A DNA stretch of 55,567 nucleotides from Acidobacteriota bacterium. Its GTDB lineage: Bacteria > Acidobacteriota > Vicinamibacteria > Vicinamibacterales > UBA2999. This document shows, one piece after another, positions 1 to 55,567 of this stretch. The stretch covers positions 1-55,567 of the forward strand of contig JANMUX010000521.1 in assembly GCA_031392125.1 (NCBI GenBank), given 5' to 3'. A model generated the notes under the pieces. That model was not told where the DNA came from and searched no databases. It saw nothing but the letters and a program-made list of their open reading frames with translations. A program made the translations under genes and the position numbers. Position 1 is the first letter of the stretch. The number at the start of each line of letters is the position of its first letter.

Positions 1-195
1 ATCGAGGAAGTGCTGCGGCGCTTCAAGGTGAAGTACGAACTTCGCACCTCGGCCGAAGACGCCGTATCCTACATGGCGATTGCACCACGGGCGTTACGCA
101 CCGACCGCGTCTCCAACATCCTGATGGAATTGGAGCCCGAGGGTAAGGGCGCGATCGAGTGGGTCGAGAAGTCAAAGGACAAGGTTCCGAAGTAA
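1..195 (+). CDS. 3' end of an unidentified protein-coding gene running off the left edge
   Basis: Frame 1 is open from base 1 to TAA 193-195. Third codon positions are mostly G/C. The stop lies 2 nt before the GTG of the next gene. No family recognised from the 64 C-terminal residues. Confidence 0.4.
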   Translation: MEEVLRRFKVKYELRTSAEDAVSYMAIAPRALRTDRVSNILMELEPEGKGAIEWVEKSKDKVPK

Positions 196-197
196 CC

Positions 198-1157
198 GTG
201 AAGCTGATCATTCAACCTGAAGCCGGCGTCGTTCCGATCATCCAGGCGATCAAGACCGCCAAGAAGTCGATCGACGTCTTCATTTTTCGTTTCGACCGCA
301 ATGACGTCGAAAAGGCGCTGGAGGCTGCGGTGCAGCGCGGCGTGGTGGTCCGCGCGATCATCGCCCACACCAACCGCGGTGGCGAAGCAAACCTGCGCAA
401 GCTCGAACAGCGCCTGCTGGCGCACGGGGTGCTGGTGTCGCGCAGCGCCGACGACCTGCTGCGCTATCACGCCAAATACATGATTGCCGACTCGACCCTT
501 CACCTGCTTGGCTTCAACTTCACCAAGCTCGACATGGACAAGAGCCGCAGCTTCGCCGTTTCGACCAAGGACAGCCGATCAGTACAGGCCGCCGTGAAAC
601 TGTTCGAAGCCGACCTGACCCGTCAGCCGTATACGCCGTCAAAGTCAAACCTGGTGGTCAGTCCGGAGAACTCACGGGAGATGCTGACCGGTTTCATCAA
701 GGGTGCGAAGAAGCAACTCGCGATCTATGACGCCAAGTTGTTCGACCCGGCAATGGTGAAGCTGCTTCGCGAGCGCGCTGAAAAAGGCGTCGAGGTGCGC
801 GTGCTCGGCGCCATCAAGGGCAAGTACGGCGATATCGAAGCCCGTAAGCTCGGCAACATGCGACTGCACGTGCGGGCAATCGTGCGCGATGGCACCAAGG
901 CGTTTGTCGGCAGCCAGAGCCTGCGCAAGGATGAACTCGAAAATCGCCGCGAGGTGGGGCTGATCGTGACCAACCCGGCGATGGCGCGCGGAATGTTGAA
1001 AGTGTTCGAGAGCGACTGGCTCGAGTCGGGCACGAGCAAAGACGACAAAGGCAAGGGCGACAAAGGCAAGGACGCCAAGGAGAAAGACCCGAAAGACGAC
1101 GACCCGAAGCAGAAAGACGCAAAGGCGAAAGCCGCCGATGCCGAAGACGCCGCCTAG
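198..1157 (+). CDS. Phospholipase D-fold (two-HKD) family protein with a Lys/Asp-rich C-terminal tail
   Basis: First motif HAKYMIAD(x6)GFN (His codon 468-470). Second, degenerate motif HVRAIVRD(x6)GSQS. GTG 198 is in frame with track ORF 159-1157 and sits just after the upstream stop. Start choice is uncertain (159 or 198). Confidence 0.8.
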   Translation: MKLIIQPEAGVVPIIQAIKTAKKSIDVFIFRFDRNDVEKALEAAVQRGVVVRAIIAHTNRGGEANLRKLEQRLLAHGVLVSRSADDLLRYHAKYMIADSTLHLLGFNFTKLDMDKSRSFAVSTKDSRSVQAAVKLFEADLTRQPYTPSKSNLVVSPENSREMLTGFIKGAKKQLAIYDAKLFDPAMVKLLRERAEKGVEVRVLGAIKGKYGDIEARKLGNMRLHVRAIVRDGTKAFVGSQSLRKDELENRREVGLIVTNPAMARGMLKVFESDWLESGTSKDDKGKGDKGKDAKEKDPKDDDPKQKDAKAKAADAEDAA

Positions 1158-1840
1158 GACGGTCGCATGGTGATGTCGCCCGTTGTGGGCGCACTTTCGA
1201 TGAAGCGGTTCCACGACGCTTCGGCCTTCGCCGGCTGCCCGCGTTCGATGACTCCACCGCACCACAAGCTGCCCTGGCCGGGTGCCGCAACCCAGACGCG
1301 TTTCACCCGCGTCGAGACGCCGAACGCGGTCACCTTCAGCGTGAAATAGGGCGGCAGCGAAGACGGCGCCGCGCCAGTCACCTCCAGCCGCACGCCTTCA
1401 TTGCTCACATCCATCACCTTGGCCGACACGCCATCGATCTGCGAGAGCAGCCGCGGCACGCGTTTGCGGGGCGAGCGCCGGGCCGGCCGCCCTTCGGCCA
1501 GCGCGAGAGCAATTGACAGCAGGAAGTTGTCGCGGGTGACCGGTCGATCAATCCACGTCACGTCGCGCGGAACCGTTTCCAGCGCATTTGCAGGTTCGCC
1601 GACCACGATTAGTGGGCGATTGGCGCCGAGAATTCTGAGCAGCCTCGGCAAGTCGGCGGCCGACACCAGCGCGACGTCGGCGATCAGCGCCTCAACCGGC
1701 CGCGTGGTGAGGTCGCGGCCCAGCAAGTCGAGGTCGAGCATGGGCGCCGGCTCGTAGCCAGCGGCACTCAACCAGTCCATGAACGCGGCCCGTTCGCCGA
1801 GAATCGGACAGGCCACACCAATACGCTCAAGGACAGGCAT
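1154..1840 (-). CDS. PilZ domain protein with an N-terminal receiver-like domain (putative c-di-GMP binder)
   Basis: C-terminal RRSPR (RxxxR) followed 18 aa later by DVSNEG (DxSxxG). The N-terminal ~120 aa has a CheY-like alternating pattern. ATG at 1840 (MPVLERIG...); the track ORF extends to 1903. Confidence 0.7.
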   Translation of the reverse strand: MPVLERIGVACPILGERAAFMDWLSAAGYEPAPMLDLDLLGRDLTTRPVEALIADVALVSAADLPRLLRILGANRPLIVVGEPANALETVPRDVTWIDRPVTRDNFLLSIALALAEGRPARRSPRKRVPRLLSQIDGVSAKVMDVSNEGVRLEVTGAAPSSLPPYFTLKVTAFGVSTRVKRVWVAAPGQGSLWCGGVIERGQPAKAEASWNRFIESAPTTGDITMRPS

Positions 1841-1988
1841 CTGACCAAGTGGGCTGCAATCGCTGTTCCTGATTGCATCTCGTTGCGCAAACAGCAGTTG
1901 CACCGCGGCCGGCTCCCGCGCCAGCGACGAAACCGTCGGTGGCGTACGATCTCTGTCTGTCGCGATGAGAGTTCCGCGCTCTTGGCGC

Positions 1989-2909
1989 TCACTTCATACG
2001 ATGAAGGTCGGCTTCCGCTGCGATGTAGCCAAACGCGTTCCAGCCGCCTCCGGCCGTGACCTTCTGGAATACTTCGCGCGCCTTCGCCATGTCGCCGGTG
2101 ACGTAGTAGTAGTTGCCGACGCCGTAGCCCTGCGTCGCGATGGTCGTGTCGTCGGCCTTCGCGGTATCGAGCAGCGCCTCGGGCTTGTCGAGGCCCTTGT
2201 ACATCAGCAGCCGGCGGTGATACGAGCCGTTCTCGAGAATGTCCATTCTCGGCCCGATGCGCTCCAGCAGCTTGGCGGCCTCCGCCTTGCGGTTCATCCT
2301 CATCAGGGTCATCCACATCCAGTCGCTCGTGGCAGCCACCGAGTCGTCGTTGTTCGAGACCTTCATGCACTCCACAAACGCGTCGTAGGCCTTGGGGTAG
2401 TTACCCTGGAGATAGTACGCGAGCCCGAGGTGATACCAAATGTTGAACTGGAGGGTGCTGCTCGGCTTGCCGGCAGGGTTCGGCGCGCCATCCGGTTCGA
2501 TCTCGTCCTTCTGCCCCCTGATCAACTCCGCGGCCTTCTCGAGGTCGGCCTGCGCCTTCGCGAACTGGCGAACCGAAAGATAGCGGTGGCCGCGATGGCG
2601 GTAGAACTTCGCGTTGTCCGGATGCAGCTCGATGCCCTTGGTGAACATCGCAATGCCTTCGTTATAGCGCCACAGGTAACCAAGGCGGCGGCCCACCCAG
2701 ATCAACGTCTCCGGGTTGCTGGGGTTGGCCGCGAACGCTTTCTGCGCTTGCGCCAGGTCGGCTTCCAGCTTCTGCCGGTTCGGGATCGTCGCCGGCACCA
2801 TCAACGGCTTACCTGCCACCGACATGACTTCGGGCTTGCCGGTTTGCGCGGGCAGGGTGACGGCGGTGACCGCAAGGGTCACGGCAAGGATGAAGATGAC
2901 TGGTTTCAT
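1989..2909 (-). CDS. Secreted TPR-repeat protein
   Basis: N-terminal signal peptide MKPVIFILAVTLAVTAVTLPAQ. Repeated TPR-like helices (YHLGLAYYLQGNYPKAYDAFVECM, GNYYYVTGDMAKAREVFQKV). ATGA overlap with rmuC upstream. Confidence 0.75.
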   Translation of the reverse strand: MKPVIFILAVTLAVTAVTLPAQTGKPEVMSVAGKPLMVPATIPNRQKLEADLAQAQKAFAANPSNPETLIWVGRRLGYLWRYNEGIAMFTKGIELHPDNAKFYRHRGHRYLSVRQFAKAQADLEKAAELIRGQKDEIEPDGAPNPAGKPSSTLQFNIWYHLGLAYYLQGNYPKAYDAFVECMKVSNNDDSVAATSDWMWMTLMRMNRKAEAAKLLERIGPRMDILENGSYHRRLLMYKGLDKPEALLDTAKADDTTIATQGYGVGNYYYVTGDMAKAREVFQKVTAGGGWNAFGYIAAEADLHRMK

Positions 2910-4156
2910 GAACGCTCTCCTGATGTGGCTTCGGTTTCTTCGGTATCGAGCAATCCTTGCTGGGTCGGCGCATCAAGCTTGCGCGCCACCGTCTCCAGCG
3001 GATCGATTAGCGGAATCTCCTTAGCGCTGCCGGCGCCCAGCTCGCGGAACCGGCGAGCCTTGACGAGCACGTTGTTCTCGAACGACCCGATCACCTTGTT
3101 GAACGTCGAGAAGGTGCCATCCATGCGGCGCCGCAGGTCTTCGAGGTGCTCGGCCATGGTGGCGACGCTTTCGTGCAGCGACTTGCCAAGCCGGCTGATC
3201 TCTTCCGCGTTGATCGTCAGCCGCTCCTGCTTCCAGCCGAAAGCCGCCGCCCGCAGCAGTGCAATCAACGTCAGCGGGCTGGCGATGATCACGTTGCGCG
3301 TCACGCCGTAATCGATCAACAACGCATCCTGTTCGAGCGCCGCCATGTAAATGGCCTCGGCCGGCAGGAACAACACGACCATCTCGGGCGATGCCGGGAA
3401 CTGATCCCAGTAGGCCTTGGCTCCGAGCTTCGTCACGTGGTCCTTCACCTGGCGGACATGGTCCGCCAGCTTGCCGCTGCGGACCCCGTCATCAGTGGCG
3501 CCCTGGGCATCGAGAAACGCCTCCAGCGGCGCCTTGGCGTCGACGATGATCGATCGGCCGCCAGGCAGGTTGATGATCATGTCTGGGCGCAGGCGGCCCG
3601 ATTCGGTGAAGATGGTCGGCTGCTCGTCGAAGTCGCAGTGCTCCATCATGCCGGCCAGTTCCACGACCTTGCGAAGCTGCACTTCACCCCACCGGCCGCG
3701 AACACCGGGTGACCGCAGCGCCCGCACCAGGTTCTGGGTCTCTAACTGCAGTTGCTGCTGGGTCTGGCCGACCAGGCTCAGCATGGTCCGCATGCTCGCG
3801 CTGTCGTCAACACGGCTCTTCTCGACCTCTTTGAGCTTGGCGTCGACCTGGATCAACGTCTCCTTGATCGGCGCAACCAGTGAGCCCAACTCCTGTTGCC
3901 GGCGGGTCAGGTCGATGGCCGCTTCCTTGTGGACGTTGCCGATCTTCTGGTCGGCGAGCTTGATAAATTCGTCGGTGCTCGACTTCAGCGTCGCCGCCGC
4001 GAGCGAACTGAACGATTCGCGCAGCTGATTTTCCTGCGACACCCGCGTGCGGGACGCCAGCAGCCAGCCGGCGGTGAAGCCAAGGACAAGGGCAGAAACA
4101 ACCGCAAAGACCAATTCCAATTCACTTCGGATGTTAACCCGATCCTCCAGCAGCAA
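2906..4156 (-). CDS. rmuC: DNA recombination protein RmuC
   Basis: N-terminal TM helix, long coiled-coil, and the conserved C-terminal block VVLFLPAEAIYMAALEQDALLIDYGVTRNVIIASPLTLIALLRA. The track start is CTG and no in-frame ATG lies nearby, so the start is uncertain. Confidence 0.85.
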   Translation of the reverse strand: MLLEDRVNIRSELELVFAVVSALVLGFTAGWLLASRTRVSQENQLRESFSSLAAATLKSSTDEFIKLADQKIGNVHKEAAIDLTRRQQELGSLVAPIKETLIQVDAKLKEVEKSRVDDSASMRTMLSLVGQTQQQLQLETQNLVRALRSPGVRGRWGEVQLRKVVELAGMMEHCDFDEQPTIFTESGRLRPDMIINLPGGRSIIVDAKAPLEAFLDAQGATDDGVRSGKLADHVRQVKDHVTKLGAKAYWDQFPASPEMVVLFLPAEAIYMAALEQDALLIDYGVTRNVIIASPLTLIALLRAAAFGWKQERLTINAEEISRLGKSLHESVATMAEHLEDLRRRMDGTFSTFNKVIGSFENNVLVKARRFRELGAGSAKEIPLIDPLETVARKLDAPTQQGLLDTEETEATSGERS

Positions 4157-4306
4157 GAGTGAGATGCCGCATTTCGCACCAGCGCGATTACCAAATCGTC
4201 GCCGAGCGTGGAAATTCGTAACGGGGACGGTCGGGCCGTGGCGCCCTATTTTCCGTAACTGACTGGCCTGCCTCGGGTTAGCATAGCCACGCTCGCCAGC
4301 TAAGTC

Positions 4307-4322
4307 TGGAAGGGCCGTTGCA
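4307..4322 (+). promoter_or_regulatory. Possible sigma54-type -24/-12 element (TGGAAG-N5-TTGCA)
   Basis: GG 4308-4309 and GC 4320-4321 are spaced exactly as in the TGGCACG-N4-TTGCW consensus. The -24 half is weak. The element ends 3 nt before ATG 4325, so the start site would fall inside the annotated ORF. Confidence 0.25.
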
Positions 4323-4324
4323 CC

Positions 4325-5902
4325 ATGAGCCGAGTGCCCTCAGCGTTAAGCGAACCCATGATTGCCGCGGTTGACGGTTTTGGCCGTCGTACGCGCGGGA
4401 TCGATCCAGAGGGCGGAGACGAGGTCGAGATCCTCGATCTGTCGTCCGCGCTCGTCGAACATCCCGGTTTCGTGTCGGCGCTAGGCGACCGGGTGGCACG
4501 GTTTGCCACCGTTCGTCATGCCTCCTACGTCCACGTGCGGCGACTCGATCGGCCTTCCGCGGATCGCCTGACGTTGGTGTCGGACAACACTCCTGGCTGG
4601 CGCCTGTCTCAGCTGCTCGAGGTCTCATCGACTGCCGGGGTTCCGCTCGACATCACCGTGGTCATTGGCCTGCTCCGCCAGCTGCTGCCGGCCGTCGCCC
4701 TGTTCGGCCGCCACAACCGCGATAAGGCGATTGGCGCGCTGTCTACCGAGCGTCTAATCGTGACGCCGCAGGGGCGCCTCGTGATTGCCGAGCACGCGTT
4801 TGGCCCCGCGCTCGACAAGTTGAATTTCGGTCGCGAGCGCCTGTGGCACGACTTCCGGGTCTGCATGGCGCCGTCGGCCGGCTTGCCTCGAGCCAACGCC
4901 CGCTCTGATGCTCACGCCATTGGCGTGGTGGCGCTGGCGTTGGTCCTGGGCCGCCTGCTGACCGATGACGAGTACCCGAATCAAATGGCGCCGCTGCTCG
5001 ACTCGGCCGTCGAGCGCCGCGAGGGCCGGGCGACGCCGCTTTCGAAGGCGCTGTCTGGCTGGCTGACCCGCGCGTTGCAGTTCGAGATCACCACAGCGTT
5101 TCAATCGCCGCACGAAGCTCAGGTTGCGTTCGAGTCGGTGCTTGCCAGCGACCGCGCTTACGTCACCTCGTCTTCAGCCCTCGACGAATGGGTGACCAGG
5201 GTCGGCGCTATCATCGAACAGCCGGTTGCTGCAGAACCGGCGGCGTCGGCAGTGGTCGAGATCGAACCACCGGTCCCCTCGCGCGCGGATTCTGGCGAGC
5301 TACGGCCCGACACGGGCGACCTGCCTGCCGAAGGTCCAGCGATATTCGCTGCGCCCCTCGGCCGCGACAGCGGCCCGGCGAGAAACCCGTTGGTGCTGGC
5401 CTTGATCCTGTTCGCGATTGCGCAGTCCTTTGTCGTGCTGTGGCTGTGGAATCGCGATCCCGGCGCGCCGCGAGCGGGCGAAGGTGAATTGGTCGTGCAG
5501 TCGCGTCCGGTTGCAGCGCGGGTTTCAATCGACGGCGAAGAGCGCGGCGTGACGCCGCTTACCGTGCCGCTGCCGGCAGGCGCCCATGTGCTCGAGGTGC
5601 AAAGCGGCAAGTCCGAACCGCGTGTGATTCCGCTGACCATCAGGCCCGGCGTGCAAACCGCGCAGTACATCGAACTTCAGAACGTGGCCATGACCGGTGG
5701 TCTCGATATTCGCAGCGAGCCCCCGGGCGCGCGCGTGACCATCGATGGCCAGAATCGTGGGACCACCCCCCTGACGATTCGCGACCTGGCCCCGGGCGAC
5801 CACCAGGTGGTGCTCGAGGGCGGCGGCCGCAAGGTAACCCAGCCGGTGCGAATCGACGCGGGCATCACCGCTCAACTCGTCGTGCCCCTGCCTCGCCGCT
5901 AA
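4325..5902 (+). CDS. Membrane-anchored pseudokinase-like protein with two periplasmic PEGA domains
   Basis: The N-terminal ~270 aa aligns by eye to Ser/Thr kinase subdomains, but the HRD and DFG acidic residues are replaced (IGALSTERLIV; AEHAFG). One TM helix (LVLALILFAIAQSFVVLWLW). Two PEGA-like repeats (ARVSIDGEERGVTPL...PAGAH; ARVTIDGQNRGTTPL...APGDH). Alternative start ATG 4358. Confidence 0.7.
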   Translation: MSRVPSALSEPMIAAVDGFGRRTRGIDPEGGDEVEILDLSSALVEHPGFVSALGDRVARFATVRHASYVHVRRLDRPSADRLTLVSDNTPGWRLSQLLEVSSTAGVPLDITVVIGLLRQLLPAVALFGRHNRDKAIGALSTERLIVTPQGRLVIAEHAFGPALDKLNFGRERLWHDFRVCMAPSAGLPRANARSDAHAIGVVALALVLGRLLTDDEYPNQMAPLLDSAVERREGRATPLSKALSGWLTRALQFEITTAFQSPHEAQVAFESVLASDRAYVTSSSALDEWVTRVGAIIEQPVAAEPAASAVVEIEPPVPSRADSGELRPDTGDLPAEGPAIFAAPLGRDSGPARNPLVLALILFAIAQSFVVLWLWNRDPGAPRAGEGELVVQSRPVAARVSIDGEERGVTPLTVPLPAGAHVLEVQSGKSEPRVIPLTIRPGVQTAQYIELQNVAMTGGLDIRSEPPGARVTIDGQNRGTTPLTIRDLAPGDHQVVLEGGGRKVTQPVRIDAGITAQLVVPLPRR

Positions 5903-5911
5903 CCCGTTTTT

Positions 5912-7216
5912 ATGCATGCCTTTGCACGTCAAGTTCTGTTAGGATCGGCCATCCTTTTGATGCGCAAACGATTCCTGGTTCCGGCGATCGCCATTCTCTT
6001 TGGCGCCGCTTCGTCACCGCTATGGCTGGTCTCGGCCGCAGATTCGGTGGCGATGAGCCGGCTCGATGTCGACGTGCCGCTCACGAGCGACGCCGACTAT
6101 TTGAGCGGGTTCGTTCCCACGCGAACGACCATTGGCGCGGTGTTCGAACACCACATGATCGATGGTCCTGAGAGGTCGGTGTTAGTCGCCTCGATCGGCG
6201 ATGCGTTCGACCTGCGCCGCATTCGCGCCGGCCAGCCTTATGTCATCGACCGCATGCTCGACGGCCGCGTGCGCCGGTTCGAGTACGAGATCGACGAAGA
6301 CCGCCGCTTGACCGCTACGCGCGGCTCCCTGGAAGGTACGCCTCGCTTCCACACCGCGATCGAACGCATTCCCAAGCAGAGCGAGGTCGTAATGGTGGAA
6401 GGCGCCATCGACCGTGAGACCAACTCGCTGTCGGCGGCGCTCGGCAAGGCTGGCGAGCGCATCGACCTGGCGCTTGGACTGGCCGATGTGTTCTCGGGAG
6501 AGATTGACTTCAACTCGGACCTGCAGCCGGGCGACCGCTTCCGCTTGTTGGTGGAACGGCATTCACGCGAGGGCAAGCTGGCCGGCTACGGTCCCATTCT
6601 GGCAGCCGAGTTCGTGAACGACGGCCGCCAGATGCGCGCCATTCGCTTTACGACCGAGGGTGGGCCAGCGGCGTATTACGACGACCAGGGCCGGTCGCTG
6701 AAGCGATTCTTTCTGAAGTCGCCGCTGAAGTTCGAGCCGCGGGTGACCTCGCGCTTCTCGGCGTCGCGCAAACATCCCATCCTGGGTTATGCCCGCGCGC
6801 ATAACGGTGTCGACTACCACGCCGGCACGGGTGCGCCGGTCGTGTCGGTGGCGCCAGGTTTGGTGACGATGGCGGGGTGGACCGGGGGCGGCGGCCGCAC
6901 CGTGAAAGTGCGCCACCCGAATGGTTACGAAACCGAATATCTACACTTGTCAGCTATCAACGTGCGCCAGGGCGCGCGTGTCGGACAAGGCGAGCTGCTG
7001 GGCCGCGTCGGCATGACCGGCCTTGCGACCGGTCCCCATCTCCATTACGGTCTGAAAAAGGGCGGGCGGTATGTGAACCCGATCCTCGAGCACCGCAACA
7101 TGCCACCTGGCGATCCGGTGCCGGCGGGGCTGATCAACGTATTCTCGTCAGAACGCGATCGCTACCTGTCGCTGCTGTTCGCCACGCCCGCGACCCGCGC
7201 CGCCGACGACAACTAG
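5912..7216 (+). CDS. M23 family metallopeptidase (peptidoglycan DD-endopeptidase-like)
   Basis: HNGVDYHAGTGAPV (HxxxD) and GPHLHYGL (HxH) motifs. N-terminal hydrophobic anchor. Alternative start ATG 5960 (MRKRFLVPAIAILF). Confidence 0.85.
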   Translation: MHAFARQVLLGSAILLMRKRFLVPAIAILFGAASSPLWLVSAADSVAMSRLDVDVPLTSDADYLSGFVPTRTTIGAVFEHHMIDGPERSVLVASIGDAFDLRRIRAGQPYVIDRMLDGRVRRFEYEIDEDRRLTATRGSLEGTPRFHTAIERIPKQSEVVMVEGAIDRETNSLSAALGKAGERIDLALGLADVFSGEIDFNSDLQPGDRFRLLVERHSREGKLAGYGPILAAEFVNDGRQMRAIRFTTEGGPAAYYDDQGRSLKRFFLKSPLKFEPRVTSRFSASRKHPILGYARAHNGVDYHAGTGAPVVSVAPGLVTMAGWTGGGGRTVKVRHPNGYETEYLHLSAINVRQGARVGQGELLGRVGMTGLATGPHLHYGLKKGGRYVNPILEHRNMPPGDPVPAGLINVFSSERDRYLSLLFATPATRAADDN

Positions 7217-7253
7217 CCACAGAGGGCACGGAGCATCTCTGTGCCCTCTGTGG
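7217..7253. terminator. Bidirectional hairpin between convergent genes
   Basis: Perfect 13-bp stem ccacagagggcac / gtgccctctgtgg with an 11-nt loop. The stem is extendable by 2-3 pairs into the TAG stop at 7214-7216. No U-tract. Confidence 0.6.
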
Positions 7254-7264
7254 CTGGTTAGTTC

Positions 7265-7729
7265 TTAGCGGAAAGTCCAGCCGACCCCAAATTTAAAGTC
7301 AGGCGAGTCGATTGCCCCCATTTTGAACTCGAAGAACAAGCCGCGACTGCTCTCGACGCCTACCAGCAGATTCAGCCCGGCATCGGTTTCCGAATCATCC
7401 ACGTCGTCGAGCATGTAGACGTTCAGCGCCGGCCCGCCGCCCGCGTAGACTCCCCAGTCACGGCGGTTGGGGAACTTATAGACAAACTCCATGTTGGCCG
7501 AGATCAGCGTAAGGTCGTCGCCGAAGCCCACTTCAACGTTGGGACGGAAGTGAAGCCGGTCGATGAGGGGTGAGGTTTCGAAGTGCCCGCCAAAGTAGAA
7601 CTGATCGGGATCCACCGACAGACCGCCGCGAATGCCGGCGTCCTGAGCCCCCGCCGGAACGGCCAAGAAGAACACGGTAGCGAGTAAAAATGACAGACGT
7701 GTAATGGAACGAGTCACGAAGTGGCTCAT
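7265..7729 (-). CDS. Small outer-membrane beta-barrel protein (OmpW/porin-family-like)
   Basis: Signal peptide ending AGAQD. Alternating amphipathic beta-strand pattern rich in G/Y/F. C-terminal GVGWTFR. Confidence 0.6.
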   Translation of the reverse strand: MSHFVTRSITRLSFLLATVFFLAVPAGAQDAGIRGGLSVDPDQFYFGGHFETSPLIDRLHFRPNVEVGFGDDLTLISANMEFVYKFPNRRDWGVYAGGGPALNVYMLDDVDDSETDAGLNLLVGVESSRGLFFEFKMGAIDSPDFKFGVGWTFR

Positions 7730-7779
7730 GCAGTCCTCCCTTGCTGCACCTGTAGTGCAAGAGACCTGCCGTCGCGGCC

Positions 7780-7785
7780 TATAAT
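7780..7785 (+). promoter_or_regulatory. Possible -10 box (TATAAT) giving a near-leaderless transcript for the next gene
   Basis: Exact TATAAT lies 9 nt before ATG 7795. No convincing -35 element (best is GTGCAA at 18 nt). Confidence 0.2.
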
Positions 7786-7794
7786 TCAGGCAGC

Positions 7795-8991
7795 ATGTCT
7801 GCCATCTATCCTTTCACCGCGTTGCGGCCTGCGCCAAAGGCAGCCGCCGCCGTGGCTTCGGTGCCCTACGACGTCGTGAACACCGAGGAAGCCCGCGAGC
7901 TGGCGAACGGCAACCCACTGAGTTTTCTGCGCGTCTCTCGCCCCGAGATCGAATTGCCGGCCGGGACCGATCCGCACGCCGCCGCGGTGTACGACCTGGC
8001 GGCAAGGAACTTCGCGCGGCTGAAGAGCCTGGCGCCGCTGATCGTGGAGGAAGCAGCCAGCTTCTACGTCTACCGGCTTCACATGGGCGAGCACGTGCAA
8101 TCGGGCGTGGCGGCCTGTTTCTCGATCGATGAATACGAGCACGACCTGATCAAGAAGCACGAAAAGACCCGGCCCGACAAGGAAGACGATCGGACGCGTC
8201 ACATGCTGTCGATTGGCGCGCAGACCGGGCCTGTCTTCCTGACTTATCGCTCCTCGACCGCCGTGGATGCCGCGGTCGCCGCCGCAGCCACGGGCGAGCC
8301 GCTGTATGACATCGTTGCACCCGACGGCGTCCGTCACCAGGTCTGGTGCGTGCCGGCAGCGATGAACCAGGCGTTCGTCACTGCCTTCGCTGCGCTCGAC
8401 AGCCTCTACATCGCCGATGGCCACCATCGCGCCGCCAGCGCGGCGCGAACCAGGCAGTCGCTTGCGGCCAAGGGCGCCGGCGAACACGATCGCGTTCTTG
8501 CCGTGGCCTTTCCCGACAACCAGATGCAGGTGCTGCCCTACAACCGCGTCGTTCGCGACCTGCACGGCCTGACCGCCAACGAGTTCCTGGCGTCGCTAAG
8601 GCGCCGGCTCACGGTCACCGCCGGCGGCCCCGCTACTCCGGCGCGCAAGGGCGACGTGGCGATGTTCCTCGCCGGCGCGTGGCACACCATCACGCTGCCG
8701 GCGGCCGCGCATTCGCTTGATGTCGACGCCCTTGAAAGCACCATCCTCGAGCCGGTGCTAGGGATCGACGACGTCCGCACGAACAAGCGGATCGACTTTG
8801 TCGGCGGCATTCGTGGTACGTCGGCGCTCGAGCAACTAGTGACCAGCGGAGCCTTTGCGGTAGCTTTTTCGATGTTCCCGGTATCGGTCGATGACCTGAT
8901 GCGGGTGTCGGACGCCGGTGGCATCATGCCGCCGAAGTCGACCTGGTTCGAGCCCAAGCTTCGCGACGGCCTTCTCTCGCACTTGCTGTAG
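7795..8991 (+). CDS. DUF1015 family protein (function unknown)
   Basis: N-terminus MSAIYPFTALRP...ASVPYDVV and internal YIADGHHR match my memory of the DUF1015 signature. ~400 aa is a typical length. Confidence 0.7.
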   Translation: MSAIYPFTALRPAPKAAAAVASVPYDVVNTEEARELANGNPLSFLRVSRPEIELPAGTDPHAAAVYDLAARNFARLKSLAPLIVEEAASFYVYRLHMGEHVQSGVAACFSIDEYEHDLIKKHEKTRPDKEDDRTRHMLSIGAQTGPVFLTYRSSTAVDAAVAAAATGEPLYDIVAPDGVRHQVWCVPAAMNQAFVTAFAALDSLYIADGHHRAASAARTRQSLAAKGAGEHDRVLAVAFPDNQMQVLPYNRVVRDLHGLTANEFLASLRRRLTVTAGGPATPARKGDVAMFLAGAWHTITLPAAAHSLDVDALESTILEPVLGIDDVRTNKRIDFVGGIRGTSALEQLVTSGAFAVAFSMFPVSVDDLMRVSDAGGIMPPKSTWFEPKLRDGLLSHLL

Positions 8992-9000
8992 GAACATACG

Positions 9001-9082
9001 GTCTTGAGGTCTTGAGGACTTGGGGTCTTGAAGACACCCCGAAAAAGCCCAAGACCCCAGGACCCCAAAACCCCAGGACCCC
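9001..9082 (+). repeat. Mirrored tandem octamer tract directly upstream of the serA start
   Basis: First half: gtcttgag, gtcttgag, gacttggg, gtcttgaa. Second half: C-rich mirror words gacacccc, (ca)agacccc, aggacccc, aaaacccc, aggacccc. ggggtcttg (9022-9030) is exactly complementary to caagacccc (9050-9058). Confidence 0.8.
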
Positions 9083-10318
9083 ATGAAGGTACTAATCGCT
9101 GATAAGTTCGAGAAATCCGGCCTTGAAGGTTTGAAAGCCGCCGGATGCGACGTGATCTTCCAGCCCGACGCTAATGGCGACACCCTCGCCGCGGCCATCA
9201 AGGACACCGGCGCGCCGGTGCTGGTCGTGCGCTCGACCAAGGTCACCGGGCCCATGCTCGACGCGGGTGCGTTGTCGCTGATCGTGCGGGCCGGGGCTGG
9301 TGTCAACACCATTGATGTGGCCGGCGCATCGGAGCGCGGCATTTACGTATCGAACTGTCCGGGCAAGAATTCCGTGGCGGTGGCGGAACTCACCATGGGG
9401 TTGATCCTCGCAGTGGATCGGCGCATTCCCGACAACGTGGCCGAGCTGCGCGCGGGCAAGTGGAACAAGAAAGAATTCTCGAAGGCGCGCGGCTTGCTGG
9501 GCCAGACGCTCGGCCTGATCGGCTTCGGCCATATTGGCCAGGAAGTGGCGACGCGCGCGCGCGCGTTTGGCATGCCCGTGCTGGTGTGGAGCCGCCGCTT
9601 CAGCGACGATCGTGCCGCTCGGGCCTCAGCCGAACAGGCGTTTGGCATCCATGTGGTGTCAAGCGCGGCGGAACTGGTGTCGAAGGCCGACATCCTGAGC
9701 GTCCACCTGGCCTTGACCAAGGAGACCCGTGGTTTCGTCGATGCCGAACTGCTGGCGCACGCCAAGCCGGGCGCCTATTTCATCAACACCGCTCGCGGTG
9801 AAGTGGTGGACTATGCAGCGCTCGAGGCGGCGGCCAAAGTGAAGGGTCTGCGGATTGGCTTGGACGTGTTCGCCAACGAGCCGGCCGATGCGACCGCCGA
9901 CTTCGCCGACACCCTGGTGACGCAGCCCAACGTCTACGGCACGCACCATATCGGCGCCTCGACCGATCAGGCGCAGGAGGCGATTGCCACCGAGACCGTG
10001 CGCATCATCACCACCTTCAAGGACACCGGTAAGGTGCCCAACGTGGTGAACCTCGCCAAGCTGACGCCGGCCACCCATATGCTGGTGGTGCGCCACCGCG
10101 ACAAGCCCGGCGTGCTCGCGCATGTGTTCGAGTACCTCAAAGTGGCGCGCCTCAACGTCCAGGAAACCGAGAACATTATTTTCGAAGGCGCCCAGGCCGC
10201 GGTCGCCCGGATCAATCTGGATGGTGCACCGTCTGCGCGCGCGCTCGACGCCATGCAGTCGGGCAACGCCGACATTCTCGATCTTCAACTCGTCAAACTC
10301 GGACAACCGGATAATTAG
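9083..10318 (+). CDS. serA: D-3-phosphoglycerate dehydrogenase with C-terminal ACT domain
   Basis: 2-hydroxyacid dehydrogenase fold, NAD site GLIGFGHIGQEVA, catalytic-region HIGAST, ACT-like C-terminus (LVVRHRDKPGVLAHVFEYL). Confidence 0.9.
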   Translation: MKVLIADKFEKSGLEGLKAAGCDVIFQPDANGDTLAAAIKDTGAPVLVVRSTKVTGPMLDAGALSLIVRAGAGVNTIDVAGASERGIYVSNCPGKNSVAVAELTMGLILAVDRRIPDNVAELRAGKWNKKEFSKARGLLGQTLGLIGFGHIGQEVATRARAFGMPVLVWSRRFSDDRAARASAEQAFGIHVVSSAAELVSKADILSVHLALTKETRGFVDAELLAHAKPGAYFINTARGEVVDYAALEAAAKVKGLRIGLDVFANEPADATADFADTLVTQPNVYGTHHIGASTDQAQEAIATETVRIITTFKDTGKVPNVVNLAKLTPATHMLVVRHRDKPGVLAHVFEYLKVARLNVQETENIIFEGAQAAVARINLDGAPSARALDAMQSGNADILDLQLVKLGQPDN

Positions 10319-10323
10319 ACATC

Positions 10324-11406
10324 ATGAATCGCATCTTCAATTTCTCTGCTGGCCCGGCCGTGCTGCCGGTCCCCGTTCTCGAAGAAGCTCAGCGCAACCT
10401 GGTCGAACTGCCCGGCGTCGGCATGTCGGTACTCGAGATCAGCCACCGCTCGAAGACGTTCGAGGCCATCCTGGCTCAGGCCGAGGCCGACGTCCGCGCC
10501 CTCGGCAAGGTGCCCGCCAACTACAAGGTGCTGTTCCTGCAAGGCGGCGCCTCCATGCAGTTCTCCATGGTGCCCCTCAACCTGCTCACCCCCGGGGCCA
10601 CCGCCGACTACATCGTCAGTGGTGCGTGGTCGCAGAAGGCCGTGAAGGAAGCGCAGCGTGTCGGCACCGTGAACATTGCGGCGTCGACCGAAAGCGAGAA
10701 CTTCTCGCGAATTCCCCGGCAGGATGAGATCAAGCTGACGGCCGGAGCGGCCTACGTCCACATGACCACCAACAACACGTTGTTCGGCACCGAGTGGTCG
10801 GTCGAACCGGCAGTGGGTGAGGCGCCGCTCGTGGCCGATACGTCGTCAGACATGTTCAGCCGGCCGATCGATGTCTCGAAGTACGGCTTGATCTACGCGG
10901 GCGCGCAGAAGAACCTCGGACCCTCGGGGGTGACGCTGGTGATTGTTCGCGAAGATCTGCTCGCGCGGTCGCAGAAGTCGCTGCACACCATGCTCAACTA
11001 CGCCGTGCATGCTGAGAACGGCTCGATGTACAACACGCCGCCGTGTTTCGGCATTTACCTGATGGGCCTGGTGATGAAGTGGGGCCTGGCGCAGGGCGGG
11101 CTCGACGCCATCGGCGCGAACAACGCCCGCAAGGCGGCGAAGTTGTATGCCGAGATCGATCGCTCGGGCTTCTACCGCGGCACCGCCGACAAGGCGAGCC
11201 GCTCGCGCATGAACATCACGTTCCTGCTGCCAAACGAGGATCTCGAGAAGACTTTCGTCAAGGAATCAACCGCCGCGGGGTTGGACGGGCTGAAGGGCCA
11301 CCGCTCGGTCGGCGGCATGCGCGCATCGATTTACAACGCGTTTCCGGAAGAAGGCGTCGATGCGCTGGTCGCCTTCATGCAGGAGTTCGAGAAGAAGAAC
11401 GGGTAG
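10324..11406 (+). CDS. serC: 3-phosphoserine aminotransferase
   Basis: MNRIFNFSAGPAVLPVPVLEEAQ N-terminus. 360 aa. Sits 5 nt after serA. Confidence 0.9.
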   Translation: MNRIFNFSAGPAVLPVPVLEEAQRNLVELPGVGMSVLEISHRSKTFEAILAQAEADVRALGKVPANYKVLFLQGGASMQFSMVPLNLLTPGATADYIVSGAWSQKAVKEAQRVGTVNIAASTESENFSRIPRQDEIKLTAGAAYVHMTTNNTLFGTEWSVEPAVGEAPLVADTSSDMFSRPIDVSKYGLIYAGAQKNLGPSGVTLVIVREDLLARSQKSLHTMLNYAVHAENGSMYNTPPCFGIYLMGLVMKWGLAQGGLDAIGANNARKAAKLYAEIDRSGFYRGTADKASRSRMNITFLLPNEDLEKTFVKESTAAGLDGLKGHRSVGGMRASIYNAFPEEGVDALVAFMQEFEKKNG

Positions 11407-11418
11407 TTGTTGACAGGA

Positions 11419-11440
11419 GGGCGGCACGTCAGTGCCGCCC
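11419..11440. terminator. GC-rich hairpin between convergent serC and pcnB
   Basis: gggcggcac / gtgccgccc, 9-bp perfect stem, 4-nt loop gtca. No U-tract. Confidence 0.55.
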
Positions 11441-11445
11441 CGTCA

Positions 11446-12885
11446 TTACGATTCAGGCGGCTTGTTGAAACTGCGACGGCCACGGCGGCGCCTTCCCCGG
11501 CGTCGCCGGTTCGCGCCCGGGGCGCGGCCTTCGGGCGACGGCGCGCCCGGTTCCGGCACGGGTGGGTGCAGGGCCTCGGGCCCCAGCGCCTCGATGAATC
11601 CCTTCCAGTGTTCAAGCACGGCCGGCGCGTTGCCGTGAATCTCGAACCAGGTCAGCGCATCTTCAAACGGCCCGCGATGCATCAGCGAGCGCTTGGCGCG
11701 CGGGGACATCTCGAGATCGGCAATGCGGCTTTGCAGCGACAGGATCTGGCGCAGGCGCTCGGTGTCGCCACGCGCGACCGGCAGCGACCCGATCTTGAGA
11801 ATGGGTTCCTTCGGCGGCCGCTTGAAGCGCGACTTGTGGGCAACGGGGGCCGGCAACGCGTTGCCCGAATCCCCGTCGGCCGGCTCGTCGGCGTCGCCGG
11901 CTTCGTGACCGGCCTTGTCATCCCCGTCCAGGTCGTCATCAAACCGGGTGTGTGCCTTGCGCGGCATCAGCCCGAGCGGGATCAGCATGGTGCCGAGCAG
12001 GATCGGGTTGCGCATCGTGGCCGGCGCCGATTCGAACTTACGGCGATAGGCGTCAAGGGCCGCCAGTCCCTCCCACAGCGCCACGTTCTTCACGCCGCGC
12101 TGAATTTCCGGCGTCACCGGCTCCAGCAGCCGATGCTCGGCCAGCGCGCGGAAGGTCACTTCCGCGGCGCCCGAACGAAGAATCTTGTAGTACTCCTCGA
12201 TCATGCGCGCGGGCGACGCGGTAGCCATCAGCTTGCGGTGGGTGGCAATGGCTTTCACGACCGGCTCGTCGATCCGGAAGCCAAGGCGCGACGCCATCAC
12301 GATGGCGCGCAGCATGCGAACCGGGTCTTCCTGGAAGCGCTCGTTGGGGTCGCCGATGCACCGGATCAGGCCGTCCTTCAAGTCCTGCAGCCCGCCTACG
12401 TAGTCGATGATCGAGAAGCTGCCGACGTCGTAGAACAACGCGTTGATGGTGAAGTCGCGTCGAAACGCATCTTCTTCGGGCGTGCCGAACGTGTTGTCGT
12501 GCTTGATCAGGAGGTCGGCCGCGTCGGTCGCGTGGGGCGAGGGTGGCGCTTCGGCCGGCTCGGCTTCGGATCCGGCCGGGATGTTCTTGCGGAAGGTGGC
12601 GACTTCAATGGCCTTGAGGCCGAACCGGACATGGGCGAGGCGGAAGCGACGGCCGATGATCCAACAGTTCCGAAAGAGCTTCTTGACCTGGTAGGGATGA
12701 GCCGAGGTGCCGATGTCGAAATCCTTGGGCCGACGGCTGAGCAGCAGGTCGCGAACGCTGCCGCCAACCAGGTAGGCGGTGTAGCCCGATTCGTGCAAGC
12801 GGTACAACACTTTGAGAGCATCTGCATCGATGTCCCGCCTGGAAATCGGGTGCTCAGCCCGAGGGACAATTACCGGCTCTGTCAT
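11446..12885 (-). CDS. pcnB: Poly(A) polymerase I (polynucleotide adenylyltransferase)
   Basis: IVPRAEHPISRRDIDADALKVLYRL, YLVGGSVRDLLL, KDFDI, and an Arg-rich C-terminal tail. Confidence 0.85.
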   Translation of the reverse strand: MTEPVIVPRAEHPISRRDIDADALKVLYRLHESGYTAYLVGGSVRDLLLSRRPKDFDIGTSAHPYQVKKLFRNCWIIGRRFRLAHVRFGLKAIEVATFRKNIPAGSEAEPAEAPPSPHATDAADLLIKHDNTFGTPEEDAFRRDFTINALFYDVGSFSIIDYVGGLQDLKDGLIRCIGDPNERFQEDPVRMLRAIVMASRLGFRIDEPVVKAIATHRKLMATASPARMIEEYYKILRSGAAEVTFRALAEHRLLEPVTPEIQRGVKNVALWEGLAALDAYRRKFESAPATMRNPILLGTMLIPLGLMPRKAHTRFDDDLDGDDKAGHEAGDADEPADGDSGNALPAPVAHKSRFKRPPKEPILKIGSLPVARGDTERLRQILSLQSRIADLEMSPRAKRSLMHRGPFEDALTWFEIHGNAPAVLEHWKGFIEALGPEALHPPVPEPGAPSPEGRAPGANRRRRGRRRRGRRSFNKPPES

Positions 12886-13525
12886 CCAGCCTTAGATTGT
12901 ATTCCGGAGTGACGTCGTAAATACCGGTCCCGAGCCGCTGAAACCAGCCGTAATGGTTGTCGGCCATGATTCGCCGGGCGTGGGCCACCCCGCTGGCTTT
13001 AGCCACGACAGCAGCCTTGGTGGCGCCGTGTTCCGACAGGAACGTGGCACAGCGCATGGCCTCCTGCCGATAGGCGGTCACCAGGCCTGTCCGCGTAGCG
13101 CCACCGACATTGGGGTCGCCGGTTCGCCGCGTGAACTCCCCAAGCAAGCGGACCCTCTTCTGTTTTGACTGGCGTGGCCGATAGGGCGCCGGGTCTGCAT
13201 GCACCTCCACGCGCGGCTCGCGCGGCCTGACGGTCATGAGGCCGAGTCCAAGGCGTCGGCATAACTTGAGGTTGCGTTGCAGCGCCCGCCTCGACGCCAT
13301 GCCGCGGCCAGCGGGAACGGCAATGTAGACCGTGTCGGTAATCGCCTGTCGCTCCGTTCCCTGGTGAAACAGCGACAGCGAGAAGCTGGTCTTGGTCTCG
13401 ACAATCAGCGGCGGCTCGTCGCCGCGGATGCCGACGATGTCGGCGGCGCCGATCTCGGCTTTGACCTCGTAGCCCTGCTGCTCGAGGAAGCGCTTGATGG
13501 GTTCGTACAGTTCGGTTTCACGCAT
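12854..13525 (-). CDS. DUF2161-like protein: PD-(D/E)xK nuclease-like N-terminus plus winged-helix-like C-terminus
   Basis: MRETELYEPIKRFLEQQGYEVKAEIGAADIVG...PLIVETK (D...ExK pattern). 223 aa. Its 3' end overlaps the pcnB start by 32 nt. Confidence 0.6.
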   Translation of the reverse strand: MRETELYEPIKRFLEQQGYEVKAEIGAADIVGIRGDEPPLIVETKTSFSLSLFHQGTERQAITDTVYIAVPAGRGMASRRALQRNLKLCRRLGLGLMTVRPREPRVEVHADPAPYRPRQSKQKRVRLLGEFTRRTGDPNVGGATRTGLVTAYRQEAMRCATFLSEHGATKAAVVAKASGVAHARRIMADNHYGWFQRLGTGIYDVTPEYNLRLDDRAGNCPSG

Positions 13526-13557
13526 CGCAATGAGACTTGTGGCGCGAAATCATTGAC

Positions 13558-15309
13558 CTACTGCGGACTGACCCGTGTGAAGCGCACATCGCGTGCCGAC
13601 TCCTCGCCAGGCGGTGTTGACACGCTGAGATTGACAAGCCTGCCTGCGGCATCGCGCTGGAACTGCAGTTCCCCGATCAGCGAAACACCGAAGCCGCGCA
13701 CAAAATAATCACGTTCAACCGGCCGCAGCGTGAGGTCAGGTCGGCCGCGGCGTCGCAAGATGAGTTTGCCTTGGCGCTGCTCCAACTGCCAGCTCGAGTC
13801 GAGTTCTTGGCTGAACCACGTGCCGGCGTAGTCGGCGAGCGCCGCGCTGGACGGCGTCCAGACGGCCGCGTCCGCGAGCCTTTCGAGAGAGCTACTAAAA
13901 TCACCCAATGCGCCGCTCCACGTGATGTCCAGCCGCATCGGTGCCCCGGCAGCGTCGGAGCGGAAGGTGTACGAACCGATGTTCCCCGTCGTGCCGATCT
14001 CGAAGAAGCGTCCTCCACCGGAGTGCGTCATGGGTTCGAACACTTCGTCGTCCACCGGATCGAACACCACCTCGCCGAGGACGCCGTTCCTGACCTCTAC
14101 GGAAAGCGAGTCCCATGGCTGTTCGACCGAGCGGTAAACGCCGGTGAAGCGCGCGAGCGCATCGGCCGGCACCATGACGGCGGCTGGCGCCACTGGCTGC
14201 GGACGCGCCGGCTGCATCTGCGTCTCGAGATAGAGGTCCGCGATCGCCTGACCCAGGCGCCACGCCTCGATCTTCTCGCTGTTGCAGAGCGTCGCGACTG
14301 TCAACCGCTGGTCCAGGAAGCGAACCATCTCCGTTTGCGTGCCGTGGTCGCGCCCGCCGCGCGAGACGGTCCGCAGCCCGCGGTACGAGCCGAGGCGAAG
14401 CCCGTAGGCGTACGGAATTGTGTCGCCACTGGCGAGCCGCGGTCGTCCCAGCATGCGGGCGATCACCGCGGCCCCACCGACCTTGGGCTCGTCCATGTTG
14501 AGGTCCCAGCGAGCGAGGTCTTCGACCGACGCGTAGAGATTGTCGCCTCCAACGAGGTGCGAACTCGGAAACTCCACGCGGATCCCGGTCGGCGACTGAA
14601 CGTGCCCGAAGGCCCTCTGCTTGCTCGAGCGAACGCGCGCGTCGTGAACGAAACTACCCGTCATCCCCAGTGGCCCGAGAATGTCGCGTTCCAAATGCTC
14701 GCCGAACGGTACGCCGACCACGCGCTCGATGACCTGTCCAAGCAGTGCAAAGTCGCTGTGGCTGTACTCATGTCGCGCGCCCGGCGCAAAATTGAGTGTC
14801 CGCTGGTCCGCGAGGAGGTCCAGGAAGTCTGCCATCGTGGCCACAGACCTTCCCGACAGTGTTTCGAGCGCCTGGAAGTCCCGAAGGCCGCTCGTGTGCT
14901 GCAGCAGGTCACGCACACGAATTGGCGTACCGTAACCAGGTATCTCAGGAACCCAGCGCCGGATGTCGTCGTCGAACGACAACGCGCCTCGCTGCTCCAG
15001 GGTGAGCGCCGCAAGCGCGGTGAACGGCTTCGAGAGGGAGCCGAGGCTGAACGCCGTACGCGCGGTAATCGGCCTCCCGTCCTCAATGCTTGCCAGCCCA
15101 TACCCGCGACTCAGCACCGTGCTGCCATTCCGGTAGACCCCGACGGCGCAGCCGGGACCGTCGGGCGGTATTGTTCGGGTAAGCAGCGCATCGACGCGCT
15201 GCTCGATCCCCGCGTCAGGTGTGCGCAGACCGGTCGGTTGTAGTCCTGCGACGGGCGTCCAGAGACCGAGCATTGAGATAGCGGCCAGCAGGTGAATACG
15301 ACCCATCAC
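13558..15309 (-). CDS. Secreted serine hydrolase of the beta-lactamase/transpeptidase-like superfamily
   Basis: Signal peptide. SxxK motif in FSLGSLSKPFTALAAL. ~200-aa C-terminal extension. Confidence 0.8.
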   Translation of the reverse strand: MMGRIHLLAAISMLGLWTPVAGLQPTGLRTPDAGIEQRVDALLTRTIPPDGPGCAVGVYRNGSTVLSRGYGLASIEDGRPITARTAFSLGSLSKPFTALAALTLEQRGALSFDDDIRRWVPEIPGYGTPIRVRDLLQHTSGLRDFQALETLSGRSVATMADFLDLLADQRTLNFAPGARHEYSHSDFALLGQVIERVVGVPFGEHLERDILGPLGMTGSFVHDARVRSSKQRAFGHVQSPTGIRVEFPSSHLVGGDNLYASVEDLARWDLNMDEPKVGGAAVIARMLGRPRLASGDTIPYAYGLRLGSYRGLRTVSRGGRDHGTQTEMVRFLDQRLTVATLCNSEKIEAWRLGQAIADLYLETQMQPARPQPVAPAAVMVPADALARFTGVYRSVEQPWDSLSVEVRNGVLGEVVFDPVDDEVFEPMTHSGGGRFFEIGTTGNIGSYTFRSDAAGAPMRLDITWSGALGDFSSSLERLADAAVWTPSSAALADYAGTWFSQELDSSWQLEQRQGKLILRRRGRPDLTLRPVERDYFVRGFGVSLIGELQFQRDAAGRLVNLSVSTPPGEESARDVRFTRVSPQ

Positions 15310-15324
15310 GTCTCCTTGTACCGC

Positions 15325-15813
15325 TTACGCATCGCGGTGGTAGCGAATGACGTTGAACTCTTCATCCTGAGCGGGCGGCAGGAAGTGGGCCATGATCATG
15401 TCGAACTCCGCTTCCGACGTCCACGGCGTGCCCGGCGGCAGATGCTTGCTGCGCTGCTCGAGCTGACGCTTGCACAGGGCATCGGGTGCATCGATGAAGT
15501 GCAGTTCATGCTCAACGCCGGCCTGTTCGAACAGTTCGCGAAACCATGCTCGCTGGGCACGGGTGTTGCCGGGAAAGTCGAGCACGACTGAGGTGCCCAG
15601 GGTCAGCAGCGCACATACGTGCGGTCCGATTGCGCTGTTCAATCGCGCGGAGCACTTAAGGTAGCTGGGGACGTCAATGACTTCGCCCGGGAAGAGGCGG
15701 TCGAGCAGGTCGTCCTGGGTCAAGACGACCGCGCGCTCGCGCGCGGCCAATTCCTTCGCAAGGGTGGTTTTGCCGGCGGCCATCTTGCCGCAGAAGAAGA
15801 TCAACTTGGCCAT
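15325..15813 (-). CDS. P-loop kinase-like ATP-binding protein (AAA_33-like)
   Basis: Walker A FFCGKMAAGKTT at the N-terminus. 162 aa. Confidence 0.65.
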   Translation of the reverse strand: MAKLIFFCGKMAAGKTTLAKELAARERAVVLTQDDLLDRLFPGEVIDVPSYLKCSARLNSAIGPHVCALLTLGTSVVLDFPGNTRAQRAWFRELFEQAGVEHELHFIDAPDALCKRQLEQRSKHLPPGTPWTSEAEFDMIMAHFLPPAQDEEFNVIRYHRDA

Positions 15814-15816
15814 GGG

Positions 15817-15956
15817 CCGCAGATTGTGGCGATTACAAATACAGGCACAGATTAAGCGCAGATTTCCACAGATTCAAACGAGTCTCCAAATCGATCGTGC
15901 CTGGCGCCCGAAATCGGGTTGCAGAGAATCTATGCGAATCTGCGCCAAATCTGTGG
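15817..15956. promoter_or_regulatory. Dyad-symmetric array of phased 9-mers (SCRCAGATT / AATCTRYGS) in a divergent intergenic region
   Basis: Direct copies at 15817, 15845, 15856 and 15866. Inverted copies at 15927, 15937 and 15948. The three inner pairs share one symmetry centre (15900.5) with mirrored 11/10 and 10/11 nt spacing. Confidence 0.75.
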
Positions 15957-15987
15957 CTGAGTTTGGATTTGTGCTATCTGTGTCTAT

Positions 15988-16794
15988 GTGGCTGTCCTGA
16001 GACTGACGTCTGCGGCGGTAATCGTCTTGCTGGCTTCGAGCCCGGCGTCGGCGACTCGGGCCGACCTTGCACGCGCGCGCGCACTCTACAATCAGCGGCA
16101 GTTCGACGCCGCCATCGAGGCCGCCCTCGTGGCGCAGAAGACGCCTGCCACCCTGGACGCCGCCACCGTGGTGCTCGCTCGCGCCCACCTCGAGCGCTAC
16201 CGCGAGCGCGCCGACCCTGCAGACCTGTCGGCAGCCCGAGTGGCCTTGGGCACAGTTCGCTCGTCGGTGCTCGATGCGCGCGACAACATCGACTTCCTGA
16301 TGGCTCTCGGCGAAGCGCTGTTTTTTGAAGACGACTACGGCGCTGCGGCGCAACTGTTCGAGAGCGGACTCGACATCGCCATTGCCAGCGGCCCGGTGCC
16401 GGGTGAGGCGATGCTCGATTGGTGGGGCAGTGCGGTCGAGCGCCACGCCGACGGCCTGGGGCGGGACGAGCGCGCCACGGCATTTGGCCGCATGCGCGAC
16501 CGCATGGCTCGCGAACTGACCCGCAATCCTGGTTCCGCTGCCGCAGCGTATTGGGTGGCGGTCGCCACCCGGGGCTCCGGCGATGCCGCTGCCGCGTGGG
16601 ATGCCGCCATCGCCGGCTGGGTCCGCGCGCGCCTGGCCACCAGTCGCGCTGCCAACTTGCGGGCGGATCTCGACAAGCTGATGTTGCAGGGAATCATCCC
16701 TGACCGCGTCCGCCTGTTATCGCCCGACAAGCGCGCCCAGGCCGAATCCGACCTGCGCGCGGACTGGGCGGTGGTCAAGGAGAGATGGAAATAG
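15988..16794 (+). CDS. Secreted all-alpha (TPR-like) hypothetical protein
   Basis: GTG start. Signal-like AVLRLTSAAVIVLLASSPASA. G/C-rich third positions. No family recognised. Confidence 0.55.
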   Translation: MAVLRLTSAAVIVLLASSPASATRADLARARALYNQRQFDAAIEAALVAQKTPATLDAATVVLARAHLERYRERADPADLSAARVALGTVRSSVLDARDNIDFLMALGEALFFEDDYGAAAQLFESGLDIAIASGPVPGEAMLDWWGSAVERHADGLGRDERATAFGRMRDRMARELTRNPGSAAAAYWVAVATRGSGDAAAAWDAAIAGWVRARLATSRAANLRADLDKLMLQGIIPDRVRLLSPDKRAQAESDLRADWAVVKERWK

Positions 16795-16807
16795 GATGTG
16801 GAGGTCT

Positions 16808-16869
16808 GGTGATTTGGTGATTTTGAGATTTGGGAAAGCAATTTCTCGATTTTAGGATTTCGCGATTTT
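16808..16869 (+). repeat. Two triplets of GATTT spaced 8 nt apart, spanning the polA stop
   Basis: GATTT at 16811, 16819 and 16827, and at 16848, 16856 and 16864. The first two octamers are identical (ggtgattt). Confidence 0.8.
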
Positions 16870-19536
16870 CCAATTCTCGCCGATGCCGACGTCGACATCG
16901 AGCGGCACGCGCAGCGGGACGGCTGCGGCCATCTTTGCTCTTACGACCGCCGCCACCGCTTCAGCCTCTTCCTTCGGCGCCTCGAACAACAGTTCATCGT
17001 GGACGGTGAGAATCATCTTCGCGCGCGGGTGGCTCGCGGCAAGCGCGGCATGGACATCGATCATTGCCTTCTTGAGAATGTCGGCAGCCGTGCCCTGGAT
17101 CGGCATGTTCACCGCGACCCGCTCTGACGCCGAGCGGATCATGCCGTTGCGGCTGGTCAGTTCCGGCACCGGCCGGCGACGGCCGAAAATGGTCTGGACA
17201 AAGCCACTGATGCGCGCGTCCTCGAGTGTCTTGTCGATGAACGCGCGCACGCGCGGAAAGCCGGCGAAGTAGGCGTCGATGAAGGTTTGCGCCGCCTGCT
17301 GCGTGACGCCAATGTCCTTGGCCAGCGTGAACGCGGTCTTGCCGTAGAGCAGCGCGTAGTTGACGATCTTGGCGCGCCGGCGCAGTTCGTGCGGGTCGAG
17401 CGTGCTGTCGGCGCCAAACACCTTGCTGGCGGTCTGATCGTGAATATCGTCGCCACGTTCGAACGCGGCAATCAGCGTTTCATCACCAGACAAGTGCGCG
17501 AGCACGCGCAACTCGATCTGCGAATAATCGGCCGAGATCAGGACATGGCCTGGCTCGGCAATGAACGCGCCGCGAATCTGGCGGCCGATCTCTGTACGGA
17601 TCGGGATGTTCTGTAGGTTGGGGTCGCTGCTGCTCAAGCGGCCGGTGGCGGCCACGGCCTGGCTGATCTGCGTGTGCACGCGACCACTCTCTGGGTTCAC
17701 GAGCGTCGGCAGTGCGTCGATGTAGGTGCCCTTCAGCTTGGCCAGCCCGCGCCAGTCGAGGATCAGCCGGCAGATGTCGTGCTGGGCGGCGAGCTCTTCG
17801 AGCACTTCAACCGCAGTCGATGGCGTGCGGGTCGTGCCGGTCCGCTTCAGCACCGGCAACTGCATCTTGTCGAACAGGATCTCGGCGAGCTGCTTGGGGG
17901 AGTTGATGTTGAACTCGCCGCCGGCCATGGTGAAAATCTGCCGGCTCAGGTCGCTCATCTCGCGATCGACAACCGTCGACTGCGCGGCCAGCGATGCGAC
18001 ATCGACCCTCACGCCGGTGCGCTCGATCTCCGCAAGAATCGGCACCAGTGGCAACTCGAAGTCGAGATACACCGGCATCAGGCCGTCGCGCTCGAGCAGC
18101 GGCCGGAAGTGCTCGGCGAGTTGCCACGCCAGGTCGGCCCGCTCGCCGGCGTAGTCGAGCACGCTATCGACCGGTACCTGCGCGAACGGAATCGCCTTCG
18201 CGCCCTTGCCGCGCACATCATCTTCGGTCAGCGCCTTGTAGCCGAGCTGTTCGAGCGCGATCGGCTCGAGTTCCTGGCTTGAACGGTTCGCGTCCAGCAG
18301 GTAGCTGGCGAGCATGGTGTCGAAGGCCTTGGGATTCTTCAGGTCCACGCCGTGACGGCCGAGCACGATCAGGTCGGCCTTGATGTCGTGTCCGATCTTC
18401 TCGATCGCCGGATCGGTAAGCAGCGGCGCGAGCAGCGCCAGGGCCTCCGGCGTGGCCAGCGAGAAGCCTCCGCCGAAGCCCTCGTGGCCGAGCGGGATGT
18501 AGCGGGCCATGGCCGCCCCGGTTGAAACCGCGATGCCTACCAGCGTCGCGCGGACCGGCGCGGTGCCGTCGGTGATCACCTTCAGGCTGAAACGCTGTGA
18601 TGCCCGCAGTTGCCCGACCAGCGCGGTCAGCTCGTCGCCCGATCCCACCAGCGAGTAATCCTTGACCACCGACGCCGCGGTTGGCGCGAACTCGGGGACC
18701 AGCGTGCGGAAACCCAGTTGCGAGAACAAGGCATAGCACCGCTCGCGCGAGGAACCGCGATAGCGAAACGTCTCGGCGTCGAAAGGCACTTCGACGTCGG
18801 TGCGGATCGTCACCAGCTCGCGGCTTTGACGGGCCTCGTCTGCGTGCGCCAGCAGGCCCTCGCGGTATTTCTTCTGCTTGATCTCGCCAGCGTTCAGCAA
18901 CAGCGCATCAAGCGAGCCGTACTGCGCGATTAACTCGCGCGCGCCTTTGTCGCCAATTCCGGGGACGCCCTTCACGTTGTCGCTCGAGTCGCCCATCAAC
19001 GCCAGCACGTCGACCACTTGCGACGGCGGCACGCCGAACTTCTGCGCGACTCCTTCGGCGTCAAACCACGCGCCTTCGTCCTTCGGGTTGTAGACCCTGA
19101 TGCTGTCGTTGACGAGCTGAAAGAAATCTTTGTCGCCGGTCACAATCGCCGCCTGGAAGCCGTGACCGGCGGCCTTGCTCGCCAGCGTTCCGATCACGTC
19201 ATCCGCCTCGAAGCCTTCAGAAGTGAAGATCGGCACCCCCAGGGCCTCGCAGGCCTCGAACACCCACGGCACCTGCTCGACCAGATCGGCCGGCATGGCC
19301 GAACGGTTGGCTTTATAGTCGGCGGACATTTTCGAGCGAAAGGTTTGCCCGCGCACGTCGAACGACGCCGCGATGTATTCGGGGTTGTGGTCGGCAATCA
19401 GCTTACGGAGCATGGTAATGAAGCCATACACCGCGTTGGTGGATTTGCCGTCTGGCCCGGTCAACCCGCGAATCGCGTGGTAGGCGCGATACATCTGGTT
19501 GCTGCCGTCGATCAGGAACAGCGTTGGTTGAGGCAC
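16852..19536 (-). CDS. polA: DNA polymerase I
   Basis: 5'-nuclease N-terminus (LFLIDGSNQMYRAYHA). Pol A motifs (DYSQIELRVLAH, RRRAKIVNYALLYG, VHDELLFE). 894 aa. GTG start. Confidence 0.95.
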   Translation of the reverse strand: MPQPTLFLIDGSNQMYRAYHAIRGLTGPDGKSTNAVYGFITMLRKLIADHNPEYIAASFDVRGQTFRSKMSADYKANRSAMPADLVEQVPWVFEACEALGVPIFTSEGFEADDVIGTLASKAAGHGFQAAIVTGDKDFFQLVNDSIRVYNPKDEGAWFDAEGVAQKFGVPPSQVVDVLALMGDSSDNVKGVPGIGDKGARELIAQYGSLDALLLNAGEIKQKKYREGLLAHADEARQSRELVTIRTDVEVPFDAETFRYRGSSRERCYALFSQLGFRTLVPEFAPTAASVVKDYSLVGSGDELTALVGQLRASQRFSLKVITDGTAPVRATLVGIAVSTGAAMARYIPLGHEGFGGGFSLATPEALALLAPLLTDPAIEKIGHDIKADLIVLGRHGVDLKNPKAFDTMLASYLLDANRSSQELEPIALEQLGYKALTEDDVRGKGAKAIPFAQVPVDSVLDYAGERADLAWQLAEHFRPLLERDGLMPVYLDFELPLVPILAEIERTGVRVDVASLAAQSTVVDREMSDLSRQIFTMAGGEFNINSPKQLAEILFDKMQLPVLKRTGTTRTPSTAVEVLEELAAQHDICRLILDWRGLAKLKGTYIDALPTLVNPESGRVHTQISQAVAATGRLSSSDPNLQNIPIRTEIGRQIRGAFIAEPGHVLISADYSQIELRVLAHLSGDETLIAAFERGDDIHDQTASKVFGADSTLDPHELRRRAKIVNYALLYGKTAFTLAKDIGVTQQAAQTFIDAYFAGFPRVRAFIDKTLEDARISGFVQTIFGRRRPVPELTSRNGMIRSASERVAVNMPIQGTAADILKKAMIDVHAALAASHPRAKMILTVHDELLFEAPKEEAEAVAAVVRAKMAAAVPLRVPLDVDVGIGENWKIAKS

Positions 19537-19556
19537 CGTCCGTATATTATTCCTTT

Positions 19557-20273
19557 GTGCGGCTTGCTTTTGGCCTGGTGCTGGTGTCGGTGTTGTTGTC
19601 GTCAGCGTGCGGCAGCGTGATTTCTCGGAAATACGAATACGAGGAAGAGATCTTTCTCGCCTTGGATGGCTCGGCGAGCGTGTACGTAAACGCCTCGGTT
19701 CCCGCGCTGGTGGCGCTGCGTGGCGCGGCGTTACCCGTCGACCCGAGTGCCCGTCTCGACCGGCAGATCGTCCGCGAGATCTACAGCTCGCCGGTGACGC
19801 AGGTCGCCAACGTGTCGACCTCGCGTCGTGACGGCCGCCGCTACGTTCACCTGCGGATCAACGTCACCGACATTCGCAAGCTGAACGAAGCCGCGCCGTT
19901 TGCCTGGTCCCAATATCGCTTCCTGGATAAGGACGGCCTGTTCGAGTACACCCAGACGATGCAGTCCGCGGCGGGTAGGGACGTGGGTAATGTCGGATGG
20001 CAGGGCGGTGAGCTGGTGGCGGTGCGCGTGCACCTGCCGAGCAAGGTGGAGTTTCACAACTCTCCCTCGCGCACGATCGAGCGCGGCAACATCATCGTCT
20101 GGGAACAACCGCTGGCCGAGCGTCAGAAAGGCACGCCGCTCGAACTGACCGTGCGGATGCAGACCGAGTCGATCCTGTTCCGCACGCTGGCGCTCTTCGG
20201 GATGATGATGGCCGCCGCGGCGGTCACGTTCGCGGCGGCCATCTGGTTCGTGAAGACCAGGAAAACAGACTAG
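19557..20273 (+). CDS. Putative lipoprotein with C-terminal TM anchor, hypothetical
   Basis: GTG 19557 gives VRLAFGLVLVSVLLSSAC (lipobox-like). C-terminal hydrophobic helix. The track start 19524 would overlap the polA start. Confidence 0.5.
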   Translation: MRLAFGLVLVSVLLSSACGSVISRKYEYEEEIFLALDGSASVYVNASVPALVALRGAALPVDPSARLDRQIVREIYSSPVTQVANVSTSRRDGRRYVHLRINVTDIRKLNEAAPFAWSQYRFLDKDGLFEYTQTMQSAAGRDVGNVGWQGGELVAVRVHLPSKVEFHNSPSRTIERGNIIVWEQPLAERQKGTPLELTVRMQTESILFRTLALFGMMMAAAAVTFAAAIWFVKTRKTD

Positions 20274-20857
20274 TTTGTCTTTCTCAGTTCCAGCGCCTCG
20301 CGGACCTCGGCGTCCGTTTTCAACAGGTTCTTTACCTCGAACGCCCCGAAGCCCGATGCCAGCGACCGCGCGAGCATCCGCTCGACGTTGCTGTTGACGA
20401 CGCCCTCGAGACTGACGTGACCGCGGTTGACGACCACGCGAATCGGCGGGTTGGCCATCATCGCGTAATTCCAGAACGACGAGTGGCTGTAGATGGCTCG
20501 CGCAATGCGGAAACGCAGGTCATCGTCGAACTGCGAAACCGGCAGCACGCCGATCTTGTTGTCAACCGACACGATGCCTTCGACCTTGCGGACGCGCTTC
20601 TCGAGGTCGTCGCGCTTGTACGGCATGGTGACCCAGCCGGTCAGCTGCACCTTGCCCTCGACGACTTCAGCCGAGATGCTGTCGAAGATCGTGAGCTGCG
20701 TGTAGCGATTGACCTGGACGGCAATGTCGTTGAACACCTGCAGGTCCTTGCGCTCGACCGCTTGGCTGGCCGCCAACGCGTCGGCGGAGTTGGCAGCAAC
20801 CGGCGCGGCTGAAAAAACAAAGAGTGAGACGAACGCGGATGCGATCAGTGACTTCAT
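20270..20857 (-). CDS. Periplasmic protein with two BON domains (OsmY-like)
   Basis: ATG 20857 preceded by GGAGG. Signal peptide MKSLIASAFVSLFVFSAAPVAA. Two BON-like units (VEGKVQLTGWV...VDNKI; NRGHVSLEGVV...VKNLL). Confidence 0.75.
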   Translation of the reverse strand: MKSLIASAFVSLFVFSAAPVAANSADALAASQAVERKDLQVFNDIAVQVNRYTQLTIFDSISAEVVEGKVQLTGWVTMPYKRDDLEKRVRKVEGIVSVDNKIGVLPVSQFDDDLRFRIARAIYSHSSFWNYAMMANPPIRVVVNRGHVSLEGVVNSNVERMLARSLASGFGAFEVKNLLKTDAEVREALELRKTN

Positions 20858-20928
20858 GGTGGAACCTCCCCACATGCCGTTCACTACTGCGAAGGTCATG
20901 CCAGCAGGTTGTGTCACCTGGCAGGGAA

Positions 20929-22017
20929 TCACGGCGTCGCGACGTACCCTTTGCGCGCGCGCACCATTAAAGCTGGGTCGCGCACTTCGACGCGGATGGT
21001 GTGCCAGCGGCCATCCTTGTAGCCCGGGCTCGGGTAGCCCAGGTAGTACTGCTGGCTCAGTTCGTCGGCAATGCTCGCGACTGCCGGATCGAGGTCGCGC
21101 GGGTCGCGCACGATCTCGGTGCGGCCGCCGCTGTCGTCGGTCATCTCTCGCAGGGCCAGAACGTTCAGGCGCTCGTCGCCACCGCCCATTGAATAGGTGC
21201 CGCGTCCGCTACCGCCGCCGGTGGGCGGATACTGCGGTTGCGGCATGGGCAGGCGACCGCCGCCGCCGCGGCCGGCGCCACCAGGGAATGGAAACGGAAT
21301 GGGCAAGCGCGGACGCGGTTGCTGAATCGGAGGCGCCGGCCGCTGAAAGGTCGCCTGGCCCTGCCCATCAATCCCGACCGCGTACACCATTACTTCCGTC
21401 TCGCGAATCACGCGCTTTACGTCGCCAATCTCGGTACGGCTGCTGGTGTCGTTGCCATCCGAGATAATCACGATCGCCTTCTTGCGGTTCTGCCCGCTTT
21501 GCGCCATCGGCACTGCTTCAATCACGCCGTCGTACATCGCAGTGCCGCCGTTGGGATGGATGCGCCCGACCATAGTGGCCAAACGATTGCGGTCGTTGGT
21601 CCAGTCCAGCACGAGGTCGGCGCTGGCGCTGAAGCGGTAGAGGAAGAACTCGTCGAGCTCGTCGTTCATCAGGCGGAAGAACCGGTCGATGGAACTGACG
21701 GCCGCCGTCCACTTGTCACCAACCATGCTGCCGCTCGTGTCGACAACAATGCCCAGGCTCACCGGTGTGCGGTCGGCATTGAAGTGCGTGACCTCGACCA
21801 GCTTGTTGTCTTCGTAGATGACGAAGTCCTCTTTGGTCAGCCGGCCGGCAAAGCGGCCAGACCGGTCGCTGACCGTCGCCGTTACGTTGATCAGCTCGAC
21901 GCCGCTCTTGAAGCGGAAGCCGTCCGGTTGCTGCGCGAGCGGATTGACGCTCGCCAGCGCGAGCAGCACCGCCACGATTGCCAGGGCGCGAGGTCCGTGC
22001 TTCATGTCCATCTCCAT
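20929..22017 (-). CDS. Secreted VWA domain protein
   Basis: MIDAS DTSGS in GIVVDTSGSM. Signal peptide. Resembles the VWFA-related family common in Acidobacteria (from memory). The start overlaps the upstream stop by 1 nt (TAATG). Confidence 0.8.
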   Translation of the reverse strand: MEMDMKHGPRALAIVAVLLALASVNPLAQQPDGFRFKSGVELINVTATVSDRSGRFAGRLTKEDFVIYEDNKLVEVTHFNADRTPVSLGIVVDTSGSMVGDKWTAAVSSIDRFFRLMNDELDEFFLYRFSASADLVLDWTNDRNRLATMVGRIHPNGGTAMYDGVIEAVPMAQSGQNRKKAIVIISDGNDTSSRTEIGDVKRVIRETEVMVYAVGIDGQGQATFQRPAPPIQQPRPRLPIPFPFPGGAGRGGGGRLPMPQPQYPPTGGGSGRGTYSMGGGDERLNVLALREMTDDSGGRTEIVRDPRDLDPAVASIADELSQQYYLGYPSPGYKDGRWHTIRVEVRDPALMVRARKGYVATP

Positions 22018-22892
22018 TACTTCAAGATCACACTGACCGGCTGCTCGCCCTCAGCAGCCAGCGGCGCCGCGCCGCGCCGATCGACATGCGGCAACACGCC
22101 TTCGTCTGTCCTGAAGCTTACGCGATACCGCGACACCGAGGCCGGCGCGTCCAACGACACCACGAACGGCGATTCGTCGCCGGCGCCAAGCTTGAGAAAA
22201 TCGACATCGGCTTTTGCGCTGGTGATGAACGCCCCTTGCCGATCGAACAGGAAAACCACCGCCGTCAGGCGTTCGACGGGCTGGCCGGCCGCCGGATTGC
22301 GGACAAGTCCCGACACCGCGAGTTTCTGGTTCTGCCGCTCATGCCGCAGTGAGACCAATTCCAGCGGGCTATTGGGACCGACGGCGACCGCGGTCGTGCC
22401 GCGCGGGTCCGCCATCATCCAGGCGAGGCCGCCGAGCAGGACGATCAGCAACAGCGCGGCCGCAATCGCGAGCGAGCGCTGCCCACCGCTGGTCTCTCGC
22501 GGCTGGGTGGCGGCGCCCAAGAAGCCCGACGAGTGCGCCACCTCGCGCGCCACCGGCGCGGATTGAAGCGGAAGCTCAGACGAGGTCGGCTCCGTTGCGG
22601 CGACGACCCTCGGCACCGCTGCGAAAGCCAGCGGCGCTGGCGCCCACGGGGCGCGCACGACGGGCTTCTCGGTTACGGCCGGACGCGCCTGAAAACCGGT
22701 GGCGTGCTCAGGCGACAGATCCTGCCAGCCGTGACCCGGATCCGCTGCAGGGTCGGAGGCGGAAATCGACAACGCGGCCACGCGAGCCGCAGAGCGCCGC
22801 TTCTCGTCCCGCGCCAGTCGCCAGGCCGTCACGCTCATTACGAGCGCGACACCGAGCGACACCACGGTGACGGCCAATAGCACTATCTCCAT
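22017..22892 (-). CDS. Single-pass membrane protein, hypothetical (DUF3426-like C-terminus)
   Basis: ATG 22892 lies 5 nt after GGAG. N-terminal TM helix EIVLLAVTVVSLGVALVMSV. A second TM helix mid-protein, then a beta-rich C-terminal domain. Confidence 0.55.
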   Translation of the reverse strand: MEIVLLAVTVVSLGVALVMSVTAWRLARDEKRRSAARVAALSISASDPAADPGHGWQDLSPEHATGFQARPAVTEKPVVRAPWAPAPLAFAAVPRVVAATEPTSSELPLQSAPVAREVAHSSGFLGAATQPRETSGGQRSLAIAAALLLIVLLGGLAWMMADPRGTTAVAVGPNSPLELVSLRHERQNQKLAVSGLVRNPAAGQPVERLTAVVFLFDRQGAFITSAKADVDFLKLGAGDESPFVVSLDAPASVSRYRVSFRTDEGVLPHVDRRGAAPLAAEGEQPVSVILK

Positions 22893-22932
22893 ATGCACTC
22901 CAGCACTTCAGGATCCCAGCACTTCAGCACTT
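22893..22932. repeat. Five tandem octamers (cagcactt family) filling an intergenic spacer
   Basis: The words are atgcactc, cagcactt, caggatcc, cagcactt, cagcactt. On the minus-strand mRNA this tract contains the SD of the downstream gene. Confidence 0.8.
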
Positions 22933-22936
22933 GTAC

Positions 22937-24037
22937 CTATCGCAGCCTGAACTCGACGCCGACTTGCACGACCACGTCCACCGGCACACCCTTCATGCGT
23001 CCCGGCGCAAACCGCCACTGGCGCACTGCCTGGATCGCGCGCTCGTTAAGCCCGCCTCGCAGTCCGCGCAACACCTTGACGTCGCCCACCGTGCCGTCGC
23101 GGCGCACGACGATCTCGAGCTCCACTTCGCCTTCAATGTTCGCGCGCCGCGCTTCGTCCGAGTAGTCCGCCTTGACTTCGCGCAGCAGCCGTGGCGGCTC
23201 AACGCCGCTGCCCGGGCGGAACGGCCCGCCGCCGGTGCCACCGCCGGAGCCATCGCCGACGCCAGAGCCATCACCTTCACCAAGACCGGTACCGCGGCCG
23301 CTACCCGCGCCGCCGCCTGCGCCAGGTCCCTGGCTGGGCGGCGTTTCCGGCACTTTGGCGAGCACGCCTTCGCGGTTCTCCGCTTCGGCGGGCTTGCTGG
23401 CAATTGGCGCCATCACCGGCGGCAATACCTTCGCTTCAAGCGGCGGAGGTGGCGGCTCGGGAGGTCTAGGAACCGGCCGCATGGGCGGCGGCAGCTTGTG
23501 CGCCGGCAAGGGGCTGCTGATCTTCTCCACGCCCTTGCGCATGGCCTTGGGCGGGGGGGCCTTCTGCATCAACCCGCCGCCACCACCACCGCCCCCTGGT
23601 CCGGGCGACACGAGAAACACTAACCGGACAGGTTCGGGATCCTTCAGCGGCTCGGTGCGCTCGTCAGCCACCGCCAGTCCGAGACTTGCGATGAACAGAA
23701 CGGAGGCCACGGCCAGCCCATGCAGGCTCGTCGATACCACCATCGGCACGGTCGTCGAACGTTGCGCCCGCACGCCTTGCGCAAACAGTTCGCGGCCCAG
23801 GCCGAGCCCACCGGTTACGGCGACCGCCGAGCCGGTCTTGAGAGCGCGGACCGCGCGAACTGCTTCATCGTGCGCGACGTAGGTCGATAGGTCAGGACGA
23901 CCGCCGGTAGGCAGCTGAGCGGCGATCGATCGGATCTCGCCCCGCGCCACTAACTCGAGCACGCGTGCTTCAGACACTCCGCCGGCTTCCGCAATGTCGC
24001 GGGCCGTGTAGACGTCCGGTGGAAGGTTTCCTTGCAT
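22937..24037 (-). CDS. TonB-family energy transducer with an N-terminal helix-turn-helix-like segment
   Basis: C-terminal TonB domain (RANIEGEVELEIVVRRDGTVGDVKVLRG...AIQAVRQWRFAP). Pro- and Gly-rich linkers. One TM helix. N-terminus YTARDIAEAGGVSEARVLELVARGEI resembles excisionase/MerR-type HTH. Confidence 0.8.
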   Translation of the reverse strand: MQGNLPPDVYTARDIAEAGGVSEARVLELVARGEIRSIAAQLPTGGRPDLSTYVAHDEAVRAVRALKTGSAVAVTGGLGLGRELFAQGVRAQRSTTVPMVVSTSLHGLAVASVLFIASLGLAVADERTEPLKDPEPVRLVFLVSPGPGGGGGGGGLMQKAPPPKAMRKGVEKISSPLPAHKLPPPMRPVPRPPEPPPPPLEAKVLPPVMAPIASKPAEAENREGVLAKVPETPPSQGPGAGGGAGSGRGTGLGEGDGSGVGDGSGGGTGGGPFRPGSGVEPPRLLREVKADYSDEARRANIEGEVELEIVVRRDGTVGDVKVLRGLRGGLNERAIQAVRQWRFAPGRMKGVPVDVVVQVGVEFRLR

Positions 24038-24054
24038 GGCTGCGGTTCGTGTAA

Positions 24055-24070
24055 TGGCAAAAGTCTTGCC
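24055..24070 (+). promoter_or_regulatory. Candidate sigma54 promoter (TGGCAA-N5-TTGCC)
   Basis: TGGCA and TTGC halves with consensus spacing (G24056 to G24068 = 12 nt). Plus strand, ~200 nt upstream of the FHA gene. Confidence 0.4.
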
Positions 24071-24273
24071 GTCGTGCCCGCGGATACGATGGGGCCCTGA
24101 TCACTCTTTTCGGCGGCTTTTCACGAAGTCTTTGCGTTCTGGTCCCAGCAAGTTGTGGTGGTTTGGGGACGGTGTCTTCGTTTGAAGTCATCCTCAGCAG
24201 TAGATGCGCGTGGGTCCGCCGGCGCCAACTCGGCGTCGCAGGCATCTCCCGCCACGAGTAAAATGGCCCCGCC

Positions 24274-24585
24274 ATGGTCATGAGCTTGCGCGTCGGCCAT
24301 CGTCGCTACGTCCTGGGCTACGGCGTCAATACGATCGGCCGCGACGCGGGATCGACCGTGCATCTGAACGATTCGAGCGTGTCGCGCGCGCATGCGCGCA
24401 TTACGGTCAAGGACGGGCAGGCGCAGGTTGAGGACTTGCACAGCAAGAACGGCACCTCAGTGCAGAACCAGCCGATCGTCGGTCCCACCTTACTTACCGA
24501 TGGCGACGAAATCGAGTTCGGTCACGTCAAGGGTTGGTTCATCATCGAAGCAAGTGACTCGCCGCCGACGACCACGCACTTATGA
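24274..24585 (+). CDS. Stand-alone FHA domain protein
   Basis: TIGRDAGSTVHLNDSSVSRAHARI...SKNGT...DGDEIEFG, the typical FHA signature. Confidence 0.8.
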   Translation: MVMSLRVGHRRYVLGYGVNTIGRDAGSTVHLNDSSVSRAHARITVKDGQAQVEDLHSKNGTSVQNQPIVGPTLLTDGDEIEFGHVKGWFIIEASDSPPTTTHL

Positions 24586-25152
24586 ATTGGGACGGAGGCC
24601 TTCGAGGAAGCGGAAGCCGTCTTTTTCAGCGAGCAGCCGCGACGGCTTGAAGCCGACGGCCGCAAGGTCGCCCAACATGTCGTAGCCCTGCGGGCGGGAA
24701 ACGGCACCGCGGAACAGGCCGCCACCGCCGAGTCCCTCCACCACTTCGATGCGTCCGCCCATGCGGACAATGCGAAAAGCTTCGTGCAAGTAGCCGAGGC
24801 GCGCGGCATTCTCGAACGCCGCGAAGCTGCCGTCAGTGTCGTCGATCACAATCATGTCGAACTGATCGCTCTCAAACGGCAGCGTGCGCCCTTCGATCGG
24901 CCGCACATCGATCAGCGCGCCGACCTTGGCGCCGACCGCGGCCGCGCGCTTGGCCGAAGCGGGATCCGCTGAAGCGACCGCTGCGGCGCCGCTCAACCCG
25001 GCCTTTGCGGCCAGGCCCGAGAGCAGCGCGCGGTCGTGACAACCGACCAGGAGAAAGCGCTCGCCCATCCGCACGCCGGTCATTGACACTTGCAGCGGAT
25101 CCATCGCGCGCGTCTGGCTGGCCTTGAGGAGGCGGATGAAGATGCCGATCAT
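24580..25152 (-). CDS. Class I methyltransferase-fold protein with degenerate SAM motif I
   Basis: LPFESDQFDMIVI and EAFRIVRMGGRIEVV match MTase motifs. The motif I position reads LLVGCHDRA instead of GxGxG. ATG 25152; the longer track ORF is rejected. Confidence 0.55.
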   Translation of the reverse strand: MIGIFIRLLKASQTRAMDPLQVSMTGVRMGERFLLVGCHDRALLSGLAAKAGLSGAAAVASADPASAKRAAAVGAKVGALIDVRPIEGRTLPFESDQFDMIVIDDTDGSFAAFENAARLGYLHEAFRIVRMGGRIEVVEGLGGGGLFRGAVSRPQGYDMLGDLAAVGFKPSRLLAEKDGFRFLEGLRPNS

Positions 25153-25188
25153 GAGCTCCCATGATAGCCTCTGCCGCGGAGGACTCCC

Positions 25189-25872
25189 ATGCCCGCACCA
25201 CGCGTCCCGATCGCGATCGCGTTGTTGTTGGCCCTGGTGGCCATACCCCTCGGCGCGCAGTCGCCCGACCGGTTTGCCGGGCAAGTTGCCACGCTGGTGG
25301 CCGAAGACCAGGCTCATCCGCCGGCCGAGGGCTCAATTCTTTTTATTGGCAGCAGCATCTGGCGGCTGTGGTCGACGGTCGTCGAGGACATGGCGCCGTT
25401 GCCAGTCTACAACCGCGCCTTTGGCGGCTCGCAGACGCCGGACATGTTGCGGCACTTCGACGCGCTGGTCGTGCCGCACAAGCCGCGCATCATCGTCTAC
25501 TACTGCGGCAGCAACGACGTGAACGCCGGACAATCGGCCGACGCCATTGCCGGCCGCATTCACGAGTTCGCCGCGCGCGTGGGCCGGTCACTGCCCGGCA
25601 CGAAACTGATCTTCGCGTCGATCAACCGCTCGCCAGACAAACAGAAGCGGTGGGACGTGGTTGACGCAGTGAATGCGCGCGTGCGCGATGACTTCACCAA
25701 AGAGTTCGCGTTTCTCTCGTTCGTCGATCTGAACCCGGCATTGTTTGACGCGGCCGGCAAGGCCAGGGTCGATCTCTACCTGCCCGACATGCTGCACTTC
25801 AAGCCGCCTGCCTACGTCGCGTTCACCGAGATCGTGAAGCCGGTCCTCACCAAGGCGTGGGCCTCGCGATAG
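25189..25872 (+). CDS. Secreted SGNH/GDSL-type hydrolase
   Basis: Signal peptide. Block I ILFIGSSI, block III GSND, block V DMLH (DxxH). Confidence 0.75.
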   Translation: MPAPRVPIAIALLLALVAIPLGAQSPDRFAGQVATLVAEDQAHPPAEGSILFIGSSIWRLWSTVVEDMAPLPVYNRAFGGSQTPDMLRHFDALVVPHKPRIIVYYCGSNDVNAGQSADAIAGRIHEFAARVGRSLPGTKLIFASINRSPDKQKRWDVVDAVNARVRDDFTKEFAFLSFVDLNPALFDAAGKARVDLYLPDMLHFKPPAYVAFTEIVKPVLTKAWASR

Positions 25873-25919
25873 CGGCGTAAGGCGGCAACCGTCGAGGGCT
25901 AGCGTGATATATTTCCAAG

Positions 25920-27230
25920 GTGAAACAACCCCTGGAAATCGCTCCAGCCGAGGGCAAATTAGGCGTCCTGCTCGTCGGTCTCGGCGCGGTTAGCACCACC
26001 ACGATTGCCGGCGTGATTGCCATCCGCAAAGGCCTCGCCAAACCGATTGGCTCTCTCACGCAGATGGGCACGATCCGTCTCGGCAAGCGTGCCGACGGCC
26101 GCGCCCCCAAGATCAGCGAGTTTGTTCCGCTCGCGGGCCTTGACGACATTGTTTTTGGTGGCTGGGACATCTTCGAAGAAGACTGCTACGCCGCGGCCTG
26201 CACGGCCGGTGTGCTCGATCGGCAGCTGCTCGATTCGATTCGCCCCGAACTCGAGGCCATCAAGCCGATGTCGGCGGTGTTCGATCAGCGCTACGTCAAG
26301 CGGCTGTCGGGCCCCAATGTCAAGAAGGGCAAGAACAAGAAGGACCTCGCCGATCAGCTGATCGCCGACATTCGCGCCTTCAAGGACACGAACAACTGCG
26401 CGCGGCTGGTGATGGTGTGGGCCGGCAGCACCGAAGTGTTCATGAAGGAAGGCCCGGTCCACCAGTCGCTGGCCGCGTTCGAGAAGGGCCTCGAGCTGAG
26501 CGACGACACCATTCCGTCGAGCATGGTCTACGCCTACGCCGCGCTCAAGGAAGGGATTCCGTTCGCCAACGCCGCTCCGAACCTGACGGCTGACATTCCG
26601 GCCATGCTGGAACTGGCGGCGAAGACCAAGGCGCCGATTTGCGGCAACGACATGAAGACCGGTCAGACCTTGATCAAGACGATCATCGCGCCGGGCCTCA
26701 AGGCGCGCCTGATTGGCGTGAAGGGGTGGTACTCCACCAACATTCTCGGCAACCGCGACGGCGAGGTGCTGGACGATCCGGAATCGTTCAAGACCAAGGA
26801 AGAGAGCAAGAAGTCGGCGCTCGACTACATCTTCCAGCCGCACCTGTATCCGGATCTCTACAAGGACATCTCGCACGTTGTCCGCATCAACTACTACCCG
26901 CCGCGCGGCGACAACAAAGAGGGCTGGGACAACATCGACATCGTCGGCTGGCTCGGATACCCGATGCAGCTGAAGATCAACTTCCTGTGCCGCGATTCGA
27001 TTCTCGCAGCGCCGATCGTGCTCGATTCGGCGTTGTTCCTCGACCTGGCGAAGCGCGCCGGCCGCGGCGGCATCCAGGAATGGCTGTCGTTCTATTACAA
27101 GGCGCCGATGCATGCGAAGGATCTCTACCCTGAGCACGACCTTTTCATTCAGTTGATCAAGCTGAAGAACACGCTTCGTTACCTGATGGGTGAAGAAATG
27201 GTCACTCACCTCGTCGAGGACTACGATTAA
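25920..27230 (+). CDS. ino1: Inositol-3-phosphate synthase (myo-inositol-1-phosphate synthase)
   Basis: LGVLLVGLGAVSTT Rossmann N-terminus. Conserved NDMKTGQT and SYYKAP-like blocks. 436 aa. GTG start. Confidence 0.85.
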   Translation: MKQPLEIAPAEGKLGVLLVGLGAVSTTTIAGVIAIRKGLAKPIGSLTQMGTIRLGKRADGRAPKISEFVPLAGLDDIVFGGWDIFEEDCYAAACTAGVLDRQLLDSIRPELEAIKPMSAVFDQRYVKRLSGPNVKKGKNKKDLADQLIADIRAFKDTNNCARLVMVWAGSTEVFMKEGPVHQSLAAFEKGLELSDDTIPSSMVYAYAALKEGIPFANAAPNLTADIPAMLELAAKTKAPICGNDMKTGQTLIKTIIAPGLKARLIGVKGWYSTNILGNRDGEVLDDPESFKTKEESKKSALDYIFQPHLYPDLYKDISHVVRINYYPPRGDNKEGWDNIDIVGWLGYPMQLKINFLCRDSILAAPIVLDSALFLDLAKRAGRGGIQEWLSFYYKAPMHAKDLYPEHDLFIQLIKLKNTLRYLMGEEMVTHLVEDYD

Positions 27231-27741
27231 GACCCAACCGGCGCTGCTCGGCGGCCTGGTGATCGGCGTGCTTTCCGCGCTGCCGGTGATCAACGTTGCC
27301 AACTGCTGTTGCGCCTGGATTCTGTTGGGCGGCGCGCTCGCCGCCTACCTGATGCAACAGAACCACACCGAGCCGATAGCCGTAAGCGACGGCGCGGTAG
27401 TTGGCTTGTTCGCCGGCATTGTCGGCGCGGTTGTCTGGCTCCTCGTTTCCATACCCATCAGCGCGATGATGGCGCCATTCCAGGAACAGATGATGCAGCG
27501 CGCCCTGCGTAATGCCTCGGGCATGTCTCCCGAAGCGCGCGCGTTCCTGGAAAGCATGTCGGGCGGCAGGGCCGGGGGCCTTGGGCTGGTGTTCTCGTTC
27601 TTCGTCATGCTGCTCGTCAGCAGTCTGTTCGGGATGACGGGAGGCCTGTTCGGCGCCTTGATGTTCCGCAAGAACACGCCTCCGCCCCCTCCGCCGGCTG
27701 CACCGACGGACTGGGCCCCGCCGCCTCTGCCCACCGAGTAA
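27190..27741 (+). CDS. Small polytopic membrane protein with a Pro-rich C-terminus, hypothetical
   Basis: About four hydrophobic helices, an NCCC motif and a PPPPPPAAP tail. GTG 27190 overlaps ino1 by 41 nt. Alternative start GTG 27259. Confidence 0.5.
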   Translation: MKKWSLTSSRTTIKTQPALLGGLVIGVLSALPVINVANCCCAWILLGGALAAYLMQQNHTEPIAVSDGAVVGLFAGIVGAVVWLLVSIPISAMMAPFQEQMMQRALRNASGMSPEARAFLESMSGGRAGGLGLVFSFFVMLLVSSLFGMTGGLFGALMFRKNTPPPPPPAAPTDWAPPPLPTE

Positions 27742-27823
27742 GGGCCGCGGCGTCGCAGATTGCACGTCCCTGCACTCGTGCCCTCTGCACCTCGACCCCA
27801 CTGCACCCGATAACGGTGTTGCC

Positions 27824-28705
27824 ATGGACGCCTCCAAGCAGGGCTACGAAGCTTTTTTTGGCTTCGTTGAGCGGCCTTTCAGCCTGACGCCAGACCCGAA
27901 GTATTACTTTCGCAGCCGTTCGCACGGCCGCGCCTTCGACAACCTGTCGGCTGGCATCAGCCGGCGGGAAAGCCTGCTGCTCGTCACCGGCGATCTTGGC
28001 GTTGGCAAGACGACGCTGTGCCGCACGTTTGTGGCGCTGCTCGAATGCAAGACCCGCGCGGCGCTGGTGGGCAATTCGTTGTTGTCGCCTGAAGACTTGC
28101 TGCGGCTGTTGCTGCAGGACCTGGGCGCGATCACGAAAGAGGATGTCCTGCATGGGCGGTTGGTCGGTGCCACGCGTGCCGAGCTACAGCAACTGCTCGA
28201 CGAGTTCCTGGTCAGTCTGCGCTCGCGCCAGGATGGCGCCGTGCTGATCATCGACGAAGCGCACAGCCTGCCGTCGGCGACGGTTGAGCAGATCGTGCAG
28301 CTGGCCGCTTCCGAAACCAATCGCGCGAATGTGCTGCAGATCTTGCTTGCCGGCCAGCCGCCAGTCTCCGGCGGTCCCACGCTGCCACGCGCCCTTGACG
28401 AGCGGCTGTCCACCCGCGTGCGGCTGCTGCCTCTCGAGCGTGACGAGTGCGAACGCTACGTGCACCATCGCCTCAACCTCGCCGGTGGTATCGGCGTCAC
28501 TTTCAGCGCGCGCGCGCTCGACGTCATCTACGGGCTGTCGGGAGGCGTTCCCCGCCTGGTCAACCTGCTGTGCGAACGTGCCCTCCAGGAGGGCGCCGTC
28601 CTCGGTTCGAAACGCATTGAGCCCGGCATGATTGACTCGGCGGCCTCGGCGCTGCAACTGCTGCGCCTGCGGCCAAAGCGGTTCCGGTGGTACGGGACGC
28701 GCTAG
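27824..28705 (+). CDS. ExeA-like AAA ATPase (general secretion protein A / MshM family)
   Basis: FFGFVERPFSLTPDPKYYF N-terminus. Walker A GDLGVGKTT. Walker B VLIIDEAH. Confidence 0.8.
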   Translation: MDASKQGYEAFFGFVERPFSLTPDPKYYFRSRSHGRAFDNLSAGISRRESLLLVTGDLGVGKTTLCRTFVALLECKTRAALVGNSLLSPEDLLRLLLQDLGAITKEDVLHGRLVGATRAELQQLLDEFLVSLRSRQDGAVLIIDEAHSLPSATVEQIVQLAASETNRANVLQILLAGQPPVSGGPTLPRALDERLSTRVRLLPLERDECERYVHHRLNLAGGIGVTFSARALDVIYGLSGGVPRLVNLLCERALQEGAVLGSKRIEPGMIDSAASALQLLRLRPKRFRWYGTR

Positions 28706-28724
28706 GGCTGCGCGGGCACCGTGT

Positions 28725-29585
28725 TCAAGGCCGCAAGCCCAAAGCTGTGCGCCATTCCTTTCGACTCTGCGCAGTGATCTGTTCTATCGCCAGGCTCTCG
28801 CTCACGTAGCGCCAGATTGCGCGCGAGACCCAGATGACCGACCCGGCGTTCAGCGTCTGCCCGGCTTCCCCATAATCCGCAACGAGCGCCGTGCCGACAT
28901 GCTCGATGAAGTAGGCGTCGCCGGGATACGGCTTCGACGGAGGGCCTATGATCGGCGGCGGGGATGGTAACGCCGCGCCGTCGGACGGTAGCACCGGGTT
29001 ATTGGGGCGCCAGTGTTCGCGCGGGATGTCCAGCCATTGCGGCTCGGCGGGGGTGCCCAACGGCTCTGCTCCGTCATTGCCGCCCCCGAGCACGTCGACG
29101 CGCTGCGACGGGCTCGCAATCGCATCGTGCGACACGCCGGTAATGGTGTAAGGCCCGACTTGTCGAGGAAAGCCCACCGGCGGACGGTACTGGCCCTCGC
29201 CATTTGTTTTTCCGACGAAGCCCCACCCTTCGTAGCCTTCCGCCTTCAGTCGCGCCAGAACGAGCTTGGTGAACTCGTGGCAGGTCGCGGCCGTGTTCGT
29301 CTGCAGCAGGCCGGGATGCTCGGCGGCCACTTGCCGGACCAGCGGCAAGTGGTTGACCTGCACAGACGTCAGCGGGGTGGGCCCGGAGGCCTGAGGAGCC
29401 TCGTCCGTGGCCGAATCGCCTGTAAAGGGCAACTGCTCGGTAAGCCTGATGACAGTCATGTCGATCAGGATCCGGCACTGTGCCTGCATGGCGTCATCCC
29501 AGCCATGCTGTTTGGCGAGTGCCGCGAACGGATGCGCCACGATGGTTCGGATCACTTCCTCGTTGCTCGTTTTCTTGTCAGCCAT
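28725..29585 (-). CDS. Hypothetical protein, no family recognised (third gene of the heme operon)
   Basis: ATG 29585 lies 22 nt after the upstream stop, with AAGGGA SD. G/C-rich third positions. No signal peptide or TM helix seen. Confidence 0.6.
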   Translation of the reverse strand: MADKKTSNEEVIRTIVAHPFAALAKQHGWDDAMQAQCRILIDMTVIRLTEQLPFTGDSATDEAPQASGPTPLTSVQVNHLPLVRQVAAEHPGLLQTNTAATCHEFTKLVLARLKAEGYEGWGFVGKTNGEGQYRPPVGFPRQVGPYTITGVSHDAIASPSQRVDVLGGGNDGAEPLGTPAEPQWLDIPREHWRPNNPVLPSDGAALPSPPPIIGPPSKPYPGDAYFIEHVGTALVADYGEAGQTLNAGSVIWVSRAIWRYVSESLAIEQITAQSRKEWRTALGLRP

Positions 29586-29607
29586 CTTCTGGCGTCCCTT
29601 CTGACCT

Positions 29608-31962
29608 TTACAGCGTCTTCAGATACGCGAGCAGTGCCCCAACTGGCGAGCCCAGCAGACGGCGCTCAATCTCTCGTCGATGCTCAACCGGATCAAGACC
29701 GCTCGTATCGGGACACAGTTCGGCGCCGAACGTATGTCCGGTATTCTTCTTTCCTGGGACCGTGGTGTCGTATTCCTTGATCAGCATTGTGTCGTTGGCA
29801 GAATACCGGGCCGTCGGCCGCTCCAGCCACTCGAAGCCCACCAGGGCTTCGTCGTAGTAGACGTTGCCGCGAAGAAATCGTACCGGCCGCGTGGCCGGGC
29901 ACACCACTTGGCCGAGCGTGGGAACCGATCCATTGTGCAGATACGGCGCCTGTGCCCAGATCCCGTGCAGCATGTCGGCCTTGTATCCGGCGGTGCCCTC
30001 GGCCACGCGCCGGGGCGTGTCGCGGAAGTACTCGTCGAGCCGTGCCTGCCAGTCGCCCTGCGGCATGCACCAATCGGCGCCCGGCTGCCCCTGGTGGTTC
30101 AGGCCGTAGATGCGACAGGCTTCGAGCACGAGCGCGGACAAGCCGTAACGCGACACGCTGGTGTTCACCAACGTGCGATTGGGGTCCACCCCCAAGGACG
30201 ACACCGGGTAGATGGTCTGGTTGCGCGGCGCGTGGCAGCTGGCGCACTGCGAGTTGAATAACGCCTTGCCCTCGCGCGCCCTCACCAAGTCGACGCTGCT
30301 GAACGGATAGGGCGGCGGCGGCAGGTGATCGATGAACGGGTTGAGCGGCTCGTGAATGCGCACGTTCACCATGCGCGGGTCGCCGGTCGCCGAGGCGCCC
30401 GACGCCAGCGTGCGCGACGACGCGCCTTGATTGCCATCCCAGTTGGCGTGGTACCGTTCGGTCGCCCAGTTGACGCTCTTGACGTCAATCGGCGCGGGCA
30501 CCGGCGGCGCCCACGCCGCGATGTTCTTGAAGACCCGCTCGCCCGCCGCCACCGCATCGCTCACCGGTCCGGTCATGCCCGGCACGTCGGCCGGCAGGCC
30601 GTTGGCAATGGAAAATCCCGTAAAGAACGGACTGTTGGGATTGTCCTGTTTTACAAACTCCAGGAAGCTGTTGTCCGACCGACGGGTGTGGATTGCAACC
30701 AGCCCCGAGGCAATGCCGAACGCGTCCATCTGGCCGGGCCGATCTTCGAGCACGTCGGGCAGCGGGCCCTTGTAAGCGTTGTTCTTCGCGACGACGTGGT
30801 AAATGAAATGTGTCTTCACGCCCACGGCAATCAGATCCTGCATGACGCTGGGGAACTGGTCGGCCACGGCCAGCGCCTGGATCTTTCCGCGGGCGATCTG
30901 CGAAGGCGACGAACCGTACAGCGTTTCCGGCTGCTGGCGCGCCTTGTCCAGCATCTCCCGGTATAGGGCCCGGACCGCATTGGTGTTTGGCGTGATGCCC
31001 GCGGGGTTCACCGGGGTGGACGCCGCCGGATCGAATCCAGACCGGACCAGCGCGGCGGCGGTCAACATCATCAACTTCGAGAAGTACTGCGCCTCGATCT
31101 CGGTGTTGGGCATGCCGGGGAGGAACTTCATCTTGCCGCCGGTCATGACGCGGCCGACGTGGCAGGCCGCGCACGAGAAGAACACGCGGTCCATCGCGCC
31201 CGGACTGCCGAAGCCCGGCCGATCACGCTCCCAGTTCTCCTCCTTGTCAGCGGTCTTCGCCTTGGCCACAAGGAGGCTGGTGTTCTGGAACACCCGCCGC
31301 GCCAACAACCGGCCGTCATACAGCTTCGTTTCAGCCGCCGACAAGGGCTCGAAGGTGCGCGGGTTCTCGAACGCGAAACCAAACGGCAGCGGCGACTGCC
31401 GTTCGCGCGCCGGCCGCGCGACGCCATCGACGTAGTCGGACGGCTGCGGTCCGACACCGATGTGATCCATGGTCCACGCCGACGCCGTGGATCCCGCACC
31501 CGCCGGCACGCGTGCCTCGCGCTTCCAGATGCGGGCAATCGCGCGCAGGGTGGGATCGGCATGATTCGGATCGAGATCGAGAAGGGTCTTGAAGAGCACG
31601 AACGGCACGCCGTTGAAGCCGACGGGGTTGTCGTTGAACCAGGCCCAAGCCAGGCGGGGCGTCTGGCCACTTCGGAATCCGTAGCTCGCCGCGCGGGTCG
31701 GGTCGGTGTCGTTCAGGTAGTCGGCGATGACGCGCTCGCGCTTGACGACCTCCGCCGGCCAGTCGGTCACGACCTGGCCATCGACCCACGACCGGATCTC
31801 CACGCCGGTGTCATCCTTCAGCGGGCCGACCCTCCCGCCGGCGGGCTGTTGGGCTGAAGATGTGGGCTCAGGGTTCGGAGAGGCGGCGCGAACCTGGTAG
31901 CCGATCACCGCCACACACAGCAGCGCGACAAGACAGAGCTGGCGATTCCACGAAAAGTTCAT
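29608..31962 (-). CDS. Secreted protein with two c-type heme sites and a peroxidase-like C-terminus
   Basis: ATG 31962 lies 8 nt after GAGG. Signal peptide MNFSWNRQLCLVALLCVAVIGYQVRA. CAACH (31159-31173) and CASCH (30232-30246). APYLHNGSVPTL near the C-terminus. The track ORF extends to 32142 but would overlap the upstream gene. Confidence 0.75.
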   Translation of the reverse strand: MNFSWNRQLCLVALLCVAVIGYQVRAASPNPEPTSSAQQPAGGRVGPLKDDTGVEIRSWVDGQVVTDWPAEVVKRERVIADYLNDTDPTRAASYGFRSGQTPRLAWAWFNDNPVGFNGVPFVLFKTLLDLDPNHADPTLRAIARIWKREARVPAGAGSTASAWTMDHIGVGPQPSDYVDGVARPARERQSPLPFGFAFENPRTFEPLSAAETKLYDGRLLARRVFQNTSLLVAKAKTADKEENWERDRPGFGSPGAMDRVFFSCAACHVGRVMTGGKMKFLPGMPNTEIEAQYFSKLMMLTAAALVRSGFDPAASTPVNPAGITPNTNAVRALYREMLDKARQQPETLYGSSPSQIARGKIQALAVADQFPSVMQDLIAVGVKTHFIYHVVAKNNAYKGPLPDVLEDRPGQMDAFGIASGLVAIHTRRSDNSFLEFVKQDNPNSPFFTGFSIANGLPADVPGMTGPVSDAVAAGERVFKNIAAWAPPVPAPIDVKSVNWATERYHANWDGNQGASSRTLASGASATGDPRMVNVRIHEPLNPFIDHLPPPPYPFSSVDLVRAREGKALFNSQCASCHAPRNQTIYPVSSLGVDPNRTLVNTSVSRYGLSALVLEACRIYGLNHQGQPGADWCMPQGDWQARLDEYFRDTPRRVAEGTAGYKADMLHGIWAQAPYLHNGSVPTLGQVVCPATRPVRFLRGNVYYDEALVGFEWLERPTARYSANDTMLIKEYDTTVPGKKNTGHTFGAELCPDTSGLDPVEHRREIERRLLGSPVGALLAYLKTL

Positions 31963-31978
31963 GCAAATAACCTCGATG

Positions 31979-33781
31979 TCAGCCGGGGGACGGCGACGGC
32001 CAGAACCGTTGCGTCGTCCCAGTGTCCGCAAACGTGAGGGAGAAAGTGGTCGTGTAGAGGTTCTGGTCATCCAGTTGGAGACGGCCGAAACGGCGCTCGA
32101 ACGGGAACGAGGGTTCGCCGGCGGCCGGCTCGGGGCGACCAAGGTCCTGCAAGGCCAGCAACGCGATCATCGACTCGACGATGATTACGGGCGACACATG
32201 CTGGCCCAGGCAGGTGTGCCGGCTCCAGCCGTAGTGCAGGTAGTGCTCGCGCGGCCGGTCCAGGATGAAGGCATCGGGTTCGGGCACGTCCCTCATGGCC
32301 GAGCCGTGAGAGGCGAAGACGAGGGTCCCGGCCGCGAGCGGCCGCCCGCCCGCAATCTGCGCACCGTCCCGCGCGCACTTGCGCAACAGCACCTCGCCTT
32401 GCGGCTGCAGCCGAAGCGCTTCCTGAAAATAGCTGTAGAGACCGGCGCGGCTCTCTTTCACCTTGACGCCGCTTAATACGTTGAGGGCAAGCGCCTTGGC
32501 CTCGGCGAAGCTGCCATAGCGGTAGCCGCCGGGCCCCGAGGTGGCAAACTCTCCCTCTTGCAGGCGGATCAACGAATCGATCACGCGGCAGGTGGCTTCC
32601 TCCTGGCCGGCGACCGCGCCGACCATGGTCCCCATCACGTTCTCGGCGATGCGCAAGTCGCTGACCAGCCGCAGATCGAGATCGGCGGGCCGGGTCGCGC
32701 CCGGCGCGGATTGTCCCAACTGGAAGCGGACGAGGCGCGTGAGCAGGGTGTCGTCGACCTCGAGACCCTCGAGCAGGTGCTGGCGCGCGAGTCCGACCTC
32801 GCGCAACAGATAAGCGAGCAGCTCGCGGCATGACCGCAACCCGCGAATCGCCACGGTCGGGTCCTTCTGCACGTTGTTGAAGAAATGCTGGAACGCGGCC
32901 TTGATCCAGAAGTACATCTGCTGCTCGTCGGGGATGATTCCGTCCTTCTTGCCCAACGCCGTCTCTGGCTGGCCGTCGATTGGCGTGCCGTAGTAGGTGA
33001 GCATCTCGGCGGTCAGCTCGAACGATCCCGGGTGGGCCGCGACCGGCACGCCAAGGTAGCGATGGCCCATCGTCACCGGCACGTAGCGCGCGAGGCTCGG
33101 CACGACATCAATGACCGACTGGCCGGCGGCGCGTGCGATGGCGACGGCATGACCGACGCGCCGCATGCAATCCTCGTGAAGCCATCCGGTGATCCGGTCG
33201 GCGTCCTGCCGGCTGCACGCTGCGGCCAGCAAGCGCCGGTCCGGCTCGTAGAGTGAGTTGTCGTCGGTGCTCAGCACGAACGTGCTGAAGCCGCCGTTAT
33301 GGGCCGGCGTCATGACCTTCATCATCTCGACGCCGTATGGCTCGACCGTGAACTCCTGGTCGCGCTCGAGCACGTCGCGCACGGCGGCGTCATCGACGAC
33401 AAGCACGGGCCCGAACGGAGGCTGGAACACGGGGCCCTTGCGCCGGATTTCCTCCAGCATCGGGAAGGGCGTGAACTTGAGGAAGAAGCCGACGGTCGCG
33501 CCCACCGCGCGGCCCTGGCGGAGGGCGTGCAGTTTCAGCGACTGTAGCTCGCGCCCTTCGGCGTCGTCGAGCTGCGAGAGGCGGGCCTTCCCGACCAGCT
33601 CTTGCAGCCGGGCAACGGCGACCGGATTGTCGGCACAAATGCGATCGATGGTCTCGAAGAAGGACCGTAACGCGGTGGCGGCGTCACTCGTGAGAAAGCC
33701 GAGGTTGGGCGCGGCCGGATCGCCCATGGCCCGCGCTCGAGACGGCGTGACTTCGATGTTGTGTTCGACAGAGACCCGCAT
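31979..33781 (-). CDS. Atypical large cytochrome P450 (~600 aa)
   Basis: Cys-ligand loop HYGWSRHTCLGQH (Cys codon 32210-32212). ExxR (EALR). I-helix-like AGQEEAT. ATG 33781 lies 5 nt after GAGGG. The track ORF runs to 34003, which would overlap acs. Confidence 0.75.
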   Translation of the reverse strand: MRVSVEHNIEVTPSRARAMGDPAAPNLGFLTSDAATALRSFFETIDRICADNPVAVARLQELVGKARLSQLDDAEGRELQSLKLHALRQGRAVGATVGFFLKFTPFPMLEEIRRKGPVFQPPFGPVLVVDDAAVRDVLERDQEFTVEPYGVEMMKVMTPAHNGGFSTFVLSTDDNSLYEPDRRLLAAACSRQDADRITGWLHEDCMRRVGHAVAIARAAGQSVIDVVPSLARYVPVTMGHRYLGVPVAAHPGSFELTAEMLTYYGTPIDGQPETALGKKDGIIPDEQQMYFWIKAAFQHFFNNVQKDPTVAIRGLRSCRELLAYLLREVGLARQHLLEGLEVDDTLLTRLVRFQLGQSAPGATRPADLDLRLVSDLRIAENVMGTMVGAVAGQEEATCRVIDSLIRLQEGEFATSGPGGYRYGSFAEAKALALNVLSGVKVKESRAGLYSYFQEALRLQPQGEVLLRKCARDGAQIAGGRPLAAGTLVFASHGSAMRDVPEPDAFILDRPREHYLHYGWSRHTCLGQHVSPVIIVESMIALLALQDLGRPEPAAGEPSFPFERRFGRLQLDDQNLYTTTFSLTFADTGTTQRFWPSPSPG

Positions 33782-33908
33782 AGCCGCCCTCGATGAAGAC
33801 GTGCTTCCGCCGACGAGCGGGAACGCGCTGAGCATAGTCGACGGTGATGCGGTAAGCAATAAAGGTAGTGCCGCGTGACGGAGCCGCCGCGAGGAATATA
33901 CTTCCCCC

Positions 33909-35867
<1,959 letters not shown>

Positions 35868-36246
35868 CGCCGAGGCGGCTCGCGACTGAATGGACTAACA
35901 TCGACACATGTCCACAGCTCGTACGCTCAAGCAGACATTGCGCGAGGTCGCGACCGCCCTGGGCCAGATCTGGGAGGGCTACAAGCAGACCCCCAACAGT
36001 TGTTGAGGGATGGATCCAGTGGCCTGGGAGCAGGACACATGGGCGCGCTACCGCGCCAGTCTAGAAAAGACCGAAGACCGCGTCGAGCGACCACTTAAAC
36101 CCTCTACGCGGCTGGGCTAGCCGGCCGGAGGGGATCCGGACGCTCGCGCCACCCGCCTGACGGCCATGGAATCGCCCGGGCCCCAGCGCCCGTGTGCAGG
36201 TGAACCGCTGGGGGCTCATTCCCGTATCCCTTGATAGACTCAACCC

Positions 36247-36954
36247 ATGCCCCTGATTGAAACCCGGAACCTGTGGAAGACATACGTGATGGGCGATGAA
36301 GAAATCCATGCCCTTCGCGGCGTGTCGATTTCCATCGAACGTGGCGAGTACGTCGCCATCATGGGGCCGTCCGGCTCGGGCAAGTCGACGCTGATGAACT
36401 TGATTGGCTGCCTCGATACGCCCAGCAAGGGCACCTACCTCCTGAACGACAAGGAGGTCAGCCTGATGAACGACAACGAGCTGGCGCGCATCCGCAACGA
36501 AGAGATCGGCTTCGTCTTTCAGACCTTCAACCTGCTGCCGCGCGCGTCGGCCCTGCACAACGTCGAATTACCGCTGGTTTACGCCGGCATGTCGAAGACG
36601 GCGCGGCTCGAGCAGGCCAAGGCGGCGATCGAGAAGGTCGAGTTGACGCATCGCATGAGCCACAAGCCCAACGAGCTGTCAGGCGGACAGCGCCAGCGCG
36701 TCGCCATTGCCCGGGCGCTCGTCAACAACCCATCGATCCTGCTGGCCGACGAACCGACCGGCAACCTCGACTCGAAGACCGGCGTGGAGATCATGGCCTT
36801 GTTCGCGCGTCTGCACGAAGCCGGCAACACCATCATCGTCGTGACGCACGAACCCGACATCGCGGCCTACGCGCACCGGGTGATTGCCATTCGTGACGGT
36901 GAAGTGGCGAAAGACATTCGCCAGGAGCCGCACGCCCACGCGGCACACGTGTAG
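36247..36954 (+). CDS. MacB/LolD-type ABC transporter ATP-binding protein with no adjacent permease
   Basis: Walker [10 protein letters not shown], signature LSGGQRQR, Walker [17 protein letters not shown] is typical of the MacB/LolD/FtsE-like group. Confidence 0.85.
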
Positions 36955-36981
36955 CGGCGGCTCTTTGCGATCGACCTGTAG

Positions 36982-37821
36982 CTACTGCGGCAGTATCCGG
37001 CCGGAGGTTTGAAAGCGCTTATAGTTCGAGTAGTTGGCTTCTCCCCACGCTCGTCGGCCGTTGCCCGCGAAGAACTCCTCGCGCATCGACTGCGGCACCA
37101 GTAGTCCCAGACTCTCGTGTTCCCTGAAACTCACCGACACCACGTTGTCGAACGCTGCCGCATCGGGACGCGTGTCGCGGGTAACCACGTCGGCGCGCCA
37201 GAGCCGGCCGTTGGTGGTCTCGACCCAGGCGGTCACGATGCTGCGCATCTGGCCGCCGTCGGTGGCCTTGATGATGGTGGGTGAGAAGGTTTCGACGAAC
37301 ACCAGCCGCGTCGTCCGTTTGCCGCGAACGGTTTCTCGACCCGCGATCCGCACCGAGAACCGCTTCAGGTGCCGTGGGTGCAACATCTCGAGCGGCAGGT
37401 TGGGCAGGTTAATCGTGCGCGGCTCGCCAAGGTTGAAGCGCGCGCTGTCGGCCAGCATCTCCTTAGCCTTCGAGTAGTCGTCCTTGGCGCCGCTCGACAG
37501 CACCTCGCGCAGCGAGCCCGTGGCGTCGGCGACTGCTTCGTTGCCCACCTTCAAGATATGGCGAAACCCAAGCCAGCCGGCCGCGCCCGGCAGCGCCACG
37601 AACGCCACTTCGGATTGCAGCGTCCGCTGGAAGGTGGGCGGTTCGTCCCTTTGCGTCTCCCTGAGGGGTTCGTTCTGCTGCAGCATGCGCTCATCAGCAA
37701 TGAGCTCGCTCAGCTTTGGTTCATAGGCGAGAAGGTAGGTATGCAGCCGCGACGCGAGATCCTCTGCGGTCGGCGGTTGAACCGCAAACACGAGCGCGAG
37801 CGCGGCAGCGGAGAGCTTCAT
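36982..37821 (-). CDS. Secreted hypothetical protein
   Basis: Signal-like MKLSAAALALVFA. The start lies 2 nt after the oppF-like stop. No family recognised. Confidence 0.5.
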   Translation of the reverse strand: MKLSAAALALVFAVQPPTAEDLASRLHTYLLAYEPKLSELIADERMLQQNEPLRETQRDEPPTFQRTLQSEVAFVALPGAAGWLGFRHILKVGNEAVADATGSLREVLSSGAKDDYSKAKEMLADSARFNLGEPRTINLPNLPLEMLHPRHLKRFSVRIAGRETVRGKRTTRLVFVETFSPTIIKATDGGQMRSIVTAWVETTNGRLWRADVVTRDTRPDAAAFDNVVSVSFREHESLGLLVPQSMREEFFAGNGRRAWGEANYSNYKRFQTSGRILPQ

Positions 37822-37823
37822 GT

Positions 37824-38705
37824 CTACACCGCGGCGAAGTGCCCCGCTGAGATCTGGCGAAGAGGTGCGTCGTGCATTACCTGGGCGGAATCGAGCTCGA
37901 TGCGCGCACGAGGCGCGTCGGGGTCGGTCGCCGGCACCGCAGAGAGCAGCGCCTTGGTGTAGGCGTGCTGCGCGTTCGCAAAAATCTCCGGAGTGTCGCC
38001 CATCTCGACGATCCGACCCAGGTACATGACGGCGACCCGGGTCGAGATGTGACGCACCAGGCGGAGATCGTGGGCAATGAACAGGTAGGTGAGCTTGAGC
38101 TGTTCCTGCAGGTCCATCAGCAGGTTGATGACCTGCGCCTGGATCGAGACGTCGAGCGCCGACACCGGTTCATCCGCGATGATGAATGACGGGTTGAGCG
38201 CGAGCGCCCGTGCCAGGCCAATACGCTGCCGCTGGCCGCCGCTGAACTCATGGGGATAGCGGTCGAGATGGGCAGGGTCGAGGCCCACCAGCTTGAACAG
38301 GTCCGCGACCCGCTCGCGCCGCTCCGGCTTCGAGCCGATCGAGTGAATCACCAGCGGTTCCTCGACGATGGTGAAGGCGCGCATGCGGGGGTTAAGCGAC
38401 GAGTAGGGATCCTGGAACACCATCTGCATGTCGCGTCGGGCCGCGCGCATCTGCGAGCTCGTGTAGCCCAGCACGTTCTTCCCGCGGAACAGCACTGCAC
38501 CAGAAGTTGGTTCCACCAGTCGCAGCATGCATCGCCCGGTCGTGCTCTTGCCGCTTCCCGATTCGCCGACGAGCGCGAACGTCTCGCCCTCGTTCACCAC
38601 GAAGCTCACATCGTCCACCGCCTTGACGACGGTCTTGGCGCGGAAGAACCCGCCACCGCGTTCGAAGTGTTTGACGAGGTTCCTGACCTCGACCAGCGGC
38701 GTCAT
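37824..38705 (-). CDS. Oligopeptide/dipeptide-type ABC transporter ATP-binding protein (OppF/DppF-like)
   Basis: ATG 38705 in ATGA overlap with the upstream gene. [24 protein letters not shown]. Confidence 0.85.
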
Positions 38706-39709
38706 GGCCGGCCTCCATGGAGGTAACACCGCACGGAGTGCTCCACCTTCGCGCCAAGCGCTACGGCGGACAGGTCGTTGCCAATCACCGTCTGCGGTGG
38801 GAATGCCGTGTCGCACACGGGCATGCGGTCGCCACAACGGGGCGCGAACGAACAACCAGGCGGCAATGATGCAAGGTTAGGAACGGTGCCCTCAATCGCT
38901 CGCAGCCGCGAACCCGCGGCGCCGCCCGGGATAGAGGCGAGCAACCCCCTGGTGTACGGATGCTTCGGCTGATGGAAGATCTCCCGGACTGTTCCCTGCT
39001 CGACGATACGGCCGGCGTACATCACCGCCACGCGGTCGGCGGTTTCGGCGATCACACCGAGGTCGTGGGTGATGAGCAGGAGAGACAGGTCGAACTGCTT
39101 CTTCATGTCGCGCAGCAGGTCGAGAATCTGCGCCTGCACGGTGACGTCGAGCGCGGTCGTGGGTTCGTCGGCAATCAGCAGCGGCGGCTTGCAGGCCAAG
39201 GCGACCGCCATCATCACGCGCTGGCGCAGTCCGCCCGACAATTGATGTGGGTAATCGTCCACTCGTTTTTCCGGGTCAGTGATCTTCACCGCGCGCAGCA
39301 GATCGATGGCGCGGCTGCGGGCCTCGACCTTCGAGGCCAGGCCGTGCACGACCAACGCCTCGGCGATGTGCGCGCCGACCCTCATCACCGGATTGAGCGC
39401 CGCCATGGGCTCCTGGAACACGAAACCGATGCCGGCGCCACGCACCTTGCGCATCTCGCGCTCGGGCAGGCTTGCCAGATCGCGGCCCTGGAACATCACG
39501 CGCCCCGATGCCACGCGACCGGGTGGCTGCAGGAGCCCGATGATCGAGAACGCGGTCACCGACTTGCCGCTGCCCGACTCGCCGACCAGGCCGAGCGTTT
39601 CGCCCTTGCGGACCTCGAACGACACGGCGTTGACCGCGACTACGGGCCGCGGCGCGACGTCGAACACCGTCGTCAGGTTTTCGACTGAGAGAAAAGGAAC
39701 CTGCTTCAC
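38702..39709 (-). CDS. Oligopeptide/dipeptide-type ABC transporter ATP-binding protein (OppD/DppD-like)
   Basis: [26 protein letters not shown]-terminal Cys-containing oligopeptide-ABC domain (CSFAPRC...C). Confidence 0.85.
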
Positions 39710-39727
39710 TTTTACGGTTTACGTAAG

Positions 39728-41308
<1,581 letters not shown>

Positions 41309-41351
41309 CCGCCCAAGTCACAGTAAAAACACAACTTATGGTGTTCTCCCC

Positions 41352-41380
41352 TTGACACGACCCCAACCCCTTCATAGAAT
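41352..41380 (+). promoter_or_regulatory. Near-consensus sigma70 promoter (TTGACA-17 nt-TAGAAT)
   Basis: TTGACA 41352-41357, 17-nt spacer, TAGAAT 41375-41380. Points at the small ORF starting at 41543. Confidence 0.6.
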
Positions 41381-41542
41381 GTCCGGGAATTTCCCAACTG
41401 AATCGTCCCACCACAATGACGACTTTTCGCCGATGTCCGCCCGCCGCCCGGTGGGTTTTGCATCGGCAACTGCCGACGGTCCCAGCCGATTGGCGAAATG
41501 CGGGTGAACCCGGAGGTTTGCCCCACGGAAGGGAGCCGTCCT

Positions 41543-41863
41543 ATGGATGACGTGGTAAACCGGTTCGCGCGAGAGCTGGCCGACTCCATTGCCGCAGCTG
41601 TTTCCGAAAGTGCAGAAGTTGAAGCGTGCCGCGAGCGGGCGCGCGCGGCCGGTTACGAGATGAAAGTGAATCTCGAGGCGGTTGTGGGCTTCGTGAATCG
41701 CGGGCAACCGCAGGGCGTGGGCGCAGCCGTTCCCGCGGCGATAACGTCCACTTCTAAGGCGCTTGTCCCGCGCAAGCCGCTCGACATGACGGTCAATGAC
41801 CGCCGCTTCCTGCGATCGCTGCGGATCGCAGCGGAAGAGGTCAAGGTCGAAGAGACGAACTGA
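41543..41863 (+). CDS. Small hypothetical protein (106 aa)
   Basis: ATG 41543 preceded by GGGAG. Moderately G/C-rich third positions. C-terminal DRRFLRSLRI motif. No family recognised. Confidence 0.5.
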   Translation: MDDVVNRFARELADSIAAAVSESAEVEACRERARAAGYEMKVNLEAVVGFVNRGQPQGVGAAVPAAITSTSKALVPRKPLDMTVNDRRFLRSLRIAAEEVKVEETN

Positions 41864-41871
41864 TCGGGGAT

Positions 41872-41898
41872 CAGGGATCAGGGTTGCCCTGGTCCCTG
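41872..41898. terminator. Hairpin between convergent genes
   Basis: cagggatcaggg / ccctggtccctg, a 12-bp stem with one G-U pair and a 3-nt loop. Preceded by three GATCRGGG-like words. Confidence 0.55.
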
Positions 41899-42648
41899 CT
41901 ACTTAATCGCCGTCCCCTGGGCGGCGACCGCGGCAGCCGCTTTCGTGATGGCATCGGCATCGCCCAGGTAATAACTTTTCAGCGGCTTCAGGGCCGAATC
42001 CAATTCGTAAACCAGTGGAACGCCGGTCGGGATGTTGAGCTCGACAATCGCGGCGTCCGAGACCCCGTCCAGGTACTTCACGAGTGCGCGCAACGAGTTG
42101 CCGTGCGCGACAATGATCACGCGTTGGCCCGCGGCGATGGCGGGTGCAATCGATTCGTGCCAGTACGGCAGAAAGCGATCCACGGTGTCTTTGAGCGATT
42201 CTGCGAGTGGCAGGTCTGACGCGGCCAGGCTTTGGTAGCGCGGATCGCGTGACGGGTGTCGCGGGTCGTCTGCGGTGAGCGGCGGCGGCGGAATGTCGTA
42301 GGCCCGTCGCCATATTTTGACCTGCTGATCGCCATGCTTGGCGGCGGTCTCCGCTTTGTTCAAACCCTGGAGTGCGCCGTAATGCCGCTCGTTCAGCCGC
42401 CAGCTGCGCTGGACAGGCAGCCACAGCTGGTCGAGCTCGTCGAGCACGAGGTTGCTGGTCCGAATGGCGCGCTTCAGCAGCGATGTGAAGACCAGGTCAA
42501 AGCCGTACCCTTCGTGCTTCAACAGCTGACCGGCGGCGCGCGCTTCTTCGCGACCCTTGTCGCTCAGGTCAACGTCGGTCCACCCCGTGAAGCGGCCCTC
42601 TTTGTTCCAGGTCGATTCGCCGTGCCTGATGAGAACAAGCTTGTGCAT
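41899..42648 (-). CDS. gpmA: 2,3-bisphosphoglycerate-dependent phosphoglycerate mutase
   Basis: [27 protein letters not shown]-terminus. ATG 42648 preferred over TTG 42660. Confidence 0.9.
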
Positions 42649-42681
42649 AAGAAGACTCAAAACACGAAGCTCACTTCGTAT

Positions 42682-43995
<1,314 letters not shown>

Positions 43996-44004
43996 CTAAA
44001 GGAA

Positions 44005-44104
44005 GCCACAGGACACAGAAGACACAGAGTAGCTATTTTGGTTACTGGGATTCAACGGTAGCCTTTTCCAAGAATGGCTCTGTGTTCTCTGCGTCCTCTG
44101 AGGC
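44005..44104. repeat. Long imperfect inverted repeat (~100 nt stem-loop) in the glgC-eno spacer
   Basis: Outer arms gccacaggacacagaagacacagag (44005-44029) versus ctctgtgttctctgcgtcctctgaggc (44078-44104). About 20 of 25 positions are complementary with a 2-nt bulge by manual alignment. Inner arms agctattttgg / ccaagaatggc extend the stem. Confidence 0.65.
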
Positions 44105-44114
44105 TAACGTTCGT

Positions 44115-45389
44115 TCAGCCGCGTCGGTCGGCTTCTGCTTCAAGTCGCAGGGCCTCTTCGGTGATTGGCCCGACATACGGCTCCTCACCTGGCGCAACCA
44201 CGACCACGCCGCCTTCCGATACGGTGTGGCGCCTACGATCTTCTTCAGGGTTGTAGCCGATGGTGGCGCCGCGCGGAATGTCGACATCGCGGTCGATGAT
44301 GGCCCGGCGGATCTGGGCATGCCGTCCAACCCGCACGCCCGGCATCAAAATCGACTGCTCGATGCTGCAGAAGCTATGCACGCGCACGTTGGGGCACAGG
44401 ATGCTGCCGTGAATGCGGCTGCCCGAGACGATGCAGCCTTGCGAGATCAGGGAGTCTTGCGCCTCGCCCCGCCGCCAGTCTTCGGCGAACACGAACTTCG
44501 CCGGCGGCGCCTGCGGCATGTAGGTGCGCAGCGGCCACTCGGGGTCATACATGTTGAACTCGGGATTGACGTGACACAAGTCCATCTGGGCTTCGTAATA
44601 CGCGTCGAGCGTCCCGATGTCGCGCCAGTACTTCGCCGCCTTCTTGTTTTCGTCGTAGAAGGGATAGGCAAAGGTGCGGCCGTGGCCAATCAGCGCCGGA
44701 ATTATGTCTTTGCCGAAATCGTGGCTGCTGGCCGGTTTCGCAGCATCTTCCTTGAGCGCCTGAATCAGCACGTCGCTTGTGAAGACGTAGATGCCCTTCG
44801 AGGCGAGCGCCATGTCGGGTTGCCCGGGCATGCCCGGTGGATTCAGCGGCTTCTCGAGAAAGCCGGTGACCTTGTCCTGCTCGTCAACGGCGACAATGCC
44901 AAAGCGCTTACCGTCGTCGATCGGCACCTCAATTGCCGCCAAGGTGACCTCGGCCCCCATGTCCTGATGGAACCGCAACATCTTCTGATAATCCATCTTG
45001 TAAACGTGATCGCCAGCCAAGACCACGACGTACTTGGGCGTCTCGCGAATGATGGAGTACAGGTTCTGGTAGACGGCGTCGGCGGTGCCTTGGTACCACT
45101 GCTCGCCGACCCGTTTCTGCGGCGGCAGGATCTCGATGAATTCGCCCAGCTCTTCCGACACCACGGTCCACCCCTGTCGAATGTGGCGGTTGAGTGACAG
45201 GGACTTGTACTGTGTGGCGATGAAGACGTGGCGCAGTCCCGAGTTGATGCAATTGCTCAGGACAAAGTCGATGATGCGGTAAGGGCCGCCGAAGTACACC
45301 GCGGGCTTGGCCCGATCCTTCGTCAACGGAGCCAGGCGTTCACCGGCTCCGCCTGCGAGCACAATTACGAGGACGTCGTCACGCAGCAT
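44115..45389 (-). CDS. glgC: Glucose-1-phosphate adenylyltransferase
   Basis: VLAGGAGERLAPLTKDRAKPAVYFGGPYRIIDFVLSNCINSG N-terminus. 424 aa. Confidence 0.9.
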   Translation of the reverse strand: MLRDDVLVIVLAGGAGERLAPLTKDRAKPAVYFGGPYRIIDFVLSNCINSGLRHVFIATQYKSLSLNRHIRQGWTVVSEELGEFIEILPPQKRVGEQWYQGTADAVYQNLYSIIRETPKYVVVLAGDHVYKMDYQKMLRFHQDMGAEVTLAAIEVPIDDGKRFGIVAVDEQDKVTGFLEKPLNPPGMPGQPDMALASKGIYVFTSDVLIQALKEDAAKPASSHDFGKDIIPALIGHGRTFAYPFYDENKKAAKYWRDIGTLDAYYEAQMDLCHVNPEFNMYDPEWPLRTYMPQAPPAKFVFAEDWRRGEAQDSLISQGCIVSGSRIHGSILCPNVRVHSFCSIEQSILMPGVRVGRHAQIRRAIIDRDVDIPRGATIGYNPEEDRRRHTVSEGGVVVVAPGEEPYVGPITEEALRLEAEADRRG

Positions 45390-45467
45390 GGTGGCAGTTT
45401 CTGCACCATATCACCGGATGTCTCCGAATTGGCGCTAAACCTCTACTGTAACAACGCTTTAGCGTGG

Positions 45468-45497
45468 TTGACTTGGCGGCGGCGGCCCTCCTATCAT
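45468..45497 (+). promoter_or_regulatory. Possible sigma70 promoter (TTGACT-18 nt-TATCAT)
   Basis: TTGACT 45468-45473 and TATCAT 45492-45497, ~55 nt upstream of ATG 45554. Confidence 0.35.
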
Positions 45498-45553
45498 TTG
45501 TGGATCGGAAGTCTTGGGACGTGCTTTGGCGCGCCCGTTTTGAGGGGGAACTG

Positions 45554-46564
45554 ATGATGGTATTTCGGCGTGCAACGGCCGTGGCAGTCGCGCTGGTAGT
45601 GTCGGCAACTTTTGCCGTGGCACAGACGGCTCCGAAGAAGGACGAGAAGAAGCGCAGTAAGCAGGAGCAGCAGGAGATCGAGCAGATCGTGAAGCTCGTG
45701 GACGGCGTGATGGCCGGCCAGCCTGCGCCCGGCGACATCACGATGTCGATCGAACCCTTCTTCATGAAGTCGCAGGAAGCACGCACGTTCGTGCCCTTCG
45801 TGCTGAGCGTGAACAACGCGCCCAAGACGGACGCCGCGCTTTACATTCGCGTGGTCAACCCGTCGGCCGTGCCCGACCCGAAGGCCAAGAAGGTCGAATA
45901 CCCCTGGGATGACATTCACTTCGTGCCAGCCGCGCAGGTCGCCGGCGACGCGCCCAAGCTGAATCGTGTGTTCATGGCGACGGCCGGCACCTACGACGTC
46001 TACATCGCATACAAGGAACGCGTGCCCGAGAAGGCGCCGAAGAACACCCTGGCCAAGACCGGCGTGCTGAAGACGCAGATCACGGTGCCCGACTTCTACA
46101 ACGCCGAGCTCAACACCAGCACCATCCTGGTGGCAGACAAGGTCAACATGCTGTCGGCGCCGCCCAACCCGGATGAGGCGCGCGAGCGTCCCTTCGTGTT
46201 CGGCACGCAGGAACTGCTGCCCGCGCCAGACATGGAATTCAAGAAGGCTGACGAACTGTCGATTTTCTTCCAGGTCTACAACTCCGGTCTCGATGCCGGC
46301 GGCAAGCCGGATCTGACCCTGGAATACGAGTTCCACAAGACCGAAGCGGGCGCCGAGAAGTTCTTCAACAAGACCAATCCGCAGGTTGTCAACGCGTCAA
46401 TGCTGCCGCCGCAGTTCGACCCTGCCAAGTTCCCGGTTCCCGGCGGCATTACGGTCCCGCTGGCGTCGTTTGGTGAAGGCCAGTATCGGCTGGGAATCAA
46501 GATCACCGATAAGGCCGCCAACAAGACCATTACCCGCGACATCAAGTTCACCGTCAAAGGGTAG
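45554..46564 (+). CDS. Secreted hypothetical protein
   Basis: ATGATG at 45554 preceded by GAGGGGG. Signal peptide MMVFRRATAVAVALVVSATFAVAQ. Lys/Glu-rich segment, then a beta-rich body. Confidence 0.6.
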   Translation: MMVFRRATAVAVALVVSATFAVAQTAPKKDEKKRSKQEQQEIEQIVKLVDGVMAGQPAPGDITMSIEPFFMKSQEARTFVPFVLSVNNAPKTDAALYIRVVNPSAVPDPKAKKVEYPWDDIHFVPAAQVAGDAPKLNRVFMATAGTYDVYIAYKERVPEKAPKNTLAKTGVLKTQITVPDFYNAELNTSTILVADKVNMLSAPPNPDEARERPFVFGTQELLPAPDMEFKKADELSIFFQVYNSGLDAGGKPDLTLEYEFHKTEAGAEKFFNKTNPQVVNASMLPPQFDPAKFPVPGGITVPLASFGEGQYRLGIKITDKAANKTITRDIKFTVKG

Positions 46565-46613
46565 GGACGAACGCCTATACAGGCGTCCGGCGAAGGCGTA
46601 GAATATTCAGACT

Positions 46614-46638
46614 GCCCGCCCCCTAACCGGGGGCGGGC
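46614..46638 (+). other. GC-rich hairpin in the spacer before the outer-membrane protein gene
   Basis: gcccgccccc / gggggcgggc, a 10-bp perfect stem with 5-nt loop taacc. No U-tract. Could be a terminator or a 5'-UTR structure. Confidence 0.5.
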
Positions 46639-46649
46639 GGCAACTTCAG

Positions 46650-48530
46650 ATGGGCACCCCCCGTCGCCTGCTCGCCCCGGTTTCAATGCTCTGCCTGCTG
46701 GCATTGCACTCGACCCCTGTCTCGGCCCAATCCACGCAGTTCGATCGCGTTACCAATCTCGCCAACGCCACCACGGGCCACATCGAAGGTTCAGTGACGG
46801 ACGAAGCCGGCAAGCCGCTGGACGGCGTGGTAATTTCCGCGCTTGGCAGCACGACGGCGTTCGCGGTGTCCGATAAGGCCGGCCAGTTCACACTTCGCCA
46901 ACTGCCACCGGGCGCTTACCTGCTCCGCGCGCACTTGCAAGGGTTCCACGCGCCGCGCAGCACGATGATCAACGTGCGGCCCGCCGTGCGCAGCGCATCG
47001 ACCTTCACGTTGCGCCGCGAAGGCACGGCCGGCGCGCCGCGCCTGACCGACGCCTCGGTGGCGACCACCACCATCGACGCACCAGCCGAAGCCGGCGCGA
47101 AGAAAGAAGGCCGCGGCGAAAGCGATTTTGCCTGGCGGCTGCGTCACCTGAAGCGCGGCGTGCTGCGCGAGGCCGAGATGCGCGCAGGCATCGCGCAAGA
47201 CGATGACTGGTTCATCACCGACTCGGTACAGTTCCTCGGCCGCGCGGTGGGGACGTCGGCCAAGGCCGCTACGGCGCTGTTCTCCGACTTGTCGCTCGGC
47301 GGCCAGGTCAACCTGCTCACCACCGGAGCGTTCGACAATCCGCTCCAGTTGCTGCAACTCGAGCGCACCAGCAGCGTTGCGTTCTTCTCGCTCGGCGCGC
47401 CCGTGGGCACGCATGGCGATTGGGCCGTGCGCGCGGCGATGAACCAGAATGACCTCAGTTCCTGGATGCTCGCCGGCAGCTACGTGGTCACCGCGCAGGT
47501 GCCGCACCGTTACCAGGTGGGCATGTCATACAGCCTGCAACGCTACGAAGGCGGCAACACCGCGGCGATGATGGCGCTGGCCGACACCGCGCGCAACGTC
47601 GGTTCGGTGTTCGCGTTCGACGAATGGCAAGTGTCGCGCTACCTGTCGGTCGGTTACGGCGCCACCTACGCTCATTACGACTACCTGCAGGAAGGGCCGT
47701 CGCTGTTCAGCCCGCGCCTGTCGGCCACTCTTTCTCCCACGAAGAGCCTGCGCCTGCGTTTCGCGGCGTCGCGCGAGGTCAGCGCGCCGGGCGCCGAAGA
47801 GTTCCTGCCGCCGACTACCGCGGCTTACCTGCCGCCGCAGCGCACCTTCTCGCCGATTTCACAGGCCGGCATTCGCACGCAGAAGTTCCAGAATTACGAA
47901 GTCGGCGTCGATCGGGTGTTCAACGGCGCCACCATTGGCGTGCGCGCCTTCGAGCAGCGGATTGACGATCAGACGGTGACCGCGTTCGGCCTGCGGAAGA
48001 GCGATAGCGTGGCCGCGGCGCTCGGTCACTATTACGTCGGTGCGGCCGGTGACGTGGATGTTCGCGGCGTTGGTGTCACGCTGACGCATGCCTTGTTCGA
48101 CAACGTCCGCGGCTCAGTGGATTATTCGGTGTCCAACGCCAACTGGCTGGCGCGCAGCACGCCGGTAGAGTACGCCGTGTTGACGCGCTGGATCCCGTCA
48201 GCCGTTCGTAACAACGAACGCATACACGACGTGACCACGTCATTACAGACCGAGATTCCCCTGACCGCGACGCGCGTGGTCGTGCTCTACAAGTTGAATA
48301 CCGGCTTTGCGTCAGCTGCCAGGGACCAGGGCCCCGGTTTCGACGCGCGCTTCGACTTGCAGGTGAACCAGGCGCTGCCGTTCATGAACTTCCGCACCTC
48401 GCAGTGGGAGATGCTGGTCGGCGTCCGCAGCCTGTTCCACGAATCGCTCGCCAACGCCTCCGCTTACGACGAGATTCTCGTCGTGCGCCCGCCCAAGCGG
48501 ATTGTCGGCGGCCTCACCGTCAAGTTCTAA
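46650..48530 (+). CDS. Outer-membrane beta-barrel protein with N-terminal carboxypeptidase-regulatory-like domain
   Basis: Signal peptide. GHIEGSVTDEAGKPLDGVVISA...DKAGQFTLRQLPPGAYLLRA (CarboxypepD_reg). Beta-strand-rich body. C-terminal GGLTVKF. Confidence 0.75.
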   Translation: MGTPRRLLAPVSMLCLLALHSTPVSAQSTQFDRVTNLANATTGHIEGSVTDEAGKPLDGVVISALGSTTAFAVSDKAGQFTLRQLPPGAYLLRAHLQGFHAPRSTMINVRPAVRSASTFTLRREGTAGAPRLTDASVATTTIDAPAEAGAKKEGRGESDFAWRLRHLKRGVLREAEMRAGIAQDDDWFITDSVQFLGRAVGTSAKAATALFSDLSLGGQVNLLTTGAFDNPLQLLQLERTSSVAFFSLGAPVGTHGDWAVRAAMNQNDLSSWMLAGSYVVTAQVPHRYQVGMSYSLQRYEGGNTAAMMALADTARNVGSVFAFDEWQVSRYLSVGYGATYAHYDYLQEGPSLFSPRLSATLSPTKSLRLRFAASREVSAPGAEEFLPPTTAAYLPPQRTFSPISQAGIRTQKFQNYEVGVDRVFNGATIGVRAFEQRIDDQTVTAFGLRKSDSVAAALGHYYVGAAGDVDVRGVGVTLTHALFDNVRGSVDYSVSNANWLARSTPVEYAVLTRWIPSAVRNNERIHDVTTSLQTEIPLTATRVVVLYKLNTGFASAARDQGPGFDARFDLQVNQALPFMNFRTSQWEMLVGVRSLFHESLANASAYDEILVVRPPKRIVGGLTVKF

Positions 48531-49570
48531 AGATCCTCACGGGTCACACCCTCACCCTCCAACACGAAATCAGCGCCGTAGGCCCGGGCCGGGGTTTGAA
48601 AGCCGGGGCTGAAATCGCCGCTCAAGACTTTCCGCACCGCGGCCAGCGCGGTTTGCGTGGTCCAGACGACGCCGGCCTCGGGACCGTGAAGGCGGGCGCA
48701 GGCCCGGTGCCCCTGATCATCGGTGACCTCGCCCCAAACGTGAGTCGTCGTCTTTGCCCGCCGATCTGCACCGGGACCGGGTTTGACGCCGCGCTTCAAG
48801 AGGCCGCGCATGAACGGCAACCTGAAGAGCGGTCGCAGGTAGTCCATCTTCGCGAGTTGGCGCCGTGTTGCTTCCGGGACGACCACGTAGTCTTCGATGT
48901 TGGGAATACCGGTCGAGTAGTACGCCATGAACACGTCGCCCCACGTCAGGCGCGTAGCGATCATGGGACCCTGCCCGAAATCGATCGCGCGGGTCTTCAC
49001 GCCCCGCTCGGGAACCACGAGCAGGCCACCACGCCGCACACGGTTGCCGTACGGGATCAGTTCGATCATCGTGCGCTGCGTGCCCGGCGGCAGGCCACCA
49101 GGACCCTCAGTTCGAAAGGCGAGCGTCAGGTGCGTGGCAGAGGGCAGTCGTTGCTTCAGGTGCACCGCCAGGCAATCGGTCGGCACGACGTCGAAGCCGA
49201 CGCCTGGCAGCAGCATCACGCCGCGCGCCAAAGCATCGGCGTCCATCGATGCGAGTCCCTCGTAGACCGGGATCTCGCCGGTGATATCCAGGTAATGAGC
49301 GCCCGCTCGCACGCAGGCGCTCGCCATGGGTTCGAAGGTGTGCATGAACGGTCCGGCGCAATTGAGCACCACGGTCACGCCGTTGAAGGCGCGGTCGACC
49401 GCCTGCGCGTCGTCCAGGCCGAAGGCGCGATGTTCCAGGTTCAGCGCGGCCGCCAGGCGCGCGAGTGGTTCCTGATTACGTCCGCCAAGAATCGGTCGCA
49501 GGCCCGCGGCCATTGCTTCGCCGGCCATCACCTCGCCGACGAAGCCGGTGGCGCCGTACAGGAGGAACAC
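48527..49570 (-). CDS. Saccharopine dehydrogenase-like NAD(P)-binding protein
   Basis: FLLYGATGFVGEVMA Rossmann N-terminus. GTG 49570 was chosen because the longer track ORF (to 49759) has A/T-rich third positions upstream. Start is uncertain. Confidence 0.65.
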   Translation of the reverse strand: MFLLYGATGFVGEVMAGEAMAAGLRPILGGRNQEPLARLAAALNLEHRAFGLDDAQAVDRAFNGVTVVLNCAGPFMHTFEPMASACVRAGAHYLDITGEIPVYEGLASMDADALARGVMLLPGVGFDVVPTDCLAVHLKQRLPSATHLTLAFRTEGPGGLPPGTQRTMIELIPYGNRVRRGGLLVVPERGVKTRAIDFGQGPMIATRLTWGDVFMAYYSTGIPNIEDYVVVPEATRRQLAKMDYLRPLFRLPFMRGLLKRGVKPGPGADRRAKTTTHVWGEVTDDQGHRACARLHGPEAGVVWTTQTALAAVRKVLSGDFSPGFQTPARAYGADFVLEGEGVTREDL

Positions 49571-49815
49571 GGGCGGATGGTAACAGGAGAGGCCTCGGGT
49601 CTGGGGCCCTCGATGCTCGCGCTCACGCGCTCGCAGGGCCTGAAGGTCCGCCGTCGGCCCTCTGAACGACAGTTCGATATTTCCGCCAAAATTCGCACAT
49701 ACTAAGTTTTGGATCATTCCACCGGCTGATTGGATAAATCGAGCGGTCGCACGGGTCACATGCCGATAAGCGCCTATTTAGCAACGCTTTAGACGGCCTT
49801 TCTCGGCAGAGCTCG

Positions 49816-49831
49816 TGGTATGGTGTTTGCT
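49816..49831 (+). promoter_or_regulatory. Candidate sigma54 promoter (TGGTAT-N5-TTGCT) upstream of the kinase/activator operon
   Basis: Fits TGGYAYR-N4-YTGCW at every specified position. G49817 to G49829 = 12 nt. Lies 55 nt before ATG 49886. Confidence 0.5.
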
Positions 49832-49885
49832 CTCTCTCAGTCGGATTGATCGGTCTTGTCAGGCAACACTGAACCAACGGCGGGT

Positions 49886-52795
49886 ATGTCGGTTTCCGAC
49901 CCGGGATCCTGGTGGCGTGAGTGGCGGCAAACAGCCTTGCCGGTTGCGGTGACGCTCGGGCTGCTGGCGCTCGGGTTGACCAACGTCGTTGCCCGTGCCA
50001 CTTCCAGCGAGGTCGAAGACGGTGTGCTTTGGGTTGAGCGCGCCATCGGCCTGGTGGCGGCCGAGGTGGCTTCACCGTCGGCCGCAAGCCGCGCCGGCGT
50101 CCGGCCGGGCGACATCCTGCTGGCCATCGACAATCAGCCCGTTGACGGGCGCCAGGACGTCCTCAACCTTCAGCACGGCGCGAATGCGGGCGAGCGCCAC
50201 TCGTACTCGTTACTGAGGCTGGGCACGCAGCAAATTTCGACCGTCTCGCTCGCGCCGATGCCGAGTGGCACCGGATTGTTCTACTACGTGCTCGCCGCGG
50301 TCGGCATTTTCACGCTGTTGATTGGCGCCGCCGTCCGCGCGCGACGGCCGACCGATCAAGCCACCCTGCATTTCTTCTGGCTCTCGGTCGCCTTTTTCGG
50401 CGTCTTCACGTTTTCGTTCAGCGGGCGCCTTGACCGAGTGGACTGGGTCTTCTACTGGGGTGACGTCATCGCGGTGAGCGTGCTGCCGCCGCTCTTCCTG
50501 CATTTCGCACTGGTCTTCCCGGAGCGGCCGCACATGCCCGGCTACTCGGCTGTGCTCGCGCGCTGGTTGCCGGCGATTTACCTGCCCGGCGCCGTGCTCG
50601 GCTCCACCCGCGCGCTCGCCGTGTTGCGCTCGAGTGCCGACCCCGAATATTTCATCCGCGTCGTCACGCTGCTCGATCGCCTCGAATACGTCTACCTCGT
50701 CGCGTTCGGCGCGGCCGGCCTGGCCGTGTTGTTGCGCGCGTTGTCGCGCGCGCGCTCGGTGACCGTGAAGCGCCAGCTGCGATGGATCGTGTGGGGCACC
50801 GCGCTCGGCGCGGTGCCGTTCGCGTTGGCCTACGCCATTCCGTTCGCGCTAGGTGTGGACGCGTCGATTCCCATGGAGCTATCGGCGATTCCGCTTGGCT
50901 TCATTCCGCTTGCCTTCGCGTCGGCCATCATTCGCTATCGCTTGATGGACGTCGAGATCATCCTCAAACGCCTGCTGGTCTACACCTCTGCGGTTGCCGC
51001 GATTGTTGCTATCTACGTGCTGATCCTGCGCGCGTCCGGCAACGACATGCTCGACGGCGAGGCGCAGCACCGATGGATCATCGCCTTCCTCGCGACGGTG
51101 GTTGTGATTCTGCTCGCCAAGCCGGTGAAGGACGGATTGCAGAAGGCGATTGACCGCGCTTTCTATCGCGACCGCTACGACTATCGCCGAGCGCTCGTGA
51201 GCTTCGCCGGCGAGTTGAACAGCGATCTCGATCTCAACCGGCTGGCCGACCGCCTGGTCACCCGCGTGCGCGAAACGATCGAGCTCGATCGCATGGCGTT
51301 CCTGTTGGCCAATGACGCGGGTGACTTCGAGGTCATCAGCCACGAGGGGTTCGACCAGCCGCCGGCCCGCCTGGCGGGTGCGTCGGGCGTCGGCTCGCGC
51401 CTCAACAACGGGCACACCGTGCGTCTCGACGATCCGCTGGCGGCGACGCGTTTTACGGCCGAAGAAGTTGAGTTCTGGCGTGATGCCGGCATCTTCTATC
51501 TGGTGCCGTGCGTGACCAAGAACTCGGCAATTGCGGTGCTCGCGCTCGGCCGCCGCGCCAGCGGCGAACCGCTCAGCAGCGAAGATACGGCTTTGGTCAC
51601 CGCGGTGGCGGCGCAGGCGGCAACCGCCATCGAGAACGGCCGGCTCTACCGCCAGTTGCATCTCAAGGCCTCGGAGCTCGACCGACTCCACGCCTTCAAC
51701 GAGAACATTCTCGAGTCACTGGACGATGGGCTGCTCGTGCTGGGACCGACGGACCACGTAGTACGTTGGAACGCGGCTCTCGAGCGGGTGTATGGTCCCA
51801 AGCGTTCGTCGGTGCTTGGCCAGCACATCGGTCGACTCTTCGACGAGCACGTGGTCGACATGCTGAGCACCGCTCGCCGCGACCACCCCGACGGCACCAC
51901 GCTGTTCAGGGTGCCGGTGATCGCCCGCACGGGCCAGGACGGCGCGCGCTTGCTGGTGAACCTGACAACCGTCCCCCTGCAGACCGTCGCCGGCGGCTCA
52001 CAGGCGGGCACCATCGTTATTTTCGAAGACATCACCGAACGCTCGCAAATGGAAGAGCAGCTGCGCATCTCGGAAAAGATGGCGTCGCTCGGTTTGCTGG
52101 CAGCGGGTGTGGCCCACGAAGTGAACACGCCGCTCACCGGCATCTCGAGCTACACGCAGATGCTGCTCGAGAACGCCGATCCGGCGGATCCGCGCACGCC
52201 CGTGCTGGAGAAGATCGAGAAGCAGACCTTCCGCGCCGCCCGCATCGTGAACGGCCTGCTCAACTTGTCGCGGCCCAACGCCGCGGAACAATCCGAGCGG
52301 ACGGTCGTCGATCTCAATGTGGTCATTGCCGACGTGCTGTCGCTGCTCGAGCACCAGTTCGAGAAGGGCAGCATCAAGGTGCGCCGCGAGCTGCATGCCG
52401 AGCCGGTCCGCGTGATCGGGTTCGAGTTCAAGCTGCAGCAGGTGTTCCTGAACCTCTTCCTCAACGCCCGCGACGCGATGAACAGCGGCGGCTGGCTGAC
52501 CATTTCGACCCGCGCCGATGGCCGCGAAGTGGTGGCCGAGGTGGCCGATACCGGCAACGGCATCAATCCCGAGCACCTGGCGCGCATCTACGATCCGTTC
52601 TTCACGACCAAGGCCATAGGCCAGGGCACGGGACTCGGGTTGTCGATCACCTATGGCATCGTGCGCGAGCACGAAGCGACCATTCAATGTGACAGCACAC
52701 CGGGGACCGGCACGCGCTTCGAGATCCGGTTTGCGTCGGTGCCCGACGGTACGACCGCCGCGGCTCCCCCTCTGCAGCAGCGAGCAGGACAGTGA
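49886..52795 (+). CDS. Sensor histidine kinase: TM-PDZ-polytopic membrane domain-GAF-PAS-HisKA-HATPase
   Basis: PDZ-like GVRPGDILLAIDNQPVDG between TM1 and a ~7-helix block. H-box GVAHEVNTPL. N, G1 and G2 boxes (NLFLNARDAM, DTGNGI, GTGLGLS). The track start is TTG 49856. Confidence 0.85.
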   Translation: MSVSDPGSWWREWRQTALPVAVTLGLLALGLTNVVARATSSEVEDGVLWVERAIGLVAAEVASPSAASRAGVRPGDILLAIDNQPVDGRQDVLNLQHGANAGERHSYSLLRLGTQQISTVSLAPMPSGTGLFYYVLAAVGIFTLLIGAAVRARRPTDQATLHFFWLSVAFFGVFTFSFSGRLDRVDWVFYWGDVIAVSVLPPLFLHFALVFPERPHMPGYSAVLARWLPAIYLPGAVLGSTRALAVLRSSADPEYFIRVVTLLDRLEYVYLVAFGAAGLAVLLRALSRARSVTVKRQLRWIVWGTALGAVPFALAYAIPFALGVDASIPMELSAIPLGFIPLAFASAIIRYRLMDVEIILKRLLVYTSAVAAIVAIYVLILRASGNDMLDGEAQHRWIIAFLATVVVILLAKPVKDGLQKAIDRAFYRDRYDYRRALVSFAGELNSDLDLNRLADRLVTRVRETIELDRMAFLLANDAGDFEVISHEGFDQPPARLAGASGVGSRLNNGHTVRLDDPLAATRFTAEEVEFWRDAGIFYLVPCVTKNSAIAVLALGRRASGEPLSSEDTALVTAVAAQAATAIENGRLYRQLHLKASELDRLHAFNENILESLDDGLLVLGPTDHVVRWNAALERVYGPKRSSVLGQHIGRLFDEHVVDMLSTARRDHPDGTTLFRVPVIARTGQDGARLLVNLTTVPLQTVAGGSQAGTIVIFEDITERSQMEEQLRISEKMASLGLLAAGVAHEVNTPLTGISSYTQMLLENADPADPRTPVLEKIEKQTFRAARIVNGLLNLSRPNAAEQSERTVVDLNVVIADVLSLLEHQFEKGSIKVRRELHAEPVRVIGFEFKLQQVFLNLFLNARDAMNSGGWLTISTRADGREVVAEVADTGNGINPEHLARIYDPFFTTKAIGQGTGLGLSITYGIVREHEATIQCDSTPGTGTRFEIRFASVPDGTTAAAPPLQQRAGQ

Positions 52796-52797
52796 CC

Positions 52798-54267
<1,470 letters not shown>

Positions 54268-54288
54268 TCCGGCGGCTTTTACTCGACG

Positions 54289-55461
54289 CTACTTGATCAC
54301 CAGCACGCCAGCCCTGGCGAGCGCCTCGACATACTCCACGACGGCAGGCAGTGGCACCGGGCCGAACTGCGCCATGACGGCGTCACGAATGTCGCTGATT
54401 GACCGCTTGCCGTCGCTGAAGTTGACAATTTCATAAGCCACGTCTCGGCTGACGGTTACCTTCAGCGCCGACACGTCGGGCGCTGCAGCAACGACAGCAG
54501 TTCGAGAGGGCACGCGCCGGTCATCGCCGCCACGACCGCGGATGCGCTCTGCCGGCGGCACAAACGGCGAACTGGTAATGCCGAGGCTGGTCCACACCGA
54601 TGCGACACCTCGTTCCATGTCGGTCAGCCGGCCGGCGAGGGTGGCGTCGAGCGGCGCGGGCATGAATCGCGCTATCGACCGAATGCGCCGTTGCTCGCGA
54701 TCGATCGCCTGTCCCATCAGAATCAACACGTCGGCGCTCGCCCGTTGGGTGGGACCCATCTGCGCCACGGCGCGGCGGCCGTCTTCAGCCAGGCGCGCGT
54801 GCGCGCCGACCATCAGGTGCGACAGCAGTGCTTCGGCGCCCGAGTTGGGCAAGGTGGCAAGGAAATAGGCCGTGGCAGTCGAGACGAACACGATCTGCTT
54901 TGCGCCATTCGCGTCAGCGCCCGCGCCTACCAGCGACACCGTAGGCACGCCGAAAGCGTCCCACTCAGGCTGACCAATGTTCCGATAGGGTGCGACGATT
55001 GCCGCTCGGTATGGCGGCTGTAGCGAGAACACCTCTGCCACTTCGTCGGCGATGCTTGCCGTTGACCATGGCGACCGCACGATCTCCATCGCCTGGCTGG
55101 CCGGTGCCATGTCGAGGTGGATGGCTGCTCGCACGCGATTGCTGGTCACCGCCGATGCTGCGCCTGCCGGGACGAAACGGATGGTACGCGCTGGTTGGGG
55201 CAGCTGGTGGACGTCGATCAGGGTCTTGAGCTTCTGCGCCACCTGGCTGGCTGCCCCGCAACCGCCAGCCGCACAACTGACGATGATTTCGCCAGCCGTG
55301 GCGTCGGAACCTGCGATCGCCTCGATGGATGGCCCCGCCGCCGGTTCCACGTCAATGAACGAACGGAGGATGACCGACTCCAGCAATGTCTCTGCCGGCG
55401 TCAACGGCGCCCGCTGGCCCAACTGCAAGACCACCGCGATGGCAAGCAGCACTCCAATCAT
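54289..55461 (-). CDS. Hypothetical protein, possibly aminopeptidase-like (DUF4910/DUF2172-type) with a C-terminal winged-helix-like segment
   Basis: N-terminal hydrophobic segment. C-terminal FSDGKRSISDIRDAV...VEYVEALARAGVLV resembles the wHTH tail of aminopeptidase-like proteins in polysaccharide loci (from memory). ATGA overlap with the upstream glycosyltransferase. Confidence 0.4.
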   Translation of the reverse strand: MIGVLLAIAVVLQLGQRAPLTPAETLLESVILRSFIDVEPAAGPSIEAIAGSDATAGEIIVSCAAGGCGAASQVAQKLKTLIDVHQLPQPARTIRFVPAGAASAVTSNRVRAAIHLDMAPASQAMEIVRSPWSTASIADEVAEVFSLQPPYRAAIVAPYRNIGQPEWDAFGVPTVSLVGAGADANGAKQIVFVSTATAYFLATLPNSGAEALLSHLMVGAHARLAEDGRRAVAQMGPTQRASADVLILMGQAIDREQRRIRSIARFMPAPLDATLAGRLTDMERGVASVWTSLGITSSPFVPPAERIRGRGGDDRRVPSRTAVVAAAPDVSALKVTVSRDVAYEIVNFSDGKRSISDIRDAVMAQFGPVPLPAVVEYVEALARAGVLVIK

Positions 55462-55567
55462 CGGCCGAGCGATCCGATCAGGCGGTCATACTTCGACAGG
55501 ATCACATCCCAACGGTAGTTCCGCTTGACGTATTCCTTGCCGTTGCGCCCCATCCGGTCTCGCATCC
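55458..55567 (-). CDS. 3' end of a family-1-type glycosyltransferase running off the right edge
   Basis: The C-terminal 35 aa, MRDRMGRNGKEYVKRNYRWDVILSKYDRLIGSLGR, is a typical GT4-type tail. Stop TGA 55458-55460 overlaps the next ATG. Confidence 0.5.
   Translation of the reverse strand, partial: MRDRMGRNGKEYVKRNYRWDVILSKYDRLIGSLGR

Follow-up and report, generated by a model that had tools for sequence, protein, structure and literature searches.

The inverted array of short repeats between two divergent genes in the window (the whole 55,567-nucleotide stretch analysed here) is best explained, at a probability of roughly 0.65, as a gene-less copy, either non-autonomous or decayed, of a family of repeat-armed elements of a Vicinamibacterales genus. 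Each arm is a module of three phased 10-11-bp AATCTGYG units, and full-length copies carry between their arms a gene for a GxxExxY protein of ~125 aa (PDDEXK_3, with a PD-(D/E)xK nuclease fold). The phased units would be recognition sites of the cognate GxxExxY protein, either on one face of the duplex or within a hairpin or cruciform formed by the arms, and that protein would maintain or spread the arrays. The probability given above includes these recognition and spreading steps. Taken separately, membership of the focal dyad in the GxxExxY-linked repeat family is very probable. Recognition of the arms by the cognate protein and mobility of the element family would each have about an even chance of being correct.

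The first-pass annotation had described six phased 9-mers in dyad registration, and by reading the sequence and running a repeat finder we reproduced every coordinate, centre, spacing and complementarity of that description. Specifically, the left units as read on the plus strand, gcacagatt (15845), gcgcagatt (15856) and ccacagatt (15866), follow the pattern (G/C)C(A/G)CAGATT and are mirrored on the right by aatctatgc (15927), aatctgcgc (15937) and aatctgtgg (15948). All three unit pairs share a common centre at 15900.5. Read from left to right, the units start 11 and then 10 nt apart in the left arm, and 10 and then 11 nt apart in the right arm. Complementarity is 8/9, 9/9 and 7/9 from the outer to the inner pair, and a gap of 52 nt separates the arms. 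According to the repeat finder, each arm can be extended to 40 nt (15836-15875 and 15926-15965) with 80% complementarity. The AATCTGYGNNN units are not themselves palindromic, and pairing occurs only between whole arms. A seventh unit that had also been reported, ccgcagatt at 15817-15825, does lie 3 nt from the ATG of the kinase-like gene (15811-15813, minus strand), and beyond these six plus one we found extra degenerate units on both sides of the dyad (Table 1). Since the 52-nt core holds no ORF, we filed the focal copy as a gene-less derivative.

Table 1. Features of the focal spacer and of related arrays in the source genome (window coordinates unless a contig is named)
Feature	Position	Strand	Description
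AAA_33 P-loop kinase-like gene	15325..15813	-	Pfam PF13671, E 1.2e-26
Start-proximal unit	15817..15825	-	minus-strand reading AATCTGCGG-ccc-ATG; plus strand ccgcagatt
Degenerate unit	15829..15834	-	AATCGC on the minus strand; between left arm and start-proximal unit
Left arm	15845..15874	-	three units 10 and 11 nt apart: AATCTGtgga AATCTGcgctt AATCTGtgc
Unique 52-nt core (hairpin loop)	15875..15926	.	no ORF, no nuclease-gene match
Right arm	15927..15956	+	AATCTAtgcg AATCTGcgcca AATCTGtgg
Older array, 9-nt period	15967..15993	+	gatTTGTGct ATCTGTGtct ATGTGGCT; GTG start 15988 inside
Secreted 268-aa protein gene	15988..16794	+	no Pfam match; signal-peptide-like N-terminus
Array cluster	C333:6414-6516		upstream of Tat-signal aminotransferase gene
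Array cluster	C516:20874-20940		upstream of alpha/beta hydrolase gene
Array cluster	C458:7203-7425		between the 3' ends of two convergent genes
CACAGAGGA dyads	C34, C48, C176, C243, C315, C322, C325, C381, C459, C487, C31		contigs of the source genome

The dyad stands out statistically. The window contains 10 copies of SCRCAGATT against an expectation of 2.13 +/- 1.61 (0 of 100 shuffles reach 10), and six of these ten are packed into 140 nt. Folded as single-stranded DNA, the segment 15830-15972 has an energy of -33.1 kcal/mol (z -5.5), and folded as RNA it has an energy of -61.1 kcal/mol (z -6.7), values that none of 200 shuffles equals in either case. The first-pass annotation had held that the array would look like a fortuitous palindrome if it were missing from orthologous spacers and its motif occurred nowhere else in the genome. 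A search of the genome and its relatives found arrays of the SCRCAGATT type at three further loci of the source genome as well as in relatives, and the orthologous spacers of G021, G011 and G005 carry the array. Nothing other than the short length of the unit speaks for a chance palindrome or a local slippage product without relatives, and given the shuffle results and the recurrence of the arm module at further loci and across over 25 genomes we consider the probability of such an origin to be negligible.

The two divergent genes are flanked by polA and by a gene for a beta-lactamase-fold protein, which indicates that the context of the locus is chromosomal, and homologs of the window proteins carry Vicinamibacterales names. 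The start of the kinase-like gene is fixed by its P-loop, GKMAAGKTT at residues 8-16, and the GTG start of the right-hand gene falls within the last unit of the array that precedes it. The element fills the divergent spacer, and its outer units adjoin or contain both start codons. Consequently, each of the two genes must have its promoter and 5' end inside the element. A scan of the spacer predicted no sigma-70-like promoter. One weak idea is that the unit acts as the -10 box of leaderless mRNAs, as TAATCT at -13 to -8 fits the positions of TAnnnT only and nothing fits a -35 box.

We then consider how the arrays are distributed in the source genome (G000; 4.77 Mb in 532 contigs, 89.5% completeness), of which the window is contig C251. 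Across this genome the 9-mer is not enriched, with 139 copies in 4.77 Mb that do not exceed the shuffles, and only its clusters stand out. These clusters are found at exactly four loci, which are the window and the three listed in Table 1. A layout in which the array abuts a start codon, AATCTGYGGC(N0-2)ATG/GTG, is present at C333 and C516 and at relatives' loci L016, L024, L053, L054, L060 and L117. By our own reading of the sequence, G000 has eight outer array ends, of which six either include a start or stop codon or come within 3 nt of one.

Within the genus, AATCTG-N4-5-AATCTG pairs are present in 26 of 37 genomes at 0-105 per genome, a range that grows to 0-237 pairs when AATCKG is allowed; the reversed-pattern control gives 0-21 per genome and is near zero in most of the genus genomes. 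Outside the genus, in 80 other genomes of the order that include genera of the same family, pairs are no more frequent than background and their spacers appear random. Unit variants are species-specific and homogenised within a species, as exemplified by G004, which has almost only AATCTGCGTT[CT]. In G011 the arrays occupy many unrelated intergenic regions, either as dyads around a GC-rich hairpin core or as solo arms, and many of them directly adjoin stop or start codons. The dyad cores at loci L057, L059 and L060 of G011, and also at L071 and L085, contain a GC-rich hairpin module, cgttcgctggcggcgcttcgcgccgc ... gcccgcgagaaatgagtc ... gactcatttctcgcgggc. This module recurs in dyads of different unit types and looks like a separate repeat family nested in the arrays.

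These results bear on the first suggestion made for this dyad, a cooperative operator for the two divergent genes. The phasing and the dyad on which that suggestion rested were borne out; a gene-specific operator was not, with arrays also found in convergent spacers and after stop codons. In its broader form this explanation would take the phased units as cooperative sites of a chromosomal regulator, for example of the OmpR/PhoB type, that controls the two divergent genes and a small regulon. Response regulators of the OmpR/PhoB type read 10-11-bp direct repeats, and the unit spacing of one helical turn, the position of arrays directly upstream of genes at C251, C333 and C516, the retention of the array in the orthologous spacers of G021, G011 and G005, and the conservation of the TCTGTG block at the 15988 start in 12 species would all be congruent with such sites. 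Against this, arrays also occur in the convergent spacer at C458 and directly after stop codons, their number varies from 0 to 237 pairs per genome within a single genus, their variants are homogenised per species, and the genes downstream share no common functional theme. In addition, full-length copies enclose a nuclease gene, and orthologous sites in close relatives are empty and have an ordinary GAGG ribosome-binding site instead. The distribution over convergent spacers and post-stop sites, together with the 0-237 range, therefore argues against both a gene-specific operator and a small conserved regulon, and we consider a host operator improbable. The notion of phased sites for a DNA-binding protein may nevertheless be correct if the protein in question is the nuclease that the element family itself encodes.

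Several more specific candidates were dropped. A DnaA box shares only the CCACA core with the unit and has the wrong position. A Pho-box or OmpR-type regulon and LytTR 9-mers (21-nt spacing) initially had some appeal because two proteins downstream of arrays have Tat or Sec signal peptides, and these were set aside in view of the arrays in convergent spacers and the huge and variable array numbers.

The family to which we assign the focal dyad is defined by its full-length, gene-carrying copies. At three loci in related soil Acidobacteria (L063 on G020:C1, L064 on G020:C5 and L065 on G001:C185) the arms are 600-700 nt apart, and each locus consists of a left arm, a single ~125-aa GxxExxY ORF and a right arm. 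The enclosed ORF matches PF13366 PDDEXK_3 (E 2.7e-34) and TIGR04256 'GxxExxY protein' (E 1.3e-38), so these full-length copies link the arms to the gene. Next to L065 lies a further copy from which an internal part of the gene has been deleted. In L063 the right arm, AATCTGtgtA AATCTGcgtct AATCTGtggct, has the same 10-then-11 layout as both focal arms, and this common module indicates that the focal arms are copies of the element's terminal module that did not arise independently. AATCTG-type units also frame GxxExxY genes at relatives' loci L096, L097 and L103.

TIGR04256 genes are present in 35 of the 37 genus genomes at 0-8 per genome. Most of the 30 further GxxExxY loci that we inspected are flanked by inverted arrays of their own short tandem unit of 8-11 nt, and the units differ from copy to copy (CTCTGTGT, CTCCGTGN, CTTCGTGN, CTCCTGN, CTCGGCGTC, AATCGGTGTCT and AATCTGYGTCT). 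The outermost unit at these loci often terminates in GTGGC. When 34 proteins were placed in a maximum-likelihood tree, the nine whose genes have GATT-type units grouped in a single clade (support 100/99). Furthermore, all unit labels together can be explained on this tree by 10 changes; shuffled labels need 21.7 on average, and none of 200 shuffles is as low. Unit type and GxxExxY protein thus diverge together, a pattern of co-divergence and not of recognition, and joint inheritance of gene and arms as one piece would alone yield this tree pattern.

The state of the gene in the source genome fits a gene-less focal copy of this family. The only intact GxxExxY gene of G000, at C225:4615-4980, has arms of the CACAGAGGA/CTCTGTGTC type. 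On other contigs this type is represented by at least 12 dyads that lack a gene. These dyads have conserved arms and a conserved inner AAATGC/GCATTT stem, and their ~30-nt centre is non-homologous between copies. Such unrelated centres are unlike those of simple copy-and-paste repeats. An intact gene of the GATT clade, the clade that goes with AATCTG units, was not found in the G000 assembly, which is 89.5% complete. The matching gene is decayed in this genome: the C458 element retains the last ~57 nt of a GATT-clade gene, encoding GLLNFGRPSLEYR, and this remnant together with the start of the right arm aligns with G011:C13 over 121 nt at 82% identity. The ortholog of the C458 site, G011:C13:193-582, contains the intact gene. 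Given the completeness of the assembly, the AATCTG arrays of G000 look orphaned.

Comparison of orthologous sites revealed turnover of the arrays. At the C516 site, G046 and G050 lack the array and have a 29-nt spacer that contains an ordinary GAGG ribosome-binding site (ccgtgagagaatccgcccgaggtccccgATG). The same site is filled in G000 and G016 by AATCTG arrays ending in AATCTGtggccATG, and in G041 by five AATCGG units with a 23-nt period ending in AATCGGtggccATG. The filled and empty states indicate that arrays have been gained or lost between species. The difference of G000 and G016 from G041 further indicates that the type of unit varies at one orthologous site. In the filled species the last unit displaces the ribosome-binding site. 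The filled and empty sites align too loosely to define a target-site duplication; terminal arms are present. Closer reading of this site (G000 C516:20874-20945 compared with L121 and L122) shows a three-unit array upstream of a remnant of the GAGG site, ttgaggttc, and a single unit, AATCTGTGGCC, between that remnant and the ATG. This lone unit suggests that units are seemingly added singly as well as in arrays.

Orthologs of the focal site have also diverged. G021 keeps the three-unit left arm and has a different core, G005 keeps one arm, and in G011, where both arms are present, they are separated by two ordinary genes (VOC family and DUF2007-like). The kinase start in G011 is the GTG of AATCTGTGGCA. 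In all 12 genus species compared, no other part of the 5' region is as well conserved as the block at the 15988 start, TGTGyTAT-CTGTGTC-ATCTGTGGC with its 9-nt period, which also exceeds the following signal-peptide codons in conservation. Given this conservation throughout the genus, the array at the 15988 start looks co-opted, and the element as a whole would most likely be partly co-opted at the 5' ends of both flanking genes. The conservation is also a hint of some role for the host, which is left unaccounted for if the element is taken as purely selfish.

A further alternative is that the dyad acts at the level of RNA, with transcribed arms that form a long stem for RNase III-like processing or for stabilisation or termination of transcripts, in which case the small ORFs would be cargo. 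REP elements and 23S rRNA intervening sequences act via such RNA stems. The RNA hairpin predicted for the focal dyad is energetically plausible, a four-helix-bundle gene at C42 (TIGR02436) is framed by analogous arrays, and many arrays lie just after stop codons or between convergent genes. However, the focal dyad lies between divergent genes, so that a transcript spanning both arms is not expected, and many arrays are solo arms that are unable to pair. No intrinsic terminator or terminator-like T-run was predicted in the spacer, and Rfam has no family that matches the dyad, the sole hit being a chance match to radC outside the dyad at 19.1 bits against a threshold of 40. Finally, in the 12 CACAGAGGA dyads the differences between arms are mostly uncompensated, which in this small sample argues against selection for pairing and favours recognition of individual units. 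We therefore consider an RNA-level element unlikely.

The framing at C42 deserves separate mention. At C42:1262-1855 of G000, inverted GGGCTTAG/CCCCTAGG arrays enclose the TIGR02436 gene, whose family originally bore the name '23S rRNA intervening sequence protein'. Such framing is thus found in a second small-protein family, one unrelated to GxxExxY. Since the arrays there are similar and consist of a different unit, the arms may be made by a third party that is not the cargo of the element. More generally, Tandem Repeats Finder combined with a pairing script detected ~70 inverted pairs of 7-11-nt arrays in G000, with many unit types.

Within the preferred reading of a gene-less copy of a GxxExxY-linked element, the tie between the gene and the number of arrays is loose, with a median of 28 pairs in the 19 genomes that have an intact GATT-clade gene versus 16 in the 18 genomes without one. 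No matching gene was found in G018 (137 pairs) and G013 (237 pairs), and the GATT-clade gene is present without arrays in G008 and G045. G009, G019 and G022, which are the three genomes that lack a complete GxxExxY gene, have at most one pair each. Absences in such comparisons are unreliable because the metagenome assemblies are fragmented and the genes are often at contig ends.

The GxxExxY protein was analysed by modelling the C225 protein of G000 with 43 relatives. The predicted structure (pLDDT 88, pTM 0.82) most closely resembles lambda exonuclease, LHK-Exo and SSO0001, a Cas4 protein, at a probability of 1.00, an E-value of about 3e-3 and a query TM-score of about 0.53. On the basis of these matches to the predicted model, the C225 protein is a minimal PD-(D/E)xK core. 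It has the catalytic D...E-x-K motif, to which LDF...VEVK corresponds in the GATT-clade protein of G011, and E28 (of GxxExxY), D67 and K79 are invariant in the alignment. A sequence search of the PDB found no solved structure, and a search for relatives recovered more than 4,000. PF13366 is listed with the function 'Unknown' in a published survey (PMC3424549). The literature on GxxExxY, PDDEXK_3 and PF13366 that we found consists of incidental mentions only, and no description of the gene-plus-arms design was found in it.

Four known systems resemble this arrangement in part. Intervening sequences of 23S rRNA can carry a four-helix-bundle ORF, and they share with the elements described here a small ORF between inverted long-stem arms; the TIGR02436 gene of G000 has such arms. 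Unlike these sequences, the focal element is outside an rRNA gene, occupies a divergent spacer and lacks an ORF. IS21, Tn7 and Mu are transposons whose ends contain several subterminal binding sites. The focal family is like such ends and like MITEs in having terminal inverted arms of repeated short sites and an internally deleted, gene-less derivative (L065), and it is unlike them in that there is no transposase of a known family, no definable target-site duplication at C516, and no relationship among the cores of gene-less copies.

Of the published systems, REPIN/RAYT and Ssn/SRM come nearest. A closer likeness in gene and copy structure is with REPIN/RAYT systems (PMC3116915, PMC3733652), where a low- or single-copy gene is also flanked by inverted copies of its own short repeat, and where tens to hundreds of gene-less inverted doublets are also found in intergenic DNA. 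Both systems further show a repeat type specific to each gene lineage, long-term vertical inheritance and widely varying copy number. They differ in the protein, a PD-(D/E)xK-fold protein (PF13366) here and a Y1 HUH transposase there. They also differ in the repeat, with arms of tandem non-palindromic 8-11-nt units here in contrast to a 20-40-nt palindrome with a GTAG/CGTC head in REPINs, and in the doublet centres, which here are non-homologous between copies. The fourth system is that of Ssn, a nuclease of the GIY-YIG type whose substrate is single-stranded DNA and whose gene has its own hairpin repeat of ~30 nt on either side (PMC11893778). As in Ssn/SRM/NTS (PMC11893778), a small gene from a large nuclease superfamily here has a repeat on both sides, and Ssn recognises its repeat. 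As with SRM, the repeat is dispersed around genes in hundreds of copies and its variants differ between species (PMC11893778). In contrast to the GIY-YIG nuclease and single hairpin of that system, the present one combines a GxxExxY (PF13366) gene with a phased array.

A more far-reaching joint reading, which we put forward tentatively and regard as rather less likely to be true than false, would take GxxExxY proteins as sequence-specific PD-(D/E)xK nucleases that read phased 8-11-bp units. With their arms they would then form a third, undescribed and persistent partnership of nuclease and repeat besides REPIN/RAYT and Ssn/SRM, with arrays that in this genus are homogenised across the genome and co-opted as the immediate 5' boundary of host genes. 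If this reading were true, start codons would lie next to or inside a last unit that replaces the ordinary ribosome-binding site. PF13366/GxxExxY is a very large family, and a cognate phased motif offers a direct assay with protein and arm oligonucleotides. The impact of these repeats on the host is apparent at the present locus, where intergenic spacers are filled up to the start codons, and at one orthologous site, where a ribosome-binding site is replaced; the array at the 15988 start is more conserved than the adjacent coding sequence. For annotation, dyads like the focal one should not be taken as gene-specific operators.

Additional arrays were observed elsewhere in the window. Immediately after the stop codon of the 15988 gene, at 16807-16868, there are three copies of TGGTGATT followed by GATTT-phased units that run into the 3' end of polA. 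The 15988 gene is thus bracketed by arrays of two different unit types. Dyads of the unit type present there, TGATTTGG/CCAAATCA, also occur on C12, C203 and C302. At 9000-9083, inverted 8-nt arrays, with four copies of GGTCTTGA facing 4.5 copies of CCCAAGAC, have the architecture of the focal dyad with a different unit, and the last unit runs into the ATG of serA (ccccaggaccccATG); about ten further pairs of this unit are found elsewhere in G000. Lastly, a CACAGAG-type dyad at 44005-44105 (gccacaggacacagaagacacagag ... ctctgtgttctctgcgtcctctgaggc) has the unit type that frames the GxxExxY gene on C225.

Follow-up and report, generated by a model that had tools for sequence, protein, structure and literature searches.

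A gene for an oversized P450-fold heme-thiolate protein (G1, "P450L") and a gene for a Sec-exported di-heme c-type protein (G2, "RoxAL") appear, on comparative sequence data, to form a real functional unit that is conserved as a pair of neighbors across several phyla. We tentatively favor, at somewhat under an even chance, a reading in which the two would make up a cascade of a dioxygenase/peroxidase and a self-sufficient P450 acting on unsaturated lipids, with the third gene of the locus (G3) as a passenger. Our literature search found no description of this pairing of a P450 with a di-heme protein.

The locus and its phage-derived third gene

The window, a 55,567-nucleotide stretch of acidobacterial DNA, carries at 28725-33781 the three minus-strand open reading frames reported in the initial annotation, and a read-out of the frames and sequence confirmed their 16-nt and 22-nt spacers and the motifs within them. 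G1 spans 31979-33781 (minus strand; 600 aa from the ATG at 33781), G2 spans 29608-31962 (minus strand; 784 aa), and G3, a phage-derived protein of 286 aa in a variable slot after G2, spans 28725-29585 (minus strand). Each is a real gene, because strong homologs of each exist elsewhere. The 16-nt spacer between G1 and G2 (31963-31978, minus strand; CATCGAGGTTATTTGC) contains GAGG, probably the ribosome-binding site of G2, and the 22-nt spacer between G2 and G3 (minus strand; AGGTCAGAAGGGACGCCAGAAG) contains AAGGGA. The source gene calls put homologous G1/G2 pairs similarly close together, with spacers of 15 nt (L001) and 34 nt (L081). The flanks are likewise as annotated: an AAA_22 (ExeA-like) gene converges on the three genes, and an acetyl-CoA synthetase gene (acs) diverges from them. 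The 127 bp that separate the divergent G1 and acs genes (33782-33908) are, by position only, the presumed promoter region of the pair; a consensus scan of this region found one promoter-like site on the plus (acs) strand and none on the minus strand, and consensus scans of the locus yielded no informative promoter or terminator. The credible open reading frames of the window contain no ferredoxin-type Cys motif, a weak test that nonetheless agrees with the earlier claim that G1 has no redox partner nearby.

The proposal of a self-contained three-gene operon did not survive comparison with other genomes. G3 is physically in line with G1 and G2, yet it lies outside the conserved module and appears to be an unrelated phage-derived passenger. 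It is indeed family-less, with no match in Pfam, NCBIfam, PHROGs, or PDB, and has only 27 homologs. Its residues 80-286 are 49% identical to the entire phage protein P0136, and its homologs sit after Phage_lysozyme or DUF5675 genes, in phage lysis regions, on contigs that also have faint or weak Phage_integrase matches. It is missing from 77 of the 78 G1 loci, the sole carrier being the 92%-identical relative L003. Other genes fill the slot elsewhere: an EAD1-trypsin gene in L092/L156, loci of near-identical genomes whose G2 proteins are 94-95% identical, and a short-chain dehydrogenase gene in relatives at 77-82%.

A di-heme RoxA-like protein and an oversized P450

G2 belongs to the RoxA-like branch of the CCP/MauG superfamily and is RoxA-like rather than MauG-like. 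As first proposed, it is a secreted protein with two c-heme sites about 300 residues apart. Inspection of the translation places a Sec-type signal peptide at about residues 1-29 (31876-31962, minus strand; MNFSWNRQLCLVALLCVAVIGYQVRAA, then S), a position at which many homologs have a lipobox Cys instead, and the heme motifs CAACH (264-268) and CASCH (573-577) are 309 residues apart. The first motif (C264-A-A-C267-H268; 31159-31173, minus strand), whose C264, C267, and H268 are invariant in the family alignment, aligns to RoxA residues 190-228 and corresponds to the O2-binding heme site C191xxC194H195 (RoxA numbering from PMC4496055). The second (C573-A-S-C576-H577; 30232-30246, minus strand) is also family-invariant and falls within Cytochrom_C and Cytochrome_CBB3 matches at 561-586. 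The C-terminal segment APYLHNGSVPTL, previously likened to the CCP/MauG type, matches Pfam RoxA-like_Cyt-c (PF21419; 60.6 bits against a cut-off of 26.7; 1e-16), and the RoxA-like cytochrome c-like segment beginning GYKADMLHGIWAQAPYLHNGSVPTL (29875-29988, minus strand; residues 659-696) aligns to RoxA 494-539. The invariant His743 (29734-29736, minus strand) is placed by profile alignment on the GGHDF segment of RoxA 629-650, making it the equivalent of RoxA His641, the sixth ligand of the C-terminal heme (PMC4496055).

RoxA (4b2n) is the top PDB match of the G2 family profile (4.5e-17), and no other solved structure resembles G2 in sequence. Both proteins are secreted, and five segments match in collinear order, among them the CxxCH of heme 1, a segment in the middle, PYxHNGSVP, and the counterpart of His641. 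Unlike RoxA, RoxB, and RoxC, G2 is ~120 aa longer and is carried by organisms that are not rubber degraders; RoxA, moreover, works without a P450. With CCP/MauG-type enzymes G2 has two c-type hemes and a PYxHxGS segment in common, but it is about twice their size and its predicted sixth ligand is His, not Met or Tyr. The Pfam CCP_MauG model gave no match to G2. The NCBIfam model NF040606, named "di-heme-cytochrome C peroxidase," scored 118 bits, under its 150-bit cut-off, which a Nitrosomonas G2 homolog passes at 156.9 bits.

MauG and MbnH belong to the superfamily of G2 in the literature, and G2 might thus be a maturase of their kind, oxidizing residues of a periplasmic partner to a protein-derived cofactor, with G1 separate. 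The partner could be, for example, the beta-propeller or PG_binding protein of other loci; in the Nitrosomonas-type loci L057, L060, L061, and L069 the gene immediately upstream of the RoxA-like one encodes a beta-propeller with an N-terminal membrane anchor or signal. We regard this explanation as very improbable. The MbnH and MauG-like NCBIfam models reach only 10-15 bits on G2, and the window has no SGL beta-propeller, PG_binding, or other candidate substrate gene (nor a lipase or short-chain dehydrogenase gene). The most constant partner of G2 is a P450, which is not exported in this lineage and is therefore excluded as its periplasmic substrate.

The description of G1 as an oversized P450-like protein without a signal peptide was borne out by its P450 fold, ExxR motif, and Cys loop, and its start is backed by homologs. 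Six of them (in L012, L020, L039, L031, L038, and L043) have in-frame stops 1-4 codons upstream of a conserved MRLS start; G1, therefore, has no N-terminal signal. At least 495 homologs of ~600 aa were found. The Pfam p450 model gave no match to G1 at E<=1, and single-sequence matches to TxtE and other CYPs were weak, the best in both PDB and NCBIfam being a marginal one to TxtE (34 bits). The G1 family profile, in turn, reaches bacterial CYPs down to 3e-15, and other CYPs then overtake TxtE. An AF2 model of G1 (pLDDT 83.5, pTM 0.83) returned 1337 PDB matches at E<=1e-3 in Foldseek; the best 50 listed are all P450s, target-normalized TM values reach about 0.76 among the matches listed, and these structural neighbors are ordinary class-I bacterial monooxygenases. 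Class-I P450s such as TxtE, CYP134A1, CYP109, and EryK have the fold (target-normalized TM about 0.72-0.76), ExxR, and HxC Cys loop of G1. G1 differs from them in its ~200 additional residues, with insertions and a further helical region toward the N-terminus (~residues 28-115); it is Pfam p450-negative, lacks the I-helix Thr, and is genetically linked to peroxidases rather than ferredoxins.

The Cys-ligand loop YGWSRHTCLG (32204-32233, minus strand; residues 517-526) lines up with its FGxGxHxCxG counterpart in solved P450s and contains the presumed heme thiolate, Cys524. G518, R521, H522, C524, L525, and G526 are invariant in family alignments spanning 29-92% identity, as are E454 and R457 of the K-helix ExxR (E454-A-L-R457; 32411-32422, minus strand). 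At the I-helix kink AGQEEAT (32591-32611, minus strand; residues 391-397), where the AF2 model has a helix break at residues 391-392, Glu394-Glu395 replace the usual acid-Thr pair. E395 does not vary in either family alignment; E394 is invariant in one of them and reaches at least 90% conservation in the second. A T-T pair (D/E-T-T or P-T-T) is retained here by the nearest plain P450s and by three of the four DyP fusions that were aligned.

Conservation of the pair and its alternative partners

The co-conservation anticipated for all three genes in related genomes holds for the first two, which are kept as neighbors, and fails for the third. G2 adjoins G1 in 28 of 34 Acidobacteriota loci (the other 6 acidobacterial G1 genes have no G2), in 11 of 16 loci from Methylococcaceae and Rhodobacterales (Paracoccaceae), and in 15 of 25 distant loci (Nitrosomonas spp., Methylocaldum, and Methylobacter), where the order is reversed and the strand is the same. 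Viewed from G2, a G1 gene is present in 36/56 informative metagenome loci, and about one-third of close G2 homologs (about 20/56) stand alone without a conserved neighbor. The identities of G1 and G2 co-vary (r = 0.96, n = 42 loci). Flanking genes differ between loci, and adjacency is kept across at least three phyla and down to 33-36% identity despite reversed order and unrelated flanks. As read from the sequence, the division of the pair between cytoplasm and periplasm stands for this lineage but not as a universal rule, since some related P450s are Tat-exported lipoproteins with Tat and lipobox signals; one of these, P0206, directly follows a 934-aa RoxA-like gene and represents a same-compartment variant.

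The pair spans soil Acidobacteria to nitrifiers and methanotrophs. Its distant members cluster in ammonia oxidizers (at least seven Nitrosomonas species or strains) and gammaproteobacterial methanotrophs, a concentration that would suit a role in handling reactive nitrogen species (NO or hydroxylamine), in which the P450 binds NO like P450nor or TxtE and the di-heme protein is a periplasmic oxidoreductase. TxtE, the best single-sequence match of G1, uses NO and O2. The chance of this explanation is nevertheless slim: the TxtE match is marginal and is overtaken by other CYPs once a family profile or structure is used, nir/nor/hao-type genes are absent from the neighborhoods, and most members come from lineages with no nitrogen-cycle link (Vicinamibacterales, Rhodobacterales, and Geodermatophilaceae/Egibacteraceae).

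Where RoxAL is missing, a DyP-type peroxidase usually adjoins the P450 (L066, L067, L071, L073, L074, L075, L035, and L036). In P0238, P0262, P0267, P0309, and P0310 a P450 is fused to a DyP of this subfamily, which matches the neighboring DyPs at E = 1e-99 to 1e-133, and the animal-heme-peroxidase-P450 fusions P0291 and P0289 are among the nearest relatives of G1. The recurring feature of these P450s is a peroxidase partner.

G1 and G2 could nonetheless be neighbors with no cascade between them, G1 being a conventional NAD(P)H/ferredoxin monooxygenase with partners elsewhere and G2 a periplasmic H2O2-removing peroxidase, co-located through an oxidative response. Redox partners of bacterial P450s are often unlinked; by Foldseek and by profile, G1 falls among the ordinary class-I P450s of bacteria; NF040606, the best NCBIfam model for G2, is named for a peroxidase; and partnerless copies of both genes exist, as counted above. 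We judge this unlikely. The persistence of adjacency through divergence, order reversal, and unrelated flanks argues against it, as does the specific exchange of the di-heme partner for a DyP heme peroxidase whose subfamily is fused to P450s. G1 has an invariant Glu where classical O2 activation needs the I-helix Thr, and G2, which has no CCP_MauG match, can be aligned with RoxA down to the bis-His ligand.

The commonest third gene elsewhere encodes an extended short-chain dehydrogenase of the 3beta-HSD/epimerase type (27/78 loci), and another frequent partner is a membrane-anchored strictosidine-synthase/SGL-like beta-propeller with an N-terminal anchor or signal. The genes of Tat-lipoprotein P450 members follow Lipase_3 and esterase genes and have a PLD gene close by, a lipase association of essentially one lineage (L079/L083), and a weak patatin match occurs near one DyP-P450 fusion.

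The dehydrogenase would also fit a version of the cascade that acted on an isoprenoid, with G2 cleaving or oxygenating a C=C bond of a cis-polyprenyl, squalene/hopanoid, or carotenoid substrate, G1 oxidizing the fragment, and the dehydrogenase, where present, taking the aldehyde or ketone. Many carriers, among them methanotrophs, Nitrosomonas, and Geodermatophilaceae, reportedly produce hopanoids, sterols, or carotenoids, and G2 lines up with RoxA, its only solved relative, at heme motif 1, in the RoxA-like segment, and at the counterpart of His641. This choice of substrate strikes us as decidedly unlikely. On the NCBIfam RoxA/B/C models, whose equivalog cut-offs are 900-1000, G2 reaches 38-48 bits. 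The neighborhoods show no recurrent gene for making or breaking down isoprenoids, and such lipid context as there is comprises lipases, esterases, and PLD. Polyisoprene cleavage is of no obvious use to chemolithoautotrophic Nitrosomonas.

A possible lipid-oxidizing cascade

The comparative evidence leans toward the earlier suggestion of a lipid-hydroperoxide or peroxide-driven role. In the lipid cascade that we favor, G2 would be exported by Sec, acquire its two c-type hemes in the periplasm, and act as an oxygenase/peroxidase that uses O2 or peroxide. Its target would be a C=C bond in an unsaturated, hydrophobic molecule, most probably a fatty acyl chain derived from the membrane or some other lipid, and its product a hydroperoxide or other oxygenated intermediate. 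G1 would then work as a self-sufficient P450 that needs no NAD(P)H and rearranges or reduces the peroxide, or uses peroxide as oxidant, in chemistry of the diol-synthase, allene-oxide-synthase, or epoxy-alcohol-synthase type. Since G1 would be on the cytoplasmic side in this lineage, the intermediate would have to be membrane-soluble or taken up. In fuller modules elsewhere, the extended short-chain dehydrogenase and the SGL-like beta-propeller may finish the product.

The action proposed for G2 is modeled on RoxA and, by literature analogy, on PA2077 of Pseudomonas aeruginosa. The RoxA branch includes that periplasmic fatty-acid 10S-dioxygenase and the hydroperoxide isomerase PA2078 (7,10-diol synthase), the two parts of the oleate-diol synthase and members of the "FadCcp" subfamily, double-size (624-634 aa) di-heme Ccp-family proteins that oxygenate a monounsaturated fatty acid and isomerize the hydroperoxide (PMC4496055). 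Compared by description, they resemble in size the Nitrosomonas-type G2 homologs of ~650 aa. In P. aeruginosa, however, di-heme paralogs take both steps and there is no P450, whereas here there is one di-heme gene and a P450, and the spacing of the heme motifs is 309 residues in G2 but 235-245 in PA2077/PA2078.

Self-sufficient CYPs that transform peroxide products are known downstream of animal COX (PGIS and TXS) and in fungal DOX-CYP fusions (PMC13049297). The fungal fusions (Ppo/linoleate diol synthases and 8- and 9-allene oxide synthases) and the COX systems resemble the pair in coupling a heme dioxygenase or peroxidase to a P450; the linoleate diol synthases share their animal-heme-peroxidase-P450 architecture with P0291 and P0289, and several DOX/COX-partner CYPs, like G1, lack the canonical I-helix Thr. 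By contrast, G1 is partnered by a RoxA-like protein with two c-type hemes, a place taken by a DyP at other loci, and G1 and G2 are separate proteins on opposite sides of the membrane in this lineage. A topological parallel is offered by the Bradyrhizobium clade VI "BUPO" fusions of a UPO-like heme-thiolate module, a transmembrane helix, and a di-heme CCP (IPR047758) (bioRxiv 10.1101/2025.11.07.687166), which pair the same two kinds of module with the same implied topology, but as a single polypeptide whose heme-thiolate module has a UPO/chloroperoxidase rather than a P450 fold.

Several points count against the cascade. Each gene also occurs without the other, as counted above, and the structural neighbors of G1 are ordinary monooxygenases. 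The lipase association belongs essentially to one lineage, the patatin match is weak, and the window itself lacks lipase, short-chain dehydrogenase, and SGL genes. DyPs are known as peroxidases, not dioxygenases. With G2 periplasmic and G1 lacking an export signal, direct hand-over needs an intermediate that crosses the membrane. The Glu-Glu of the G1 I-helix, finally, does not fit the Asn, nonpolar, or Thr pattern of known hydroperoxide-transforming CYPs (PMC13049297). If the cascade is true, its biological role could be the synthesis of oxylipin-type signals or the repair of peroxidized lipids.

The locus and its two heme proteins

P450s of one clade are recurrently coupled to a heme peroxidase or oxygenase. 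The P450 gene may lie next to that of its partner, which then belongs to one of two unrelated peroxidase folds, or the two may be fused. In the window, the P450-fold protein is encoded by G1 (31979-33781, minus strand; 600 aa from ATG 33781) and its RoxA-like di-heme partner by G2 (29608-31962, minus strand; 784 aa from ATG 31962); a third gene, G3 (28725-29585, minus strand; 286 aa from ATG 29585), follows. The initial annotation proposed that the three constitute a self-contained heme operon, and our analysis confirms its layout of the region. The three minus-strand ORFs lie where it placed them, GAGG precedes ATG 31962 within a 16-nt spacer and AAGGGA precedes ATG 29585 within one of 22 nt, and the locus is flanked by an AAA_22 (ExeA-like) gene in convergent orientation and by the acetyl-CoA synthetase gene (acs) in divergent orientation. 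Because scans for consensus promoters and terminators at the locus yielded nothing useful, it is from this spacing that we read the three genes as putatively cotranscribed. The remaining genes of the window are ordinary chromosomal ones, among them those for DNA polymerase I, methylmalonyl-CoA mutase, inositol-1-phosphate synthase, and ABC transporters, and scans of the window returned no tRNA gene and no Rfam match. Elsewhere in the window, positions 22001-24000 reach its maximum G+C (0.68) with a negative GC skew, coinciding with two ORFs, one of 366 aa with a C-terminal match to TonB_C in Pfam and one of 293 aa that has no family.

The P450 hallmarks ascribed to G1 stand for its ExxR motif, its Cys loop, and its modeled fold, but not for its standing in Pfam, where p450 (PF00067) gives no match even at E<=1. 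Its Cys-ligand loop, YGWSRHTC524LG, was recognized in a test for the P450 FxxGxxxCxG loop and aligns with the Cys loop of solved P450s; G518, R521, H522, C524, L525, and G526 are invariant in both family alignments, as are E454 and R457 of the K-helix ExxR (E454-A-L-R457). An AF2 model built on a deeper alignment (pLDDT 83.5, pTM 0.83), which superseded a poor first model from a shallow one (pLDDT 67), gave 1337 Foldseek matches in the PDB at E<=1e-3, the best 50 of which are all P450s, with target-normalized TM scores of up to ~0.76. Single-sequence matches of G1 to TxtE and other CYPs are weak; a profile of its family, however, matches bacterial CYPs down to 3e-15. More distant, full-length relatives (P0184, P0187, P0206, and P0234) do pass PF00067, at 34-53 bits against a cut-off of 22.8, over their C-terminal third only. 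The extra length of G1 lies in an N-terminal helical region (approximately residues 28-115) and in insertions. We rejected the assignment of G1 as a TxtE-type enzyme, a marginal match that disappeared in profile and structure searches.

The I-helix of G1 reads AGQE394E395AT, with Glu395, invariant in the family, at the expected Thr position, whereas the nearest plain P450s keep D/E-T-T there; G1 thus lacks the acid-alcohol pair (D/E-T) for O2 activation that is typical of P450s, if not universal. No ferredoxin motif was found in a search of the credible window ORFs, which, together with the missing Thr, is consistent with a G1 that would operate without a redox partner.

A longer G1 ORF is possible from TTG 34003 or ATG 33910 and would contain a faintly Tat-like SRRLRH stretch. 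In six homologous loci, however, the conserved MRLS start is preceded, 1-4 codons away, by an in-frame stop, and translations upstream of the G1 start show no conservation among homologues. These observations rule out a hidden signal peptide and place the start at ATG 33781, in agreement with the earlier claim that G1 lacks one. The acs start ATG (33909, plus strand) and the in-frame ATG upstream of G1 (33910-33908, minus strand) overlap in a CATG palindrome (window 33908-33910); homologues make no use of the upstream G1 extension. The Nitrosomonas-type homologues (L052, L056, L064, and others) also lack a signal peptide; their conserved amphipathic N-terminal stretch leads into a proline-rich linker (e.g., ...PLPPPPPGPPNPDDPKY...), reminiscent of the membrane anchor and hinge seen in microsomal P450s.

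G2 carries, as the initial annotation had it, a signal peptide, Sec-type and read by inspection, and two c-heme sites, C264AACH and C573ASCH, which are invariant in the family and 309 residues apart. In this it agrees with RoxA/B/C, secreted proteins of ~650-810 aa with two CxxCH motifs, and it matches the Pfam RoxA-like_Cyt-c family (PF21419) at 1e-16 (60.6 bits against a cut-off of 26.7). RoxA (4b2n) is its sole meaningful relative in the PDB, matched collinearly by the family profile (4.5e-17) at the heme-1 motif, in mid-protein, at PYLHNGSVP, and toward the C terminus. The invariant H743 of G2 aligns with the GGHDF segment (RoxA 629-650) that holds His641, the sixth ligand of RoxA heme 2 (PMC4496055). 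We nonetheless rejected G2 as a true rubber oxygenase, as it falls far under the RoxA/RoxB/RoxC equivalog cut-offs (37.7, 40.7, and 48.2 bits for NF050033, NF050034, and NF051462, against 1000, 900, and 900). We likewise rejected it as an ordinary cytochrome c peroxidase (CCP): a search for Pfam CCP_MauG in G2 gave no match, and its 118 bits against NF040606 ("di-heme cytochrome c peroxidase") miss the cut-off of 150, which a Nitrosomonas halophila homologue passes at 156.9 bits.

Distribution of the pair and the variable slot behind it

We scanned one genome per species for relatives of G1, which gave 76 loci, and searched these for G2 and G3. G2 adjoins G1 in 28 of 34 Acidobacteriota/Vicinamibacterales loci (27 immediately downstream on the same strand), in 11 of 16 loci of Methylococcaceae and Paracoccaceae/Ruegeria (G1 ~55% and G2 ~49% identical), and in 15 of 25 distant loci in which G1 is 30-36% identical. 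Paired loci in this last group include at least seven Nitrosomonas species or strains, Methylocaldum, and Methylobacter, with the order reversed to G2 then G1. The flanks of the pair are unrelated between loci, and the identities of G1 and G2 covary (r = 0.96 over 42 loci; r = 0.87 within Acidobacteriota). Viewed from the G2 side, G1 is present in 36 of 56 informative metagenome loci. The link is strong but not obligatory, since ~20 close G2 homologues have no conserved neighbor at all. PLSDB plasmids hold no family member, only generic P450s at ~25% identity.

The presence of the pair in nitrifiers and methanotrophs, alongside the TxtE match of G1, could be taken to indicate reactive-nitrogen chemistry; most carriers lie outside nitrogen cycling, and with the TxtE similarity as marginal as it is, we give this account little credence.

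G3, by contrast with G2, does not belong to this association, and the three-gene operon of the initial annotation must be abandoned as far as G3 is concerned. Family searches gave no assignment for it, as was first noted, and it has only 27 homologues. It is absent from 77 of 78 G1 loci and present only in L003, a 92%-identical relative which shares all of the window flanks. Homologues of G3 lie in phage lysis regions. Over residues 80-286, G3 shares 49% identity with a complete 220-aa protein whose gene comes immediately after one for Phage_lysozyme or DUF5675, on phage-like contigs with additional faint or weak Phage_integrase matches. The slot that it occupies, from the G2 stop to the convergent AAA_22 gene (window 28706-29607), is filled otherwise in other genomes: in L092 (3111-4199) and L156 (1137-2270), where G2 is 94-95% identical and the latter of which shares the AAA_22 and ino1 flank with the window, by an EAD1 (PF19955) plus Trypsin_2 protein, and in 77-82% relatives (L001, L093-L095) by a short-chain dehydrogenase (SDR). 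G3 is therefore a phage-derived gene, specific to its lineage, that fills a variable slot and is no part of the heme module. The slot is hypervariable among near-identical genomes. Proteins combining EAD1 and Trypsin_2 are typical of conflict systems, and the AAA_22 ATPase might go with such variable effectors instead of with the heme genes.

Clustering of neighbors across loci revealed further recurrent partners. An extended SDR (epimerase/3beta-HSD type by Pfam) recurs in 27 of 78 loci, and an ~425-aa beta-propeller protein with an N-terminal membrane anchor and weak SGL/strictosidine-synthase matches in 15. Nitrosomonas-type loci (L052, L057, L060, L061, and L069) read propeller, RoxA-like, P450, SDR, with variation in the position or strand of SDR and propeller; in the Vicinamibacterales loci L008 and L012, propeller and SDR are divergent from P450 then RoxA-like; and in an Egibacteraceae MAG (L074) the order is u224 (an ~224-aa protein), DyP-type peroxidase, P450, SDR, propeller. 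An ~316-aa signal-peptide protein with a PG_binding_1 domain flanks the P450 in nine loci. A search across the window found no homologue of the SDR, propeller, DyP, or PG_binding partner genes. A periplasmic partner such as the propeller could be the target of a MauG-like maturation by G2, an idea to which we assign a very low probability; the window holds no such substrate gene.

Peroxidase substitution, fusions, and relatives with predicted export

In loci without a RoxA-like gene, a DyP-type peroxidase without a Tat signal usually sits beside the P450 (L066, L067, L071, L073, L074, L075, L035, and L036). The same DyP subfamily is fused to a P450 domain in P0238, P0262, P0267, P0309, and P0310, the fused and neighboring DyPs matching at E = 1e-99 to 1e-133. 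These fusions, with P0272, are ~890-915 aa long, and peroxidase-P450 fusions occur in both domain orders among the nearest relatives of G1. One or two family-less proteins of ~215-225 aa per locus, with a conserved start (MSNLAGKAYAL...) and a FIH(Y/F)ARW motif, always accompany a P450-adjacent DyP (L066, L067, L075, L035, L036, and L074), and a weak patatin match lies near one DyP-P450 fusion (L082).

The principal competing account is that G1 and G2 have independent functions, G1 as a classical monooxygenase and G2 as an H2O2 peroxidase. The class-I structural neighbors of G1 and the stand-alone copies of G2 favor this account; pairing across phyla, the substitution and fusion of DyP, and the I-helix of G1 all speak against it, and we regard it as unlikely.

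In the P450 family, at least 20 cluster representatives combine a twin-arginine motif with a downstream lipobox Cys (P0184, P0185, P0187, P0191, P0205, P0206, P0209, P0298-P0307, and others; loci L079, L081, L083, and L084), which predicts that they are Tat-exported lipoproteins. P0206 lies directly after a 934-aa RoxA-like gene, and both proteins of this locus are predicted to be periplasmic; others of these P450s come after Lipase_3 and esterase genes and have a PLD gene in the vicinity. We know of no described periplasmic P450.

A proposed lipid peroxide cascade

We tentatively favor, as the best explanation of the pair, a cascade that may still prove wrong, in which G2 would oxygenate or peroxidize an unsaturated lipid at the periplasmic face and G1 would then convert or use the resulting peroxide without a redox partner. 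What the analysis shows is the folds and motifs, the presence or absence of export signals as read from sequence, the conserved pairing, the replacement by DyP, the fusions, and the Tat variants; the substrate, the order of the two reactions, and the self-sufficiency of G1 are inferred. The same cascade acting on an isoprenoid strikes us as improbable. A lipid cascade would require its intermediate to cross the membrane, because G1 is not exported in the window lineage. This difficulty, the main one, is softened by the P0206 locus, with both of its proteins predicted periplasmic, and by an independent report of Bradyrhizobium proteins in which UPO-like heme-thiolate and di-heme CCP domains are joined by a transmembrane helix (bioRxiv 10.1101/2025.11.07.687166).

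The component superfamilies are known, as is the logic of a dioxygenase with a self-sufficient P450 in eukaryotes. The handover from COX to PGIS/TXS follows the peroxidase-P450 logic that we propose for G1 and G2, as do fungal dioxygenase-CYP fusions, whose self-sufficient CYP acts on the peroxide product and transforms it (PMC13049297). The DOX-CYP (Ppo/LDS) architecture itself is not found in either protein, in which a Pfam search detected no animal-heme-peroxidase domain (PF03098); such fusions appear only in more distant P450 relatives (P0291 and P0289), within the best 150 relatives from 1.84 billion representatives. In Pseudomonas aeruginosa, PA2077 is a periplasmic fatty-acid 10S-dioxygenase and PA2078 a hydroperoxide isomerase, both of the RoxA branch of di-heme Ccp (PMC4496055). 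By its general features, which match their description as RoxA-related, double-size, periplasmic di-heme Ccps, G2 may belong with these FadCcp (oleate-diol synthase) proteins. Its heme motifs, however, are 309 residues apart, against 235-245 in FadCcp, and the window has one di-heme gene neighbored by a P450 where FadCcp has tandem di-heme paralogues.

In full-text searches of the literature we found no description of a RoxA-like di-heme protein, or a DyP, paired with a P450 of the G1 clade, nor of the spread of the pair over Acidobacteriota, Alpha-, Beta-, and Gammaproteobacteria, and Actinomycetota, nor of Tat-lipoprotein P450s and DyP-P450 fusions. A preprint on "cytochrome P422" deals with an unrelated family.

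More broadly, it is possible, if rather doubtful, that G1 and G2 form the core of a phylum-spanning oxylipin-type pathway. A lipid peroxide would be made by a RoxA/FadCcp-type dioxygenase interchangeable with DyP, rearranged by a self-sufficient P450 clade (cytoplasmic, Tat-lipoprotein, or fused), and completed in many genomes by a dehydrogenase and a beta-propeller hydrolase, yielding signaling or membrane-protective lipids in soil Acidobacteria, marine Rhodobacterales, ammonia oxidizers, and methanotrophs. If true, this would give bacteria a widespread equivalent of the eukaryotic systems in which a self-sufficient P450 works with a heme dioxygenase, comparable to COX with prostacyclin or thromboxane synthase and to the fungal diol and allene-oxide synthases, and made of other parts, namely, a c-type di-heme RoxA-like enzyme or a DyP peroxidase. 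The pair is small, well delimited, and present in culturable Ruegeria, Nitrosomonas, Methylobacter, and Methylocaldum, which makes the hypothesis directly testable. If correct, the hypothesis would define a P450 clade largely missed by standard domain models, including apparent Tat-lipoprotein P450s and DyP-P450 fusions, and would assign a function to thousands of soil-metagenome genes annotated as "cytochrome P450/hypothetical" or "di-heme cytochrome c peroxidase." An oxidized-lipid chemistry would likewise be indicated in ammonia oxidizers and methanotrophs, biogeochemically important organisms with dense internal membranes.
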